Positions 1 through 64,000 of a stretch of 64,000 nt of DNA are shown in pieces. Where the stretch lies: IMG/VR virus record IMGVR_UViG_3300042322_000140, positions 228-64,227 of that record; one strand, 5' to 3'. The position numbers were made by a program, and so were the translations under genes. Origin of the DNA: a virus. Taxonomy: Duplodnaviria; Heunggongvirae; Uroviricota; Caudoviricetes. The number at the start of each line of letters is the position of its first letter. The first letter of the stretch is position 1. The notes beneath the pieces were generated by a model, which was not told the DNA's origin, did no database searches, and saw only the letters and a program-made list of their open reading frames with translations.

Positions 1-141
1 TAGGAGCTTATTAATGAGCCCTTTTAATGCCTTTTTTACTTGGCAAACTACGCCAATAACAAAGGTTATAAGAAAGACAAAGTATACTGTTACATTTAAA
101 ACAGAAAATTCAGAGTATAAACTAACACTAAAAAAAGAATA

Positions 142-441
142 ATGACAGAAGAAGAATCATTAGCACAAAGTTATTTATTAGAAGAAGATGACGAAAATGA
201 CAACTATAGCCCATATTGTCCAGTTTGTACTGGTTGTGGAGAGTCTGGTTGTTGTAGTCCTACTTATTGCGATCCGGACAATATTAATTGTCAATACCCA
301 AAGACGTATACCGAGGACCTTAAATTAGGTTATCGTACATTTGAAAGATTTTGGGATTTATTAGAAGAGAATCAATGGTTTGGTAAAAAAGAAGAATTTA
401 TGAAAATCTATGATGAACAATTAGATATTAGGTTTAAATAA
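142..441 (+). CDS. Hypothetical phage protein with Cys cluster (possible metal binding)
   Basis: 99-aa ORF, A-rich start context, CPVCTGCGESGCC..C cluster; 1 nt from next ORF. Confidence 0.6.
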   Translation: MTEEESLAQSYLLEEDDENDNYSPYCPVCTGCGESGCCSPTYCDPDNINCQYPKTYTEDLKLGYRTFERFWDLLEENQWFGKKEEFMKIYDEQLDIRFK

Positions 442-442
442 T

Positions 443-856
443 ATGGAAGATAATAAAATAATAGTTCATAGCCAAGTTACTTGTCTAGAATGTAAAGAGG
501 TTTTGATTAGTCAACATAGGCATGATTTTAAAACATGTAGTTGCCCAAATGAAACTATGATTGATGGTGGTAGTGCTTATGTAAGATTTGGTGGAAAAGA
601 TTTATCAAAAGTTGAAACTTTTACAGTATTTGATACTGACGACTTTAAATTTGTTCGTAGATATGCTTCTCGTGGTGGTCGTGGAGTTGATGGTAGAGAG
701 CCCTTGACTTGGACTAAGTTATGTGATATGAATGATGAGTGGTTACAAGCTGTATTAATCTATTATCCTGAAGGTACAGATAACGACCATTTAAAACTTA
801 TAAGAAAAGAAATTGAATACCGTAAAGAAACTAGACACAATGGAAAAAACGTATAA
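443..856 (+). CDS. Conserved phage Zn-binding hypothetical protein
   Basis: CxxC...HRHDFxxCxC...IDGG pattern recognisable from many phage proteins. Confidence 0.65.
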   Translation: MEDNKIIVHSQVTCLECKEVLISQHRHDFKTCSCPNETMIDGGSAYVRFGGKDLSKVETFTVFDTDDFKFVRRYASRGGRGVDGREPLTWTKLCDMNDEWLQAVLIYYPEGTDNDHLKLIRKEIEYRKETRHNGKNV

Positions 857-1292
857 AAAAGTAGGTAAAAGATATGTTGAGATAGAGCAAAGGGTATCTT
901 TAAATCAAGAGCTTGTATTAGGTTGTGCCTTTAGATATGCACTAGGTAGAGCTACTTATGTAGTTGGGGCCGTTTGTGAAGAACTTGTAAGGCTTGAGCC
1001 AATTCTAGGTGATAATTTTAAATCTAGGATAGCTAAAGAAATTCAAGAGTATCAAGACGAACATGGTAAGGCCGGTTGGGATTTTGATAATGATGAATGG
1101 AACTATGTAAAATGGTTTTATACCCCTAGCAGAAGATTTATCTTAGAAGCTAACTTTTACAAAACTGATGATTGGGAAGAAGTTGAGGCTTTTAGGAGTG
1201 ATGAGTTAACAGAAGATGGAGAGCACATATACTACCCAGTAGGTAATAAAAATGGTTACTACCATACAGTAAGAAACGTAAGAAATAAATAA
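840..1292 (+). CDS. Hypothetical phage protein (CAFRYALGR motif)
   Basis: ORF track 813..1292; second ATG at 840 reduces overlap with the upstream gene; CAFRYALGRxTY motif seen in phage hypotheticals. Confidence 0.6.
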   Translation: MEKTYKKVGKRYVEIEQRVSLNQELVLGCAFRYALGRATYVVGAVCEELVRLEPILGDNFKSRIAKEIQEYQDEHGKAGWDFDNDEWNYVKWFYTPSRRFILEANFYKTDDWEEVEAFRSDELTEDGEHIYYPVGNKNGYYHTVRNVRNK

Positions 1293-2188
1293 TGACAAAC
1301 ATATCCTTTTTTTATTACCCGGCAGATGTAACAATACCTAAACCTTTAGGTAAAGTAAACTTTAAGCAATTTTTACGAGCTAACAAGAACCCAAGTTCTG
1401 ATATTAGTGGTATTTTTGATTTAATTTCTGCTGCTACTATTGTGGGGGATATGGGGCTAAAACATGAGCTTAAGTCAAAACTCTATTACTTTACACCTTG
1501 TGTACAAACAGATGGTAATGGTCGTTGTTATGCAAATATAACTGGGTTTACTGGGCTAATGGTTCTAGACTTTGATAAGTTACCGGATGCACCAGCCTTT
1601 AAGCAGTTTTTGTTTGATGCTGTGCCTAGTATAGTTGCAGCTTATTTGTCACCTAGTAAAAAAGGATGTAAGTTTATTGTTAAAATACCTGTGTGTAAAA
1701 CTACAGACGAGTTCAAAAGTTACTTCTATGGTATGGCATATTTTTTAGATAAGTATGAAGGCTTTGACCCCTCTACCCAAAACTGTATCTTACCTTTGTA
1801 CTTGTCAATTGACCCTGATTTATTGTATAGAGATAATCCAGAGACTTGGGCTAAAAGAGGTACTAAGATAGATGAATTTAAGCCTTATGTTGGAGAGATA
1901 GAAGTCTTAGAAAATGTTAGCGAAAAAGACAAGAATAAGGTTAAAACTATGTTAACAAGGTCTATGGAAAAAATTGTAGACTCTGGCCACTATATTGTGA
2001 GATCAACAGCTTTATGTGCTGGAGGTTATGTAGCAAGTGGTTATTTAACAAGAGAAGAGGCAGAAGACTTGCTTTTCGGTCTAATAGAGGACAACAGTTA
2101 CTTACAAAAAAATGTAAGAGGTTACAAAATGACCACAAAAGAAATGATAACAAAGGGTATGACAGGCCCATTATATTTAAAAGAGTAA
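1292..2188 (+). CDS. BT4734-like/VirE N-terminal (AEP primase-polymerase-like) protein with C-terminal helical PriCT-like region
   Basis: YFTP..., TGLMVLDFD, AYLSPSKKGCKFIV, FDPSTQN...YLSIDPD match BT4734-like N-terminal domain motifs. Confidence 0.7.
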   Translation: MTNISFFYYPADVTIPKPLGKVNFKQFLRANKNPSSDISGIFDLISAATIVGDMGLKHELKSKLYYFTPCVQTDGNGRCYANITGFTGLMVLDFDKLPDAPAFKQFLFDAVPSIVAAYLSPSKKGCKFIVKIPVCKTTDEFKSYFYGMAYFLDKYEGFDPSTQNCILPLYLSIDPDLLYRDNPETWAKRGTKIDEFKPYVGEIEVLENVSEKDKNKVKTMLTRSMEKIVDSGHYIVRSTALCAGGYVASGYLTREEAEDLLFGLIEDNSYLQKNVRGYKMTTKEMITKGMTGPLYLKE

Positions 2189-2191
2189 TAT

Positions 2192-2323
2192 ATGAGAAAA
2201 AATAATTTTATATTTGATTGTTTACTATTTCAAAGCAAAGATAGATTACATATCTTTTTAGGCATTTGGGTATGGTTGCAATTTATAATTGGGGTGCTTG
2301 AAATACTTATAAGCCATGAATAA
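2192..2323 (+). CDS. Small putative membrane peptide (43 aa), below ORF-track cutoff
   Basis: Hand translation MRKNNFIFDCLLFQSKDRLHIFLGIWVWLQFIIGVLEILISHE; one hydrophobic stretch; starts 3 nt after the previous stop. Confidence 0.4.
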   Translation: MRKNNFIFDCLLFQSKDRLHIFLGIWVWLQFIIGVLEILISHE

Positions 2324-2483
2324 AAAAGATTTTTACAGAAAAGATTATTTAACATACAAAAAAAAGTACAATCTTTTATGTAATATGGAGCCAATAAATT
2401 TAATTTGTTTGGAAAAACCGAATATTAGTAGTACTTTTGCAAAACAAATAGTAATAACCGAAATAAAAAAGAATGGAAATTAA
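2316..2483 (+). CDS. Possible small hypothetical ORF (55 aa)
   Basis: Hand translation MNKKDFYRKDYLTYKKKYNLL...; overlaps both neighbours by a few nt; also contains a promoter-like motif. Confidence 0.3.
   Translation: MNKKDFYRKDYLTYKKKYNLLCNMEPINLICLEKPNISSTFAKQIVITEIKKNGN
2408..2439 (+). promoter_or_regulatory. Bacteroidota sigma70-type promoter (-33 TTTG / -7 TACTTTTG)
   Basis: TTTG at 2408-2411, 20-nt spacer, TACTTTTG at 2432-2439, 33 nt upstream of the phosphoesterase ATG. Confidence 0.7.
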
Positions 2484-3708
2484 CAAAAAAAGATTACAAG
2501 AGCTCTATGAGCAAGAACAAAGTAAAACATTAGCCGCTAAGGCTTATTGTGAAGAAGTTGGAATTGTTTATGATGAGACATTTCGTAAAAAAGCAAATTC
2601 TTATATACTTAAATCAGAACGTGGTTTAGATGAAGATTTAGATAATACTACAGATACTGATACAAATCAGTATGAAAAAATATCTTCTCTGTCGGCCTTA
2701 AAGGAAGACGGTACTATTATGAGTATAAAAGAATATTGTGAATTTTATAAAATCCCTTTTAATGATGTAAGGACTTATAAGTTAGTTACACACACTGGTA
2801 AAGGTGCTTATTATAATATAGCCTCTAATCAAATTGAGGGTGGCCATATGGAGGCTTTCCATAAAAAAATACTAGAGGATATTGCAAATATCCCTAACAA
2901 ACCAAAAACAATAAATAGAGTTGGTACAGATGATCTCAAATTAGATGATGAGCATTTATTTGTAATAGATCCAGCAGATGTTCACATTGGAAAATTAGCT
3001 AAAAGTTTTGAAACAGGAGAAGATTATGATAACCAGATTGCAGTTCAAAGAGTTCGTGAAGGTGTCGAAGGTCTTCTTACTAAAGCCAAGGGTTTTAGGA
3101 TTGATAAAATTTTGTTTGTTGGAGGTAATGATATTTTGCATATTGATACACCTAAAAGAACCACTACTTCAGGTACTGACCAAGATACTGATGGTATGTG
3201 GTATACCAACTTTCTGATTGCAAAAGAGCTTTATATTGAGATCTTGAATAGACTTGTTAAAGTTGCAGACGTACATTTTGTATTCAATCCTAGTAACCAC
3301 GATTACACTCATGGCTTCTTTTTAGCTGATGTAATACAAACTTATTTCAAAGACTGTAAGAATATCACTTTTGATTGTTCTATCGCTCACAGAAAGTATT
3401 ATAGATATGGATCTAACTTAATTGGTACCACTCATGGTGACGGTGGTAAAATGGATAACTTGCCTTTAACCATGGCTCATGAAAGTCCAGATTGGGGTGC
3501 TTGTAAACATAGGTATATTTATATACACCATTTTCACCATAAGATCAGTAAAGATTATATGAGTGTATGTGTAGAAGCTTTGAGAAGCCCATCGGGTACA
3601 GACTCCTGGCACCACAGAAATCAATACCAGCACGCCCCAAAGGCGATTGAAGGCTATATACATCACCCATTACATGGTCAGATTGCCAGACTAACACATT
3701 TATTTTAG
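2473..3708 (+). CDS. Calcineurin-like metallophosphoesterase
   Basis: Ordered motifs DPADVHIG, GGNDILH, NPSNHD, THGD, HHFHH. Confidence 0.8.
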   Translation: MEINKKRLQELYEQEQSKTLAAKAYCEEVGIVYDETFRKKANSYILKSERGLDEDLDNTTDTDTNQYEKISSLSALKEDGTIMSIKEYCEFYKIPFNDVRTYKLVTHTGKGAYYNIASNQIEGGHMEAFHKKILEDIANIPNKPKTINRVGTDDLKLDDEHLFVIDPADVHIGKLAKSFETGEDYDNQIAVQRVREGVEGLLTKAKGFRIDKILFVGGNDILHIDTPKRTTTSGTDQDTDGMWYTNFLIAKELYIEILNRLVKVADVHFVFNPSNHDYTHGFFLADVIQTYFKDCKNITFDCSIAHRKYYRYGSNLIGTTHGDGGKMDNLPLTMAHESPDWGACKHRYIYIHHFHHKISKDYMSVCVEALRSPSGTDSWHHRNQYQHAPKAIEGYIHHPLHGQIARLTHLF

Positions 3709-3716
3709 TTTATTGT

Positions 3717-3756
3717 AAAAAAATACCCCCTTGGATTTTGTCCTTGGGGGTTTTTT
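3717..3756. terminator. Probable bidirectional intrinsic terminator between convergent gene blocks
   Basis: ACCCCC...GGGGGT stem with inner GGA/TCC pairs, A-run on the left and T-run on the right. Confidence 0.65.
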
Positions 3757-3762
3757 AATTTA

Positions 3763-6700
3763 TTATTCTTCTTCTGATATTTCTGCCCAGCCTCCTTCTT
3801 TTAGATCATTTTCATCTATAAGGATAGCTATTGGTATTAATGACTCATCTTTATTATAGTAGTCATATGTATCTCTCAAAGATTTAAGGTTACCGGCATT
3901 CCATAAATCAAATGTAGGTTTTGCTCCAGTAACGTTCTTCAAGAAGTATATTTGTTGTTTTGTCATACCTTTAAACCTACCTCTATCTTCTACTTCTGTG
4001 TCGAATGCTCTGGTGATGTTAAATAAGTTTTCTAATTTTTGTACTCCTACTAGAGGCTCTTTTACAGAACTATAAAATTCACCAATTACCCCAAACTGTG
4101 TTGAAGATGTTTCTGTGGTTACCCTTTCTAACATATAAGCCGCAAATTGTGCTGCCCACATATCTTCTTCATCATCTGCCCAGTGTCCAACTCCAATTGT
4201 TAATAAAAACAATACTGAAAGGAATGCAAAATCAACCATTACTCTCCTGATGTTTTCTCTTTGTACATCATCACCATTTAAGTACTGGCTTTTTAGTTCA
4301 CCTAATGCAGATTTCATACCTCCTTTTTGTAAACCGTTGTTAAAATTTTGTACAAAAAAGTTATAAACTGAGAAGTAAGTACCCTCTTCCATTTGACCGG
4401 TTTGTAGGTTTAAGTGTCTTCTCTTGAACCTATTTGCTGCAGATATAGCTAACCACCCTTTGTGTGTCATTGCAAATCTACCTAGTACGTCTCTTTGCAT
4501 AGAGGTTCTTTCCTCGTTGGTAATCATACCATCAATTCTTTCTACAACTTTCTTTAATTTAGTTATAACCCCAATCTCAATGTTTCTAAAATCTTTTTGA
4601 AACTGCTCATCGTTAGTTCTACCCATATCTCTAGCTAAACTATCATAGTCATAAGCTACTGTTCCGTCTTTTGGTGACATGTAGTTGTACAGGGTTTTAT
4701 CTCTAAGTAAGTCCCATTGATTTGCCAGGTCTTTTTTAGTAGCTGACGGATTTACTGTTTTATATAAGGATTCAAATTTTTTAGAATCTACTAATTTACC
4801 TTCATATATTCTAAATCCATATAACTGAGAAAGCATTGCTTTAGACAAAGGTGCAAAGTTACCTGCTGTGTGTAGTATATACTTTGATTTAGCTAATACT
4901 CTAGGCCCTTTTGAGTACATAGAGTTTTCAAATTTATTACTTAAATCAAATACACCAAAATATTCTCCATATATAGATAGCTTAGATTTTGAGTCTATTT
5001 CTAAACTTTCCTTCATTGCAGGAAAAGCTATCTTTCTAAACTCTTTTGAAGCTAAATTCATAGATCCAGAATCTACATACTGACCAACATATTTTTCTAT
5101 AATCATAGATGCCTCAGCTGTAAGCCATGAAGTAACTGGTACTACAACATTCAATGCAAGAGAGTTATCTCTAATAAGTTTATGCAACATATTTATTATC
5201 TTAGTTACATCAATTTGCCCTAGTACTGGTACAGTTACTCTCCAGTTTTTTCTTTCTTTTATACCAAATAAATTATGGTCGTAGTAAGATTGAAACATTT
5301 TGTAAGTGTTTGTAGATGTAGCATCTTTACCTTCTGGATAAGCTCTCTTTAAAACTAAATCATTAAGTGTAGCAAACTCAGAGAATCTTTCTTTTCTAGC
5401 TTTATATAACTGAGATTGTTGTGCAAATAACATAGAGCTATAGAATAAATCTGTAGATACGTCTGTTTCTTCTTCTAATTTTTTCAAAAAGTACTTCGGT
5501 ATAATTTTCATGTTTGTTGCTTTTACTAAAGCCTCTCCCTCTACTTCTTCACCAAATGCTTGCTCATCTACTCTAAATCTAACAGCATCTCTCCACCACT
5601 CTTTTATAGTCCCTCTTTTACCTTTTATTAAATCATTAGCTTTTTCTAGGCCGGTTTTTGAAACTTGTGGTGCTAAGTATAAGTTGTGTGTACCTAGTTC
5701 CCCATAAGATCTTAAACTTTCTCTTTGGAACTCCATGTATTCCTTGTACAAACTAAATAGTTTTTGATTAGTTGTAGCTTGAATATTGCCTTCATTATCT
5801 AATATAGGGTTATTGTCAGCGTCTAACACAGGTCTAAAAAGGTCTACGAAGTTTTTATTCAAGTACTTACTAAGTTTAGGTTGTTTAGAACCACCTTCAA
5901 AATCCTCTTTGTAATTTGGGTTCTTAAACTTAATTTCCCCCATTTCGTAGTAAGAAAAATTATTACTAACTTTTACATCTCTTCTTTTGTTTAGCTCTGT
6001 TACTAATGTATACACATTCTGATTTCCATTTTTTAATTGGTCGTAAAAGTTTTGTAAACCTACTGGGGCAAATGCTTTATAATAAGGTGCTAATTTTGTC
6101 TCTGCATATTTTAATTTTGCTGCTGGAATATCATCCTTATTTAATTCAGACAATTCGTTTATCCCCACAGTTCTTAGTATTAATGCTTTGTGTCCCTCTG
6201 ATACTCTTAACCCTTTTAATACATCATCTAAAGCGTCTGAAAATTGTCTTGCTTTCTTAGCATTTTCAACTGTCATATTTTCAAGAGCAAATTTGTATTT
6301 GCCTTCAGCAGTTGTTATTCTTGCGTCAGCTAACATATCGTAGTAAGACTGATTAGGCGTAGACTCAGAAACTCTATTCTCCTCTGTACCTAGACTAACT
6401 TTATCTTTAAATATAGTGTATAGCTCTACGGCCATTCTGTCTATTTCTTCAGATAATTCTATAACTTTACTTCTTTGTTGCGTTGACATTTCTTCAGCCA
6501 TCGTGTTAGTAAAGTTTCTAGAGTCTTGGTATTGTTTTAATATAGATTTTCTAGATTGTAGTTTGTCTTTATAAGATTTTATTTTCTCTATCCAAGCTTG
6601 CTCTGAATTTGGGTCTTGGCTATATGAATCTATATAAGTCATCATGCTTTCTGATACATCAAAGTTATTCCAGAAATCATTAGAAAAACCTACGCTTGAG

Positions 6701-9486
6701 TTTAATATAAAAAATTCAACTGCTGCTTCTCTACCTTCTTCTAATTCAATCTTTTGAAGCTCTTCTAGAAATTTAGGTGCAAGTTTTTCAATATCTATTT
6801 TTTGCCCACCAGAAAGTCTTGCCTCTTCTTGCTTCTCAGCTAAAAAAGCTTGGTCTAATTTATTTATTTCAAAAGCTATCTTAGCCTCCTCACTTACAAC
6901 TCCTTGAAGTTCATAGTATATTCCAGATACTTCTATAGAGTTTTCAGATGGGTTTTCAACTGGTTTTAGACCTGTTTTAATATCCCCAAAACTTTCGAAT
7001 AAAGATTTTAAACTTTTTCTTTTTAAGTTTATAGCATCTAATTCATACTTATCTTGAGATGTGTACCTTGGTAAACCTTTTTCATTTTTAACTCTAGACA
7101 TAAGACTACCTAAGTCTGTAGACAATAGTCTAAGCTCTGTTTTAGTAGTGTCACTTATTCCAAGTTTTTCATATTTATCATCTCTATTTTGATAATAATC
7201 TTCTGTAAAACTTCTCTCCACTCTTGAATTAACTGCATCATTAACTTCTTTTTCATAAGCTTTTTCTGCTGCCTCATCTGTTATTTTTGGTAAGTCGTAG
7301 CTTTTTATACCCTTTATTATATCTTCGTCAGACATTGCTGTACCGCTATGAATCTTATAAGCTTGTAACTTTATATCTGTAATGTCTTTTTCAAAAGCGT
7401 TAAAATCATATAAACTTGTTACATAACCTCCTTTTTCCATAAATTTAGGTAGGTCAGCTTCTGTAAAACCAAGTTTACGAATTGTATCTTGAAACTGTTT
7501 TGCTCTTACTAAATAGCTTTGTTCTGCATCTAGAGTCATATCTGCAATAACACTCCCTAAAATATTAAGTAGTGGATCATGTGCATGTGTGATTTGACCA
7601 AATGCTGAATAAAATAATTGTGTATCTCTAGTAGCAGTAGTAACTGCATCTCTTAGTTTTTGTCTAACTTCGTCATCAAAACTGTGTCTTATCATTAACC
7701 TGTCTATGATTCTGTCTAGTACATCATTTTGTACGTTATCTGCAGCCCCGGTTACAGCTGATACTTTTACAACAACTGCGTTAATATCATTTACAATATC
7801 TGCTAAATCTGCATCCTCTTTTGATAGGGCTACTAATCTAGATAATACTGGTACAATGTTATCTTTCAAGCCTTGTAATACAATACCCTCTTCATTAGAT
7901 AAAGTCTCACCTCTTCTTTTAGATGTTTCAATAGCTGTAGATACATAGTCTGCTTGTCTTTTTGCTAAAGATATTAAGTCAAGTATTGAGCTTTTTGTAA
8001 TAGCTTTATCTAATGCTGAGTTTAACATCTGTATACTAGCTGCAGATCCTCTACCGGCATTTCTAAGACTTCTTTCTTGGTCAAGTAATGATTTTACCAG
8101 TCTTTTTACAATAACATTCTTAGTATCAAGAACCACGTTTCCGCTTGCTTGTTGCTGATACATTCTAAAAGTCTTAGTTTTAGTTTTGTCTAAGTTTAAA
8201 TACTTATTTACATCTTTGGTTAATAGCAAGTCCTCTACTTTTACCGTTAGTGCCTCTAAGTCAGTATAGAATGTATCCTTTACAACTACAGAATTAAAAA
8301 ACTTACCTAAAAGCTCAAAAATTCTTTCTATTATTGTTTTGTGTATTTCTGTTTTACCCTCTGTATTAAATCTTTCTTGTATAGCTTTTGCCAGTTCTTT
8401 ACCTAATATCTCTCTTCTAACTAAGTTTTCAACTTGTTCAGTAGACATACTTGGGTTTTCTCTTGTGTACAATTCTCTATAAGATTGTGAAAATTCTACA
8501 TAAGAACTGGTTTTGTTTATATTTCTTAATAGGCCCTCTATCTCAGCATCATCCCAAGTTTCAACTATGAAGTGTGAAGTCTCTTCTGCTAATCCATCAA
8601 TAGTCATCAGACCATCTTTGAATGCAATTACTTGTCTAGATACATCTAATAATGCTTGAGCTGATGGATCAACACCATTTCTAATATTATAGCTATTTAT
8701 GTAGCTGTTTATAGATGTCACCTTGACACCCATACTGTTTAAAAGATCCAAAAGATTCATTTTTAAAGACTCTTCATTAGTGTTCAAAGACTCTGTTGAG
8801 ATACCTGATGGTAATGCATCTTTTACTGCATTGTTTATCATAAGCTCTACAGCTTCATCTTTACTAACAGACTTTTCTAACTCTCTTAGAGTAGTAGCCC
8901 TGAAGTCTTCTAAAGACATTGATTTATTACCTACTTGTACTTTATTCTTGTTGTTCAGTAATTCAATTCTACCGTCTTTGTAGATCTTAAAGTTCTTTCT
9001 GTTTAGGTTGGTTTTGGCTTCCTCCTTTATGATCTGTTCATTTACTATTTGTAATGGCCCATGGTTACCAGCTGCTTGGTGGTAAGTTTTTCCATTTTCT
9101 ATTATTTTTTGATCAGAAAGAATATCACTTTTGATCATGTTGTTTATAAACCCTTCATAGCTAGCCGGGTTTGTGTTTGAAGACACTGAAACTAGGTTTT
9201 TAAACGTGTTTTCAATACCCATACCTATCTGTATATCCCCTCCTGCTGAGTTCTGTAAAGCTTCTTTGTAAGAATTGAACGTCACACCTTTATCAGAAAT
9301 AAAAGTGATAGGGCTTTGGTCGTTTATTTTTTCTGAATAAACATTTTTAAAAATAGACAAAGCTTCTTCTAAACTTTCTACATGTGGAAGTCTAGCTATT
9401 TGTTTGAATAGTCTACTTTCTTTACCTTCTAGGTCAAAAACGTTTTTTATACTACCGTTTTTATTATAATTAATCGTACAGCTCAT
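3763..9486 (-). CDS. Giant virion ejection/cargo protein C (1907 aa), crAss-like
   Basis: Last of three giant ORFs; LAEETSHF zincin-like motif; GRFAMTHKGW...EEGTY C-terminal motif; hydrophobic helix near C-terminus; only Cys is at residue 3. Confidence 0.7.
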   Translation of the reverse strand: MSCTINYNKNGSIKNVFDLEGKESRLFKQIARLPHVESLEEALSIFKNVYSEKINDQSPITFISDKGVTFNSYKEALQNSAGGDIQIGMGIENTFKNLVSVSSNTNPASYEGFINNMIKSDILSDQKIIENGKTYHQAAGNHGPLQIVNEQIIKEEAKTNLNRKNFKIYKDGRIELLNNKNKVQVGNKSMSLEDFRATTLRELEKSVSKDEAVELMINNAVKDALPSGISTESLNTNEESLKMNLLDLLNSMGVKVTSINSYINSYNIRNGVDPSAQALLDVSRQVIAFKDGLMTIDGLAEETSHFIVETWDDAEIEGLLRNINKTSSYVEFSQSYRELYTRENPSMSTEQVENLVRREILGKELAKAIQERFNTEGKTEIHKTIIERIFELLGKFFNSVVVKDTFYTDLEALTVKVEDLLLTKDVNKYLNLDKTKTKTFRMYQQQASGNVVLDTKNVIVKRLVKSLLDQERSLRNAGRGSAASIQMLNSALDKAITKSSILDLISLAKRQADYVSTAIETSKRRGETLSNEEGIVLQGLKDNIVPVLSRLVALSKEDADLADIVNDINAVVVKVSAVTGAADNVQNDVLDRIIDRLMIRHSFDDEVRQKLRDAVTTATRDTQLFYSAFGQITHAHDPLLNILGSVIADMTLDAEQSYLVRAKQFQDTIRKLGFTEADLPKFMEKGGYVTSLYDFNAFEKDITDIKLQAYKIHSGTAMSDEDIIKGIKSYDLPKITDEAAEKAYEKEVNDAVNSRVERSFTEDYYQNRDDKYEKLGISDTTKTELRLLSTDLGSLMSRVKNEKGLPRYTSQDKYELDAINLKRKSLKSLFESFGDIKTGLKPVENPSENSIEVSGIYYELQGVVSEEAKIAFEINKLDQAFLAEKQEEARLSGGQKIDIEKLAPKFLEELQKIELEEGREAAVEFFILNSSVGFSNDFWNNFDVSESMMTYIDSYSQDPNSEQAWIEKIKSYKDKLQSRKSILKQYQDSRNFTNTMAEEMSTQQRSKVIELSEEIDRMAVELYTIFKDKVSLGTEENRVSESTPNQSYYDMLADARITTAEGKYKFALENMTVENAKKARQFSDALDDVLKGLRVSEGHKALILRTVGINELSELNKDDIPAAKLKYAETKLAPYYKAFAPVGLQNFYDQLKNGNQNVYTLVTELNKRRDVKVSNNFSYYEMGEIKFKNPNYKEDFEGGSKQPKLSKYLNKNFVDLFRPVLDADNNPILDNEGNIQATTNQKLFSLYKEYMEFQRESLRSYGELGTHNLYLAPQVSKTGLEKANDLIKGKRGTIKEWWRDAVRFRVDEQAFGEEVEGEALVKATNMKIIPKYFLKKLEEETDVSTDLFYSSMLFAQQSQLYKARKERFSEFATLNDLVLKRAYPEGKDATSTNTYKMFQSYYDHNLFGIKERKNWRVTVPVLGQIDVTKIINMLHKLIRDNSLALNVVVPVTSWLTAEASMIIEKYVGQYVDSGSMNLASKEFRKIAFPAMKESLEIDSKSKLSIYGEYFGVFDLSNKFENSMYSKGPRVLAKSKYILHTAGNFAPLSKAMLSQLYGFRIYEGKLVDSKKFESLYKTVNPSATKKDLANQWDLLRDKTLYNYMSPKDGTVAYDYDSLARDMGRTNDEQFQKDFRNIEIGVITKLKKVVERIDGMITNEERTSMQRDVLGRFAMTHKGWLAISAANRFKRRHLNLQTGQMEEGTYFSVYNFFVQNFNNGLQKGGMKSALGELKSQYLNGDDVQRENIRRVMVDFAFLSVLFLLTIGVGHWADDEEDMWAAQFAAYMLERVTTETSSTQFGVIGEFYSSVKEPLVGVQKLENLFNITRAFDTEVEDRGRFKGMTKQQIYFLKNVTGAKPTFDLWNAGNLKSLRDTYDYYNKDESLIPIAILIDENDLKEGGWAEISEEE

Positions 9487-9506
9487 ATTTTTTTATTATT
9501 ATAATG

Positions 9507-9538
9507 CAAAATTAGTATTTTTATTTGTCATATCCAAA
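9507..9538 (-). promoter_or_regulatory. Bacteroidota sigma70-type promoter for giant C
   Basis: Minus strand TTTG-N20-TAATTTTG, 20 nt upstream of ATG 9486. Confidence 0.75.
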
Positions 9539-9544
9539 TACATT

Positions 9545-9574
9545 AAAAAGTTAAGGCTACTTTTCAGCAGCCTT
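9545..9574 (-). terminator. Intrinsic terminator after giant B
   Basis: Minus-strand RNA AAGGCUGCU-GAAA-AGUAGCCUU followed by AACUUUUU. Confidence 0.7.
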
Positions 9575-9580
9575 TTCTTA

Positions 9581-12500
9581 TTATTGACAGTTGAAATATT
9601 CATCGTCTATCTGTTTTAATTCTTCTTTAGAATAGTAATTTTTTGATGTCTTAAACACCTCTGGGCTATTTTCCAGGTATTGGTACTTGTTAAAGTTTAC
9701 ATCTGACAAAGGTTTTTCTATACCAGTTAGTTTAAAGTTAGGGTCTACTGAAGGCAGTTTGTTGTAAAACTTAACGTTCCCTGCTTCGTATATCATTTCA
9801 AAAACCCCTTGTGTTGTTCTTACAAATGTATCTGTTTCATTCTTTACAGCTAATACCCCATCTTCTATGTATCTGTAATCTCCGGATATTTTCTTAGCAC
9901 TTTCAGGATTATTTGCAAAAAACTCTCTTTGGCTTGTTTGGCTGTCATAGTCTTCAAATACTAACTCTTCTGATGTCATTCCTAAATTCAAATTCTTAGA
10001 TATTGCATCGTAGTCTGCCAAGTCTTTTTCAAATTCTAATGGGATAGACATTATTGCTTCCTCTTTAGATAAAGGGTCTTTTTCTACTAATTCTATTCCT
10101 TTTCCTGTAACCTTGAAGTACTTATTGTTTGTCTCTAGTATAAATCTATTGAAGTCTTTTACAAACTCTGTAACCAAATACTCTGGGCTAGATATTACAC
10201 TACCTAAACTATCTGTTGATACTTTTATAGGAGTCACTACTAATGGGAAGCCAAAGAACTTTTTATACAAATATATCTTAGCCAGCTTATCAGGGTCTAC
10301 TTCGTAATCTGCTACTTCAAGATTTGTTACTTCTTTTTCTACAAAGCTTCTTAAGTCTTCAATATTAGCTACTTCATCTGGTAACATTTCAGGATACTCT
10401 AGCATTGTATCGTAAAGCTCCTCTAAGCTCTGCTCCTCTGTTTGTCTATAAATATCCCCTTGCTTTTTGACTAAACCAAAATTATCAAACATTTGATACT
10501 CCGACATATCTGATTCAACAACTGTATCAAATTCATTATCTGTTTCTATTACAGCTGATTCTTCTGTGCTTGTATCAAATAACTCTTTATAAATAGTAGA
10601 GTAGTTAATTATATTTTCCTCAGTTGGTCCTGTTTCTAGTAGATTTTCCATAGCGTCTAAAAACGCAAGTATATCTTCTCTACTATGAGATAACACTTTA
10701 GTAGGAATGTCTCTTAGGTCAATACCGTTTGTCATAGCTTTCTTTTTAATAGAGGCTAATAATTTTACTACTGCATTAGGGTTTTCGTCCCAAACTTCTT
10801 CAGAAAACTCTTCGTTTATATATCTAATTTCCTCAGATAATTTAGAATTTTCTTCGTCAATCAATGTATTAGCTACAATGTTTTCTATGTCTTCTGCCTT
10901 ATCAACTAACACCCCGTCTTTTGTAACCTTTATATTAACTAATTTATGATTCTTAGCTATATTATCTACTGAAGATTTAAAGTTAGAGTCTTTTGCATAT
11001 TTATTGCTAAGATCTGGTAACAAATTATCTGAGATCTCTTCTTCAGAAATACCAGCTATATCTCTAGCTAACTCTGCTTCAACTATAAATGGGTTTGCTA
11101 TTTCTTGTTTTCCAAATATGTTTAAGCTTGTTCCAGTAAGTGTTATAAAGTTTTTATTGTATTCTATCTCAAAAGGTTCTGTATTTTTTAATTTTAAATA
11201 AGCTTCTTTTATACTTCTTTGTAAGTCTAATGAGCTCATTATTTTTGTTGCCTCATACTTATTAAACACCCCACCTCTTTGTAAAGATACTAAATTAAAA
11301 GATATAATACCAGATTTTGTAATAGCACTTTCTAATTTTTCTAAAAGCTCCGATGAAGAGTTTACTCCAAGTGCCATAGCTGCATTTCTTGCAACAACTT
11401 GGTCCTCTAATGATAAAGACTCTGTAGAATTATTTTTAAATTGCATCAAATCTTTAATCGAAGGCTCTCCGTTTTCATCATAACCATTTGGTGCAAGCTT
11501 TCTCGCTGGTCTTTGCATTTCAAAATCAGATGTCTTTTTATACCCAAGTGATGTGTAGAACTTTTCAAGTCCGGCATTAGTAGTGTTTTTATCTCTACTA
11601 GAAATAGTCAATACTGTACTTTTACCTATTGAGTCTGTGTATTTTAAAGCTGTATTAAAAGCTTCTCTTGCTCTACCCTGGCCTCTAAATTCTTCTGGTG
11701 TTTCTACCAATTCCATTTCTATTTTGCCAGTAGGTTTTTCAGTAATTGGGTTTACTTCATTTCTAAAATAAACTTTACTTCCATTTACATCTGCAACCAT
11801 TCTTTCTCCAGCACTTTTTATGTTTAGTTCAGAGACCCAAGAAGGTAATAATCCTACTTTTTGTTCTGCAAAACTCATCATATCATATACTTGGTTAGTC
11901 AAGATTTTAGCTCCCTCTGTATCACCATTTCTTCTAAGTACTCTAGCTTTATCTCTTAATTCGAAAGCTTTGTCGTTTACTCCAGAGAAATTAACCCAAG
12001 AGTTTTGACCTCTAGTCTCAGTTGTCATGGCAAGTCTAGCTAATGGAGAGTACATTCTAGAGTGTATATTCCATGCGTTTTCTTCTCCTAATGCACCAAA
12101 ACCATTTCCAAATTTAGCATGCCCAAAGAAATCGTGTACAAATCTAAATATGTCATTTGCTAATAAAGGCTCCCCATTTACATCTTTAAACTTAGTCTTT
12201 TGTAAAAGTGGGTTGTCTTTTCTTTGTTGAGCTGTTATAGCCTCATCCCCAAATCCAGACTCCGTTGAGAAAATCTTCATACGCTTATTACCACGTAAGT
12301 CAGCTATCATGTCGGCAGAGTTTTCATACGGCTCCGAATTATTTATCTCTGGTTTGTAACCATAGCTTAGTATTTTTTTATACTGGTCTACAGTCTCTTT
12401 TACCATAGCTTTGTAAGCCGCTTTTGTTTTAGTATCGTTTGGTGTAGGTTGCATCTTATCAAACTCAGCTGCTATACTTTTGCTATTTTCTTTATTTAAT

Positions 12501-15500
12501 TCCTTTATCGGTTCTATTGCATCAATGCTTATACCTTTCTCTAACATGTATTCATCAGCTATTTTTGATGCGTCCTCTAAAGGTGCATTAAATAACTTAT
12601 TACCATCTACTATAGAAAAGTTTACATAGCTGTCAGAATCATTAAATCTCTTTTTGGCTTCTTGGCTTTTCTCATATACTTCTCTAAAGTCTCCAAAATA
12701 CATATTTTTGACTCTTGCATAAGCACGTATGATATTCATACCACCAAAAGTTCCGGCATCTAAATGCACAGGTTTTCCGTCTTTTATGCCCCAATTAGCA
12801 ATATCTCCTAAATCACCATAGATTATGTCGTAGTTTAAATACTCTTCTAATCCATAGTTTTTAAGTACTTCAACCAAGTCTGGGTTTTTAGTATCAAAGT
12901 CTGCTTGACTATATCTGTATAGTTCCATAAGCATTACCTCTGCATCTTCTGTACCATATTGTTCACCATTCACTATGTTGTATATAGGAATTTGATCATT
13001 TGGTTCAAGTTGAGTTAACTTTTCAGCTATAACATAATTAAGGCCAGTTTCATAAACTTGTGGAAGGACACCTTTACTTATAAGCTCTTCATTACCTTCT
13101 TGCATGTTTTGAGCTAGTCCTCTGGCATTATTTGCTACTTTTAGCACCTTACCCTCACCTAAATCAAAAACAACTCTGTCAGAGCCTTGAGATAACTTTA
13201 CTAAGTTTGGTATATCAAATCTATCTCTTGCTACTTGGTTTACGTCATATTTATACCTAAGATAAGTACTATCTATACCTAGATTTTTTTGCATTCTGGA
13301 TCCAGATAATAATTCAGTGGCAGATGCTGATCCAAACTCTGCTAGTGTCATTGCTGATACTTGTTCAGCTGTGTAGTTTGATAACCCAACTGCTGCTTTT
13401 ATAGCACCCCAAACACTTTTTAACCACTCGCTTAAGCTTCCTTTTTTATTGCTTAACAATAATTTAGCCCCTTGATCACCTATTACTTGTGCAAGGACTT
13501 CATTATTAAACTCTTCTGAACCTTCTTCTAGATCTGGTTGTGTGTTTTTTACAATATCTATGTATTGTTGAGCTTCTTCTTTATTTTTTTCAACAAGAGA
13601 TAGTCCAGATTTATATATGTCTTCTCTGTTTTCTTTTAGCCAATCTAGATGTAAATGTCCAAATTCATGTATTGGTGTATCTAACCCCATTACATCGTTG
13701 TTCAAGTACACATCTCCTCTATAAGTAAAACCTGCAGTACTTAGTTTTATACCTTTTTCTAATAACTGTTTGCTAAATTTAATATCTTTGTTTATAGGCT
13801 CAACTAAAGTTTTATCTTTTATTGCAAATACAATTTGTCCTTTGTTACCTATATCTTCTCCTTTTATAATTTTTGCATTTTCTACTTCTTTTATAAAAGC
13901 GTCAAGTTCTTCTTTAGGTAATTCTATTCCTTCTGCTAGTAAAGAGTATCTAATTCTAGTTTTCCACTCTTTTAAATCAGATAGATTGTCTTGGTGAACT
14001 GTTAATAAACCTTGGCCAAAACCTACTTTTTCTACTCCCCATCTTTTATTCCAATTATCTAGGTCTAAAATATCTGGGCTTTTGATTTTAAATTCTTCTA
14101 TATTTCTACCAAAAACTCCGGCATATTTTTTTTGTACAGCAAAGTATTGTGTACCTTTATAGTTTGAATCAAACTCTCCATTTATGCCTCTGTATACTGC
14201 AGGTAAAGATTCTATTTTATATTCTCTTATTAAAGCTGCTGCTTCTTCTTTTACTTCTTGTTCTGTTGAGTTTTCTGATAAGTATACCTCTAAATATGAA
14301 CCATCCACTAAATTAACTTCCCAGAAGTCTTCTTCTGTGTTAAAAAATAAAGAGTCTACATCTTCTTGTGACATAGTTACTTGCTTAGCTATTTTTGAAT
14401 CTAAACCAAGGTTTACTAACTTAGCCTCTATCTGAGAGTTAGTCATTTGGAATACATTATTAGCTAACCCACTTAGTTCTAGCTTAGATATAATCTCTTG
14501 TGTTATCTCATTCTTAGAAGTCTCACTCAAGCTTTTAGAAAACATAGGTATAGACGACTTTAACTCAGAACGCATCTTATTTGTTATCTCAATATAAGGC
14601 TGTTCTGCTAAAGTCAGTTTGTCTGCGTTTATTTCTTGTGGTACATATTTTTCAAAATACTTTCTAGCTCCCCCTGCTGTGTTATCTAAGTCTGAATTAG
14701 ATAGTGTTTCTTCATCAACATACTCTACAAATTCTCCATTAACTCTTAAAACAAATCCATCCTCTTCTTCTGTAATTTCTACATTAGATTTTTCTGCAAA
14801 GTTAACTGTTTCTAATTTAGCATCTTTGTCAAATCTTTGAGCTTCTTTTTGTGCTACTTTTGTTACAATATTGTCATAGAAAGATTTCATACCTTCTCCA
14901 CCTACTTCTAGGTCTAAGCCTGAGTACTCTTTACCTTGACCAGTTGACTTTAAGTCTCTTATTTCATCTAAGTCATTTACTACTTTTTTTGCAAACTCTT
15001 TCCCAAAAAAAGATTCTAATTCTGCATCATCTCTTACACCTTTTGCACTTAAAATTTTACCGTCTTTTTTTACCTCGGCATTATATTTAAACAAACTACT
15101 TCCAGCATAGCTTATCTCTATAGCATCTACTTGATTAGATAAACTATACATACTAGAAGATTGCTGTCCTGTAGCAAAAGCTACACCACTGTACCCCTCT
15201 TGTGCTGCCATTTGTAAAACACGTCTTGTAGCTAAGCCAACCCATTGATCAGTATTTTTATAAGGCATTTCTTGTAAGCCAGACTGATCAATATCAATAA
15301 TATCTCTTTTTGCAGCAGCTATTTGTCTTTCTAAAGGTGTTACTTTTGAGTAGTAGTCTTGTATTACTCTAAAACCTTCTTGTTCAACACTTGGTAGATC
15401 TTCTACCCCAATAGTATTTTCAAGACTTTTTCTAAAATCTAATTCGTTTGCTCTTCTTTCTATAGTTGTATCAGCAACCTCTTTAGAGCCATAGTAGTTA

Positions 15501-16990
15501 TTTTGTCCTGATACTTGTCCATCAACATATATTCTATAATCTCCATTGTTCTCTTTTACTGCTTCTACTCCTGTAGAATCACCTAACTTTTTACCAAAAG
15601 AGTTTACAGATTTAGCTATAGTTACATTTCCATACTCATCAATATTTGTAGTATAGCCTTTACCATCATTATAAATAACTCTCTGATAAGCATCCTTATC
15701 TATTTTTTTCTCTTCTTTAATCTTTAAAAGCTCCTCTGTTAAAGCTTTATATTTAGCTAATGCTATATCATTTTTAATTTGTAATTTTCTATCAGTAAAA
15801 CCTATCTTACGACCAGCTTGTGCCCAATCAGATTGTATCTCATTTACTACCAAAACTTTATCACCATTTGGTAAACCTTTCTCGTTTAACCTTATGTGAG
15901 CCAAAATATTACCTTCATCCCAATGAGATGATTTATACTCTTCCTTAATATAAGGTGTTAAGTTATTTCCGATAGCTACTTTATCTCCAAAAATCTGGTT
16001 TATTTTTTCTATTTCTGTTCTTATTCTTGCATGTTCTTCTCTTTGTTCCTGGGTTGGTGCCTGCCCAAAGGGTATACTTAGTATAAGTTTTTTTTCAGAT
16101 ATTTTTATTGATTTATATTGCTCAATTGCAGAATTTAATTTAGTGTCTGGCATCGTCAATAATATCTCTCTATAGTTTTCTCCCCCCTTTAGTTGATAAC
16201 CTTGGTATTTTACATCTCCATCTTCTCTGTCTAATACTTCTTCAATTGCTGCTTTTTTTGCATTTTCTTGTGCACTATAATAATCAAAGTTTTCATCAAA
16301 AGTATCTTCATCTGTTAAACCTATTTGGTCTAGTGTTATATAAGGCATAATTAAATTACCTTGGCCGGAGTACTTTATGTTAAACCCATTACCGTCAAAC
16401 TCTGCGTCTAAGTCATTAATGTCTATTTCAGGCTTACCCTTACTAACATCAACAATGCTAATTTGATTTGATTTAATATAATCTTCTACAACAGAAGCTG
16501 GTATGTTACCTGCTCTAGTATTGTTTTCTGCTACATAGCTGTTTAAATAATCTGCAAGTCCTATCCACTCAAGTTCTTGATTTACATTTTTTACTCCACC
16601 ATTCTTTTGTGTGTCTGTAAGCTGTTTTAACCAACCTTGTGTGTTTTTGGGATTTAAGTCAGTCAAATTGTTGATAGCAGACAAAGCATTTGAAAAGTAA
16701 GTACTATCTGGAGCTATTCTACTAAACTTTACAGCGTCTAGATTTGTTGCTAAATCTTTTTCAGATTTAACTAAATTGTTTACTCTATTTTTTATAGATG
16801 TAACTTTTGCTTTCACCATATCCTTGAAGTCTTCAACTTCAGTCAAGGCATAAAGATTTAAGGCGGTCTTTTTATTACCGCCTGTTATATTCACTAATGT
16901 ATCAAATAATTTACTTCTACTGCCATTTGCAGCTTCCACAAAATCAATATCCCCATTCTCGTCTTTATAAATTCTACATTTTAAGCTCAT
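9581..16990 (-). CDS. Giant polyvalent virion protein B (2469 aa): EIQSD-type domain, ART-like, zincin, kinase-like, HDFFGH domain, GNAT
   Basis: Motifs ELEWIGL/GGENYREILL/EIQSDW, VYRG..YFA..YA, TPIHEFGH..NEVLA, KVLKV..YGDLGDIANWG..HLDAG, FVHDFFGH..GEENAW..ETRGQNSWVN, EFRGQG..LEKFYTSLGY. Confidence 0.75.
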   Translation of the reverse strand: MSLKCRIYKDENGDIDFVEAANGSRSKLFDTLVNITGGNKKTALNLYALTEVEDFKDMVKAKVTSIKNRVNNLVKSEKDLATNLDAVKFSRIAPDSTYFSNALSAINNLTDLNPKNTQGWLKQLTDTQKNGGVKNVNQELEWIGLADYLNSYVAENNTRAGNIPASVVEDYIKSNQISIVDVSKGKPEIDINDLDAEFDGNGFNIKYSGQGNLIMPYITLDQIGLTDEDTFDENFDYYSAQENAKKAAIEEVLDREDGDVKYQGYQLKGGENYREILLTMPDTKLNSAIEQYKSIKISEKKLILSIPFGQAPTQEQREEHARIRTEIEKINQIFGDKVAIGNNLTPYIKEEYKSSHWDEGNILAHIRLNEKGLPNGDKVLVVNEIQSDWAQAGRKIGFTDRKLQIKNDIALAKYKALTEELLKIKEEKKIDKDAYQRVIYNDGKGYTTNIDEYGNVTIAKSVNSFGKKLGDSTGVEAVKENNGDYRIYVDGQVSGQNNYYGSKEVADTTIERRANELDFRKSLENTIGVEDLPSVEQEGFRVIQDYYSKVTPLERQIAAAKRDIIDIDQSGLQEMPYKNTDQWVGLATRRVLQMAAQEGYSGVAFATGQQSSSMYSLSNQVDAIEISYAGSSLFKYNAEVKKDGKILSAKGVRDDAELESFFGKEFAKKVVNDLDEIRDLKSTGQGKEYSGLDLEVGGEGMKSFYDNIVTKVAQKEAQRFDKDAKLETVNFAEKSNVEITEEEDGFVLRVNGEFVEYVDEETLSNSDLDNTAGGARKYFEKYVPQEINADKLTLAEQPYIEITNKMRSELKSSIPMFSKSLSETSKNEITQEIISKLELSGLANNVFQMTNSQIEAKLVNLGLDSKIAKQVTMSQEDVDSLFFNTEEDFWEVNLVDGSYLEVYLSENSTEQEVKEEAAALIREYKIESLPAVYRGINGEFDSNYKGTQYFAVQKKYAGVFGRNIEEFKIKSPDILDLDNWNKRWGVEKVGFGQGLLTVHQDNLSDLKEWKTRIRYSLLAEGIELPKEELDAFIKEVENAKIIKGEDIGNKGQIVFAIKDKTLVEPINKDIKFSKQLLEKGIKLSTAGFTYRGDVYLNNDVMGLDTPIHEFGHLHLDWLKENREDIYKSGLSLVEKNKEEAQQYIDIVKNTQPDLEEGSEEFNNEVLAQVIGDQGAKLLLSNKKGSLSEWLKSVWGAIKAAVGLSNYTAEQVSAMTLAEFGSASATELLSGSRMQKNLGIDSTYLRYKYDVNQVARDRFDIPNLVKLSQGSDRVVFDLGEGKVLKVANNARGLAQNMQEGNEELISKGVLPQVYETGLNYVIAEKLTQLEPNDQIPIYNIVNGEQYGTEDAEVMLMELYRYSQADFDTKNPDLVEVLKNYGLEEYLNYDIIYGDLGDIANWGIKDGKPVHLDAGTFGGMNIIRAYARVKNMYFGDFREVYEKSQEAKKRFNDSDSYVNFSIVDGNKLFNAPLEDASKIADEYMLEKGISIDAIEPIKELNKENSKSIAAEFDKMQPTPNDTKTKAAYKAMVKETVDQYKKILSYGYKPEINNSEPYENSADMIADLRGNKRMKIFSTESGFGDEAITAQQRKDNPLLQKTKFKDVNGEPLLANDIFRFVHDFFGHAKFGNGFGALGEENAWNIHSRMYSPLARLAMTTETRGQNSWVNFSGVNDKAFELRDKARVLRRNGDTEGAKILTNQVYDMMSFAEQKVGLLPSWVSELNIKSAGERMVADVNGSKVYFRNEVNPITEKPTGKIEMELVETPEEFRGQGRAREAFNTALKYTDSIGKSTVLTISSRDKNTTNAGLEKFYTSLGYKKTSDFEMQRPARKLAPNGYDENGEPSIKDLMQFKNNSTESLSLEDQVVARNAAMALGVNSSSELLEKLESAITKSGIISFNLVSLQRGGVFNKYEATKIMSSLDLQRSIKEAYLKLKNTEPFEIEYNKNFITLTGTSLNIFGKQEIANPFIVEAELARDIAGISEEEISDNLLPDLSNKYAKDSNFKSSVDNIAKNHKLVNIKVTKDGVLVDKAEDIENIVANTLIDEENSKLSEEIRYINEEFSEEVWDENPNAVVKLLASIKKKAMTNGIDLRDIPTKVLSHSREDILAFLDAMENLLETGPTEENIINYSTIYKELFDTSTEESAVIETDNEFDTVVESDMSEYQMFDNFGLVKKQGDIYRQTEEQSLEELYDTMLEYPEMLPDEVANIEDLRSFVEKEVTNLEVADYEVDPDKLAKIYLYKKFFGFPLVVTPIKVSTDSLGSVISSPEYLVTEFVKDFNRFILETNNKYFKVTGKGIELVEKDPLSKEEAIMSIPLEFEKDLADYDAISKNLNLGMTSEELVFEDYDSQTSQREFFANNPESAKKISGDYRYIEDGVLAVKNETDTFVRTTQGVFEMIYEAGNVKFYNKLPSVDPNFKLTGIEKPLSDVNFNKYQYLENSPEVFKTSKNYYSKEELKQIDDEYFNCQ

Positions 16991-17010
16991 TTTTCTTAGT
17001 TTATTTTATG

Positions 17011-17042
17011 CAAAATTAGTACTTTTTTTTGTAAAAACCAAA
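17011..17042 (-). promoter_or_regulatory. Bacteroidota sigma70-type promoter for giant B
   Basis: Minus strand TTTG-N20-TAATTTTG, 20 nt upstream of ATG 16990. Confidence 0.75.
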
Positions 17043-17059
17043 TTTGTTAACTATTTTTA

Positions 17060-20000
17060 TTAACAAGGTTCATTTTTAGCATCATCAACATCAGATTGTT
17101 GATCTGTATTTAGTCTAAAATACTCATCTATTAAGGATTGTACTAAAGGGTGATCTGATAAATCAGACTCTTGTGTTGTAAGAGCTTCATCAAGTAACAT
17201 CATCTTATTAAAGATCTCTGTTGCTTTTTCTAAGCTTAGGTTTCCAGTAGCTATAGCATCTGAGTACCAATCCCTTTTTATTTCTACCATTTTGTCTAAG
17301 TTTATGATTGGCTTAGGTGAAGATAGTGGATTGTTTTCTATGTCTATCGCTAAAGAAGCTTCTGATACTAAATTCTCTTTTGTGTGTTCTGTTGACATCC
17401 ATGTAGATACATCTACTGTTTGTTTTACTTTATTTAGGTCACTTATTGCTCTTAGTAACGGTTCAGAAAAATTCCCATTCATGTCAACTAAAGTCTGTGC
17501 GTCTTCTCCAACATGGTATAAATTATAAGAGGCTGGAGATAGTCCATTTACTGCTAAAGTTTGATTGAACTCTAAAACTGCAGATCCTAAATTTTCAGTC
17601 TCCATTAACTTTTGTACTGCTGTGTCCCCTGCATTTGATGCCAACTCTTTTAATTGTATTGGGAAAGCTACTAAGTATTTACCTTGATTAAATATAATTA
17701 CTGGTAACCCAGTTTTGTTAAGGTGATTACTTATGTAATCTTTTCTTACATTTTTAGTGTTACCTTTAAGTACTAATTTTCCATCTTGTATATAACCGTA
17801 GTCAACAACAGCTTTTGGAGAAATATCAAAATACTTTATAGTACCACCTTCCATATTAAAGTTTGGTACACCTAAAAAGACATGTTTAATAAAACTTTCT
17901 TTTGGTAATTGTATGTCTATATCTGCTTCAGTTCCTAATCCTTTCTCTTTTACTATTTTTAAAGCCTCTTCTCTAATAAGTAAGAACTCTGAGCTTTGGC
18001 TAGTATTGTAGTTAGCTTTTAGATCACCAAATTTTCTACCTCTAACATCTGATACGTTAATCTTAAGTTGGTCTGATAATAATTTTTCTATCTTTAGAAC
18101 TTCCGGAGACATTTTACCATCTTGGTCTATCATTACATCTCTGTCTTCAAGATCTTGTATAGCCTCTTGGTATTCTAGAATTATCTTTTGATTATACTCA
18201 TCGGTCAAATCTAGACTAAAGGTTACAGTGTCTCCAGGTACCATGTTGTAAAGCTCCATAGGTGAATAATCACTAGAGTCTTTAAAGTCTGTCTCCATTA
18301 TCTCCCCCGTTTCATTGCTATAAACTGGCGAATACCCTGAATCTTTAGTAAAAGAGTTTTCCATGTAACCCATGTTAGCCTCTCTTAATACTTGCTCAAC
18401 CTCTGATCCTTTTTTTATAGTTAGGCTTCCACCTTTATCTATAATTATAGTAGCTGTATTACCGTCTCTGAATGTTAAGACAAATGTAGCACCGTACTTA
18501 ACATTTTCAGCAACTTCTTGTATTGATATGTCTTTTGCTGTGTTTGGTACAGTTACTGTTTTATTATTAACAACTTCTGTTTGTACAAAAGCTACTGTAT
18601 CTGCTAAATCCACTCTTGACAATAAGCCAGGAAGTGTCAAATGAGATATTGTAGTTCCAAATTTATTTCTGTTTATAAATACATTTTGGTAAACTTGTAA
18701 TACTTCTTCATTTCTAATAGCTTCCCCTGAATCGGTTTCTTTTGGCTCTTTCTTGGATATATTTACAATCTCTGTTTCAGTAAGTTCACTATTTATCTTA
18801 GGGTCTACAAACTGATTTACTATAATATCTTGTAATAACATATCACTTATAGATATACCAGTATCATTAGCTACATTTTCTAGTAACCTCCAATTAGCTA
18901 ATCTTTCGTTAAGCTCTTGTAATCTTTTTATCTCTGCTTTTTTCAAAGAAGGTCTTGTAGTTGGTGTTAGCCTATTCCAAGTATAAGGGCTTTTAAAAGA
19001 TATTGTTTTATTGTCAATCTTAGGGTCTGCTAAAGCTCTTATTGCTAAGTCTTCGTACTCATCTAACTCTTCCTCTGTCATCATAACAGGTACATCTGTA
19101 CCATAATAGTCTAAAAGGTATGGACTGTTTTTGATCATGTCTACAACAGTTTCTTTTATAGTCTTCTTTCGAACTTCTTTTTTGGTTGTCTGACCATTTT
19201 TAGGTGCATATTTCTTTTCAATAGCGTCTAACTTAGCTTTTCTTTCTTTTTCAAGGCTTTCTGTACTATTAGAACTATTTCCACCAACAAGATTCATCCT
19301 ACCGTTTGAGAAAGTAGCTAAATTAAATGATGGTGGTATTCTTATACCTGCATCATTTGGGCTAACTGCCATTATATGTTCCATCACAATATCTCCAAAA
19401 TACTTATTTATATTAAGATTTTGAGTATTTATACTATTTGGGAAACCCATTATTACTAACTTGGTAGCTCCTCTATGATTTATTTTACCGTCTATTAAAG
19501 CCTCTATTGAATTATATAAACCCTCTTTTGTAGTATTTACATTTGTGGTCCCTTCTGCCGAAGGTCCTGTATTAAGACCTGTTTTAAGTATCCCTTCTAG
19601 TGTTACTTCAGATGTTGTAAGATGTGATAAAAAGAAGAAGTCGTCTGGTAAACTTTCGATTCTATCTTTTAATTCTTTCTTGAGATTATCTTTTTCTTCT
19701 TTTGATAACTTGTTAAAGTCTTCTATATTTTGTATAGATGTACTTGGGGTATCAGAGTTTGATATTTTAGAATCATACTCATCATTTACTTTTTGTATTT
19801 CTGCTTGTTTTTTAGCTTCTTTTTCTTCTATTGTAGGCTTATTTATTTTAGCACCTTTTTCGTTATCAATAACTTCTTTTACTGGTTCTAAATTCTCTAA
19901 CCCTTGTACTATTGTATCTTCTGCTCTTTCTATAGAGCTTTCTGATAGCCCTCTTAAAAATTCTACAGTTATGTCGGTAGAGTTCTTGCCTCTTCCTAGT

Positions 20001-22639
20001 TCTGATACAATGTTTCTTCTTCCTCTAGCTCCTAATGTTGTATCAGAAAGTTGTCTAGATAAGTCTGCGTATCTTTTAAAGGCAGTTATTGACTTACCGT
20101 ACTCGCTTATTAATTTTTGTAATTGGGCCCCTTTTTGTGGGTCTACTTCACTAAATGATGCGGCTAGTTCTCTTACTTGTTTTAAAGTTCTTTCTCTATT
20201 TCTTATACTTTGTGCACTAATCAAAACATCATCAACATTCTTACCAAATGGGTTTTTCATGTTGGCTGTTTTTATCAGCATTGTATATTCTTTTGTTAAG
20301 GACTCTATGTTTTTATCTATCTCAGATATTCTAGATCTTATACCATCAGCTTTTGATAAAAATTCTTTTTTGGCATCTGTATCCACTGTTCCAAAAAGTG
20401 TCTTCTCTACTTCTTTATATTCTCTTTCTAGAGTTTCTTTTTCTCTATCTAGAACTTTTAATTCTTTCTCTTTCTTTGTAGCTTCTTTTTTAGTATCCTT
20501 ACTGGCTTTTAAAAGAATATCTTCTATGTTAAGAGTGTCAGACATCTCTTGACCTAAAATAGTCTCTCCAGTCTTCTGTTTTATAGCTGTTAATAAGTCG
20601 TTAGAAAAGTCATGTACTTTTTCTCCAAGAGTTAATTCATAAGCAACAGCATCTTTTACTTGGCTCATATTAAGACCTAAGTCTTTGAACTCTTCTTTTT
20701 CATTTTTTGTAAAATCTTTACCTAATATATACTCGGTATAATTTCTATTTTTCTCGTAAGATTTAGCTGTAGATTTATACTCCTTTACTAACTTTTCTTT
20801 TATATCTTCTGCCCCTTTTTCATCAACTCCGTACTCTTTCATAAGAACATCATTACCAATATTTCTAATACCAGTTTCTGTTCTTTCCATACTTTCATCT
20901 AGATAATCTAGGTTAAGTGCATGCGAGGCTTGAGCGATAATTGCTGATTGTCTAGCTAATTCCCCTCCTGTAAAATCTCCTTTTTTTGCAGCTTTGTCTG
21001 CACTTTGGTTAGCAGCTTGTACTCTACCAGAGTAGGCTAATGTTTCAGCCATGTTGTTAGGTGAATAGTACTTATCATAAAAGTCTACTACTTGGTTTGC
21101 TTTTATTTCTTCCCCTTTTAATTCACCTTTTAAACTACCATAAGTTTTCATATTAATACCAGTACCTGTAAGTAAACCTACAATCATACCGATACCAACT
21201 TCTTTCATCCCCTCTTTGGTACCATAAGTGTCAGATAACCCTTGTGTAAAAGCATCTCCAACATCCATAGTTGTACCTAAATACTTAGGGTCATATGTAG
21301 AGTTTATCCAATTTTTAGCAGTATTTGTTCCAACAGATTGCATACCTTCTTCCCATACTCCTTCTATAAGTGGACTTTTACCAATACCCCAAGAGTATTT
21401 GGCTACATTTTGTAATTTGCTAGCTGTTTTTGCTACCATTTTACCTGCTGACTCTTCTACCCCTATTCCAAAAAGCTTAGAATTAGCCCATTTAGATGAG
21501 GCTGAAAGTGGGCTTTTCATATCAAAAAGTCTACCTATAGTCATAAAATTACTTGAGCCTACAATTGCTAAGTTGAATCCGTACAAAGAGTTAGCAGAAG
21601 ATGTTAAATTATTGTTGAAATCTTGTAACTCTTCTTCACTAGGCTTTCTTCCGTTTTTTGTTTCAAAACTTTCTTCAAAGTTATCCTTCATTTCTCGTAT
21701 ATAATTACGAGCTTCCATACCTGCTTCAAATCCTGCAGATGTATATGTAAACCTAGCTACGTTAGCAAACTCTCCTGCTTTACCAAAAGCCGTTGCCATT
21801 TTTGTAGGTAATTTTGCATTTAGGTAAGTTTTTAATATTGGCTGTGATGCTAAAGCTTTAGCTTTAGACATTTCCCCATATGCTTTTAATCCTTTAGCTA
21901 TTTTTGCCTCTGCTCCTAAAATTCTAGTAACTTTTGGAGCTAATCTAGCAGCAGCTGTCCCTAAAGACATACCTCCTGTGGCCCAAGCCCATATAGCCTC
22001 TGAACCTATCGCTGATACTGTAAAAGCAGCACCACCTAATACGTCCTTGGCCCAAAAATTTGCTGTACCCATTGACTCAAAAAACCCCATATCTCTCTCT
22101 TCTTGAGAAACATAGTTTGGTAATTTGTAGTCTAATTTTTCATTTAAGTCATCTAAGTAGTTTGAAAAATCATTATCATAAGTTGCTCTAAAGCTTCCTT
22201 CTTTTATACCTTCATAAATACCGTCTACTACTCCTATTGTACCTCCTACTATTCCTGTACCTACTTGTCCAGCAAATTTAGTTATACCATTTAACCATTT
22301 CTCACTTGTACTTTGATTAGCTGCTGCATATTCTGCATTATCTCTTCCTGCTTTATATGTTGGAAATCTTGCTATGTAGCTTCCATCTCCTAATTTACCA
22401 TAAGCTTCCTCTACGTTATAGTTCTTTTCTTCCAGAGAACCTCTATAATCAGAACGCATACCAGTGTTACCCCAAAGACCGTTGTCTGGGGTAAACCATT
22501 CTGGATTTTGCGTAAACTTTTTGCCAGTAGTATAAGAGGTTCTTATACTGTCCATTACTTGATTAATTTGAGGATCTTGGCTTTTTCCTAAAGAGGATTC
22601 AACTGCTTGTCTCCCTAATTCTGCTGGGTTAAAATCCAT
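17060..22639 (-). CDS. Giant virion ejection protein A (1859 aa), probably membrane-inserting
   Basis: N-terminal Gly/Ala-rich hydrophobic segments, long coiled coils; only Cys is the C-terminal residue; first of three giant genes. Confidence 0.65.
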   Translation of the reverse strand: MDFNPAELGRQAVESSLGKSQDPQINQVMDSIRTSYTTGKKFTQNPEWFTPDNGLWGNTGMRSDYRGSLEEKNYNVEEAYGKLGDGSYIARFPTYKAGRDNAEYAAANQSTSEKWLNGITKFAGQVGTGIVGGTIGVVDGIYEGIKEGSFRATYDNDFSNYLDDLNEKLDYKLPNYVSQEERDMGFFESMGTANFWAKDVLGGAAFTVSAIGSEAIWAWATGGMSLGTAAARLAPKVTRILGAEAKIAKGLKAYGEMSKAKALASQPILKTYLNAKLPTKMATAFGKAGEFANVARFTYTSAGFEAGMEARNYIREMKDNFEESFETKNGRKPSEEELQDFNNNLTSSANSLYGFNLAIVGSSNFMTIGRLFDMKSPLSASSKWANSKLFGIGVEESAGKMVAKTASKLQNVAKYSWGIGKSPLIEGVWEEGMQSVGTNTAKNWINSTYDPKYLGTTMDVGDAFTQGLSDTYGTKEGMKEVGIGMIVGLLTGTGINMKTYGSLKGELKGEEIKANQVVDFYDKYYSPNNMAETLAYSGRVQAANQSADKAAKKGDFTGGELARQSAIIAQASHALNLDYLDESMERTETGIRNIGNDVLMKEYGVDEKGAEDIKEKLVKEYKSTAKSYEKNRNYTEYILGKDFTKNEKEEFKDLGLNMSQVKDAVAYELTLGEKVHDFSNDLLTAIKQKTGETILGQEMSDTLNIEDILLKASKDTKKEATKKEKELKVLDREKETLEREYKEVEKTLFGTVDTDAKKEFLSKADGIRSRISEIDKNIESLTKEYTMLIKTANMKNPFGKNVDDVLISAQSIRNRERTLKQVRELAASFSEVDPQKGAQLQKLISEYGKSITAFKRYADLSRQLSDTTLGARGRRNIVSELGRGKNSTDITVEFLRGLSESSIERAEDTIVQGLENLEPVKEVIDNEKGAKINKPTIEEKEAKKQAEIQKVNDEYDSKISNSDTPSTSIQNIEDFNKLSKEEKDNLKKELKDRIESLPDDFFFLSHLTTSEVTLEGILKTGLNTGPSAEGTTNVNTTKEGLYNSIEALIDGKINHRGATKLVIMGFPNSINTQNLNINKYFGDIVMEHIMAVSPNDAGIRIPPSFNLATFSNGRMNLVGGNSSNSTESLEKERKAKLDAIEKKYAPKNGQTTKKEVRKKTIKETVVDMIKNSPYLLDYYGTDVPVMMTEEELDEYEDLAIRALADPKIDNKTISFKSPYTWNRLTPTTRPSLKKAEIKRLQELNERLANWRLLENVANDTGISISDMLLQDIIVNQFVDPKINSELTETEIVNISKKEPKETDSGEAIRNEEVLQVYQNVFINRNKFGTTISHLTLPGLLSRVDLADTVAFVQTEVVNNKTVTVPNTAKDISIQEVAENVKYGATFVLTFRDGNTATIIIDKGGSLTIKKGSEVEQVLREANMGYMENSFTKDSGYSPVYSNETGEIMETDFKDSSDYSPMELYNMVPGDTVTFSLDLTDEYNQKIILEYQEAIQDLEDRDVMIDQDGKMSPEVLKIEKLLSDQLKINVSDVRGRKFGDLKANYNTSQSSEFLLIREEALKIVKEKGLGTEADIDIQLPKESFIKHVFLGVPNFNMEGGTIKYFDISPKAVVDYGYIQDGKLVLKGNTKNVRKDYISNHLNKTGLPVIIFNQGKYLVAFPIQLKELASNAGDTAVQKLMETENLGSAVLEFNQTLAVNGLSPASYNLYHVGEDAQTLVDMNGNFSEPLLRAISDLNKVKQTVDVSTWMSTEHTKENLVSEASLAIDIENNPLSSPKPIINLDKMVEIKRDWYSDAIATGNLSLEKATEIFNKMMLLDEALTTQESDLSDHPLVQSLIDEYFRLNTDQQSDVDDAKNEPC

Positions 22640-22640
22640 A

Positions 22641-25265
22641 TTACTGCATTAATTTTATGTACTTATCTATGTTTTTTGGCTCGTATTTTATACTCTTTAA
22701 AAGAGCATCCGATATAAATATCTGAGGTTGGTATCTTATTAGATAAGATGTATCTTCTTCTAAATATCTCATACCTAAATCTTTTTCCCAAACTACTCCT
22801 CCATTTTTATCTTTTACTGTAGTTGTCCATCCACCATCTTGTGAGCTGGCTTCTACTGTAAAATCATCTAAGTTTTTACTTAATAATTCTGTAAATGAGT
22901 CTATTTTTTCTTCTGGTATTTGCTTGTATAAAGTACCTTTGAAAACATCCTCTACACCTTTTTTTGTTATGTAGTTTATAGGAGGTACTTCAAAACCTCT
23001 TTGTGTATTAGCAGGCATGTTGTTTATAGTAGTACCTATCTTATTTATAGTAGTTCTCTTTGACATCTCTATAAACTGAGGTTTTGTAAAAGGTTTTACT
23101 TTTACATTAGTGTTTTCTGCATCTACTCTATCGCTGCTATTGATATATTTTGATAACTCTATGTATGCTGCATCTTTAGAATCTACTATAACTGTTGGTT
23201 TCTTTTTGAAGTATCCTCCTTCTTTATTATCTGAAAAACCTGCATTTTGAGTAATAGTTATACTGTTATCTTTATTTTTATAAAAAGATATAGGTTTTTC
23301 TTTATCAAAAATATTACCTTCCTCTGTTTGTGGTATCTTATTCAAAACACTTTCAACAGCCGCTTTTCCTGATATTGTGCTTACATTTGGTGTTTTAAAA
23401 TATGAAGAGCTGCCTTTTATATCTGCATTAGCTTTTTCTAAAGAGTCCTTTTTTAAATCTTGTCTTATAAAATTGGTAGTAAGAGTGTATACGTTTTGAG
23501 TTGTTAGCCCGTTTAATACGTTAGCAAACTCCTCTAGTTTTTTACTGTCCTTTGCTAGTACCGATTTTATATTTTTTATACCCCCATTGGCTTTTAAGAA
23601 TTTATCTGCTTTCTGGTAAGCTGCCCATCTTTCTGCTGCATGATCTTCAAATAAATCAGATTGTCCGTCTCTACCTGCTGTTGACATTTCGTCTTCTAAT
23701 GAAGTAATATACTTGTCTGGGTCTTCATTAAATACAGAAGTTAGACTTTTAGTTTTTGTACTATTGTACTCTTTTGAGTACTCACTTCTTTTTATATCTA
23801 AATTGGCAACTTTTTTAGCTATCTCTGGGTGTATGTTAGCCATACCTGAGTTATTAAAAGCTGATTGCATAGATGCAGACAATGAGTTTTTAGCTGCTAA
23901 GTCTTTGTTAATAACTTGACCTTTAGCATTGTAACCTCTTTTCTTCATCTCCTCAGCATAATGATTTTTAGCATCAATAGGTGTCTTATCACTATTAACA
24001 GCACTACTTATCGTAGTGTTAAATTCTTTATTTGTATTTTCATATAACTTTTTTAAGTTATCAAAAGGATCAAAGTCTTCAGCTAGATCACCTTCCATAG
24101 GTGACTCAGAGTAAGCCGCCATATTTGCTGCACCGGGTTGTCCAGGTGTACTGGCCCCATACTCTTTTTGCATTTTTGCTCTATGTTCTTCGTCTTCTCT
24201 TTGGTTCTTTTGTATGTCTAAATCTAAGTCTTGTTTTGCGAAATAATATTCGTCTTTTTTAGTTTCTATAGACCACTTAGCTTGTGCCATATCAGCTATA
24301 CCTCTTTTCCAAGACTCTCTTTCTAAAAAATATCCTAGGCTCTCTGGGTCGTCTTTTTTTAGACCTGAAAATGTAGAGTCCATAATTTTTCTTTGTTCTT
24401 GATAAGCATCGTATCTAGCTTTTGCTTCGGATCTATCTGATTCTGATAAAGCTGTATTGTCTTTAGCTATACCTTCTGCTTTTATATTCGCATCAATATC
24501 CTTATAAGAGGCTTCTTTGTACATATCTACAGATTTATTTGCCTCTTCTATATTATCTTTATACTTTGCCCAGCCGTTTATTTTTAGCTGTTCGTTTTCT
24601 TTAGATGTTAGTATATTAGGCATGTACTTGAATATCTCTTCTTGTGTCAAACCTTTGATTGTTCTTTCTATTAACTGACCAGGATTATTTGGATCTGGCA
24701 TAGATAATTTTTGCTCTCCTCTTAGATCCTTTAACTCTTTGATTTTATCCAAAGCTGTTTTTGTTACGTCTGTATATGGAGAGTAGCTTAGGCTACCTAA
24801 GTTATCTGTACCCCCTGCCATATAAGCATCAAAACCCCCTTTGCTTAAAGCATAAGCATGGTTTGCTGCATTGTAACTTTCAGGCTTTTTCTCTTTTACT
24901 TCTTTTATTTCAGAGTTAAACTGATATATTGATTGTGAGTTTGCTATTTGTTGTCTTACTTTTCCATCAATAGCTGATCCTATATAAGATGTTATCTGTC
25001 TAGCTACCACATTATCTGTTAAGTCTACGTTTGCATTAGCATCAACCATAGCAAGTAACCCCTGGAGTTTTTCTCCAAGGTATTTTTTATCTTCGGGTCT
25101 TACCAGAGGTACGCTAGTTATTTTTGCAACAAGCTCGTCCATTTTAGCTAAGTTTATATCAAACTTCTGTTGCATGCTACTTTGTATAGCTCCTAAATAC
25201 TTTATTGTGTTCCCTATTGGTATAGGTGAACCATAATTAATAGGTGTTGAATATGCGTTTGCCAT
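22641..25265 (-). CDS. Virion cargo/ejection protein (874 aa)
   Basis: Helical Cys-free protein between the cargo cluster and the giants; stop 1 nt before the start of giant A. Confidence 0.55.
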   Translation of the reverse strand: MANAYSTPINYGSPIPIGNTIKYLGAIQSSMQQKFDINLAKMDELVAKITSVPLVRPEDKKYLGEKLQGLLAMVDANANVDLTDNVVARQITSYIGSAIDGKVRQQIANSQSIYQFNSEIKEVKEKKPESYNAANHAYALSKGGFDAYMAGGTDNLGSLSYSPYTDVTKTALDKIKELKDLRGEQKLSMPDPNNPGQLIERTIKGLTQEEIFKYMPNILTSKENEQLKINGWAKYKDNIEEANKSVDMYKEASYKDIDANIKAEGIAKDNTALSESDRSEAKARYDAYQEQRKIMDSTFSGLKKDDPESLGYFLERESWKRGIADMAQAKWSIETKKDEYYFAKQDLDLDIQKNQREDEEHRAKMQKEYGASTPGQPGAANMAAYSESPMEGDLAEDFDPFDNLKKLYENTNKEFNTTISSAVNSDKTPIDAKNHYAEEMKKRGYNAKGQVINKDLAAKNSLSASMQSAFNNSGMANIHPEIAKKVANLDIKRSEYSKEYNSTKTKSLTSVFNEDPDKYITSLEDEMSTAGRDGQSDLFEDHAAERWAAYQKADKFLKANGGIKNIKSVLAKDSKKLEEFANVLNGLTTQNVYTLTTNFIRQDLKKDSLEKANADIKGSSSYFKTPNVSTISGKAAVESVLNKIPQTEEGNIFDKEKPISFYKNKDNSITITQNAGFSDNKEGGYFKKKPTVIVDSKDAAYIELSKYINSSDRVDAENTNVKVKPFTKPQFIEMSKRTTINKIGTTINNMPANTQRGFEVPPINYITKKGVEDVFKGTLYKQIPEEKIDSFTELLSKNLDDFTVEASSQDGGWTTTVKDKNGGVVWEKDLGMRYLEEDTSYLIRYQPQIFISDALLKSIKYEPKNIDKYIKLMQ

Positions 25266-25285
25266 CTTTATCTTTATAATTTATG

Positions 25286-25317
25286 CAAAATTACAAATTT
25301 TATTTGTATCCTGCAAA
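25286..25317 (-). promoter_or_regulatory. Bacteroidota sigma70-type promoter
   Basis: Minus strand TTTG-N20-TAATTTTG, 20 nt upstream of ATG 25265. Confidence 0.75.
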
Positions 25318-25326
25318 TTAATTAAA

Positions 25327-27435
25327 TTATTTTTTCTTCTTAAATCTACCACCAAACTTACCTACAGTAGTTTTTTCTTTAGCTTTTTTCTCTGCCTCCG
25401 TAGCATTTACGTTAGTTATACCATATGGATTTATTAAGCTATCTACTTGTCCTGCATAATCTTTTTGCGTTTCCGGTTTATAATTTATCCTGTATGTACC
25501 ATCGCCTTGTAGCTGTACTTGTTTGTTTAATGCGTTTTGTGCATTTGCACTAGCTACTGCGTCCCAATTAGTATACTGATCATTAAACCTAGTGTTTCTA
25601 AGATTTTGCCAATCGTTTTCATAATTAGCTAAACCTTTGTATGTTCTAGCTTCATAACTCAATGCATTTTGGTTTTCTGCCATTTGTTCAGCATCACCTA
25701 TCTTAGCATTGTAAATATCTGCTGTATTTTGTGCTTGATTATTGAATCTATTTGCCTCTGTTATTGCACTTCCTGCAGCTGCACCTTGATTTGCTGTTAG
25801 GCCTATATTTGCTGCTGCTCTTTGTGCGTCAGACATTCCAGATAAATTCTGTTGTGCTGCTACTACTGCTCTATCTGTCTCCATTATTTTTTGTGTTGGA
25901 GATATATAGTTAGGTTCTATTCTATTTAACCTAGTAGCAACTTTTAAAGCTGGATTTAATGTAGGTGTTTGGTAGATTCTTTGTGGTAAACTAAGAAAAT
26001 CATAGTTCACAGTTCTACTTAAATCTAAACCTGGTGGATCTTTTGGTGTTTCTTTAATTGGTTCTTGTTTAACATTAAACTGATTAATTGCATAATCTGC
26101 GTTAGTTTCCCCAACTTGTTTTTCTACATCTGTAACATTCTTTAAACTCTCTGTTGACAATTTATCTCTTAGAGGTGATGTTTTTAATTGTCTTAATGTA
26201 AATATACCGTTATCATTTAAGAACTTCTTATCTTCAGGTGTTACTAGATTCATACCCATAGAGTATCTACCTGATGTAAATTGTCCAAGTTTTGAATCAA
26301 ATCCTCTAGCTATTTCTTTTTCATTAAATGTTTGATTAGTCAAGTAATCTTGTGCTTGTTTTACAGCATCCTCTCCATAAACACTTGCGTTACTTATTAT
26401 GTTTTGTGCAGAAGCCGCCATTCTATCATTCATTTTTGATTGAAGTGAGCCTATTACTTTTTGTTGAGTGTTTAACTTAACATTATTTTTGAACTTTAGA
26501 TTACCTCTATTATCAATCTCTACATTCTCTTTAAGAGTGTCGTCTGAGTAAACTAAATCTGGGAAGTTTCTATAAAGTTGTTGTAATGCTTCTTGTGCAC
26601 TTTCTACATCTCCATAAGCTTCTACTCCTGTTTTTTGTTTCTCTCTTTTTCTAGTACTAAATTTATTTTCTCCTAGTGCAGTTTTTTTCTCTCCTGTTAT
26701 TGTTTTTTTGAACTTTCCTGCAGTTTGGTATTTAGGTAAGTCTTTTAATAATTTAGCTGCTTTTTCTTCGCTTATGCCATACTTATTTGCTAATTCAACA
26801 ATACCTCCATTTTCCATTTTATAATCTGTAGAGTCTTTTTCTTTACTCTCTTCTTGTATTTGGAACATTATATTAAACATCATTTCTCTATCTTTTTCGA
26901 TAGGTTTTTTACTTTGTGCTTGTTTATATAATTGTTTTGATAAGTAGTCTGAATTAAGGTCAGAAGTCTTTTTATCTTTAATTTTTAACTTTTGGTCTTT
27001 CATCATGCCCATTAGTTTTTCTAATTCTGCATTTATTTTATCAAGACCTGTTTTTGAATTAAATCTATCTAGTATTTTGGCGTAAGTGTCTGTAGCTTTT
27101 GCTGGTAACCCTAGCTCTTTATTTACTTTTCTAGCAACATCTGCTCCAATTTTTAAATGGTCACTTAATATTCTAGTACCGTCCTCTAGTGCTACTGGCA
27201 TACCTCCTTTTTCGTGAGTTTTACCTTGGGCTTTTCTTATACCTTGTGAATCAAATATGTATTCTCCACCTTCAATTTCAGCGTTTGGTTCTACCATAGG
27301 TTTCTTACTATCTAAGGCAAACTGGTATTCCCCAGTAAGTGCCTTGAACAAATCTTTCTTCTGGCCACCTTCTGCAAAGAATAGGTTTTCAAAAACTTCT
27401 TTTGGTATTGATATTTTATTCGAACTCGACATCAT
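25327..27435 (-). CDS. Virion cargo protein (702 aa), crAss-like cargo type
   Basis: NAEIEGGE...GKTHEKGG...GTRILSDHLK motif; Q/N/A-rich C-terminal helix; basic tail KFGGRFKKKK. Confidence 0.55.
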   Translation of the reverse strand: MMSSSNKISIPKEVFENLFFAEGGQKKDLFKALTGEYQFALDSKKPMVEPNAEIEGGEYIFDSQGIRKAQGKTHEKGGMPVALEDGTRILSDHLKIGADVARKVNKELGLPAKATDTYAKILDRFNSKTGLDKINAELEKLMGMMKDQKLKIKDKKTSDLNSDYLSKQLYKQAQSKKPIEKDREMMFNIMFQIQEESKEKDSTDYKMENGGIVELANKYGISEEKAAKLLKDLPKYQTAGKFKKTITGEKKTALGENKFSTRKREKQKTGVEAYGDVESAQEALQQLYRNFPDLVYSDDTLKENVEIDNRGNLKFKNNVKLNTQQKVIGSLQSKMNDRMAASAQNIISNASVYGEDAVKQAQDYLTNQTFNEKEIARGFDSKLGQFTSGRYSMGMNLVTPEDKKFLNDNGIFTLRQLKTSPLRDKLSTESLKNVTDVEKQVGETNADYAINQFNVKQEPIKETPKDPPGLDLSRTVNYDFLSLPQRIYQTPTLNPALKVATRLNRIEPNYISPTQKIMETDRAVVAAQQNLSGMSDAQRAAANIGLTANQGAAAGSAITEANRFNNQAQNTADIYNAKIGDAEQMAENQNALSYEARTYKGLANYENDWQNLRNTRFNDQYTNWDAVASANAQNALNKQVQLQGDGTYRINYKPETQKDYAGQVDSLINPYGITNVNATEAEKKAKEKTTVGKFGGRFKKKK

Positions 27436-30268
27436 AGTTTCCTGTTTTTTTATTGTATGTATAGTTTTTTATTGTCTTACCTTTCATCATAGATAAATAC
27501 TCTCCACCATTTTTCATCATTGGCTGACCTTCTTCTGGACCTTCCATTTCTGTTTCTCCTCCTTGTATCTCTTGTAATAACTCTTGTATCATCTGTATTG
27601 CCTGTTCTTCTGGCATACCCATTTGTACTAATTGTTGTAAGATTTGCTTAGGATCAGCTCCTTGTTTCAAAGCTTGTTCTACTTGTGATTCAATTTGTTC
27701 CATGTTTGGAGTTTCTCCTTCTGCACCTTCATTTTCACCTTCCATTTGTTCATCCATCATCTCTCCACCTTCTTGGTAACTTCCTTGGTACCCTAGTTGC
27801 ATACCTGCTTTGTTATTTTCATACCAGTTTGGTTTTTTATTTTGAACCATTCTAGACATAGTGGCTAAGTTCCCAGATCCTACATTAGCTAAGTTTGAAC
27901 TGTATTTTTTATTTTGTTGTTCTTTAAAAAGTTGATCCATAGCGGATAGGTTTCCAGAGCCCACTTTAGCTAAGTTTGCAGCGTATTGTGAATCTTTCAT
28001 ATCTTGATTATCTTTTTCAGCTTTGGCTATAGCCTCTCTGTAATCTCCACCTTCTTGGTAGTAACCGCCTTTCCTTAGCTGTGGTGTTCCTTGTGGTGCT
28101 TCTTGTTGACCACCTTGCATTTGCTCCATAACCATTTGGATTACTTGCGTAGCTTGCTCTTCTGGAATACCTGCTTGTACTAATTGTTGTAGTATTTCTT
28201 GAGGGTCTGCCCCTTGTTGTAACATACCTGCAACTTGTTGTACTATAGCTTGCATTTGATCTCCTCCTGCTTGCTCTTCTTGTGGATTACCCATCATCAT
28301 TTGCCCTCCTTCTATTTCTGGTTGCATACCTCCGTCTTGGTAACCTAACATTTTAGGAGCAGCTTGCCCTAATCTTTGTGTTCCTTGAGTGATAAAACCT
28401 GCGGCTCTAGGTGCAGCAGCTTCTCCAATACCTATAGGCATTGCTTCAAATGTTGTGTAAGGAGATGCAGATAATACTGCAGCAGCATTAAGTGTAGCTT
28501 TAGGTACTAGCTTTAATCCCATCTTAGTTTTATTTTTTAATTTTTCAGATGCAGATAATGTAGGATTGTACCTATTAGCCATTACTTGTTTTCTGTATCC
28601 TTCAGATGTTTCACTTTCTGGAGTATTTGGATTAAGCCATGCTTTAAAATCTCCGAAAGCTTTGCTAGGATTAGCCATGTAATATAAAGGTAGTTCAAGA
28701 CCTAATTGATCATCATATTCTGCTTGAGATCTCTTAGCATCTAATTCTCTTTGGTAGCTACCTCTTGTGTCTTGTTTAAGCTCTGGACCTTTAGGTCTTT
28801 TAGACATATCATATCCTTTAGACTTCCAAAAATCTTCAAGTGTCATTGATTTTTCAGCAGGTGCTACTTTTGCTTTTGCTTTAGGTGTAGCTTTACGCTG
28901 TACCGGTTTAGGTGTTGTAGCAACTGGTGCCTTTCTTAAATTCTCTTTTTTAAACTTCTCACTTTTTAGTTCTGATAAAAGTTTTGTATTATCTTTTGAT
29001 GATCCATCTGTATAACCTAATCTCTTAGCTTCAGACCATGGCATACCTGTTTTTTCTACCCAAGTATCTCTGGCTGAACCTTCATCATACGATGTCTTAG
29101 CTGCACTTTCAGTTTTTGGTACAGATTTGTATCCTTCAGCTTCAAGTTGATTTTTAAACCCGTAGTATGTGTCTTTGTCCATACCTTCTTCATACCAATC
29201 TGTGGCAACTTTTGGCTCTTCCTGTGGACCAAATACTGGGTTTCTAGCTGCTATTTCTGCTTCTACTCTAGCTGAATTTGGGTACTTGTTGATCATATCA
29301 TCTTCGTAACCCATTTCCTCTTCCCCACCTTCTTGGTAATAACCACCATACCTATTCATTTCAAGCGGTCTATCTTCCCCTGTCATGTTTTTTCTTTGCT
29401 CTTCAGCATAATCCTTCATGACTTGATTTTGTCTTTTTTGAGCACCCATTCCTTGTAAGAAAGATTTTGTACCTTTCAATAAAGAGAGTGCTGCACCCCC
29501 AACAGTGGCTCCTATATTTCCATTGGCTGCACTCTTACCAGTAAAAGTAAGTGCATCATCTAAGCCCACGTCTCCATAAGGGTTTACAAATTGAGTTGTA
29601 CCCATTCCTGGAGTTTCTACTTTTTTTCTAGCTGCAGCTCCTCCATCGTCAGTTGGTTTTAGTTGCTCATCTTCTGTAGACATACCCATGTACATTTTAT
29701 TGTAATCAGGTTTGTCAGTACCTAAAGCGTTACTTTGTGCTTCTTGTGTCGGAGATTGTCCAAAATTAGTTTGCATCCCAGCTGGATTATTCTGATACCA
29801 GTTAGGTGTAGGTGTTGGTGAAGCTTTAGGCAATGGTTGGCCATATTGATCTAACTCTGCAGTTCCTGCAAATTGATATTTTGGTAATTGCGTACCACCC
29901 ATTTCATGCTTTTGGTTCCACATAGAGTAAGCAATTGCTATTGCCTGTTTTTGTGGACGGCCCTCTTTCATCAAGATTCCTATTTTTTCACTAATCCAAT
30001 CTTGTTTCATACCACCATCTTTATAAGCTTTAGTTTCCGCTACATAGCTTGCCCCTCCAAATTTGTAGTCTTGGCCTGGCTCCATATATGTAGGTTCATC
30101 CATTGCCATACCATTCTGGTCTAATGGTTGACCATATAATGGATATGGTGTGTTTCTCATTGTTATGTCTTCACTAGGTATATAGTTTATTGGATTACTT
30201 TCAGAAGCATATCCAGGAGTATAACCTGTGTTGTTTATAAGCTTAGATGTTTTTTTGTATTTTCTCAT
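27416..30268 (-). CDS. Modular low-complexity virion cargo protein (950 aa) with repeated YQxGG motifs
   Basis: Six [YF][QK]xGG motifs, duplicated QGADP modules, KQAIAIAYS module, one hydrophobic segment. Confidence 0.6.
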   Translation of the reverse strand: MRKYKKTSKLINNTGYTPGYASESNPINYIPSEDITMRNTPYPLYGQPLDQNGMAMDEPTYMEPGQDYKFGGASYVAETKAYKDGGMKQDWISEKIGILMKEGRPQKQAIAIAYSMWNQKHEMGGTQLPKYQFAGTAELDQYGQPLPKASPTPTPNWYQNNPAGMQTNFGQSPTQEAQSNALGTDKPDYNKMYMGMSTEDEQLKPTDDGGAAARKKVETPGMGTTQFVNPYGDVGLDDALTFTGKSAANGNIGATVGGAALSLLKGTKSFLQGMGAQKRQNQVMKDYAEEQRKNMTGEDRPLEMNRYGGYYQEGGEEEMGYEDDMINKYPNSARVEAEIAARNPVFGPQEEPKVATDWYEEGMDKDTYYGFKNQLEAEGYKSVPKTESAAKTSYDEGSARDTWVEKTGMPWSEAKRLGYTDGSSKDNTKLLSELKSEKFKKENLRKAPVATTPKPVQRKATPKAKAKVAPAEKSMTLEDFWKSKGYDMSKRPKGPELKQDTRGSYQRELDAKRSQAEYDDQLGLELPLYYMANPSKAFGDFKAWLNPNTPESETSEGYRKQVMANRYNPTLSASEKLKNKTKMGLKLVPKATLNAAAVLSASPYTTFEAMPIGIGEAAAPRAAGFITQGTQRLGQAAPKMLGYQDGGMQPEIEGGQMMMGNPQEEQAGGDQMQAIVQQVAGMLQQGADPQEILQQLVQAGIPEEQATQVIQMVMEQMQGGQQEAPQGTPQLRKGGYYQEGGDYREAIAKAEKDNQDMKDSQYAANLAKVGSGNLSAMDQLFKEQQNKKYSSNLANVGSGNLATMSRMVQNKKPNWYENNKAGMQLGYQGSYQEGGEMMDEQMEGENEGAEGETPNMEQIESQVEQALKQGADPKQILQQLVQMGMPEEQAIQMIQELLQEIQGGETEMEGPEEGQPMMKNGGEYLSMMKGKTIKNYTYNKKTGNYDVEFE

Positions 30269-30284
30269 TATATTTTTATTAATT

Positions 30285-32483
30285 TTATTTTCTACTAAAT
30301 AACTTTCTTCCTAAAAACTCTGCATCTTTTCTATTTTTTGAGTCTATAACTATAGTTGTATCTCCTTTTTTAAACCTATCTGTTAAATAATTAATATCCG
30401 GTTTTCTACAGTTAACACAGCCATAGCTAGCATATCTATTTTTTGCCTCTTGTGAGTATAGTGGATTTCTGTTCTTAAAATCATATGTTACATGCAATGC
30501 TACGTCTTTTGATTTTGGTGCTGGTTGTCCAAAAGCTGGTATAGGGTTTATCCTAAAACCTGGTTCTCCATATATATCAGCTTTAGGGTCCATTACATAT
30601 GCACCTACAGGTGTTCCCCTAGATTCTGGGTGTGTTTCTAAATAGTGAACGCCCCTATTATTAACGTTTTGATCCGGGTTTAAGGCTGTTAATACTGGAA
30701 ATGTTCTTGTCACTACTCCATCTTCTACTACATAACTAGTATTACTTCTCTTATCTGTAATAACTCCATTTTGTAGGTTTTGAGTGTTCCCAATATTACC
30801 TGTTATAAAATCATTAAATATATCTAACCCACTTCTATTTGATAAAGGACTCCTGTTTTCTTTATTTAATTTGTTAACTGTTTTGGTATCATTTTTAGCC
30901 TTTCTTATAGGTGCAGCAACAGATTTTTTAGTTACAGGTGGTTTTCTATCCCATAGTGGGTTAATAGGCACTTGAGGAAAAAACTCATTAGTATTTTCTG
31001 TATCCATTTTTTTATTACTTTTTATTTTAAAATTTTTGTCTTTTAGTTGGCTTAGTAACTCTATATTAGAATCTCTTGAGCCGTCTGTATAACCTAATCT
31101 CTTAGCTTCAGACCAAGGGAGTCCTGTTTTTTCTACCCAGTTATCTCTTGCTGAGTTATGGTCAAAATTACCCCCTTCTTGGAATTGTTCTTGAGGAAAC
31201 ATTATGTTTTGTTTTTTTTCCACTGCTGGATGTCTTGTAGTTCTTTCCCATTCATCTGCTTCTTGCCATGTTTTAAAAGGGCCTCCTAAGTGCTCTCCTG
31301 TTTTTTTAAATTCTTCAATAGGATCTGCTAATGGTTTACCATATTTAAAACTAGGAATCAAATAAGCTGGTTCTCCATTTTCTCCACCTATAGACATAGC
31401 TAATTCAGAACTAGGTTCAGCATAAGGTATTCTATACCCTTCTGGTAACTTTTCGCTAGTTGGTTGTAAGAAAGTTAGACTTCTGCCGCCAGTTTGGTAT
31501 TTTGACACCTTGGTTACACTTTTGCCTGTACTTTGTCCACCACATTTATGGCAGTTATACATATCTTTTTCCGTAGATTCAGATTTGTCCCATGACCAAC
31601 CACAGTTAGTACACTCTACTTCTCCTTCTATCTCTCCCCCATCTTTGTAAGCTGGCTCTTGTGGTATTTGGTTTTGGAGTTGCTCGTATTGTATAGCTTC
31701 GTAATTAGGTAATTCTATCTGTGGTACTTGGTAAAACGATGAGTCTAATCCGCTATCTTGTTGTTGTTGTTGTTGAATTTGCTGTTGTTGCTCTTCTTGT
31801 TTTTGTCTTAAGGCTGTAGCTTGGTTTTGTTTAGTTTGTAATTCTGCTAAAAAATCTTTTTCTTTTTGTTTTTGTAATAGCTCTGCCTTTGCTTGCTGTG
31901 CTTCTATTTCTTCTTTAGTAGTACCTATCTCTGGAGCTGTTATGTTTGCTCCTGGATCTGTAAATAAATTCATTGACATATCTGATTCATCCTCGTAATC
32001 ATAGTTTTCAGATGCAGATGGTTTTAGACTCATTTTTTTAGATAGCCAATTTTTTACAAAACCTACGCTTTTACCTTGTACAAAAGGATTATCATGTATT
32101 GCTCTAGTTGACATTACATCTGAAATTGGTCTGTTATCTGCTGTTTTATACAATTTTTTATAACCAACAGCCCCTAAAAAATGAGCCCCATACAAATCTG
32201 CATGGGTTGGCTCTATACCTAAGTTTTTTTTAAGGTAGCTTATATTACTATTAGTAAATCTAACAGCTGCTTCTTGCTGTAGTTTTGTATTAAATCTGTC
32301 TTTCCAGTCATAGCCTAAGCCTGTCCATGTATCCTTTGTAAACTGGTAAAGTCCAGATGCACTTCCAAATGGGTTTTCTGCATACTTCTTCCCTGCACTT
32401 TCTGAACCCCTTACTTTTGCAAAGTAGTTTGTCAAATCGTTTTCAAGTTTTTTTACTTTCCCTGTTTTATCTTCTATGTACAT
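30285..32483 (-). CDS. Virion cargo protein: N-terminal lytic transglycosylase, Zn-ribbon, C-terminal L,D-transpeptidase (YkuD-like)
   Basis: GSES..ASGLYQFT..TW..YGAHFLG (lysozyme-like/SLT); CTNC..CHKC; ALH-x21-SYGCVN. Confidence 0.75.
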   Translation of the reverse strand: MYIEDKTGKVKKLENDLTNYFAKVRGSESAGKKYAENPFGSASGLYQFTKDTWTGLGYDWKDRFNTKLQQEAAVRFTNSNISYLKKNLGIEPTHADLYGAHFLGAVGYKKLYKTADNRPISDVMSTRAIHDNPFVQGKSVGFVKNWLSKKMSLKPSASENYDYEDESDMSMNLFTDPGANITAPEIGTTKEEIEAQQAKAELLQKQKEKDFLAELQTKQNQATALRQKQEEQQQQIQQQQQQDSGLDSSFYQVPQIELPNYEAIQYEQLQNQIPQEPAYKDGGEIEGEVECTNCGWSWDKSESTEKDMYNCHKCGGQSTGKSVTKVSKYQTGGRSLTFLQPTSEKLPEGYRIPYAEPSSELAMSIGGENGEPAYLIPSFKYGKPLADPIEEFKKTGEHLGGPFKTWQEADEWERTTRHPAVEKKQNIMFPQEQFQEGGNFDHNSARDNWVEKTGLPWSEAKRLGYTDGSRDSNIELLSQLKDKNFKIKSNKKMDTENTNEFFPQVPINPLWDRKPPVTKKSVAAPIRKAKNDTKTVNKLNKENRSPLSNRSGLDIFNDFITGNIGNTQNLQNGVITDKRSNTSYVVEDGVVTRTFPVLTALNPDQNVNNRGVHYLETHPESRGTPVGAYVMDPKADIYGEPGFRINPIPAFGQPAPKSKDVALHVTYDFKNRNPLYSQEAKNRYASYGCVNCRKPDINYLTDRFKKGDTTIVIDSKNRKDAEFLGRKLFSRK

Positions 32484-32518
32484 GTATTTATATAAATCTA
32501 TTCTAGTTATATTAGTGG

Positions 32519-32549
32519 CAAAATTAAGAAAAATTATTTAATTTACAAA
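32519..32549 (-). promoter_or_regulatory. Bacteroidota sigma70-type promoter for the cargo operon
   Basis: Minus strand TTTG-N19-TAATTTTG, 35 nt upstream of ATG 32483; a second TAATTTTG at 32546-32553. Confidence 0.65.
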
Positions 32550-32554
32550 ATTAG

Positions 32555-33487
32555 TTAAATATCTGACTCATTGAGAGTGAACTTTAAAGCTATGCTATAT
32601 CTACTATCTTTGTCGTATGTAATTCTGTTTAAGAACCAATCCCCTACCATTCTTTCAAGAAGTGCTTTTCCTTTAAAGCTTACAGCATTTGTGTTTACAA
32701 ACTTATCTATTTGATTTTTGTCCTGTAATAAAAATGGAATGTTATTAGTATTGCTCTTTACTCTATTGTAGAAGTAGTCGTAGTTCCATTTAAAACCATC
32801 TGGGTTAGTTATCATAATATCCTGTGTACCGTTTGTGTTAGTTTTAGGATAGTTTCTTGAATTAGCCGTTTTTGTTTTCTCCGGTATTAGGTTAATATTT
32901 CCTGAACATACAATATTATTGTATATCATAGACTTATTAAATGTTAATCCTATACTAGTAGCATAATCATACTCATTGTGGTATCTTTTTGCCTCTGTCC
33001 ATATTTGGACATTGTTCAATGTCTTAGTTACAAATTCTTCTTTTATTGGGTACTCTACTGTAAATGGTTGTTTTTTACCGTAGAATACTTGGTAAGATTT
33101 GTTTGTTAATAAGTGAGACCATAGACCAAATTCTGAGTAGTCTGGGGTTACATTCATACCTGTTTGGAAGTACTTATTATGATTTATATAATAGTTTGGC
33201 TCAAATCCATAAAAACTCATCCAGGAACCTAATACTGGAGAGTAAGCAATTGTCCAAGATACATCCTCAAAATCTGTTGGGTTTACCTCTACTGGTACTA
33301 CTATATTAGTTATTATTGGATCCACTACATCCAGACAGTTGCAGTGTGCGTTCCCGTTTTGTGTTAATACAAGTGTGCACCCTTCAGGGCACTGAATATC
33401 TGTTAGTACAGTTATCTTTGTGCATTCCTGAAATGGAAACGCTTGTATTGGTGTTAATTCATATCCTTCTGGGCAAGTACAATTCAT
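32555..33487 (-). CDS. C-terminal part of crAss-like tail muzzle/stabilisation protein as a separate gene
   Basis: VSWTIAYSP...WMSFYGFEPNYY and GDWF motifs typical of the muzzle C-terminus; N-terminal CPxG(Y) hairpins. Confidence 0.6.
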   Translation of the reverse strand: MNCTCPEGYELTPIQAFPFQECTKITVLTDIQCPEGCTLVLTQNGNAHCNCLDVVDPIITNIVVPVEVNPTDFEDVSWTIAYSPVLGSWMSFYGFEPNYYINHNKYFQTGMNVTPDYSEFGLWSHLLTNKSYQVFYGKKQPFTVEYPIKEEFVTKTLNNVQIWTEAKRYHNEYDYATSIGLTFNKSMIYNNIVCSGNINLIPEKTKTANSRNYPKTNTNGTQDIMITNPDGFKWNYDYFYNRVKSNTNNIPFLLQDKNQIDKFVNTNAVSFKGKALLERMVGDWFLNRITYDKDSRYSIALKFTLNESDI

Positions 33488-33498
33488 TTTCTATATTT

Positions 33499-35406
33499 TT
33501 ATGTTGTTACTGCTGTAAAACTTAATGGTACCATACTTCCAGATGATATATCTGGTGTAAAGGTATGTGTGCCTGCTGCTAGTGGTGTGCCTAATGCTGT
33601 AAGTGTAATTGTTTGTACACCGGTTCCTGCAAATACTCCTGTGCCTCTAAATGTTACTCCATTCGCACTTGCAATAATATCATATGAACCTACACTTAAA
33701 CCTGTTCCTAAACTTGTTACAGTTACTGTAAGAGATTTTGTTACACCGGTTGTTATTGCTACTCCTGCTGACATAGTTCCTGTTTGTGCCCCCCAAATTA
33801 GTGCTGAAGCAATAGTACTCTTACCTCCAGTTGATGGTTGTAGTACTCTTGGTGCTGCTGATGGATTACATGGATTAATTTCAAGGATCTTATCTCCAAT
33901 AATACCTTGATATACACGAGTTGTCCCTACAAAAAATTCTAATCCTACTACACCTGAGTGTTGGTCATAATATTGATTTGGGGCAGTCCCTAATACATTT
34001 GTTCCTCTTAACCTAATTTTTAAAGTCCCTACCCCAGAAGGTAATCCATTACCTATTGCTAATATTTCAGCAGCACTATATGTTATAGAAGATTGTCTTG
34101 CACCTGCTGCTGCCATATGTGTTGAGGGATCATCCCAATTAGCTATTGGTATAGGGCCACCGCCAGCATTATTCATATTTGCTATACCTACTGGTATACC
34201 GTTTGTCATAAATTCAAACCTTGCTCTGTTACAAGTATGTCCTGATGCAGAACTTAGTGCCCATTGTGGGTTTAGTGTGCCTCCAGGAACTGTGACAACT
34301 CCTATTAAACTACCGTCTAATCTTTGAAAAGTAGGAGTTGATAAAGCTCCAGCTGTTCTTGTCATATTTATTATATTAGCAGAACTTGTGACTGTTATTC
34401 CAAGACTTAATAGTCCTGCAGAATGTGTAGTAACAAAAGTTGCAGCTGTTTGTGTTAAGTCTACATTAAACTCTATAAAGTAGATATGTGATTCATCATA
34501 TCTAACTTCTGCTGATCCATCTGTCCCTGATAAAGTTATTGAGTGGTTAGTTGTTGCATTTGTATACTGCGAGCCTATTCCATCGTAAACTACTCTAGCT
34601 GTAAGTGCTGCTAAACATGTAGTTACTGTTGCTCCTACATTCACTACGTAGTTAAGGTTAGTTGTACAACCGTTTGGTGCAGTTGCTTGTATGTGGTATG
34701 TTACTACTCCTGCTACTGATGCTGTCAATGTGTTTGATATTGTTGTACCTGAACCAGCTATTGCACCAGTTATTGTGCCAGGAGATGTTACAGTCCATGT
34801 AAATGTTGTCCCTGGTAATCCACTGCTAATAGCTATATTTACTGTAGCTCCACTTGCTATTGCTTGTGGTGAGCTAGGTGTTACTATTATATCTGGGACT
34901 GTATTTACTGTGACTATTACTTCAACTGGCTGCCCTTGGCATTGGCTAGATATTTCAAAAGGTGTTATAGTATAAGTTACTGTACCTAATCCTGTTAATG
35001 TTTGTGCTATTACGCTACTATTACCTGATGAAGCCCCCATTACTCCTGATTGAACAGCGGTCCATGTGTAAGCAATCCCAGATTCTGTACTTGCTAATGC
35101 TATATTTGTTGCAGATCCACTACAAATAGTTTGCGGACTTGCAAATACGTCTGCTGTACATACACAAGTTGCTGCTACAATTTCTATAAGTGTACATGTG
35201 TCAAGATTTGGGTCATACGTATATCCATCTGGGCATAAGTCTAGGCCCTGTGTAATTATTTGACAATACCCACCAACTAACTCATACCCATCTGGACAGG
35301 TTGTTATTGTGCATGACGGGTATATTGAGTCTATGTATTCACAAAAATATTCTCCTCCTATTTGTACTAGAGTTCTTCCCTCTAAGCATGTGCATGATTC
35401 TGCCAT
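33499..35406 (-). CDS. Tail-tip adhesin-like protein with CPxGY hairpins and two PKD-like Ig domains
   Basis: CPDGY x2; QTICSG..YTWT..VTYTITP repeats; C-terminal NGVTFRGTG..ITLTALGTP..GTHTFT domain of Flavobacteriaceae surface-protein type. Confidence 0.6.
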   Translation of the reverse strand: MAESCTCLEGRTLVQIGGEYFCEYIDSIYPSCTITTCPDGYELVGGYCQIITQGLDLCPDGYTYDPNLDTCTLIEIVAATCVCTADVFASPQTICSGSATNIALASTESGIAYTWTAVQSGVMGASSGNSSVIAQTLTGLGTVTYTITPFEISSQCQGQPVEVIVTVNTVPDIIVTPSSPQAIASGATVNIAISSGLPGTTFTWTVTSPGTITGAIAGSGTTISNTLTASVAGVVTYHIQATAPNGCTTNLNYVVNVGATVTTCLAALTARVVYDGIGSQYTNATTNHSITLSGTDGSAEVRYDESHIYFIEFNVDLTQTAATFVTTHSAGLLSLGITVTSSANIINMTRTAGALSTPTFQRLDGSLIGVVTVPGGTLNPQWALSSASGHTCNRARFEFMTNGIPVGIANMNNAGGGPIPIANWDDPSTHMAAAGARQSSITYSAAEILAIGNGLPSGVGTLKIRLRGTNVLGTAPNQYYDQHSGVVGLEFFVGTTRVYQGIIGDKILEINPCNPSAAPRVLQPSTGGKSTIASALIWGAQTGTMSAGVAITTGVTKSLTVTVTSLGTGLSVGSYDIIASANGVTFRGTGVFAGTGVQTITLTALGTPLAAGTHTFTPDISSGSMVPLSFTAVTT

Positions 35407-35417
35407 TTTTTATTCTT

Positions 35418-38400
35418 TTAAAAATTTCTTATTGCTCTTACTCTACTTCCATTTCCTCCTTGACCGTTTGGTTGTTGTGGTCTTAGAGACCCTGCTGGTG
35501 TAGTATTGTAGTTATAAAATTGTATATTATAAGCTAAAGTGCTAGATGGAACTCTGCTTGAAGTCCAATAGTGAGATCTTCTTGTATCTCCATCTGTTGC
35601 AAAGTTTCCTATTACTGCCATATTTTGCCAAACTTTATATAATTCATCTGCACTTGGTAAATACCAGTCCGTATAACCCCCACCTGTATAGTCTACACAA
35701 AGTTGTGCTGCGTAGTCTGTTGAAGTTGTAGATGTTGTGTAGCCAAAAGTTGAAAATAACAAATTTGTATTTGCTAATCCTGAACCAAAAGTGGTAGGTA
35801 GAGGAGATGGTAATGGGACTGTTGGAGAAAATGTTGTCATACCTAAGCCTGCTGTTAATCCTGGCACTCCTATTGTTGGTAAATCAAATTCTGTGACTAC
35901 TAATCCATGGCATCCTGAACTATCTAGGTGAAAGATAATTCCTCCTTGATGACTATCTCCAATTGCTAAGGTACATACTTCTGCTAATACTTGAAAGCTT
36001 ACAGTAGCTGTGTCACAATTTGTTAGGTTTAAATTTTCACATACTTGGTATGTTAAACTATGTGCTCCTATTGGTACTCCTACAGAAACAACTACATCAT
36101 TTCCTGATAGTGTAATTCCAGTGTCGGTTGATGATACAAAACTTACTGTTACATTTGCAGGTATTACTGCTGCTCCATTTAAGGTGTCATTTGTAAGTAC
36201 ATTTGTAAATGTTGTACCTCCTATTGCATCTGTTATATTTATTCCTGTTTCATCATTTGCTACTATTGGTGCACTATTTACTACTGCAGTTGCTACTGCA
36301 GTATCACAGTTTGTTGGATTAGCTATCTCACAAATTCCGTATGTTAATGTGTACGATCCTGGAGGTGTTCCAGCAGCTACCAATACGCTATTTCCAACAA
36401 GTGTTACGCCAGGATTGGTAGAAGATACAAAACTAGTTGTTACTTGTGCTCCTGTAACTGGTAATCCATTAAGAGTATCGTTTACTAATACATTTGGTAC
36501 TGATGTTCCTCCAGCTGCTACCGTTAATGGTACTCCTGTATTATCATTTGCTACTATTGGCACACTGTTTACTAATACTGAAACTGTTCCTATATCACAA
36601 TTTGATGGGTTTGCTACTTCACATATTCTATATGTTAATATGTATGATCCTGGAAGTGTCCCTGGAGCTACTACAACACTATTTCCAACAAGTGTTACAC
36701 CAGGATTGGTAGAAGACACAAAACTAGTTGTTACTTGTCCTGATGATATTGCTACTCCATTTAGTGTGTCGTTTATCAATACATTTGCAAATGCTGTTCC
36801 ACCTGATATACTAGTTAGTGGTGTTCCTATATCGTCATTTGCTAAAATTACTGCATTATTAACTAATATATTGACATTAGCAGTATCACAGTTTGTTGGA
36901 TTAGCTATCTCACATATTCTATATGTTAACGTGTACAATCCAGACGGTGTTCCTGGAGCTACTACAACGCTATTTCCAACAAGTGTTACGCCAGGATTGG
37001 TAGAAGACACAATTGTTGTGTTTACTTGTGTAGAAACTACAGGTAACCCCTCTAATGTGTCATTTACTAGAACATTTGCTACAGATGTTCCACCAGATAT
37101 TGAAACTACTGGTGTACCTGTATCATTTGTTGCAATTATTTCTGGTAATGGACAATTTGCTGGTACTCTAACTAATTTGTCGCACATAGAAGTTTCTATA
37201 TTGTATGTATATCCAGGTGGACAATTTGTAGTTGTTTCTGGGTCACAGCATTTTGTTACGTTGTAAACAAATCCTTGTCCTTCAATATACTCTATACATG
37301 GGTTTTTAGGGATATAATCTTTCTTAGTTATAAAAACTCTTCTGTATCTACTATCCCACCCCATTGTAAGCCCAAGGCCATTATATGGATTGTCTATATC
37401 TACATTTGGTAGGTAGTTTAACATTTTGAATGGTAGGTGTTCTTTAAACCAGTTTCTCATTCCACTAGCTTTGTCTCCTGCCATAGCAGATATTTCTATC
37501 ATACCTTCGCCATTTGATGGTACCATCAATACTTGCCCTCTTTTTGCATCTGCGAAAAAGTGTCCAAATTCATTTGAAACAAAAGTGGAATTTTGCGTTC
37601 CTCCATAGCCTAACCTAGTGTTATGGAAAGATGTAGATCTTCTTTGGAAGAAGGAGTTTCCTCCAAGTAATGACATTACTGGACTAGATCCATCATCTAC
37701 TTTGCTATCTACTTTGTTATATAATACAGATGTATTTGCAAATCTAGCTAAAATAGCTTGACCTTCAATATCAATTATATCTTTTAATTTTCCATAATTT
37801 GAAGGAAACTCAAAAATATCCAATGGTCTATATATTAACCATGGATCGTATAAAGAGTTCTCTGTACTATCTGGTAAGCTAGCTATTATACCATTTGGCA
37901 TATCTTGAGTACACTCATTAAATGATCTTTCGTAAGTATCTGTAAGTGTTCTTCTTCTAGTCAAAGATATTTGTTTTGAATACTCTGAGTTATATAAGAA
38001 CACATTAGGCTCTCTTATAGATACTTTTTCTTCTTGTGTCCAATCTCCTAAATCTCCTACTAGTGGATAAAACTTTCTATTTGATTCTTTTCCTGCATAT
38101 CTGTAATTAGTATTTATTCTAGTTTCAGATAAAAAATTAGTTATACCATAGTAGTATAAATAGAATTTAGAGGGGCTTGTAATATAATTTCCTGAAGATG
38201 CAAGATTATCAAATATGTAGTCGCTATCAATGTCTGGAAAATTTGAGCCAGCATTAGAAAAATCTTTATTTTGCTCATAGCTGCAATAGAATTGAGGATT
38301 TCTGCCTATGTTACTATAAAAAAAGTAATTGTAAGGTGTTAAATCTGCTTGTTTCATTGCAGTAACTAAAAATAGTGGCATTTTTCTTTTTAGGGTGTGC

Positions 38401-41400
38401 CTTGAGATATAAGTATCCCCACCAAATATTGGTAAACATCCTGAAGTTGCATTTCTAAGATTTCCTACATATCCTGTAGATAGCCATTTTATAGAGCTTA
38501 TAGTTCCATATTGAGTAGGTAAATAATTTTTTATTGCAACATATGGTGATGCTATATTTCTTACTATCTCTGGGCTTCTCCCTGCTCCACCAAATCCGGA
38601 TGCTGATTGATAAGTAATACTTGCATCCGCACCTTTATCATATATTCTATAATTATTAATACTAGCAGTAGGATAAGTAATAGGCATATCTCCAAAGGAT
38701 AGCAATACAGATCTTTCTCTATCAATATTATTAACATTTAATCTTTCTCCGGTTACTTCATTTGTTGTAACAAGTCTTCCGTCATTCAAGTATTTTGCAA
38801 TATGCAGTCCTCTTAATTTATTCCCATTTAACCCAGGATCTAGCATGTAGTTATAGTAACCATCTGCATAATAATAGTATGCAAAATTCTGTGGGCTACC
38901 AAAATCTCTAAATATTTTTAACCATTGGTATCTATATTCAGCATGTTTATAGATTAATGCTTCTGCTGTGCCAAATATAGCAACGATTCCTGCTGATATG
39001 AATGCTGGAAGTCCTATACTAGTACCTACAACAAATCCACCCATAAACCAAACTTGTGCATTAGATGTAATCTCAGCTACTTTTATTAGTATTTCTCCTG
39101 CTACTTCTATTGTAGCTAAAAAGTTTGCAAGACTTCTTGCTGCAGGTGATAAGATTACCCATTTAGGGTGTCCCTGGACTTCATCAAAATGACCTCTTGA
39201 GTTTCCAAACATGTAACCTTGAATACTAAGCTCTGAGGGTAGTCCTTGTCTATAGTAGTCTGTCTCTGGTGAATGAAATGTGTAATTTCTATTTGATACT
39301 CCAAAAGTTACTCCATTTTCAGTACTTTGATCTTCTTCTAGGTTTAATAAGTCATTTTGGTAACTATTAAATGGGTAGTTTGAATAGTATACTGTTTTTG
39401 TGTGTTCTTTGTATTTTCTCATATCATACAAAAGACCAGAAGCTACTACTCCTCTATCTAAAGAGATGTCTCCTCTGAATACTTCATATCCTGATATTTT
39501 ACTTCTATCACTTTGTGTCAACAATCCATTAACTACGGCTATGTCTAAAAATGCACTTATTAAGTTCTCATCTATTGTTATACCCAATGGAAATATCAAA
39601 CTACTACCAAATGGGCTTTGTTGTTTATTTGACATAAACGGTGCTAAGTCATTGTCTGGGAATTTGAAATGTCTTATATTAGCACAAGTAAAGTTAGCAT
39701 TATTATTTAAAATATAACTACCATTAGCTACAGCATCTACAAATATATCCTCAAATTTTGTTCTTATATCTATTGGTATTAAGTTCTGAGGTATTACTAA
39801 ATCTCTAGAGTCATAAAGTTCTGGATTATCTGGGTATGTTTCTTCACTCTCCCAATAAGCAAACTCTCCTTTTCTATATGGTACAGCATTGCAGCTTTGT
39901 ACTACTGGCTGTTGAAAAGTACATGTCGCTGTAGCTATTATCTTTTTGTCAAATCTAATAGAATCCCAAGTTACATCTACTCTACTGTACTCTATATCTC
40001 TTTGAGTTACAGTATAACAGCTAGTTGTTGGCATGGATATGTACACTAATGCATTATTAGTATTAAAAAATGAAATATCTGTATCAATTGTTCTGCTTAC
40101 TATTGGGCAATCTACTACTACATAATATTTTTTGCTTGTCAGCCACCCATTTGTTATAATTGGTGCTACTACTCCTAATGAATCTGTTATCTTTAAGCCA
40201 TTTGGTGCTATACTTGAATCTTTTTCTAGAAGAAATGTCATTCCATCTGCTACTGTAATTATCTTTGAATAAATAGCTGTTGTGTCTGAGCAACTTTTGA
40301 ATATAGAAACTCTTAGCTGTGTAACTGGACCTAATGTGTCTTGTGGTGGTGTTGCCTTATCTTTACTTATATCAAGTAAAAATCTAGTTTTAGTTCCAAT
40401 TTCTCCCTTGAACCAAAGTGCTCCTTTATGTATTTTATTAGTAAAGTTTCCAGATATTCCACCAATATGAGGTATTTTAGAAGTATATAAATTATTTACT
40501 GTTGAGCTTATGTAGTAGTTATTAAAAGATGCCGCATTATAATTATCATTAGCGTTTGCATAAGTAGCTATTGCTACAGGATAATTACAATCTTCATTTT
40601 CAAAATCAGAGTCTCTTAATCTAACTGGGACTTCTTGGTTATTCCAAGTATCTTGTACTAATGTTCCTGGAGTAAATCCTAATGGATTAGTTGGATCTTG
40701 TTGTGGTGTACCTGTTGTTGAGTTTGTCTTATATATAGTGCAGGTTTTTGGCATTTTTATCCTTAGATACTCAGAGGGGAATACTTTTTCTATCTTTGTA
40801 GCCGCTTCATTTACAATATCTCCAACTACTACCTCTGTTTCTAATGTAGGTACATCACACTCTAACCCATCAAAAATATCTGTTTCACAACCTACTGCAG
40901 TGTAATTTCCATTTATTGCTGTACATATATCAGTTCCTTCGAATGCAACCGGGCAATCTGCTTTATGTTCTTCTATATACTGTGCTAATCCTACATATTC
41001 TGTTTCTTCTATATCTATAGAAAACATGTCTTGAGTTACATTATATACCCCTTCTACAATACAAGTTTTTGTTAAACTTTCTGTTACTGGTACTGTTTGT
41101 ATATCTACTCCTTCACATATAGAACCTGGTTCAGAAAAAGCGGTGTTATAAAATTGCCATTTTTGATTTCTGTTTACTGAATTACATGATTGTATGTTTT
41201 TTATTATCGAGTCTACATCATCATTTATACCATTGCCACTTTCATCTACTACTAGATCCTTTTCTCCTGGTATAGCAAATCTGCTTATTAATGGAAATAA
41301 AGCTGTTTCGTATCCTCCATCTAGAAAAAATCTTATAGATAATGGTACAACTTCGTCTCTATTATAGCCTAAAAACTTAGAGCTTAAGACTCCATTTTCA

Positions 41401-42653
41401 TATAAGCTTTCAGGTGCCATGTGTGTTTGCCATTGTACAAACTCTCCTAATAAATTTATTACTGGCTGTAAGTTTATTTCTTTTTTTTGTGTAATTCCAT
41501 ATTGGAATAGTATATTATTAGAAGCTGTAAGTCCTTCTGCTTTTTCTATATTTAACTGATCTATTAATAGTTTATCAAAACTTGTAGCTACTTTATTTTG
41601 TTCCGTAGTATAAACTACAGTATTATCATTAATTGTGTGTAGACCTTCTATAAAATACCTAGATGCTCCCTCTATATCTGCTGTTTGTATTACAGCAACT
41701 TTGTAGTGAGAATAAGTCTTATCTAGGTCACTTACTTCTAGTCTTATGGCTAAATTTGTTCTACTTGCTAAGTCTTTTTGTTCTAGTATCCTATTGTTTT
41801 TATCAAATATTGATATTGGATTTGTTATAGAATAGTATGGTGATATTTCATTACCTGCTGCATCTGAATAAGCTATTAAAAACTCATATACTCCCATTTG
41901 TAACCTGCCTCCTAGTTCTATAGTAGCTGGTTCAATCTTAGGTATATTAAAAAGTTTAAATATTCTTAACTCGTTGTAATTGATACAAGGTGTAGTTACA
42001 TTTACATCACAAGGTACATTTTGATCGTAGTATTTCCCATTATAAAGATCTGTGATATTTATGTGTCTTGGTGGATTATTATTATCTGAAAAATATATAT
42101 TTTTACCACATTTTTCATTTTTGATAACTATCTTTTTTATTGGGTAGTTTATATCAAAGTTAAATCCTGATCCAGGAACAAAAGGCATACAAAGATTAGT
42201 GTTAACGTCTAAGTATCCATCTGCATCTGTCAGGAGTGTGGTGTATGTTTGTAGTGGTAATTGTGTTAGTGTCTCTAATGGCTCCGCAAGTTGATTTGCT
42301 TTGTTACAGTTATCACAGTCTACTAATATATCTGATACATCATTTGTATTTTGATTATCCTCTATAACGCCAAATTCCCCTACATGTGTAGTGGGATTTA
42401 CTAAGAAAAAGAATGTAGAGTTTGAGTCAATATCATTTTCAAACCCTATAACTTTAAACCCTAGTTTAAATTTAGAAGCTAGTATATTAGACTTTTCGTT
42501 TGTTAAATTTAAGCTATTACCAGATTCGTTTTCTACGTTTGCATTATATGCATGTGTATATTGAACGTCTGTTAATTGCGAAGGGTGGGTGTCTTTTTCC
42601 ATACCCGTCTTAGCAAAACTTAAATTTACTTTCTTATTCTGTTGTTGTGCCAT
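35418..42653 (-). CDS. crAss-like tail muzzle/stabilisation protein (N-terminal and central part) fused to four Ig-like repeats and a DUF1566-like C-terminal domain
   Basis: YFSDNNNPPRHINI, GYNRDEVVP, IRHFKFPDN, FHSPE, FGGDTYISR, WFKEHLPF, GWDSRYRRVFITKKDY; then repeats; C-terminal GGIIF..DWYLPSADEL..YWTSS..VRAIRNF. Confidence 0.7.
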   Translation of the reverse strand: MAQQQNKKVNLSFAKTGMEKDTHPSQLTDVQYTHAYNANVENESGNSLNLTNEKSNILASKFKLGFKVIGFENDIDSNSTFFFLVNPTTHVGEFGVIEDNQNTNDVSDILVDCDNCNKANQLAEPLETLTQLPLQTYTTLLTDADGYLDVNTNLCMPFVPGSGFNFDINYPIKKIVIKNEKCGKNIYFSDNNNPPRHINITDLYNGKYYDQNVPCDVNVTTPCINYNELRIFKLFNIPKIEPATIELGGRLQMGVYEFLIAYSDAAGNEISPYYSITNPISIFDKNNRILEQKDLASRTNLAIRLEVSDLDKTYSHYKVAVIQTADIEGASRYFIEGLHTINDNTVVYTTEQNKVATSFDKLLIDQLNIEKAEGLTASNNILFQYGITQKKEINLQPVINLLGEFVQWQTHMAPESLYENGVLSSKFLGYNRDEVVPLSIRFFLDGGYETALFPLISRFAIPGEKDLVVDESGNGINDDVDSIIKNIQSCNSVNRNQKWQFYNTAFSEPGSICEGVDIQTVPVTESLTKTCIVEGVYNVTQDMFSIDIEETEYVGLAQYIEEHKADCPVAFEGTDICTAINGNYTAVGCETDIFDGLECDVPTLETEVVVGDIVNEAATKIEKVFPSEYLRIKMPKTCTIYKTNSTTGTPQQDPTNPLGFTPGTLVQDTWNNQEVPVRLRDSDFENEDCNYPVAIATYANANDNYNAASFNNYYISSTVNNLYTSKIPHIGGISGNFTNKIHKGALWFKGEIGTKTRFLLDISKDKATPPQDTLGPVTQLRVSIFKSCSDTTAIYSKIITVADGMTFLLEKDSSIAPNGLKITDSLGVVAPIITNGWLTSKKYYVVVDCPIVSRTIDTDISFFNTNNALVYISMPTTSCYTVTQRDIEYSRVDVTWDSIRFDKKIIATATCTFQQPVVQSCNAVPYRKGEFAYWESEETYPDNPELYDSRDLVIPQNLIPIDIRTKFEDIFVDAVANGSYILNNNANFTCANIRHFKFPDNDLAPFMSNKQQSPFGSSLIFPLGITIDENLISAFLDIAVVNGLLTQSDRSKISGYEVFRGDISLDRGVVASGLLYDMRKYKEHTKTVYYSNYPFNSYQNDLLNLEEDQSTENGVTFGVSNRNYTFHSPETDYYRQGLPSELSIQGYMFGNSRGHFDEVQGHPKWVILSPAARSLANFLATIEVAGEILIKVAEITSNAQVWFMGGFVVGTSIGLPAFISAGIVAIFGTAEALIYKHAEYRYQWLKIFRDFGSPQNFAYYYYADGYYNYMLDPGLNGNKLRGLHIAKYLNDGRLVTTNEVTGERLNVNNIDRERSVLLSFGDMPITYPTASINNYRIYDKGADASITYQSASGFGGAGRSPEIVRNIASPYVAIKNYLPTQYGTISSIKWLSTGYVGNLRNATSGCLPIFGGDTYISRHTLKRKMPLFLVTAMKQADLTPYNYFFYSNIGRNPQFYCSYEQNKDFSNAGSNFPDIDSDYIFDNLASSGNYITSPSKFYLYYYGITNFLSETRINTNYRYAGKESNRKFYPLVGDLGDWTQEEKVSIREPNVFLYNSEYSKQISLTRRRTLTDTYERSFNECTQDMPNGIIASLPDSTENSLYDPWLIYRPLDIFEFPSNYGKLKDIIDIEGQAILARFANTSVLYNKVDSKVDDGSSPVMSLLGGNSFFQRRSTSFHNTRLGYGGTQNSTFVSNEFGHFFADAKRGQVLMVPSNGEGMIEISAMAGDKASGMRNWFKEHLPFKMLNYLPNVDIDNPYNGLGLTMGWDSRYRRVFITKKDYIPKNPCIEYIEGQGFVYNVTKCCDPETTTNCPPGYTYNIETSMCDKLVRVPANCPLPEIIATNDTGTPVVSISGGTSVANVLVNDTLEGLPVVSTQVNTTIVSSTNPGVTLVGNSVVVAPGTPSGLYTLTYRICEIANPTNCDTANVNILVNNAVILANDDIGTPLTSISGGTAFANVLINDTLNGVAISSGQVTTSFVSSTNPGVTLVGNSVVVAPGTLPGSYILTYRICEVANPSNCDIGTVSVLVNSVPIVANDNTGVPLTVAAGGTSVPNVLVNDTLNGLPVTGAQVTTSFVSSTNPGVTLVGNSVLVAAGTPPGSYTLTYGICEIANPTNCDTAVATAVVNSAPIVANDETGINITDAIGGTTFTNVLTNDTLNGAAVIPANVTVSFVSSTDTGITLSGNDVVVSVGVPIGAHSLTYQVCENLNLTNCDTATVSFQVLAEVCTLAIGDSHQGGIIFHLDSSGCHGLVVTEFDLPTIGVPGLTAGLGMTTFSPTVPLPSPLPTTFGSGLANTNLLFSTFGYTTSTTSTDYAAQLCVDYTGGGYTDWYLPSADELYKVWQNMAVIGNFATDGDTRRSHYWTSSRVPSSTLAYNIQFYNYNTTPAGSLRPQQPNGQGGNGSRVRAIRNF
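35977..37140 (-). repeat. Four tandem 291-bp (97-aa) Ig-like repeats
   Basis: Matching blocks at 36100, 36391, 36682, 36973 (period 291); protein consensus ANDxxGxP..GGT..NVLxNDTLNG..SSTNPGVTL..YTLTYxICExxNPxNCD. Confidence 0.9.
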
Positions 42654-42664
42654 TATGGTTTTTC

Positions 42665-43528
42665 TTATAAGTTAGGAAACATTCTTTCGAATCTGTTTGT
42701 CTCTTGGATCATTTTCATCTTTAGCTTATCCTGCCAGTTTCTCCCAAGACCTTCGAATTTAACCTGCGTCATTGCAAGCCCAAAGTATTCTCTTTCTTGT
42801 TGTTTTATATAAGTTAGTTTATTTATTAGATTAACATCATCGTCATTCATCCATAAACCCTCTAATATTTTTCTCTTTACAAAGTACATCAAGTACTCTT
42901 GTAAACTTACTACATCCGGTATATAAAGGTCCCCAGTTTCGTCTGATGGGATTGCGTTATACTGCATGTATATGTGGCCCTTCTTAAAGTTAGCTTGTAT
43001 CTTATTGCCAAGGATGTTTATTTCATGCTCTGCAGAGTTTGTAAGCTGCTTTTGTAGGTTCTTGCAACCTGGACTGCAATATTCTTTTTTTATGCCCTTA
43101 GTAAGCTTTAAAATAATTGGGTTTGTATATCTAAAGTTTATAACAGTATTGTTATAGTACTTTTTCTCAATGATTTCTTTATAGCTTGTCTTTGTATGTG
43201 AATTAGATTGATTATCCCAAGTATAGGTATTCTCTATCTTTTGTGTGTAGTATTGTGAATCTTGTACGTCTTGTCTTGTACCTTTTTCAAACTCGTGGCT
43301 ATCTTCTGTACATTTTACAGCTAAGTGTAAACTCCAAAAATCTTCTGGTAAATCAACTTGGCCATTCTCTACTTCTAATACTTTTTCTGTAAGTGTAGTA
43401 ATGTTAGCACCAAATCTTTTTAGTTCACTTTTTATCCATAGATTAACTGACCTATAATCTATAAGTCCAGCTTCATCATATTGTCTTAGGTCTGAAAGTA
43501 TTTCTGCTATTAGCTGCTTTCTAGTCAT
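42665..43528 (-). CDS. Tail tubular/ring protein (crAss-like)
   Basis: 287 aa directly upstream of the muzzle gene, as in crAss-like gene order; ring-protein-like size. Confidence 0.55.
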   Translation of the reverse strand: MTRKQLIAEILSDLRQYDEAGLIDYRSVNLWIKSELKRFGANITTLTEKVLEVENGQVDLPEDFWSLHLAVKCTEDSHEFEKGTRQDVQDSQYYTQKIENTYTWDNQSNSHTKTSYKEIIEKKYYNNTVINFRYTNPIILKLTKGIKKEYCSPGCKNLQKQLTNSAEHEINILGNKIQANFKKGHIYMQYNAIPSDETGDLYIPDVVSLQEYLMYFVKRKILEGLWMNDDDVNLINKLTYIKQQEREYFGLAMTQVKFEGLGRNWQDKLKMKMIQETNRFERMFPNL

Positions 43529-43537
43529 AGTTTTTTA

Positions 43538-44080
43538 TTATAAGTCATTACCTTTTTTCCTTGCTTTTCCAAAAAATAATGATGCGTTAAATGTATATTT
43601 TTTACCTGCTTTCAAACTGTCACATAATGCTTTTTTTACCTTTCTTGAAAAGCTGTAATCAAATACCCATGTCTTGAATATGTTATCTGATTCTATAGGA
43701 ACAAAAGCTATGTTGTATATTTTATTGTCTGTTCTAGGGTTAAGTTTTATCGAACCATCTTTTGGGTTATGTGAACTTCTATTGTCCATCTCTTGTATTA
43801 TTCCGAAATAACCAAGGCCGTCTACAAATACCCCTCCTGATGTCGATGTTATTTTTTCTCCTACTATCTCATAGAACTTAGATATTATTTTGCCATGCTC
43901 TATGTAGTTTTGAACGTCTTCTAAGTTTGCTAATTTAGAGTTGTCTCTATAATACTGATAAGCTTTATAGTCTCTTAACGAAAAGCTGCCTCCAAGATCC
44001 CCTATAGATTTTTTTCTTCCTCTGTTTCTAAAAATGTACTTGAAGGCTTCCTTAGTAAATGGTTTACTAGGTTTCCTCAT
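43538..44080 (-). CDS. IHF/HU-like DNA-binding protein (crAss-like)
   Basis: Basic protein with GVFVDGLGYF motif, lying between two ring-protein genes as in crAss-like phages. Confidence 0.55.
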   Translation of the reverse strand: MRKPSKPFTKEAFKYIFRNRGRKKSIGDLGGSFSLRDYKAYQYYRDNSKLANLEDVQNYIEHGKIISKFYEIVGEKITSTSGGVFVDGLGYFGIIQEMDNRSSHNPKDGSIKLNPRTDNKIYNIAFVPIESDNIFKTWVFDYSFSRKVKKALCDSLKAGKKYTFNASLFFGKARKKGNDL

Positions 44081-44082
44081 AT

Positions 44083-44751
44083 CTATTTCTCGTTATTGTT
44101 TAGATTAGGGTTTTCGTCAGCCGGTACCTGTTTTTTCATAGCTACCTCTTTTACTGTCTCTGCTATTATCAGCTCTTCTAGTTTATCTGGTACTATAAAT
44201 TCATAGTCCCATAGGCTTTTACATCCTGGTGTACTACAAGCAGAAACATTATCAATATCATCTAAATCTAATGTTAAAAGATATAAGTTTACTATTTCTA
44301 TCTCTGTGTCGATTAGGTATAAGTACCCATCCTTTACATAATAGTTTATATAGTCTGTTCCTGATACTCTATTTTTATCCCTTCTGTATTGTGAAGGTGT
44401 AGTTGGCTTAAACTCTTTTTCTTCATCTACAGTAGTCACTTCTTTTAGTGTGCTACCATATCTGCTATAAATAAGTTTAGGCAGTTTCTTTTTTGATTTC
44501 ATTATAGAATTGCATTTTCTAAATTCTATAATATCACATTTTACAGCTTCAATTCTTTCTAATTCGAAACAATCTAGCGTTTTATAAATGTTATCTTCTC
44601 TAAATAAGCTTCTATCATTAAGTTTTTGAGATATGTAAAACATAGATTTTTGTTTACCTACATGTAGGATATATCTACGTGAAATCCTATCATCCTTAGA
44701 TAATGCGTTTAGCCCATTTATTACTCTTGATGTAAATTCTGAATTAGTCAC
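44083..44751 (-). CDS. Tail ring protein (crAss-like); probable GTG start at 44751
   Basis: YYVKDGYLYL motif. The ORF-track start (44868) runs through a terminator and a promoter, so the real start is probably GTG giving MTNSEFTSR (222 aa). Confidence 0.55.
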   Translation of the reverse strand: MTNSEFTSRVINGLNALSKDDRISRRYILHVGKQKSMFYISQKLNDRSLFREDNIYKTLDCFELERIEAVKCDIIEFRKCNSIMKSKKKLPKLIYSRYGSTLKEVTTVDEEKEFKPTTPSQYRRDKNRVSGTDYINYYVKDGYLYLIDTEIEIVNLYLLTLDLDDIDNVSACSTPGCKSLWDYEFIVPDKLEELIIAETVKEVAMKKQVPADENPNLNNNEK

Positions 44752-44771
44752 TTTTGTACGGTTTAAGTTTA

Positions 44772-44803
44772 CAAAATTAGTAAAAATTTTTATGTTTACC
44801 AAA
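44772..44803 (-). promoter_or_regulatory. Bacteroidota sigma70-type promoter for the ring/muzzle operon
   Basis: Minus strand TTTG-N20-TAATTTTG, 20 nt upstream of GTG 44751. Confidence 0.7.
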
Positions 44804-44810
44804 TTAGTTA

Positions 44811-44838
44811 AAAAAAAGAAAAGGGGCCGAAGCCCCTT
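44811..44838 (-). terminator. Intrinsic terminator with UUCG tetraloop
   Basis: Minus strand AAGGGGC-TTCG-GCCCCTT followed by TTCTTTTTTT; a second weaker hairpin AAGAGG/CCTCTT at 44855-44877. Confidence 0.85.
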
Positions 44839-44889
44839 CTCACCCAACAGAAAAAAGAGGAAAACCAAAAACCTCTTATCGTTAATATT

Positions 44890-45168
44890 TTATTTTGGTG
44901 AATCAAACAATGCAACTGATGCTGCTATGCCTGTCATGTCCCTTACTCCCCAGTAGTCTTTAAGCAAAACTAGTCTTAGATGTGAGACTTTTCTTTCAAA
45001 GTCATCTAATCTTGTTTGCGGTTGTCCTCCTTTTAATATTTCAGTGTACTCACTATCTAAGTGTGTCTTTAAGACCAATAAGTTGTTATACTCATTGTCT
45101 ACTTCTGGTTGTGTTTTTATTGGTATATTCATAACTACCCCGTCTATTATTACTTCTCTTGTTTCCAT
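44890..45168 (-). CDS. Hypothetical protein, possibly fibre-associated
   Basis: 92-aa ORF 2 nt downstream of the fibre gene stop. Confidence 0.5.
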   Translation of the reverse strand: METREVIIDGVVMNIPIKTQPEVDNEYNNLLVLKTHLDSEYTEILKGGQPQTRLDDFERKVSHLRLVLLKDYWGVRDMTGIAASVALFDSPK

Positions 45169-45170
45169 AT

Positions 45171-47192
45171 CTATGCTAATAAGATTTTTACTGGTACTCC
45201 GTTAATTACTACATTCCATACTTTTGTGGAAGTGTTTGTTTCTGTTACTATTGCCCCTGCTGGGGATGCTGCTGAACCAACTACAAATTGATTACTTCCT
45301 GTTGCTCCTGCAAATGCTCCTAATACTACACAATCACTAAAATCTGTTGCTGATGCAAAGTGTCCTATTACTGTGTTTCTATCTCCAATAACGCTGGTCC
45401 ACATTGCTCTACTTCCAATTGCTATATTTGCAAAGTTTGCTGCTCCTTGCCCAGCTGCCCCAAAGCCAATACCTATATTTTCAGAGCCGTTTGTTGTAGC
45501 TGCTAGTGCTGAGTCTCCAACTGCAACATTCCAGTTTCCGTCTGTTAATTGTGATATAGCTGACGATCCTATGGCTGTGTTTCCTGTTCCTATACCTACT
45601 GGCGGTGATCCAGGAAAACCATTTCCACCTCCCCACGCAGCTGCATTACCCATAGCTGTATTGAAGCTTGCGTCTACTCCAGCTAAAGCTAGGAAACCAT
45701 TGCCTACTGATCCGTCTTTTGTTTGATATATTAGGGTACCATTACCTATTGCATGGTTTTGTGCCCCTATAGTATTAAATTGAAGTGCTGCAAAACCAAG
45801 TGCCATATTTTCATGTCCGGTTGTTGTTAACTGTGCTGCTCTAAAACCAACTGCTACATTATGACCTTGTTGACCAGAATTGTGAGAGAGTAGAGCTTGA
45901 AAACCAGCTGCTACATTTGTGTAGTTGTTTCCTCCACCTCTACCAACAGTCAGTAAGTTTACTTGTATATCTCCATTAACGTCTAAGATTTTAGCTGGTG
46001 TTGGTACACCTATTCCTACAAATCCTGCTGGAGTTATAAGAACTTTCTCAGAACCGTTTGTAAAAAATCTTATTGGGTTAGCCCCGGCTTGGCTTATTAT
46101 CAATCCATTTGTCTTTTCAGAACTAGAGTTTACCCAGCTTGTAGAAGGCCAAGATGCGTGTGTAGAAGGGTAACTTCTTAAGTCAATACCTCCTTCACCA
46201 GTATTGCTAAATGCTCCTGTAAATGAGTAAGCTGCTGTACCTGTATTTGTATTTCTTGACACTATACCGTCTGCTGCATTTGTGTTTGCATCTACAACAA
46301 GTTTAGCAGTAGGGTTTATATTATTAATACCTACGTTTGTGCCGTTATCAAATATAGAAGAGTTCCCTAATGTATGAATGCCTGTAAATTTAGATACATA
46401 GTTTACTGTACCTGTTGCTTCTGCTAAATTAGCTGATAATGTAATATCAATGTCACTAATTCCTTCAGTTACTGTTACTCTAGAGTCTGTAGATTTTATT
46501 TTTCTTAGTAGAAAGACTTCACTATTTCCTAAAAAAGCTGATGATTTATACACTGAAGCTCCAGTTCCATCATTATTTATAGAGTACGTATACTGATTAT
46601 TTTTTACAAATTGCTCTAACAATGTATCGTCTAGATCTAAAGAGATGTCTGATGCATTTTCAGATACTAATAATTTAAGATCAGATGAGTTTATCTTTCT
46701 AAAGTTAAAAGTTACATTATTACCAACTGTAGTTGAATTTTTATATGAGCTAGACCCTGTACCAATATTAGCTGCAGCATATGTAATTTGATTAGCTTGT
46801 ACAAATTGCCCTAGTACCGTAGTATTTATGCCTATTTCAACTTCTTTATTGTCTGTAGATAATCCTACAGTTAGTATTGTATTTGTAGGTGTTATAGATC
46901 TTATTTCTTTTCTTCCTATTCCATCAACTCCTTTATATACTCTGGTACCTGCTCCTACACTTATAAGACTAAATGAATTTGCTAGTTGGGTTGATAAGTC
47001 ACAAAGATATGTGTCAAGTTGAGAGAAAGCTTCTGTCATAAGAGTTCCTCCTAATATTTCTGTACATGGTAAGTCTTCACCAGTATACTGTATGCAATCT
47101 GTACTTAAGTCTTTTATAGGACAAGCACAGTCATTTGGTACACAACTAGAACAAACCGAACTAGTTGTTATTGTATTTCCGCAGTTACACAT
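45171..47192 (-). CDS. Tail fibre protein with Cys-rich N-terminal module and C-terminal YadA-head-like (NxAxGxxAL) repeats
   Basis: CPIKDLSTDCIQYTG; repeated NVAVG/NTAIG/NIAIG units. Confidence 0.7.
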   Translation of the reverse strand: MCNCGNTITTSSVCSSCVPNDCACPIKDLSTDCIQYTGEDLPCTEILGGTLMTEAFSQLDTYLCDLSTQLANSFSLISVGAGTRVYKGVDGIGRKEIRSITPTNTILTVGLSTDNKEVEIGINTTVLGQFVQANQITYAAANIGTGSSSYKNSTTVGNNVTFNFRKINSSDLKLLVSENASDISLDLDDTLLEQFVKNNQYTYSINNDGTGASVYKSSAFLGNSEVFLLRKIKSTDSRVTVTEGISDIDITLSANLAEATGTVNYVSKFTGIHTLGNSSIFDNGTNVGINNINPTAKLVVDANTNAADGIVSRNTNTGTAAYSFTGAFSNTGEGGIDLRSYPSTHASWPSTSWVNSSSEKTNGLIISQAGANPIRFFTNGSEKVLITPAGFVGIGVPTPAKILDVNGDIQVNLLTVGRGGGNNYTNVAAGFQALLSHNSGQQGHNVAVGFRAAQLTTTGHENMALGFAALQFNTIGAQNHAIGNGTLIYQTKDGSVGNGFLALAGVDASFNTAMGNAAAWGGGNGFPGSPPVGIGTGNTAIGSSAISQLTDGNWNVAVGDSALAATTNGSENIGIGFGAAGQGAANFANIAIGSRAMWTSVIGDRNTVIGHFASATDFSDCVVLGAFAGATGSNQFVVGSAASPAGAIVTETNTSTKVWNVVINGVPVKILLA

Positions 47193-47221
47193 TTTTTATG
47201 TTTTTTTAGTTATTAATATTT

Positions 47222-47590
47222 TTATGGACAACAGTTTGTTTGGATGTCTACTACGTCTAATTGAAGTTGAGCTACTATACCTTGTAAAGTTATAATATCT
47301 GTTTGTGCAGTTAGCATTGCATTTTGTAAGTCTAAGACTTGTCCTTGTAACGCTAGTATTTGAGCTGCTTGAACTGCGTTCTCTTCTTCTAGTTGTGTTG
47401 TTCTAGTATTATTACTCTGTAGAGATAATACCATAGCTTGTATGACTGCTGTTAAATCTTCATTTGGGTCTATAAACAAGTATGTAATAGCTTCTGGATA
47501 GAATATACAGTTTGTTGATGTATGTACTCCACCACAAGGATCTACTTGTTGGTTTAGTATCGGTATGTTTGTTTGGCTACATGTTCCCAT
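47222..47590 (-). CDS. Short fibre/hub-like structural protein with coiled coil
   Basis: CGGVHTSTNCIFY module followed by heptad coiled coil. Confidence 0.5.
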   Translation of the reverse strand: MGTCSQTNIPILNQQVDPCGGVHTSTNCIFYPEAITYLFIDPNEDLTAVIQAMVLSLQSNNTRTTQLEEENAVQAAQILALQGQVLDLQNAMLTAQTDIITLQGIVAQLQLDVVDIQTNCCP

Positions 47591-47592
47591 AA

Positions 47593-48036
47593 TTACGGTG
47601 TTGGTGTTTGAGTGTTATCTAATAAGTATTGTAGTAGTTGTCCTAATGTAGTTATTGGGGTGCTACAAGCATCTAGTATACCAGTTAAGTCTACACAGTC
47701 TGTGATAATTTTATCACATATTGCTTCGTTTTCTAGATAGGTTACTCTGTCCTTTAAGTTACATATTTCTTCTTCGTATTTTATTAATACGTTTTTTACA
47801 ATTGTTTTTCCACCTTCTTGTACGTAAGTCAAGCAATCATTACCTAAAGCTGATAAATCAATTTCTGATTTAATACCACCTACTAAATTGTATAGGTCTT
47901 CTGTTGTTTCTTCTATTGTAATGCACTCCTGACCTACCAAGCTTGAAAATGCTGGTACCTCTAGTTCGTAGTAAGTACATGTGGCATAAGTTTTTTCACC
48001 ACACATGTGTTTAATTTTGTTTCCGCAATTTTTCAT
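47593..48036 (-). CDS. Cys-rich fibre/hub-like structural protein
   Basis: CGEKTYATCTYY module, short coiled coil. Confidence 0.5.
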   Translation of the reverse strand: MKNCGNKIKHMCGEKTYATCTYYELEVPAFSSLVGQECITIEETTEDLYNLVGGIKSEIDLSALGNDCLTYVQEGGKTIVKNVLIKYEEEICNLKDRVTYLENEAICDKIITDCVDLTGILDACSTPITTLGQLLQYLLDNTQTPTP

Positions 48037-48167
48037 CCTTGTCCTCGATTTAGTTTTAAATAATTTTTTGATGTTTTTAGTTTAGAAGTTTTGCTTTTTG
48101 CGTGTACTCCTGGTCTTTTTACTTTAGGTTTAGCTTCAAATGATGCTGTGTTAGTTTTTACTGCCAT
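48033..48167 (-). CDS. Small basic peptide (44 aa) missed by the ORF track
   Basis: Hand translation MAVKTNTASFEAKPKVKRPGVHAKSKTSKLKTSKNYLKLNRGQG; TGA overlaps next ATG (ATGA); A-rich start context. Confidence 0.7.
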   Translation of the reverse strand: MAVKTNTASFEAKPKVKRPGVHAKSKTSKLKTSKNYLKLNRGQG

Positions 48168-48189
48168 TTTTTATTTTTTATTATAATTA

Positions 48190-48699
48190 TTATCCTTTAC
48201 AAGGGCTTATTTCTTGTAGTCCACTCTTAGGAGAGTAAAATCCAACATAGGTATTATCTGATATTTTACCTTCATATTCAATAGGTTGTTTTAAATCTTC
48301 GTCTACGTAAATAAAAGCAGCCTTTGAAAAATCATCATTGTCTAAATAAAACTCTCCTATCTCTTTACCAAAACAGTCGTTAAAAATAAAAACTGCCCTT
48401 TTTCTGAGTCTTATGTCAGGTCTTTCTATTAATAGAATGTCTATCGGGAGTATTACACCTGCCATTAGTTCTTCAAAAGTAGCTCCTGTTACTACTATTT
48501 TACTACGGAATAGTATGGCGTAAGGTAGGGTTATAAAATTGCCGCTTGGTATACTATCTGCTTGTGTTGTACTTTCTATATTTCTTAGATCGTAATAGAT
48601 TATTGCTTTGTCTGCTGTTGTAAAACGGTCTTGTGTTTGTACTTCTGTCTGTGTGGCAGTTCCTGCATTCGTCTCTAAGAATTGTATGTTATATGTCAT
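48190..48699 (-). CDS. Hypothetical protein
   Basis: 169-aa ORF tiling the operon. Confidence 0.5.
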   Translation of the reverse strand: MTYNIQFLETNAGTATQTEVQTQDRFTTADKAIIYYDLRNIESTTQADSIPSGNFITLPYAILFRSKIVVTGATFEELMAGVILPIDILLIERPDIRLRKRAVFIFNDCFGKEIGEFYLDNDDFSKAAFIYVDEDLKQPIEYEGKISDNTYVGFYSPKSGLQEISPCKG

Positions 48700-48711
48700 T
48701 TTATTATTTTT

Positions 48712-49131
48712 TTAGCAATAGCTCCAACTAATTCCTTGATCTGTCAATACAGTTGAAGGACTGTCTATTTCCCAAGTATTGTAAACATTAGTATCAAACA
48801 TTGGTTCATAATACAAGTACTCGTACCAGAAATTGGTTACATCAATCATCACAAAATATAGTGGGCCACTCCCATTTGTAGCATAATAAAGTCCGTCATT
48901 CCCTGTGTAAATATCCCAGTAATCATAGTTACAAGGGTCTCCTGCGTAGAATGAATTAAAGTAAGTATAAGTTACTTCACCTCCTGAACTATATCCGTAA
49001 AACTCACTAACACTATCAGGAGTGGAGAATCCAGCTGAGCTTGACATGTTTCTTAGGGAATAGGGTGTACCTGCTCCTAACTCACTTGCTATTGCTGAAA
49101 AACTTAATTGTCCACTCCCTGGTAATGCCAT
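48712..49131 (-). CDS. Tail-fibre-associated small protein (possible receptor-binding tip)
   Basis: MALPGSGQLSFSAIASELG..S..EFYGYS N-terminus typical of genes following S74 fibres; aromatic-rich C-terminus. Confidence 0.55.
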   Translation of the reverse strand: MALPGSGQLSFSAIASELGAGTPYSLRNMSSSAGFSTPDSVSEFYGYSSGGEVTYTYFNSFYAGDPCNYDYWDIYTGNDGLYYATNGSGPLYFVMIDVTNFWYEYLYYEPMFDTNVYNTWEIDSPSTVLTDQGISWSYC

Positions 49132-49135
49132 AATA

Positions 49136-49522
49136 TTACTTTGCTGATGTTTTTTGAGCTGGTTCTACTGCCGGTTCAACAACTGGTTCTACAACAACTT
49201 CTTCTGTTGCCCAAGGCAAAGTAGGTTGTTTAATTACTTTAGCATCAATCTGCTTTTGTATTTGATTGTTTACATGCTCTTCATAAGAATCTACTACTAC
49301 TGACTTAATCCAGCCTAGTATTAACTCTTCTGTTAATTCTGTGTAAGGTACAAAATTTTCTGCATCAATAGATGATTGCGGAAACGGTGTAGCTCCTACG
49401 AACTTACCTTCGTTTCCTTCTGAATCTGTTCCAATTTTTTCCCAGTACGTTTGTACTACTGCGTTTTCGACTTCTGTTGTATCCAAAGTCTTCACTCCTG
49501 TGATTTTCCAAGTGTATTCCAT
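49136..49522 (-). CDS. Tail-fibre-associated conserved protein
   Basis: YTWKI..V..YW..G..G.T.F..FVPY.ELTEE.ILGWI pattern common downstream of phage fibres. Confidence 0.55.
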   Translation of the reverse strand: MEYTWKITGVKTLDTTEVENAVVQTYWEKIGTDSEGNEGKFVGATPFPQSSIDAENFVPYTELTEELILGWIKSVVVDSYEEHVNNQIQKQIDAKVIKQPTLPWATEEVVVEPVVEPAVEPAQKTSAK

Positions 49523-49530
49523 TTTGTTTG

Positions 49531-52500
49531 TTATTTAGTTATTAATTTGTTTACTAATTCTTTTAATTCTTCTATTTGTTTTTGTTGTTCTTTTACTGCT
49601 TCGAATAATACAGCTACTGCGTTTTGGTATTTTACAGCTTTAGTGTTATCTTCATTTGTAACTACTAATTCTGGAAATTCTACTTCTAGCTCTTGTGCTA
49701 TAAATCCTATATTGTTTTTTTCTCCACTGTCAATTCTGTCGTATAAGACTCCTCTTGAATTATTAATTCTTTCTAGTACATTTTCAATTGGTCTTATATT
49801 TTCTTTTACCGATTGATCTGAATATGCTACAATGTCATAGTCTGCGTAAATTGAGACATTGCTGACTTGTTGTGTTACTCTTAGTGGATGAGATGCTGTA
49901 TTGCTTGAGCCAATTGTTATTCTAGATGTAGAAGATACGTTATCTATATGAAAAGATAATGCTGTTCTAGGTCTAAATTGTATAGCACCATTTGTGGTGT
50001 TATTATTTAGTATGTCCATATAACCACTAGAGAACATATTAATGCTACCACTGTATGCACCTGAAAACATATTTACTCCTGCTATTGCTTGAGCTCCTGT
50101 ATTAGTATTTGTTATAGTTATACCACTTTGATAAGTTGCATCATTAAAGCTTATACTAAGTCTGTTTAAAACACTTGTACTAGCTGGATCTATATAATAT
50201 GCAGTATTGGTTCTTTCATAGAATATATTAAATCTGGCACCATTACCAAGAACATCTTGAGCTGTTCCTGCAGGGCTACCTGCGTAAAAAGAGGATGTTG
50301 TATAAACCGATCCATAATAAACTCCTACAGATGGATTACCATAACTGTTTGCAAACTGTAGACCTATTGTATCTGAGCCGGATTGTACAACTACTTTACT
50401 TGCTAAATTTGCAGCAGTTGTTGAATCAGCTGGGTTTATATAGTACGCTGTATTATTTGAGTCGTAAAATATTGGTGCTCTAAGAGAATCATTAGATTGG
50501 AAAAATCCTGTTTTACTTTGATTTGAACCTCCAGAACCAATTGCAGTTTCCCATGCTTGAAATGAACCAGCTCCATTATAACTTCTAAACCATAAGTTGT
50601 TATCATAGTAACTCATTGCCATTTGAAATCCATGGTAGTTACTTTGATTACTGTGTCTTACATTTATTGAGTTATACCAAGTACTACTAGGCCAGTTTGA
50701 ACCTCCACCATCATTCTCATAAAAACCACTATTTCTCCAATCATTAGCATTATTATGAGAAGCTATTAAAGAATTAGTTGTCATCCAATCCGGTTTACTT
50801 GATACATTAGTCCAAGCTACTGCACTTGCTGAACCAGCATTACCAGTAATGTTTCCAGATATAGTGTTAGCTACTGTTAATCCAACTAAGTTAGAGGTAC
50901 TAGTAGGATCTATAAAATAACCAGTGTTATTTGAATCATAGAATATAGGAGCTCTCATATCATCTCTTGATCTAATAGAACCTGAGATAGCTGCTAAGAA
51001 ACTACCATTTTCTGTAACAAGTAATCCATGTGTATTTAAGTTTCCTGCAACTCCTCCAGCATTTGGGTGAGACCAGGCCATACCATAAAGGTTACCAATA
51101 GAAGTCCCATCTGCAGGAAGAATATAAGCTTCTCCCATTGAAAAGACTGCTTGGTATCTAATAGAACTATATAACCCAACTTGTCCATAACCAAAATTTG
51201 TGGCAACTATATTATCACTATGATATAGCTTAGATATATTTGAAGTTAAATTAGGGTCTATATAAAAGCCAGTATTATTTGAGTCATAGAATACAGGTGC
51301 TCTAAAATCACCACTTGTCTGATATGTACCAGTACCACCTGTTTTTGAAGTAAGTGAGTCAAAAGTGTGTGTATGAGAAACAGCAGCTGCGTAAGTTCCT
51401 ACATTACTTGAATCTAATACAGTTCTCCATGCTTGCCATGTTCCACTATTTTTACCTCTTATTGCTATTTGGCCAGATCTAAAATCTCCTGCTATTTGAT
51501 GTTGCCAAGCTGAGCTATATGCTTGAGAGTATAATGCTCCGTCTGTAGCGTTTCCTGTAAAGTTTGGTACACCTGCTGTATAATAAGTAATACCATTACT
51601 TTCTAAGGTATCCGCATTTATGGCTGAGTTAGAACCTGTGTTTCTAAAAGGCATCCCATCAATTTGATCAGCACTTGTAGCTGTGGCTGCATTACCTGAT
51701 ATGTTTCCTGTAATTGTATTTGTAACAGTTAGTCCAAGTAAATTGCTTGTTGAAGCAGGATCTAAGTAATAGGCTGTATTGTTTGTATCATAATATATTA
51801 AAGCATACAATGCACCTCCCCCATTTACATTGACCCCATATACAGCTGGATATTGCCAAGGATTCCAAGTGCCTGCATCTCCATTTCTTGTTCTAAATGT
51901 TATTCCATAGCCTCCACTGCTATAAGGTGCATTGAATTGTAAACCATATCCTCCAGCCTCAATGTGTGCTAAAGGTCCACTATACGGAGCATTGTTTGCA
52001 TATGTAAATCCAGATTTACTGCCTGCTATTGTATTTGCATCATATCCTGGATTAGTTACCCATCCATCATACCACCTGTTTGTAGCTGCTGTTGCATATC
52101 CTGCAGAAGCATGGTTACCCCATGAGTAAGCTGTATTCCAGTTAGTAGAATTATCTGTAAAAGGTAATACATAAAAGTTAGCATTAGTAGCCCCTGTATA
52201 ACCAAGATCAGCTAATGTCATCGTTCTAGTTGTAATGTTTGTTACACTACCTATTGCATCTGAAGTAAACACGTCAATTACTTGTGCTCCTGATGTATCA
52301 ATATTTCTTGCTGTATAAGCAGGATGAGTATACACCGTATTTGTGTCTGTAGAGGATATTGTTACAACTCCTCCGGCCCCGTAGCTTAGTGATACATTTG
52401 TTCCTGCAACTAAATCTAATGAACCATTAGAGGTAATTGTAGTTCTTTGTACACCGTTAGTTTTTAAATTCCAGTATTGGTAGTTATCATAGGGGTGTGT

Positions 52501-55500
52501 ATGTGAGGCTAGTGCAAAAGCTGAAGCATGGTTACCATCTAATAAGTCAGCGTCTAATCCACTTCCTGAACCATCGTTACCTGCATGCCAAACAATACTA
52601 TTATCCCAATACAATACACCATTAGTTCTCATCTCTAAAAACTTACCGACTGTGCCACTAATATGAAATGCAATACCTGTTGTTGTTGTACTATAAGATT
52701 CAGTCCATATAGCTGCTGTTGTGTAGTCGTTGTCTGCTTGAGCTTTTCTAGACTTTATTGTATTATCAGCTATTAATAAGCTTAAACTACTTGTCCCGTT
52801 TGGGTTTGTGTAATAAGCAGTATTATCTGAATCGTAGAATATTGGAGCTCTAAAATCACCACTTGTCTGATATGTACTTGTACCACTACTCTTAGAAGTC
52901 AAAGAATCAAAAGTGTGAGTATGAGAAGTTGTAGCCGCAAAAGATCCTATGTTAGCTGAGTGAATTACTTCTCTCCAACCACTGTATTGATCATTGTCCC
53001 ATTGTGTCTTAAAATAAAAGTTTCCAGTGTGTGAACCCCAAAGTTGAAAACCAAAATTAGTACCTCGCAAACTTAACATTCCACCATAATTGTAACCCCC
53101 TGGAGGATTAGACCAGCTTCCTGTGTCACCTATTTGATCAAATCTTACAGTTCCTGCTGTAGATTGTAAGGTTTGAAAATCTCCACTTGTAGAATAGCCT
53201 CTATATAATCTAGGATCTGTGTAAGTGGTGTAGTTATCTGCATGTAATAAATTATGTGTACCTGTATTGTTTGTAAAAGTACCATTACCTCTAATGTAAG
53301 AGCTGTACCCTAAAGTATTAGAACCTATGTATACACCATAAGATGAGTTCCAACCTATACTATCTGCCATAACATCAGAAGTTATCCATGTAGATGTTTG
53401 AGAACCAAATGATAAATCTCCTGCTAAGTTTAACGCATTTAAGTTAGAAGTACTAGCAGCATCAATATAATAACCAGTATTGTCTGTATCATAAAATATT
53501 GGAGCTCTAGAACTTCCACTAGCTGTTACTATACCTGTAAAAAAAGCTCCTTCACTAGCAAATGAAATTCTGTGATAAACAGAACCATTATTTTTTATGA
53601 CTAAATGATGTCCATAACCATTTCCATAAGAGTAACCTAATCCATACATATTAGCTAATGGCCAAGACTCTCCAATGGTCCAAATAACTTTGTCATTAGT
53701 TCCATTTATATTATAGTCTCCCATAAGACCTCCACTATTGTTACTAACTAAGTAATCTGAATAAGTGAATCTTCCTGCTAAATTACCTGTATTTAAATTA
53801 GAACCTCCATCTGGATTTAGATAATATGCTGTATTATTTGAATCATAAACTATAGGGGCTCTGAAATCTCCACTTGTTTGATAAGTTCCTGTACCCCCTG
53901 TTTTTGAAGTTAGAGAGTCAAATGTGTGTGTATGGTTTGCAGCTGCTGCATAGTTTCCTATATTAACATCTGTGATATATCTTTGCCATCCTTGCCATCC
54001 TGCAGCATAAGAGGCAGTTCTGTACCAAGAGCCTCCAGTAGAATCAAAGTACACTTGACTTGCAACGTGTCCGATTTTACTGTAGTATTCCAATACTGTG
54101 CCATAGTCATCTCCTAATCCTGTGCCATTAAAATAATTGTCCCACATCTTAACAGACATAGGTTCTGTATTTCTAGGGGCAGTTGCTGGATTAAAATTAG
54201 TAGAAGGAAATAGTAATTGATTTACTGTAAATAGGTTTGTATTACTAGTAGATGCAGGATTTACATAGTAGCCTGTGTTATCTGAATCATAGAATATAGG
54301 AGCCCTAAAATCACCTACTGCTTCTGAATATGTTCCATTTAATAAAACTCTTCCTAAAGTATTTCTAATAGAAAAGTCAGTGTCTAATGCAGAGCCAAAT
54401 CCTTCCCAAGCCGTTTCTGCACCACTTGTGTTTCTATAAGAAATATAACCAACTTGGGCCGCCCCAGAACTGTCGGTGTCTTGTATTACTAAAGCTGGAG
54501 ATATAGATTGTACTTGTATTGAAGTACCTAGTACGGTGTCGAAACGAGAAATAAAAGCTGGGTTTACATAATAGCCTGTATTGTCCGAATCATAAAATAT
54601 AGGTGCTCTAAAATCACCAGAAGTTTGGTAAGTCCCTGTTCCTAATGTTTTATTTGTTAAGTTGTTAAAATCAACACTCCCTGCAGAAGTGGCTGATCCT
54701 GTTATACTTATTGGCCATGTCCCTGTTGCGTTAGTACCATCTGTGAATGAAATGTCTTTATATGAAGAGTATGCTGTAGCTGAACCATAAGTTTGCTGCC
54801 ATATTCTCATTCCAATTGCATCCTTTCTAAACATAACTAAATTGTCAAGCCCTCCAGAAGCATCTTGATAACTTCTCATATGTAAGAAGTCTGCATAAGG
54901 GCCTGAGTTATTATTATTCCAAGATGTAAAGCCAAACTTTAATCTATTTGCTGCTAACTCACTTGGAGAAATTGTTCTGTTATCTTCTGATATTAGTGTT
55001 CCAGAATAACCCGATATATTTGTTACAGATGTTAGGTAAGTATTTGAATCTACAGTTCCATCTGCCTTTAAAAATTGTGAAGCTGTTCCTCCTGCCTTAA
55101 CAAACTTATTAGCTGTTATATCATATAGATTTGATGAAGCTGCTGGATCTAGATAATAATTTGTATTATCTGAATCGTAAAATATAGGTGCTCTCATATC
55201 TGCAGTTGCAGTTAAACTTCCACCACTAGAGAGAGTCATTTTTTGACTTCCATTTATTGAAAATAGGTAGCCACTTAAGCTTTGTCCATATGTTGGATTA
55301 AACTCTAATTGATGAGCTGTATTTACTTTAAAAACAGACAACACAAGTCCGTCAGCTCTTTTGCTTAAAAATTGTGCGTTATTATCTATTATTATGTTTC
55401 CTCCAGAAACAACTAATTTTGCATAGTTTGGGTCTGTAGTTGTGCCTATTAATACGTTTGTACCATTATCATATACTAAGCTATTTCCTAATGTAGTTGA

Positions 55501-56223
55501 TCCTGTAAATTTTGATAAATAGTTTGTTGTACCATTTGCATTAGCTGGAGTATACCCTAACCATCCTGCAATAGTTTTATTAACCCACAGTGTACCATTA
55601 AATCCTAAGATGTGTCCATTTATAGGAGTTGTAGTTTTTAGATCTACATCATGTAATTCATCAAGTTCAAAACCATTTTGTACTTTAACAAATATTTCAC
55701 CACTATTTAAGTTTACTCTTGTAACAATACCAATGAAAACTAAATGGGTAGGTGCGTAAGGTTTATTAATTAATCCATAAATAAGATTACCTCCTGTCCC
55801 TAACCAAACAGGATCTCCTGCTGTAGCTCCAATTGTATTTAGTCCTGCAAGTAAACCTTCTGATACAACATTTGCAAAACCGTTTATTGCAACAGTTGCG
55901 TCAAGTAATCCCATTGTTTTACTTGACGTTGCCTCTGAAGTATTTGATGCCAAAGAAGCAAGCATATTTGTGCCATCTGCTCCGGATATATAGATAGCTT
56001 GACCTTTGTTTATAGCGACTGCTGCTTTTACTACATGCTGTAGTCTAGCTGCTGGTGCTCCTACATCTACGCCTAAATCAGATAACATTTCTGCACCTGT
56101 TCTGTACTTAACTAGGCCGCCATCAGATACAAGAAACTTATCTGTATCTGTAGTGGCATTAGCTATACTTCCAATTGTGGTAGTGCCTTTTATATCAAGG
56201 TTTGAATATATTTTTTGCGACAT
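49531..56223 (-). CDS. Long tail fibre (2230 aa) with C-terminal intramolecular chaperone (peptidase S74)
   Basis: AYSD..VKENI..IGFIAQELE..PELV..V.Y..L.EAVKEQQ..I; 11 RAPIFYDS-type repeats; HxH motifs. Confidence 0.85.
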   Translation of the reverse strand: MSQKIYSNLDIKGTTTIGSIANATTDTDKFLVSDGGLVKYRTGAEMLSDLGVDVGAPAARLQHVVKAAVAINKGQAIYISGADGTNMLASLASNTSEATSSKTMGLLDATVAINGFANVVSEGLLAGLNTIGATAGDPVWLGTGGNLIYGLINKPYAPTHLVFIGIVTRVNLNSGEIFVKVQNGFELDELHDVDLKTTTPINGHILGFNGTLWVNKTIAGWLGYTPANANGTTNYLSKFTGSTTLGNSLVYDNGTNVLIGTTTDPNYAKLVVSGGNIIIDNNAQFLSKRADGLVLSVFKVNTAHQLEFNPTYGQSLSGYLFSINGSQKMTLSSGGSLTATADMRAPIFYDSDNTNYYLDPAASSNLYDITANKFVKAGGTASQFLKADGTVDSNTYLTSVTNISGYSGTLISEDNRTISPSELAANRLKFGFTSWNNNNSGPYADFLHMRSYQDASGGLDNLVMFRKDAIGMRIWQQTYGSATAYSSYKDISFTDGTNATGTWPISITGSATSAGSVDFNNLTNKTLGTGTYQTSGDFRAPIFYDSDNTGYYVNPAFISRFDTVLGTSIQVQSISPALVIQDTDSSGAAQVGYISYRNTSGAETAWEGFGSALDTDFSIRNTLGRVLLNGTYSEAVGDFRAPIFYDSDNTGYYVNPASTSNTNLFTVNQLLFPSTNFNPATAPRNTEPMSVKMWDNYFNGTGLGDDYGTVLEYYSKIGHVASQVYFDSTGGSWYRTASYAAGWQGWQRYITDVNIGNYAAAANHTHTFDSLTSKTGGTGTYQTSGDFRAPIVYDSNNTAYYLNPDGGSNLNTGNLAGRFTYSDYLVSNNSGGLMGDYNINGTNDKVIWTIGESWPLANMYGLGYSYGNGYGHHLVIKNNGSVYHRISFASEGAFFTGIVTASGSSRAPIFYDTDNTGYYIDAASTSNLNALNLAGDLSFGSQTSTWITSDVMADSIGWNSSYGVYIGSNTLGYSSYIRGNGTFTNNTGTHNLLHADNYTTYTDPRLYRGYSTSGDFQTLQSTAGTVRFDQIGDTGSWSNPPGGYNYGGMLSLRGTNFGFQLWGSHTGNFYFKTQWDNDQYSGWREVIHSANIGSFAATTSHTHTFDSLTSKSSGTSTYQTSGDFRAPIFYDSDNTAYYTNPNGTSSLSLLIADNTIKSRKAQADNDYTTAAIWTESYSTTTTGIAFHISGTVGKFLEMRTNGVLYWDNSIVWHAGNDGSGSGLDADLLDGNHASAFALASHTHPYDNYQYWNLKTNGVQRTTITSNGSLDLVAGTNVSLSYGAGGVVTISSTDTNTVYTHPAYTARNIDTSGAQVIDVFTSDAIGSVTNITTRTMTLADLGYTGATNANFYVLPFTDNSTNWNTAYSWGNHASAGYATAATNRWYDGWVTNPGYDANTIAGSKSGFTYANNAPYSGPLAHIEAGGYGLQFNAPYSSGGYGITFRTRNGDAGTWNPWQYPAVYGVNVNGGGALYALIYYDTNNTAYYLDPASTSNLLGLTVTNTITGNISGNAATATSADQIDGMPFRNTGSNSAINADTLESNGITYYTAGVPNFTGNATDGALYSQAYSSAWQHQIAGDFRSGQIAIRGKNSGTWQAWRTVLDSSNVGTYAAAVSHTHTFDSLTSKTGGTGTYQTSGDFRAPVFYDSNNTGFYIDPNLTSNISKLYHSDNIVATNFGYGQVGLYSSIRYQAVFSMGEAYILPADGTSIGNLYGMAWSHPNAGGVAGNLNTHGLLVTENGSFLAAISGSIRSRDDMRAPIFYDSNNTGYFIDPTSTSNLVGLTVANTISGNITGNAGSASAVAWTNVSSKPDWMTTNSLIASHNNANDWRNSGFYENDGGGSNWPSSTWYNSINVRHSNQSNYHGFQMAMSYYDNNLWFRSYNGAGSFQAWETAIGSGGSNQSKTGFFQSNDSLRAPIFYDSNNTAYYINPADSTTAANLASKVVVQSGSDTIGLQFANSYGNPSVGVYYGSVYTTSSFYAGSPAGTAQDVLGNGARFNIFYERTNTAYYIDPASTSVLNRLSISFNDATYQSGITITNTNTGAQAIAGVNMFSGAYSGSINMFSSGYMDILNNNTTNGAIQFRPRTALSFHIDNVSSTSRITIGSSNTASHPLRVTQQVSNVSIYADYDIVAYSDQSVKENIRPIENVLERINNSRGVLYDRIDSGEKNNIGFIAQELEVEFPELVVTNEDNTKAVKYQNAVAVLFEAVKEQQKQIEELKELVNKLITK

Positions 56224-56246
56224 GTTGGTTTTAGTCTATTGGGTTA

Positions 56247-57908
56247 TTAGTCAATTTTTTGAACTAACGCTCTTACTGGATTTGTTGGTGCAGTTATAAA
56301 TGTTACTGTAACTGCGAATGGAGTGGTCATTGATCTAGCTATATCTGCATAAATTACTTCTCCATTAATAGTGTCAAATAGTTGTACTATTACATCTGAT
56401 GTACCTAATCCATGTGCTACTGTTTGTGCACCAACTGTTGCTGTTAGTGTGACAGCGTATGAATCTGCTGCTGCTTGGTTTGCAATGTAAGTTGCAAGAG
56501 TTGCTGGAGTTACAGCTCTAACTGTATCTGTACCTGCGTTTACCTCTGCTTGTGTTGCTAACTCGATTACTCCGACTGCTGTTTCTGATGCATTATTTGC
56601 TGCAATTGTGAAAGCTTTTGCTGTACCTGATGAAGTATCTGTTATAGTTATACCATTTCCTTGTGTAAGTGCTATACTTGTTACAGTGGCATCTCCTGAA
56701 ATAGGTATGTTATAAAAAGTTGTTCCATCATTTGTGAAAGTCCATCTATCTGTAGACTCATTCCACACTAAGGATACATTTGTTAACGTGCCTCTTTCTA
56801 TTTCAATACCTCCATTTTCAGTTGGTGCTGATCCGGTGTAGTTGCTGTTTAATGTGATTATATTATCAGCAAGGTTTATAGTCTCTGTATTTACTGTAGT
56901 AGTAGTTCCACTTACTGTTAAATCTCCAGATATGATTACATTATTTGAGAATGTTTTATCTCCTGCAAAAGTTTGCCCATTTGTTGTAACAACCCCTGAT
57001 GCTGTAGCAGATGCTGATGGTATTGCTGCGTATGGTACTGCTGACATACCAACTCCTGTTAAAGACCCTGTAGGCCCTGCTGTAGTTCCCCCGGTCCATG
57101 CGAATGCTGTAGGGTACCAGTTAGTATCTAAATTTGCTGGTAATGTAAGAGTTAAGTTACTCTTTGTTACAAGGTGTCCTTGTGCGTCATATGTAACATA
57201 AGGTACAATAAAGGTTCCACCATAAGCTAGGGTTCTTGTTACGCCTGTATCACCAAAGTTACTTGCTGTTACAGCATTAGAGTGGTTAAAAGTTGTACCA
57301 GATAATGATAAACCAGTACCTGCTGTATAAGTTGTATTTGTGTCTGTAGATGCTATTGTTATAGTATCTGTTGTATCGTTTGTTGTTATAGTTACGTTTG
57401 ATCCTGCTACTAATGTTAATGTGTCATTATTAGAGTCCGCTACTACTGTATTTTGTCCTGCTACTGCAAAGTTTTTGAATATGTTTTGTGAAGATCCAAG
57501 ATCTGTATTTGTTACTGTAACTGCTCCTGTAGCACTGTTTACTGATATTCCAGTACCTGCTATTATTGATGTGACGGATGCTGTACCTCCTGTGATATAG
57601 TCATAAAGTAAGTCTGAAGTTACAAGCCCTGTTCCTCCGTTAGTAACTGTTGATGCAATATCTAAAGCTAACGATACTGCTCCAGTTGTTCCACTTGTTA
57701 CTGTTAATTGTGAGGTTGTTGATGCAACACTTGTAATATCACCTACTGGTGTCCAGTTTGCTCCATCATGTATGTAAAGTTTTTTATCACCTACTGAAGA
57801 GTTATAATAAATTTGCCCCTCTACGCCTGTTGGGGGTGTTCCTAGTGGGTGTATTACAGCATTCTGTAATTGATTTTTGCTTAAGTCAATGTGAGCTAAA
57901 AATTTCAT
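56247..57908 (-). CDS. Tail fibre/structural protein
   Basis: Thr/Gly-rich beta segments; GTTTTVNT..ADNIITLN..GGIEIERG; ASETAVGVIELATQAEV..RAVTP fibre repeat. Confidence 0.65.
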   Translation of the reverse strand: MKFLAHIDLSKNQLQNAVIHPLGTPPTGVEGQIYYNSSVGDKKLYIHDGANWTPVGDITSVASTTSQLTVTSGTTGAVSLALDIASTVTNGGTGLVTSDLLYDYITGGTASVTSIIAGTGISVNSATGAVTVTNTDLGSSQNIFKNFAVAGQNTVVADSNNDTLTLVAGSNVTITTNDTTDTITIASTDTNTTYTAGTGLSLSGTTFNHSNAVTASNFGDTGVTRTLAYGGTFIVPYVTYDAQGHLVTKSNLTLTLPANLDTNWYPTAFAWTGGTTAGPTGSLTGVGMSAVPYAAIPSASATASGVVTTNGQTFAGDKTFSNNVIISGDLTVSGTTTTVNTETINLADNIITLNSNYTGSAPTENGGIEIERGTLTNVSLVWNESTDRWTFTNDGTTFYNIPISGDATVTSIALTQGNGITITDTSSGTAKAFTIAANNASETAVGVIELATQAEVNAGTDTVRAVTPATLATYIANQAAADSYAVTLTATVGAQTVAHGLGTSDVIVQLFDTINGEVIYADIARSMTTPFAVTVTFITAPTNPVRALVQKID

Positions 57909-57923
57909 AATTTTAGTGGTTTT

Positions 57924-58283
57924 TTAGTTTAGATAAGCTTTCCCTGAAAAGGTTGCTTGGAATCTTATTGTTATTTTATTTGTACTATTGTACTCAATGT
58001 CTCCTATGACTACGCTATCTCCTGAATCTACTATGAATGCTGCTACAAACTTACCTAAGTTGTGTTGTATTTCCCATACATTAGATGCGGCTAATTGTGT
58101 ATGCACATAGTTTTTATCACCCACTACTGTACCCTCATTGTCTATTAGTGGTACAGGTATCCCGTTTAAATCTGTGATGTATGTTGTTACATCTTGTTCT
58201 CCAGTGTCCTTTACATAGTATACTGAATTTGGTCTTGGGTTAGCAGGTAAAACTTTTACTTTATAATGTTTTACTTCTTGCAT
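57924..58283 (-). CDS. Small tail/structural protein
   Basis: YVHTQ..ASNVWEIQHNLG..F...FSGKAYLN C-terminal pattern. Confidence 0.55.
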   Translation of the reverse strand: MQEVKHYKVKVLPANPRPNSVYYVKDTGEQDVTTYITDLNGIPVPLIDNEGTVVGDKNYVHTQLAASNVWEIQHNLGKFVAAFIVDSGDSVVIGDIEYNSTNKITIRFQATFSGKAYLN

Positions 58284-58284
58284 G

Positions 58285-58632
58285 TTACCATTCTAGTTTT
58301 TCCCAATCACAACATTCGTTGCTCATTGAGTTTAGTTGATCAATACCGTATGGTATATCGTATAATTTAAAATCCTTAATTTTTATCTTGTATTTAGATC
58401 CCTCTAAATCACCATTAATTTTTTTAAATACCCAGTCAATTAATTCACACTCATCTGTACAAAGTATATTGTAAAACATTTGAGAGTGTTTTAATTTGTC
58501 TCTATCTAATGTATTGCCTACCCCAAACTTTTTGTTTAGGTAGTACAAGTCAGCATTAACTAGTATGTCTTTTTCAAATTTGTCAAAGTAGTTTTCCTGA
58601 CTTAGTTCTAAGTAGTTTTCTTGTCCTGCCAT
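58285..58632 (-). CDS. Hypothetical structural protein
   Basis: 115-aa ORF tightly packed in the tail operon. Confidence 0.45.
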   Translation of the reverse strand: MAGQENYLELSQENYFDKFEKDILVNADLYYLNKKFGVGNTLDRDKLKHSQMFYNILCTDECELIDWVFKKINGDLEGSKYKIKIKDFKLYDIPYGIDQLNSMSNECCDWEKLEW

Positions 58633-58633
58633 T

Positions 58634-59182
58634 TTATATACAGTCTAAACATTCTCCTAATCCTTTTAGTATTGATTTTGCTTCAGAAAAGAAACGATCT
58701 GCTTTTACAAAATCGCCTAGTTTTGCGTGTGATTTGGCTACTTTTATTAACCAGTCAACATCGTATAATTTTTCTCGGAAAGCTTTATCATTCTTAGAGT
58801 ATTCAAAGCCATGTTTTACCATGACTTTTGAAAGCTCTAATTCTGTTCTATCTGTTTTTAAGTAGTATTTAGTTTTTTCGAAATTACTATACCCACTTTT
58901 TAAAACTATTGTATAAACCCCGTCTGGTAAATCTGCATAAACTTCATCTTTACAGTCGTTTGTAAAACAAGTTATACCAAGGTTGTGGCTATTATAAGCA
59001 TTTATTGCCTTTTTCTTAAATGTAAAAACTAGTGCTCTTTTTGATCCAGGTAAAGTAATTAGTATATTTGCAGGTAATGTTTCTGCGTGTACCCAATCAC
59101 TATTATCCCCTATCCAAAGGGTTTGGACTGTAGATTGAATTACATCAAAGTCTATTTTTATTTCTCCTATTACTTGTGCCAT
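58634..59182 (-). CDS. Hypothetical structural protein (Ig-like plus helical tail; possible ring protein)
   Basis: ITLPG..DLPDGVYTIVL beta-sandwich-like pattern; position in tail operon. Confidence 0.45.
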   Translation of the reverse strand: MAQVIGEIKIDFDVIQSTVQTLWIGDNSDWVHAETLPANILITLPGSKRALVFTFKKKAINAYNSHNLGITCFTNDCKDEVYADLPDGVYTIVLKSGYSNFEKTKYYLKTDRTELELSKVMVKHGFEYSKNDKAFREKLYDVDWLIKVAKSHAKLGDFVKADRFFSEAKSILKGLGECLDCI

Positions 59183-59202
59183 TGGTTTTTATTTTTTAAT
59201 TT

Positions 59203-60642
59203 TTATACTACTGCTGTTGCTGGCATTGTAAACCACTCTCCTATATTTGTTCTTAGGTAAATTGTTGGTCCACCGGAAATATTAGGAAATAATATTTTAC
59301 ATCCTATAGGCCAATAAGCTGTAGATAAACTTGTTAGTGTAGCTAAAGTTGGTGTTGTACTGCTATAATCTACAATGGTATCTCTTGCTCTATCTTCAGT
59401 TAACCTAAACAAAGTTGTGCTGTTTGTACCAGAGTCTTCTTTTAACAGTAAATAATATGAATTAGATTTTAAGTCCACACTACTGTTACCATTAACATTC
59501 TCATTTAATATTGAAAAGTTAACATCAAAGTTACTTGTATTTTTTAAATATATAGCTCTACCTATTCTAGGTGTCTCTGTTAACTTTATTCCTTTACCTC
59601 CAGCTGAAGCAAAAATTCTTACAAACCCAACTCCTGAAAAGTTAGTTGGTGTATCATTAGCTGTCACTTGTGTAGAAGACCCACTAAAACCCATAAGTTT
59701 TGAAGTCCAAGTACTCAAACCAGTTTTTATATAAGCTGTTGCTCCATTTAATATGTTAGGACAATATACTGTAAGTCCTATAATATTAAAGTAGTCAGGG
59801 TATGCGTTATTTAACAGTGTATCGTTTAAAGTTGTAGTTGTAGTATTTACAGCTACAAGAGGGTATGTTGTACCATTACCATGAGCTTTTCCACCAATTA
59901 AGACAGGAGATCTTTGTAATGCTTCAACAGCCCAGAAATTTGTCCCTAAAGAAGTAAATTTATAATACTGGTTAAACTCTACTTGTAATTGAGAGGTGCT
60001 TGTGTTGTATGTAGTTGCAAGAGTAGCACCTAATCCATGAGCATATATATAAGAGCTGTTACCATTACCACTAGATACTATGATTTCTTTACCTACTACA
60101 GTTGTATTTGGTAAAATAAACATGCTCCCTGAGCCTGCACCTAGTTGTAAAATGTTTATGTCATTGCTTAACACAGCTGGTGATCCGTTAACTCCACCAA
60201 AAATTAAACCTTGAGTCTTAACTGGTGCTGTACCTGCTGGTCCTTGAGGTCCTTCTGGTCCTTGTGCTCCTACTGCTCCTGCTTGCCCTTGTGCTCCTTG
60301 TGCTGCTAATAAAGCCCAGTGTACTGTATCGGTTTCTGGGTCGGTATTGCCTGTTCCTGTTACTGGAGAAATACAAAACCAAGATGCTCCATTAAATGCA
60401 ACTGCATCATCTGCAGCATATGCTGTATCTGCATCCCATAAACCTTGCCATTCTAAACCTGCTGGTCCTACTGGCCCTAAAGCTCCTTGAGGCCCTGCTG
60501 GTCCTTGTATACCTTGTGGTCCTGCTGGTCCTTGGTTAGATCCTAGATTATCTACTACTTTTGATAAAGCATCTACTTCTTCTGGTAATCTCCACCAATT
60601 TACTTTTGGCTCTAATGGGAATTTATTTTTTTGACTTTTCAT
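59203..60642 (-). CDS. Collagen-like fibre protein with an embedded putative carbohydrate-binding module
   Basis: Two Gly-X-Y runs flanking WQGLWDADTAY..DAVAFNGASWFC..P..D..HW. Confidence 0.7.
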   Translation of the reverse strand: MKSQKNKFPLEPKVNWWRLPEEVDALSKVVDNLGSNQGPAGPQGIQGPAGPQGALGPVGPAGLEWQGLWDADTAYAADDAVAFNGASWFCISPVTGTGNTDPETDTVHWALLAAQGAQGQAGAVGAQGPEGPQGPAGTAPVKTQGLIFGGVNGSPAVLSNDINILQLGAGSGSMFILPNTTVVGKEIIVSSGNGNSSYIYAHGLGATLATTYNTSTSQLQVEFNQYYKFTSLGTNFWAVEALQRSPVLIGGKAHGNGTTYPLVAVNTTTTTLNDTLLNNAYPDYFNIIGLTVYCPNILNGATAYIKTGLSTWTSKLMGFSGSSTQVTANDTPTNFSGVGFVRIFASAGGKGIKLTETPRIGRAIYLKNTSNFDVNFSILNENVNGNSSVDLKSNSYYLLLKEDSGTNSTTLFRLTEDRARDTIVDYSSTTPTLATLTSLSTAYWPIGCKILFPNISGGPTIYLRTNIGEWFTMPATAVV

Positions 60643-60653
60643 TTTTTTGTTTT

Positions 60654-61130
60654 TTAAAATAGTTTATATTGAATAATTAATCCCCAACTAGCTTTTTCTG
60701 TGCTTCTTATACTATAATTTAGTCCTGTTGACCATTTACTGTATTCGAGTAGTAAGTTTCCATATGCTGTAATACTTGATGTAGATAACTCATTCGATCT
60801 TACACCGGCATACCCATGGAACTCTATTTTTTTAGGCTTGTTAAGTATCTCGTTTTGTACTTGTATGAAATCTTTTTGGCCAGATATTATATCACTGTTG
60901 ATTGATACTTGGTTTTCAAGATTTATAACTACCTTTTGTAAATTTAATATTCTTTTGTCTTGTTCTTTTACAAGCTCCTTGCAAGAGTCATACTTTACTA
61001 AGTCTATTGCTGTAAGTCTAGCCTCTCTTTCTGATAATACAACTATACTATCTTTCTTCTGAGTATCTATCTGTGAAAAACTTTTGCAACCCACTAATAG
61101 TAAGACTATCAATAACTTTAATTTGTACAT
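60654..61130 (-). CDS. Putative o-spanin (lipoprotein)
   Basis: MYKLKLLIVLLLVGC lipobox-like signal, coiled coil, overlaps the upstream single-TM gene in the lysis cassette. Confidence 0.6.
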   Translation of the reverse strand: MYKLKLLIVLLLVGCKSFSQIDTQKKDSIVVLSEREARLTAIDLVKYDSCKELVKEQDKRILNLQKVVINLENQVSINSDIISGQKDFIQVQNEILNKPKKIEFHGYAGVRSNELSTSSITAYGNLLLEYSKWSTGLNYSIRSTEKASWGLIIQYKLF

Positions 61131-61380
61131 ACTCTTTTTCTTTTATTTTTTTTATCCTTGTTACTATAACTGTATCTATTTTTCTAAGTTCTTCTTCTTC
61201 CTTTTTGTAAGTTGTGGCTTTTTTTTCTAGCCTCTCTATCTTAACTTTTAGAACTTCTGACTCTTTTATTAGTTGATCTCTTTTAGTTTGGTACAGTACT
61301 GTTGAGAGTACCCATACAACAATTAATGCCGACCCTAGCCATTGCTCTTTAAAAAAATTTAATATCTTAATAGTGTTCAT
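61048..61380 (-). CDS. Putative i-spanin
   Basis: Single N-terminal TM helix then coiled coil; follows the endolysin. Confidence 0.6.
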   Translation of the reverse strand: MNTIKILNFFKEQWLGSALIVVWVLSTVLYQTKRDQLIKESEVLKVKIERLEKKATTYKKEEEELRKIDTVIVTRIKKIKEKEYVQIKVIDSLTISGLQKFFTDRYSEER

Positions 61381-61382
61381 CT

Positions 61383-61847
61383 TTAATTTTTAATTTGGAA
61401 ATGCATCCAATCATAATTCTTTTCTCTCCCTAAGGATTCAAAACCATGTTTATAAAATATATCAATCATTTTTTTGTATTCCGGTCTTGCAAATCTTGCA
61501 GTCTTTGATGTCTCTTTTAATGTATTTCTTGCCGGGTCTAAATCTATTGCTATCCCCCAAGAGTGTGTTGACCAAGCTGACCCACCTCTCATTTTTCTGT
61601 AGTTAAAACATCCTCCGAAAAGGTCTATGCCTAATTCTACTATTTTTTCATAGCCGTATTCTTTTAATAATTCGTTAAAAACTGCTATAAAATTATCTGC
61701 TACTAGACTATGGCACATCATTATCTTAACTTTAGTGTCTGTGTCCCAAGCTAATCTCATTGGATAAGGTAAAGTTATCTTTACTAAATATCCTTTTCCT
61801 GTTTCGTTTGGTGTACCGTACTTTTTTGTTATTTGTGCTGTTGTCAT
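61383..61847 (-). CDS. Endolysin, peptidase M15 family
   Basis: [16 protein letters not shown]...DWMHFQ Zn-peptidase motifs. Confidence 0.85.
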
Positions 61848-61849
61848 TT

Positions 61850-62278
61850 TTATTTTAATTCGTCTATATCGTCTTTTAGTTCTTTTGATCTCCTTAATAA
61901 AACTTTAAGTTTTTGGAAAATATCAATTTTAAAAGCCGCTTCAAAATTTTCTTTCATACTAGTTAGCTCAATAAATATTATTACTATTGCTATAACTTTT
62001 GTAAAAAAGAAAGGTATGCTAAACCATATTTTAAAAAATTCACCTAATAAAAACTTATCTATTGTATACAGTAGTAGTATAGCAGATTGATATAACACAA
62101 ACTTTGATACAATATTACTTAATTTTCTTGATGTAACTTTATCTTTTATCATAATAGCTTTTGCTATTCCAAGAATTGTATCTAAGGCGATAGCTACACC
62201 AACTGCAATTAGTATTCCTGAAACAGGTGCAAAAAATACCAATAGTGATGTAATTACATATGTTATATAAATTTTCAT
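61850..62278 (-). CDS. Holin
   Basis: Three hydrophobic helices, [19 protein letters not shown]; directly upstream of the endolysin. Confidence 0.75.
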
Positions 62279-62315
62279 TATTTTTTAATTATTCTACTAT
62301 GTAGGGTTAGATTAT

Positions 62316-62344
62316 AAAAAAAAGGGAGGAGTATTCTCCTCCCT
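62316..62344 (-). terminator. Intrinsic terminator after the capsid-associated gene
   Basis: Minus strand AGGGAGGAG-AATA-CTCCTCCCT followed by a T-run. Confidence 0.85.
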
Positions 62345-62357
62345 AATTAATTTTAGT

Positions 62358-64000
62358 TTATGCTCTTACTGGATAAGCTTCCACTGTAGGCAAGCTTGCC
62401 GCTGTAGCTAATGCGTTAACTAACGCTTCAACTCCTGCATATTTACATGCATCTACAAGTACGTGGTAGTCGATGTTCTCTACTACTTCTCCTGAGAATG
62501 ATTGTGCAAATCTATTTGTTCTAATTCTAATAGAATAGTCTACGTATTGTATTGTAGGTTTTAAGTGTGACTCTTGACCTAACACTAATTTACCGTAGTT
62601 ATTTCCTGCTAATCTTTGACGATTTTCAAAATATACTCTAGTACGCTCTTCTAAATCGTAAAATTGACCTCCCATTGCTTCTGGCTCAGTTCCAATAGAA
62701 AGTGCTTTTACTGCAAATCTACCGTTACTTCCTGCACTGAAAGATTCTGAAACCATTCCAGGTGCTGCGTTTGCAACAGATATTCTTGTAGAAGAATATA
62801 CGAATGGTAAATCATCTCTGTATTCTTCTGATCCTGCAAGTATATTAACTTTAGATTTTAAGTGAATACCCATTTTTGCTACACCAGAATAACTTACTGC
62901 CGCTGCTTCCCAATTTACTCCATTGAATGGTGTTGGTGCTTCTGCTGTAAATAAGTCTCTTAATAGTGGAGAACACTCTTCACATACAACAGTTGATAAC
63001 ACTGTAGTAGTGTAAACTGTTTGGCATGCTGCAGATGTTCCTGTTACAATTGTTAATTCTGGATATGCTGCTACAATTTCTGCAGTTTTAGGGTCTCCAC
63101 AGTTATCATCTGCTAATTGAATAGTAAATGTTTTTTCAACTGCGTTGCAAGTTCCTGATTCTGCCCATACAATAGCTGTAGTTGTTCCAGTACAATCTGG
63201 ATCCCCAGCACAATCATGCCCTTGGATCGAAATTGTTTGTGAAAAATTTGCCAATACTGTAGTAGCTGGTGCTAAGATTACATATGTAGAAGCTCCTCCT
63301 GCATAAGATTCTCTTTTTACTAAATGTGCTGGGTACTGTGCTTGTACTAAAGCCAATGCACTAGAATTTCCTGTATCTTGTACTGTTAAGCTGAAGAATG
63401 AAAACTCATTACCTATTGCTACAGTTGTTACGTTTGTGCTGTTTACTGGAGTAATATCAATATATTCAGTAATTGGAACTCCTCCTACTAAAGTGATTTC
63501 TTTTAATCTTTCTACTCCTTTTTCAACAATTTCATGCATTGTAAAAGTACCTGTATTTGGTGCCTCTAAGTAAAGTTTTACTGTAACTTTAGCTTCTGGG
63601 TAACCTAACATACCGATAGCGTCTCCAGATAATGTAATATCAATTACTTCATTATCTCCATTGCTTAATACGATTGCTGTATCATTATTGATACCATCGT
63701 AACCAATGATAAACTCATCTACAGAAACCCCTAATTTTGGAGCGTTTACTCTAATGTCTACAATCTCTGAAAGTTTGAAAGGCATTGAAGAATATGCTTT
63801 GTTAGATTGAGAACGAGTTGGTGTTAAAGGTGCGATACCTAATTTTAACTCGAATAATCTGTCTTTTGGAGTTGCTGGGAAAGTGTTTACTACCGCCATA
63901 CCTAATGCAGATGGTGTAGCTCCTTTATCAACAATACCAAACTGTCCTTTTGCTAATCTTGTAGAATAGCCATTATTCATTACTAAACCTTCGTTAGTTA
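62358..64000 (-). CDS. crAss-like capsid-associated structural protein (5' partial; frame open to the window edge)
   Basis: At least 540 aa, Ala/Thr/Val-rich, followed by a strong terminator; upstream codons ..TNEGLV stay open to 64000. Identity (auxiliary vs major capsid) not resolvable by eye. Confidence 0.5.
   Translation of the reverse strand, partial: TNEGLVMNNGYSTRLAKGQFGIVDKGATPSALGMAVVNTFPATPKDRLFELKLGIAPLTPTRSQSNKAYSSMPFKLSEIVDIRVNAPKLGVSVDEFIIGYDGINNDTAIVLSNGDNEVIDITLSGDAIGMLGYPEAKVTVKLYLEAPNTGTFTMHEIVEKGVERLKEITLVGGVPITEYIDITPVNSTNVTTVAIGNEFSFFSLTVQDTGNSSALALVQAQYPAHLVKRESYAGGASTYVILAPATTVLANFSQTISIQGHDCAGDPDCTGTTTAIVWAESGTCNAVEKTFTIQLADDNCGDPKTAEIVAAYPELTIVTGTSAACQTVYTTTVLSTVVCEECSPLLRDLFTAEAPTPFNGVNWEAAAVSYSGVAKMGIHLKSKVNILAGSEEYRDDLPFVYSSTRISVANAAPGMVSESFSAGSNGRFAVKALSIGTEPEAMGGQFYDLEERTRVYFENRQRLAGNNYGKLVLGQESHLKPTIQYVDYSIRIRTNRFAQSFSGEVVENIDYHVLVDACKYAGVEALVNALATAASLPTVEAYPVRA

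Follow-up and report, generated by a model that had tools for sequence, protein, structure and literature searches.

Muzzle proteins sit at the tail tip of crass-like phages, and the locus described here raises the question of how such a protein, one chain in most relatives, can be encoded in pieces and yet form a muzzle. The locus lies in a 64,000-nt stretch of virus DNA (hereafter the window; positions 228 to 64,227 of the IMG/VR record IMGVR_UViG_3300042322_000140). A first-pass annotation, made from the letters alone, had described the muzzle gene as split into three ORFs of 2411, 635 and 310 aa. These ORFs were found as claimed, and the muzzle of this marine, crAss-related phage is encoded by three adjacent genes.

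The two muzzle parts and the genes that carry them

The genes and their parts are as follows, in the direction of reading.

35418-42653, minus strand: ORF1, 2411 aa
37314..42653, minus strand: muzzle N-core, ORF1 residues 1-1780, ending in GWDSRYRRVFITKKDY; matches PHROG 37948
37140..37313, minus strand: outgoing Cys stalk of ORF1, residues 1781-1838, with hairpin 0 (C-IEYIEGQGFVYNVTK-C) and hairpin A (CPPGYTYNIETSMC), of disulfide type by sequence
35976..37139, minus strand: cargo 1a, four 97-aa Ig/cadherin-like repeats, copies spaced 291 nt
35418..35975, minus strand: cargo 1b, DUF1566/Lcl_C-like distal domain (sub-threshold PF07603), then the ORF1 TAA
35407..35417, minus strand: ORF1/ORF2 spacer, 11 nt, with an in-frame TAA two codons upstream of the ORF2 ATG
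33499-35406, minus strand: ORF2, 635 aa
35311..35406, minus strand: ORF2 leader, residues 1-32, returning-type CxC..C..C (MAESCTCLEGRTLVQIGGEYFC..C), patterned as in C-fragment leaders
35194..35298, minus strand: ORF2 outgoing hairpins B (CPDGYELVGGYC) and C (CPDGYTYDPNLDTC), identified by homology to relative L003 and by in-frame fusion in relatives
34642..35157, minus strand: cargo 2a, two PKD-like domains of ORF2 (PF19406 PKD_5, E 4.3e-13, two stretches)
33499..34641, minus strand: cargo 2b, distal ~380 aa of ORF2, then TAA; homologues in L016, L018 and L028
33488..33498, minus strand: ORF2/ORF3 spacer, 11 nt, with an in-frame TAG two codons upstream of the ORF3 ATG
32555-33487, minus strand: ORF3, 310 aa
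33302..33487, minus strand: ORF3 leader, residues 1-62, two returning Cys hairpins with seven invariant Cys, from alignment and model
32555..33301, minus strand: muzzle C-core, ORF3 residues 63-310 and stop; matches PHROG 37948, phi17:2 gp043 and, by model, gp44

Muzzle-like sequence had been said to end after GWDSRYRRVFITKKDY (ORF1 residues 1765-1780, window 37314-37361) and to resume in the 310-aa ORF, and the two ends of PHROG 37948 (2289 positions) were indeed matched: profile positions 5-1739 by ORF1 7-1785 (E=0) and 2050-2286 by ORF3 64-307 (E 1.6e-61). Both halves also align to a single-chain homologue, gp043 of phage phi17:2 (43-45%), the N-core of ORF1 at 43% identity and ORF3 63-306 to residues 2049-2285 at 45% identity (E 3e-63). 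In addition, the model of ORF3 (74..310) matched the last 206 residues of phicrAss001 gp44 (1166..1371) with Z 11.1-11.4, the next unrelated match reaching Z 6.2, and the model of the single-chain homologue L039 (323..1099) matched gp44 1027..1371 with Z 17.6 over 320 aligned residues. ORF3 is therefore the missing C-terminus of the muzzle, as had been proposed.

Other searches added less. Pfam crAss_MUZ (PF25731, profile positions 904-1066) was matched in ORF1 at ~37761-38159 marginally, with 27.1 bits against a cut-off of 27 and 37.4 bits when the neighbouring stretch was included; it was not among the matches listed by hmmscan with the whole ORF1 protein. Pfam crAss_MUZ_C (PF25729) had no match at E<=1 in the whole 128-kb record, ORF3 included; the region without this match is covered by the gp44 fold match. 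PDB sequence searches with ORF1, ORF2 and ORF3, in a release older than the A1002 entries, and a blastn search of the N-core against the phage collection returned no match. The ORFs that flank the muzzle genes match PHROG virion structural families, which places the genes in a virion structural module; this context would be in keeping with the arrangement of crassvirus muzzles, a tail-tip hexamer attached to the last ring protein.

The pieces might still be joined in expression by stop-codon reassignment, programmed frameshifting or protein splicing, since crass-like phages often reassign TAG or TGA (PMC12386605). This is very improbable here. ORF1, ORF2 and ORF3 lie in three different frames, each ends in TAA, and an in-frame stop stands two codons before each ATG, so that fusion by readthrough or simple frameshift is impossible; moreover, no intein-like block was found, and the junction of single-chain relatives is itself a hairpin of 23-40 aa.

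The junction hairpin is an insertion hot-spot

The insertion site is a short beta-hairpin that immediately follows ...ITKKDYIP and precedes ...FEDVSWT; it is ~245 residues away from the C-terminus and corresponds to about residue 1160 of phicrAss001 gp44. Among 151 classified homologues, 97 carry a short linker at this site, 41 an in-frame insert and 13 a split; the muzzle is a single chain in 138 of them, in keeping with the first-pass statement that it is usually one polypeptide. In many relatives a binding-type domain is attached to the hairpin through a stalk, which is made up of small EGF-like hairpins closed by Cys; its outgoing units are of the type CPxGY..C and its returning units of the type CxC..C or CPxGC..CxC. 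Comparison of the interval across relatives showed that the site bears differing binding-type cassettes, namely PKD_5, Fib_succ_major, vWA, a DUF5122 propeller, DUF11/DUF285, and Ig repeats with a DUF1566-like end. The junction hairpin is thus an insertion hot-spot in the muzzle family. On a C-core tree from a quick LG+G4 search, the topology of which may be blurred by recombination, the four states need 37 changes and the split state at least six.

The outgoing stalk of ORF1 is homologous to those of L016, L028, P0219 and P0221. It had been claimed that Ig repeats, a DUF1566 domain and a PKD gene lie between the muzzle parts; the four repeats and PKD_5 (49.4 bits, cut-off 25) are there, but the DUF1566 assignment stays below threshold, as cargo 1b scored 21.9-23.7 bits with PF07603 against a cut-off of 34.9 and shows resemblance only, with a weak match to NF046116. 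Cargo 1a resembles Flavobacterium T9SS/gliding-motility adhesins (DUF11, Big_9 and Cadherin_4/5 domains) at up to 63% identity. The distal part of ORF2, cargo 2b, has no Pfam, NCBIfam or Atlas match and is 48-53% identical to its homologues in the three relatives listed above; ORF2 has no similarity to phi17:2 gp043. Every Cys motif quoted by the first-pass annotation at the junctions is present in the sequence, and two hairpin types can be told apart, outgoing CPxGYx[YL]..C and returning CxC..C, the latter always first in the downstream gene.

Split layouts of two or three genes occur in nine distinct, diverged IMG/VR architectures and in one metagenome contig, and near-identical N-parts (P0181) were found on 20 contigs. 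In a metagenome scan the P0009 contig was not recovered, and the P0010 scan gave no match. Over 10 split C-fragments that are 41-95% identical, residues C3, C5, C22, C33, C37, C49, C51, P34, G45 and N46 of the ORF3 leader are invariant. This leader, modelled as two beta-hairpins, has a dN/dS of 0.14-0.34. Split essential structural genes in metagenome contigs often turn out to be frameshift errors, and an assembly or sequencing artefact, or a muzzle gene decaying in a defective phage, would look similar at first sight. Such an origin is hardly credible for this locus, because the same breaks, all provided with an ATG and a stop of their own, recur in independent assemblies from many samples, the C-core has a dN/dS of 0.05-0.08, the three ORFs occupy different frames, and conserved domains are encoded by the inserted 4.7 kb. 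Taken together, the recurrent layout, the dN/dS values, the invariant leader Cys and the frames and stops show that the split is real and selected.

Origin of the three-gene state and proposed assembly of the pieces

Relatives of the window indicate how the middle gene arose. In L003-L005 and L016, hairpins B and C and the PKD module of ORF2 form an in-frame fusion with the muzzle N-part, and in L016 hairpin A, a linker and hairpins B/C are contiguous. The homology between the window and L003 ends at 37267 and resumes at 35301 (79% nt identity), two points that lie 41 bp apart in L003. Independently, the IMG/VR contig L028 encodes an N-part, a 736-aa ORF2 homologue and a C-fragment. In both the window and L028, the outgoing stalk is interrupted between hairpin A and hairpins B/C by a second unit, which consists of cargo, a stop, a start and a CxC module, and the PKD arm that is fused in close relatives is in consequence a protein of its own, 635 aa long in the window. 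In this lineage the frame is broken after the cargo, so that the N-part ends as a free adhesin arm. A gene located downstream at close spacing opens precisely with the returning CxC module, and its product contributes the equivalent of the last 206 residues of gp44.

The first-pass view that the cassettes are swappable agrees with the degree of conservation of their parts. Stalk A and cargo 1 are 69-76% identical to those of P0219/P0221, more conserved between lineages than the N-cores (54-55%), and L003, which has the nearest N-core (87%), is without cargo 1. Exchange of cassettes between lineages is supported by these sequence comparisons; a two-gene allele with cargo 1, the form predicted to be parental, was not found in the IMG/VR search. 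The hairpins had also been proposed as recombination points. This holds in so far as the DNA homology blocks shared with L003 break off and restart at hairpin modules; the 20-nt hairpin-coding repeats (75-80% identity) are too short and too diverged to make a case for specialised sites.

It is likely that the three genes encode a crass-type muzzle (nozzle) protein in a naturally occurring three-chain form. The C-fragment would rejoin the N-part by fold complementation, as two chains do in the split nozzle of phage A1002, and would contribute the last propeller strands and the C-terminal beta-sandwich; being integral to the muzzle fold, it could reassemble the muzzle by complementation alone. 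The 11-nt spacers may provide for coupled, equimolar synthesis. Each returning CxC module would dock on the outgoing hairpin located before the break, and the 635-aa protein would thus be daisy-chained between the N-part and the C-fragment. We infer that this protein is in the virion from its homologues, which are covalently fused to the muzzle in relatives. A chain break would allow an internal loop to carry linear arms whose distal end is free and would also let cassettes with their own stop recombine in conserved hairpin or junction sequences. In L033, the muzzle is split though its last cargo is a vWA domain, the two ends of which are near each other; a free distal end is hence not the sole driver of splitting.

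That hairpins serve as connectors between the chains is plausible from their distribution. All downstream genes, 13 C-fragments and two middle genes, begin with M-x(1-3)-CxC, and the same CxC module is found in frame at the same place in the single-chain P0009. The ORF2 leader shares pattern and position with the C-fragment leaders and with the leader of the 736-aa protein of L028, which scored 11.5 bits with an HMM of the returning module, the leader of ORF2 in the window scoring only 2 bits. Outgoing and returning modules are equal in number in the window and in L028, 1 vs 1 and 2 vs 2. Across outgoing and returning stalks the Cys counts are weakly correlated (rho 0.42, p 0.02, no phylogeny correction) and the lengths not significantly so. 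A more specific scheme, in which returning CxC modules are plug-and-socket connectors for outgoing CPxGY hairpins, perhaps via the odd, invariant seventh Cys, is tentative and on balance somewhat doubtful. As a partner for that odd leader Cys, a Cys near the C-terminus of the upstream chain was rejected, as it belongs to the cargo (INPC in the PKD type, the closing Cys in vWA); ORF1 and ORF2 of the window lack it.

Alternatively, with the split and the hot-spot both real, the Cys hairpins might be mere rigid spacers, ORF3 rejoining by its fold and the 635-aa protein being a separate fibre docked elsewhere (e.g., on tail hub or ring proteins) or unattached to the muzzle. The integral place of the C-core in the gp44 fold would suit this, as would the highly conserved region 93-138 of ORF3, which is poorly modelled in isolation, as expected of a surface that needs a partner; the weak correlation between stalks and the lack of significant similarity of the ORF2 leader to the returning-module HMM point the same way. 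Nevertheless, ORF2 retains hairpins B and C of the stalk, which relatives have within the muzzle chain itself, its start has gained the C-fragment-like CxC..C pattern in two diverged phages, and the constancy of the seven leader Cys seems beyond the needs of a spacer, all of which makes the spacer reading rather unlikely.

If the hairpins are connectors, any number of adhesin-bearing polypeptides could be daisy-chained onto one nozzle loop, giving crass-like phages a general, recombination-friendly way to assemble and exchange multi-arm receptor-binding tips with the essential fold untouched. Host recognition by these phages is poorly known, and the muzzle has so far been treated as a conserved gatekeeper. 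The hot-spot places a fast-evolving, host-adhesin-like candidate display site on the muzzle itself, so that the tail tip probably also acts as a modular platform for host binding and the junction is a concrete place to seek host-range determinants in uncultured Bacteroidota phages. Many environmental lineages evidently tolerate the fission of an essential nozzle-type protein into two or three genes, which would be a natural case of protein complementation in a virion machine, and the small Cys-hairpin modules may find use as stalks or connectors.

Comparison with known systems

The muzzle gp44 of phicrAss001 has been solved (PDB 7QOK/7QOL; Bayfield et al., 2023, PMC10172136), and length variation through insertions was already noted in its family, the reported variable sites being the crass and IG2 domains (PMC10172136). 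The window muzzle is assigned to this family by its fold and, marginally, by a Pfam match; in gp44, the counterpart of the pre-junction part plus the C-core is the C-terminal 330 residues, and in both phages the genes sit in a virion structural module. However, gp44 is one chain of ~1371 residues, its variable sites are not at the C-terminal hairpin, and it is without Cys-hairpin stalks, adhesin cargo or gene fission.

Closer in sequence are gp043 of phi17:2 and gp42 of phi4:1 (Cellulophaga phages, Lightbulbvirus; PHROG 37948) and the 'muzzle protein' of csAssE-Sib, full-length homologues (43-45%) that define both ends and the insertion site. At this insertion site the phi17:2 protein contains ~310 extra residues in frame; unlike the window muzzle, it and that of csAssE-Sib are single chains, the phi17:2 insert is without Cys and the csAssE-Sib linker is only ~37 aa long. 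The stalk hairpins recall EGF-like/cEGF units (PF12662), as C-P-x-G-[YF]-x-[LY]...C recurs, the model shows disulfide-type beta-hairpins, and weak matches to cEGF positions 5-20 were obtained (14-24 bits in eight proteins, best 23.7, all below the cut-off of 26.6). Each unit is nevertheless one hairpin and not a six-Cys EGF domain.

No split crass muzzle was described in the literature searched, and the nearest analogue is the nozzle of Pseudomonas phage A1002, which is split into the nozzle-rope gp39 and the nozzle-base gp42, a piece with partial propeller blades and the platform sandwich completing the other by strand addition (PMC13730344, Nov 2026). A1002 belongs to an unrelated phage group and its protein is much smaller; its rope binds separate fibre dimers, whereas the window pieces have adhesin domains fused to them and number three, with Cys-hairpin stalks, and the complementation solved in A1002 is proposed by analogy for the window. 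In both cases, a podovirus nozzle is encoded as more than one polypeptide, two in A1002, one piece bears a fibre-bearing extension, and the break separates off the last partial blades together with the C-terminal sandwich, the part that ORF3 supplies in the window as the counterpart of gp44 1166-1371.

Fission of the muzzle gene

The muzzle locus comprises three genes with ATG starts and TAA ends:

35418-42653, minus strand: P0001, 2411 aa
33499-35406, minus strand: P0002, 635 aa
32555-33487, minus strand: P0003, 310 aa

They occupy three different frames with 11-nt gaps between neighbours, and an in-frame stop lies two codons upstream of each ATG. Their source is a 128-kb IMG/VR virus record (completeness estimated at about 90%); neighbouring genes match PHROG virion structural protein families, one with a transglycosylase match. 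Against PHROG 37948 (2289 positions), P0001 (7-1785) aligns with positions 5-1739 and P0003 (64-307) with positions 2050-2286. P0001 shares 43% identity with gp043, a single-chain protein of Cellulophaga phage phi17:2, P0003 residues 63-306 correspond to gp043 residues 2049-2285 (45%, E 3e-63), and P0002 has no counterpart in the alignment to this protein. P0001 matches Pfam crAss_MUZ barely over the cut-off, and no sequence match to crAss_MUZ_C was obtained. In the csAssE-Sib protein annotated as 'muzzle protein', about 37 residues connect the two conserved blocks; two TnpB/IS605-type genes lie less than 6 kb upstream of this single-chain gene (L002:1-5729). A Gly/Ala-rich hydrophobic conserved stretch (..AGEILIKVAEITSNAQVWFMGGFVVGTSIGLPAFISAGIVAIFGTAEAL..) within the muzzle N-core (window about 38950-39130; P0001 residues ~1175-1235), also found in phi17:2 gp043, looks membrane-active or buried.

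With a mean pLDDT of 74, the P0003 model aligns to gp44, the solved muzzle of phicrAss001, at Z 11.1-11.4 (74..310 against 1166..1371), the best unrelated structure reaching Z 6.2. The model of a single-chain homologue, L039, matches gp44 1027..1371 at Z 17.6, and the vWA domain inserted in L039 matches vWA folds (Z about 17). Gp44 has been described as a ring-joining domain and a seven-bladed propeller of T7-nozzle type, with inserted IG and crass domains (PMC10172136); this description and the structure matches place the break in the C-terminal propeller/sandwich part. From the model, we infer that P0003 supplies the propeller's last strands and the C-terminal sandwich; this sandwich is similar to nozzle ends in SU10, T7, Pa223 and Pan3 (Z 4.3-5.1). 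The first-pass annotation had proposed a split muzzle with the 310-aa ORF as its C-terminus, which is borne out by PHROG 37948, the gp043 alignment and the gp44 fold match.

A separate C-fragment (304-353 aa) occurs in nine distinct IMG/VR architectures (L003, L004, L005/6, L007/8, L016, L028, L032, L033, L034) and also on metagenome contig L018. An N-part at 93% identity is recorded on 20 contigs. In the 62-residue leader, the Cys module opening the C-fragment, seven cysteines as well as P34, G45 and N46 are invariant among 10 C-fragments (41-95% identity). The dN/dS is 0.05-0.08 in the C-core, 0.14-0.34 in the leader and 0.33-0.5 in the P0002 module. On this evidence an artefact, a pseudogene and recoding are all rejected.

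The junction as a hot-spot

Using P0003 as query, a full HMMER scan matched 731 relatives, 151 of which were classified for junction state, along with proteins from the fetched loci. A short linker (mostly 23-40 aa, up to 75; Cys-free nearly throughout) was found in 97, an in-frame insert carrying 6 or more Cys in 25, an in-frame insert with few Cys in 16 and a split in 13. A quick ML tree built from the C-core requires 37 changes for the four states and at least six for the split state, of which well-supported branches force five. The junction is thus a hot-spot that was remodelled repeatedly, or whose cassettes pass between alleles. Single chains carry vWA, a DUF5122 propeller or unassigned cargo of about 215-305 aa; split forms carry PKD_5 x2 with various ends, Fib_succ_major, DUF11 + DUF285, PKD x2 + vWA, or Ig x4 + DUF1566-like. 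In addition, the C-fragment homologue P0020 (962 aa, Logan assembly) is extended at its N-terminus by 727 aa that comprise Cys hairpins and a DUF5122 propeller; provided that the gene call is complete, cargo would sit on the C-piece, comparable to the nozzle-rope protein of phage A1002.

The locus is also mosaic. Outgoing stalk A and cargo 1 of P0001 (four Ig repeats and the DUF1566-like end) share 69-76% identity with the N-parts P0219 and P0221, against just 54-55% between the cores of these two and that of the window, whereas the nearest core (L003, 87%) lacks cargo 1. The swappable cassettes suggested earlier, and their exchange, are supported at this junction. The Ig repeats share up to 63% identity with Flavobacterium T9SS-type adhesins, suggesting that the host belongs to the Flavobacteriia and that host-like domains were captured.

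Cysteine modules and the three-gene layout

Cys-rich inserts share a module order: hairpin 0 (disulfide-type, C..EGxGF..C), one to seven outgoing units (C-P-x-G-[YF]-x-[YL]-x(4-8)-C), cargo, then returning units (CxC..C or CPxGC..CxC). These units look like the latter half of an EGF domain, and recurrent cEGF matches stay below cut-off in every case. The single-chain P0009 (2433 aa, JGI/ENA), 56% identical to P0003 with the leader included, bears an in-frame returning unit, CTCPEGYTQVTIDDIVYC, at the exact start position (M-N-C-T-C-P-E-G-Y) of split genes. Its source name, 'phosphoribosyl-AMP cyclohydrolase', is probably a misannotation, the sole support being a sub-threshold PRA-CH match at residues 737-789 (17 bits against 27). 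A 20-nt segment (33456-33475, 35216-35235, 35279-35298, 37204-37223; 75-80% identity) encodes the CP[DEP]GY[ET][YL] cores of four hairpins and would represent microhomology at best.

The P0003 leader (33302-33487) forms two beta-hairpins in the model. Its number of invariant cysteines is odd (7 in most C-fragments; 9 in L016, L018, L028, L033 and P0013), so one may stay unpaired or form a bond with a different chain; a partner for it was not found.

L003-L005 and L016 carry the P0002 module (hairpins B and C, PKD x2, distal part) joined in frame to the N-part. DNA homology with L003 extends up to 37267 (87%), is absent over 1.96 kb and restarts at the TCPDGYELV codons (35301), two points with just 41 bp between them in L003. 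Hairpin A (CPSGFSYNQTTSLC), the linker (EKYVDEILKTVAPSC) and hairpins B and C form one uninterrupted run in L016; between these elements the window holds four Ig repeats, the DUF1566-like domain, a stop, 11 nt and the leader M-AES-CTC..C. In L028, the only other three-part locus, the N-part carries hairpin A and an unrelated cargo of 190 aa; the other two parts are a P0002 homologue of 736 aa beginning MSCYC..C and a C-fragment 59% identical overall to that of the window (66% across the core). These comparisons define the inserted unit as cargo + stop + start + CxC module, which is of the same kind as the unit making the main break. Between the L028 N-part and P0002 homologue lies a 124-130-aa nucleotidyltransferase-like ORF (L028:1877-2269; 30-nt overlap with the N-part end), with NTP_transf_2 at 21.1 bits against a cut-off of 21 and Polbeta and MTPAP-like slightly under theirs.

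Assembly and comparison with known systems

The 11-nt spacers would permit coupled translation, and returning modules may dock onto outgoing hairpins. Circumstantially, docking is favoured by the CxC module opening every new N-terminus and by outgoing and returning counts that are equal (1:1 and 2:2) in the window and in L028 alike. Against it, the correlation of stalk sizes among single chains is weak (rho 0.42, p 0.02; not significant for lengths), and the P0002 leader has no significant similarity to the module HMM, although that of L028 does, at 11.5 bits.

None of the papers searched that mention the muzzle protein describes a split muzzle, and insertions were reported solely in the crass and IG2 regions (PMC10172136). 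The muzzle pieces would reassemble via fold complementation, after the solved split nozzle of A1002, in which a second chain supplies partial blades and platform (PMC13730344); that nozzle is an analogue from another phage group.
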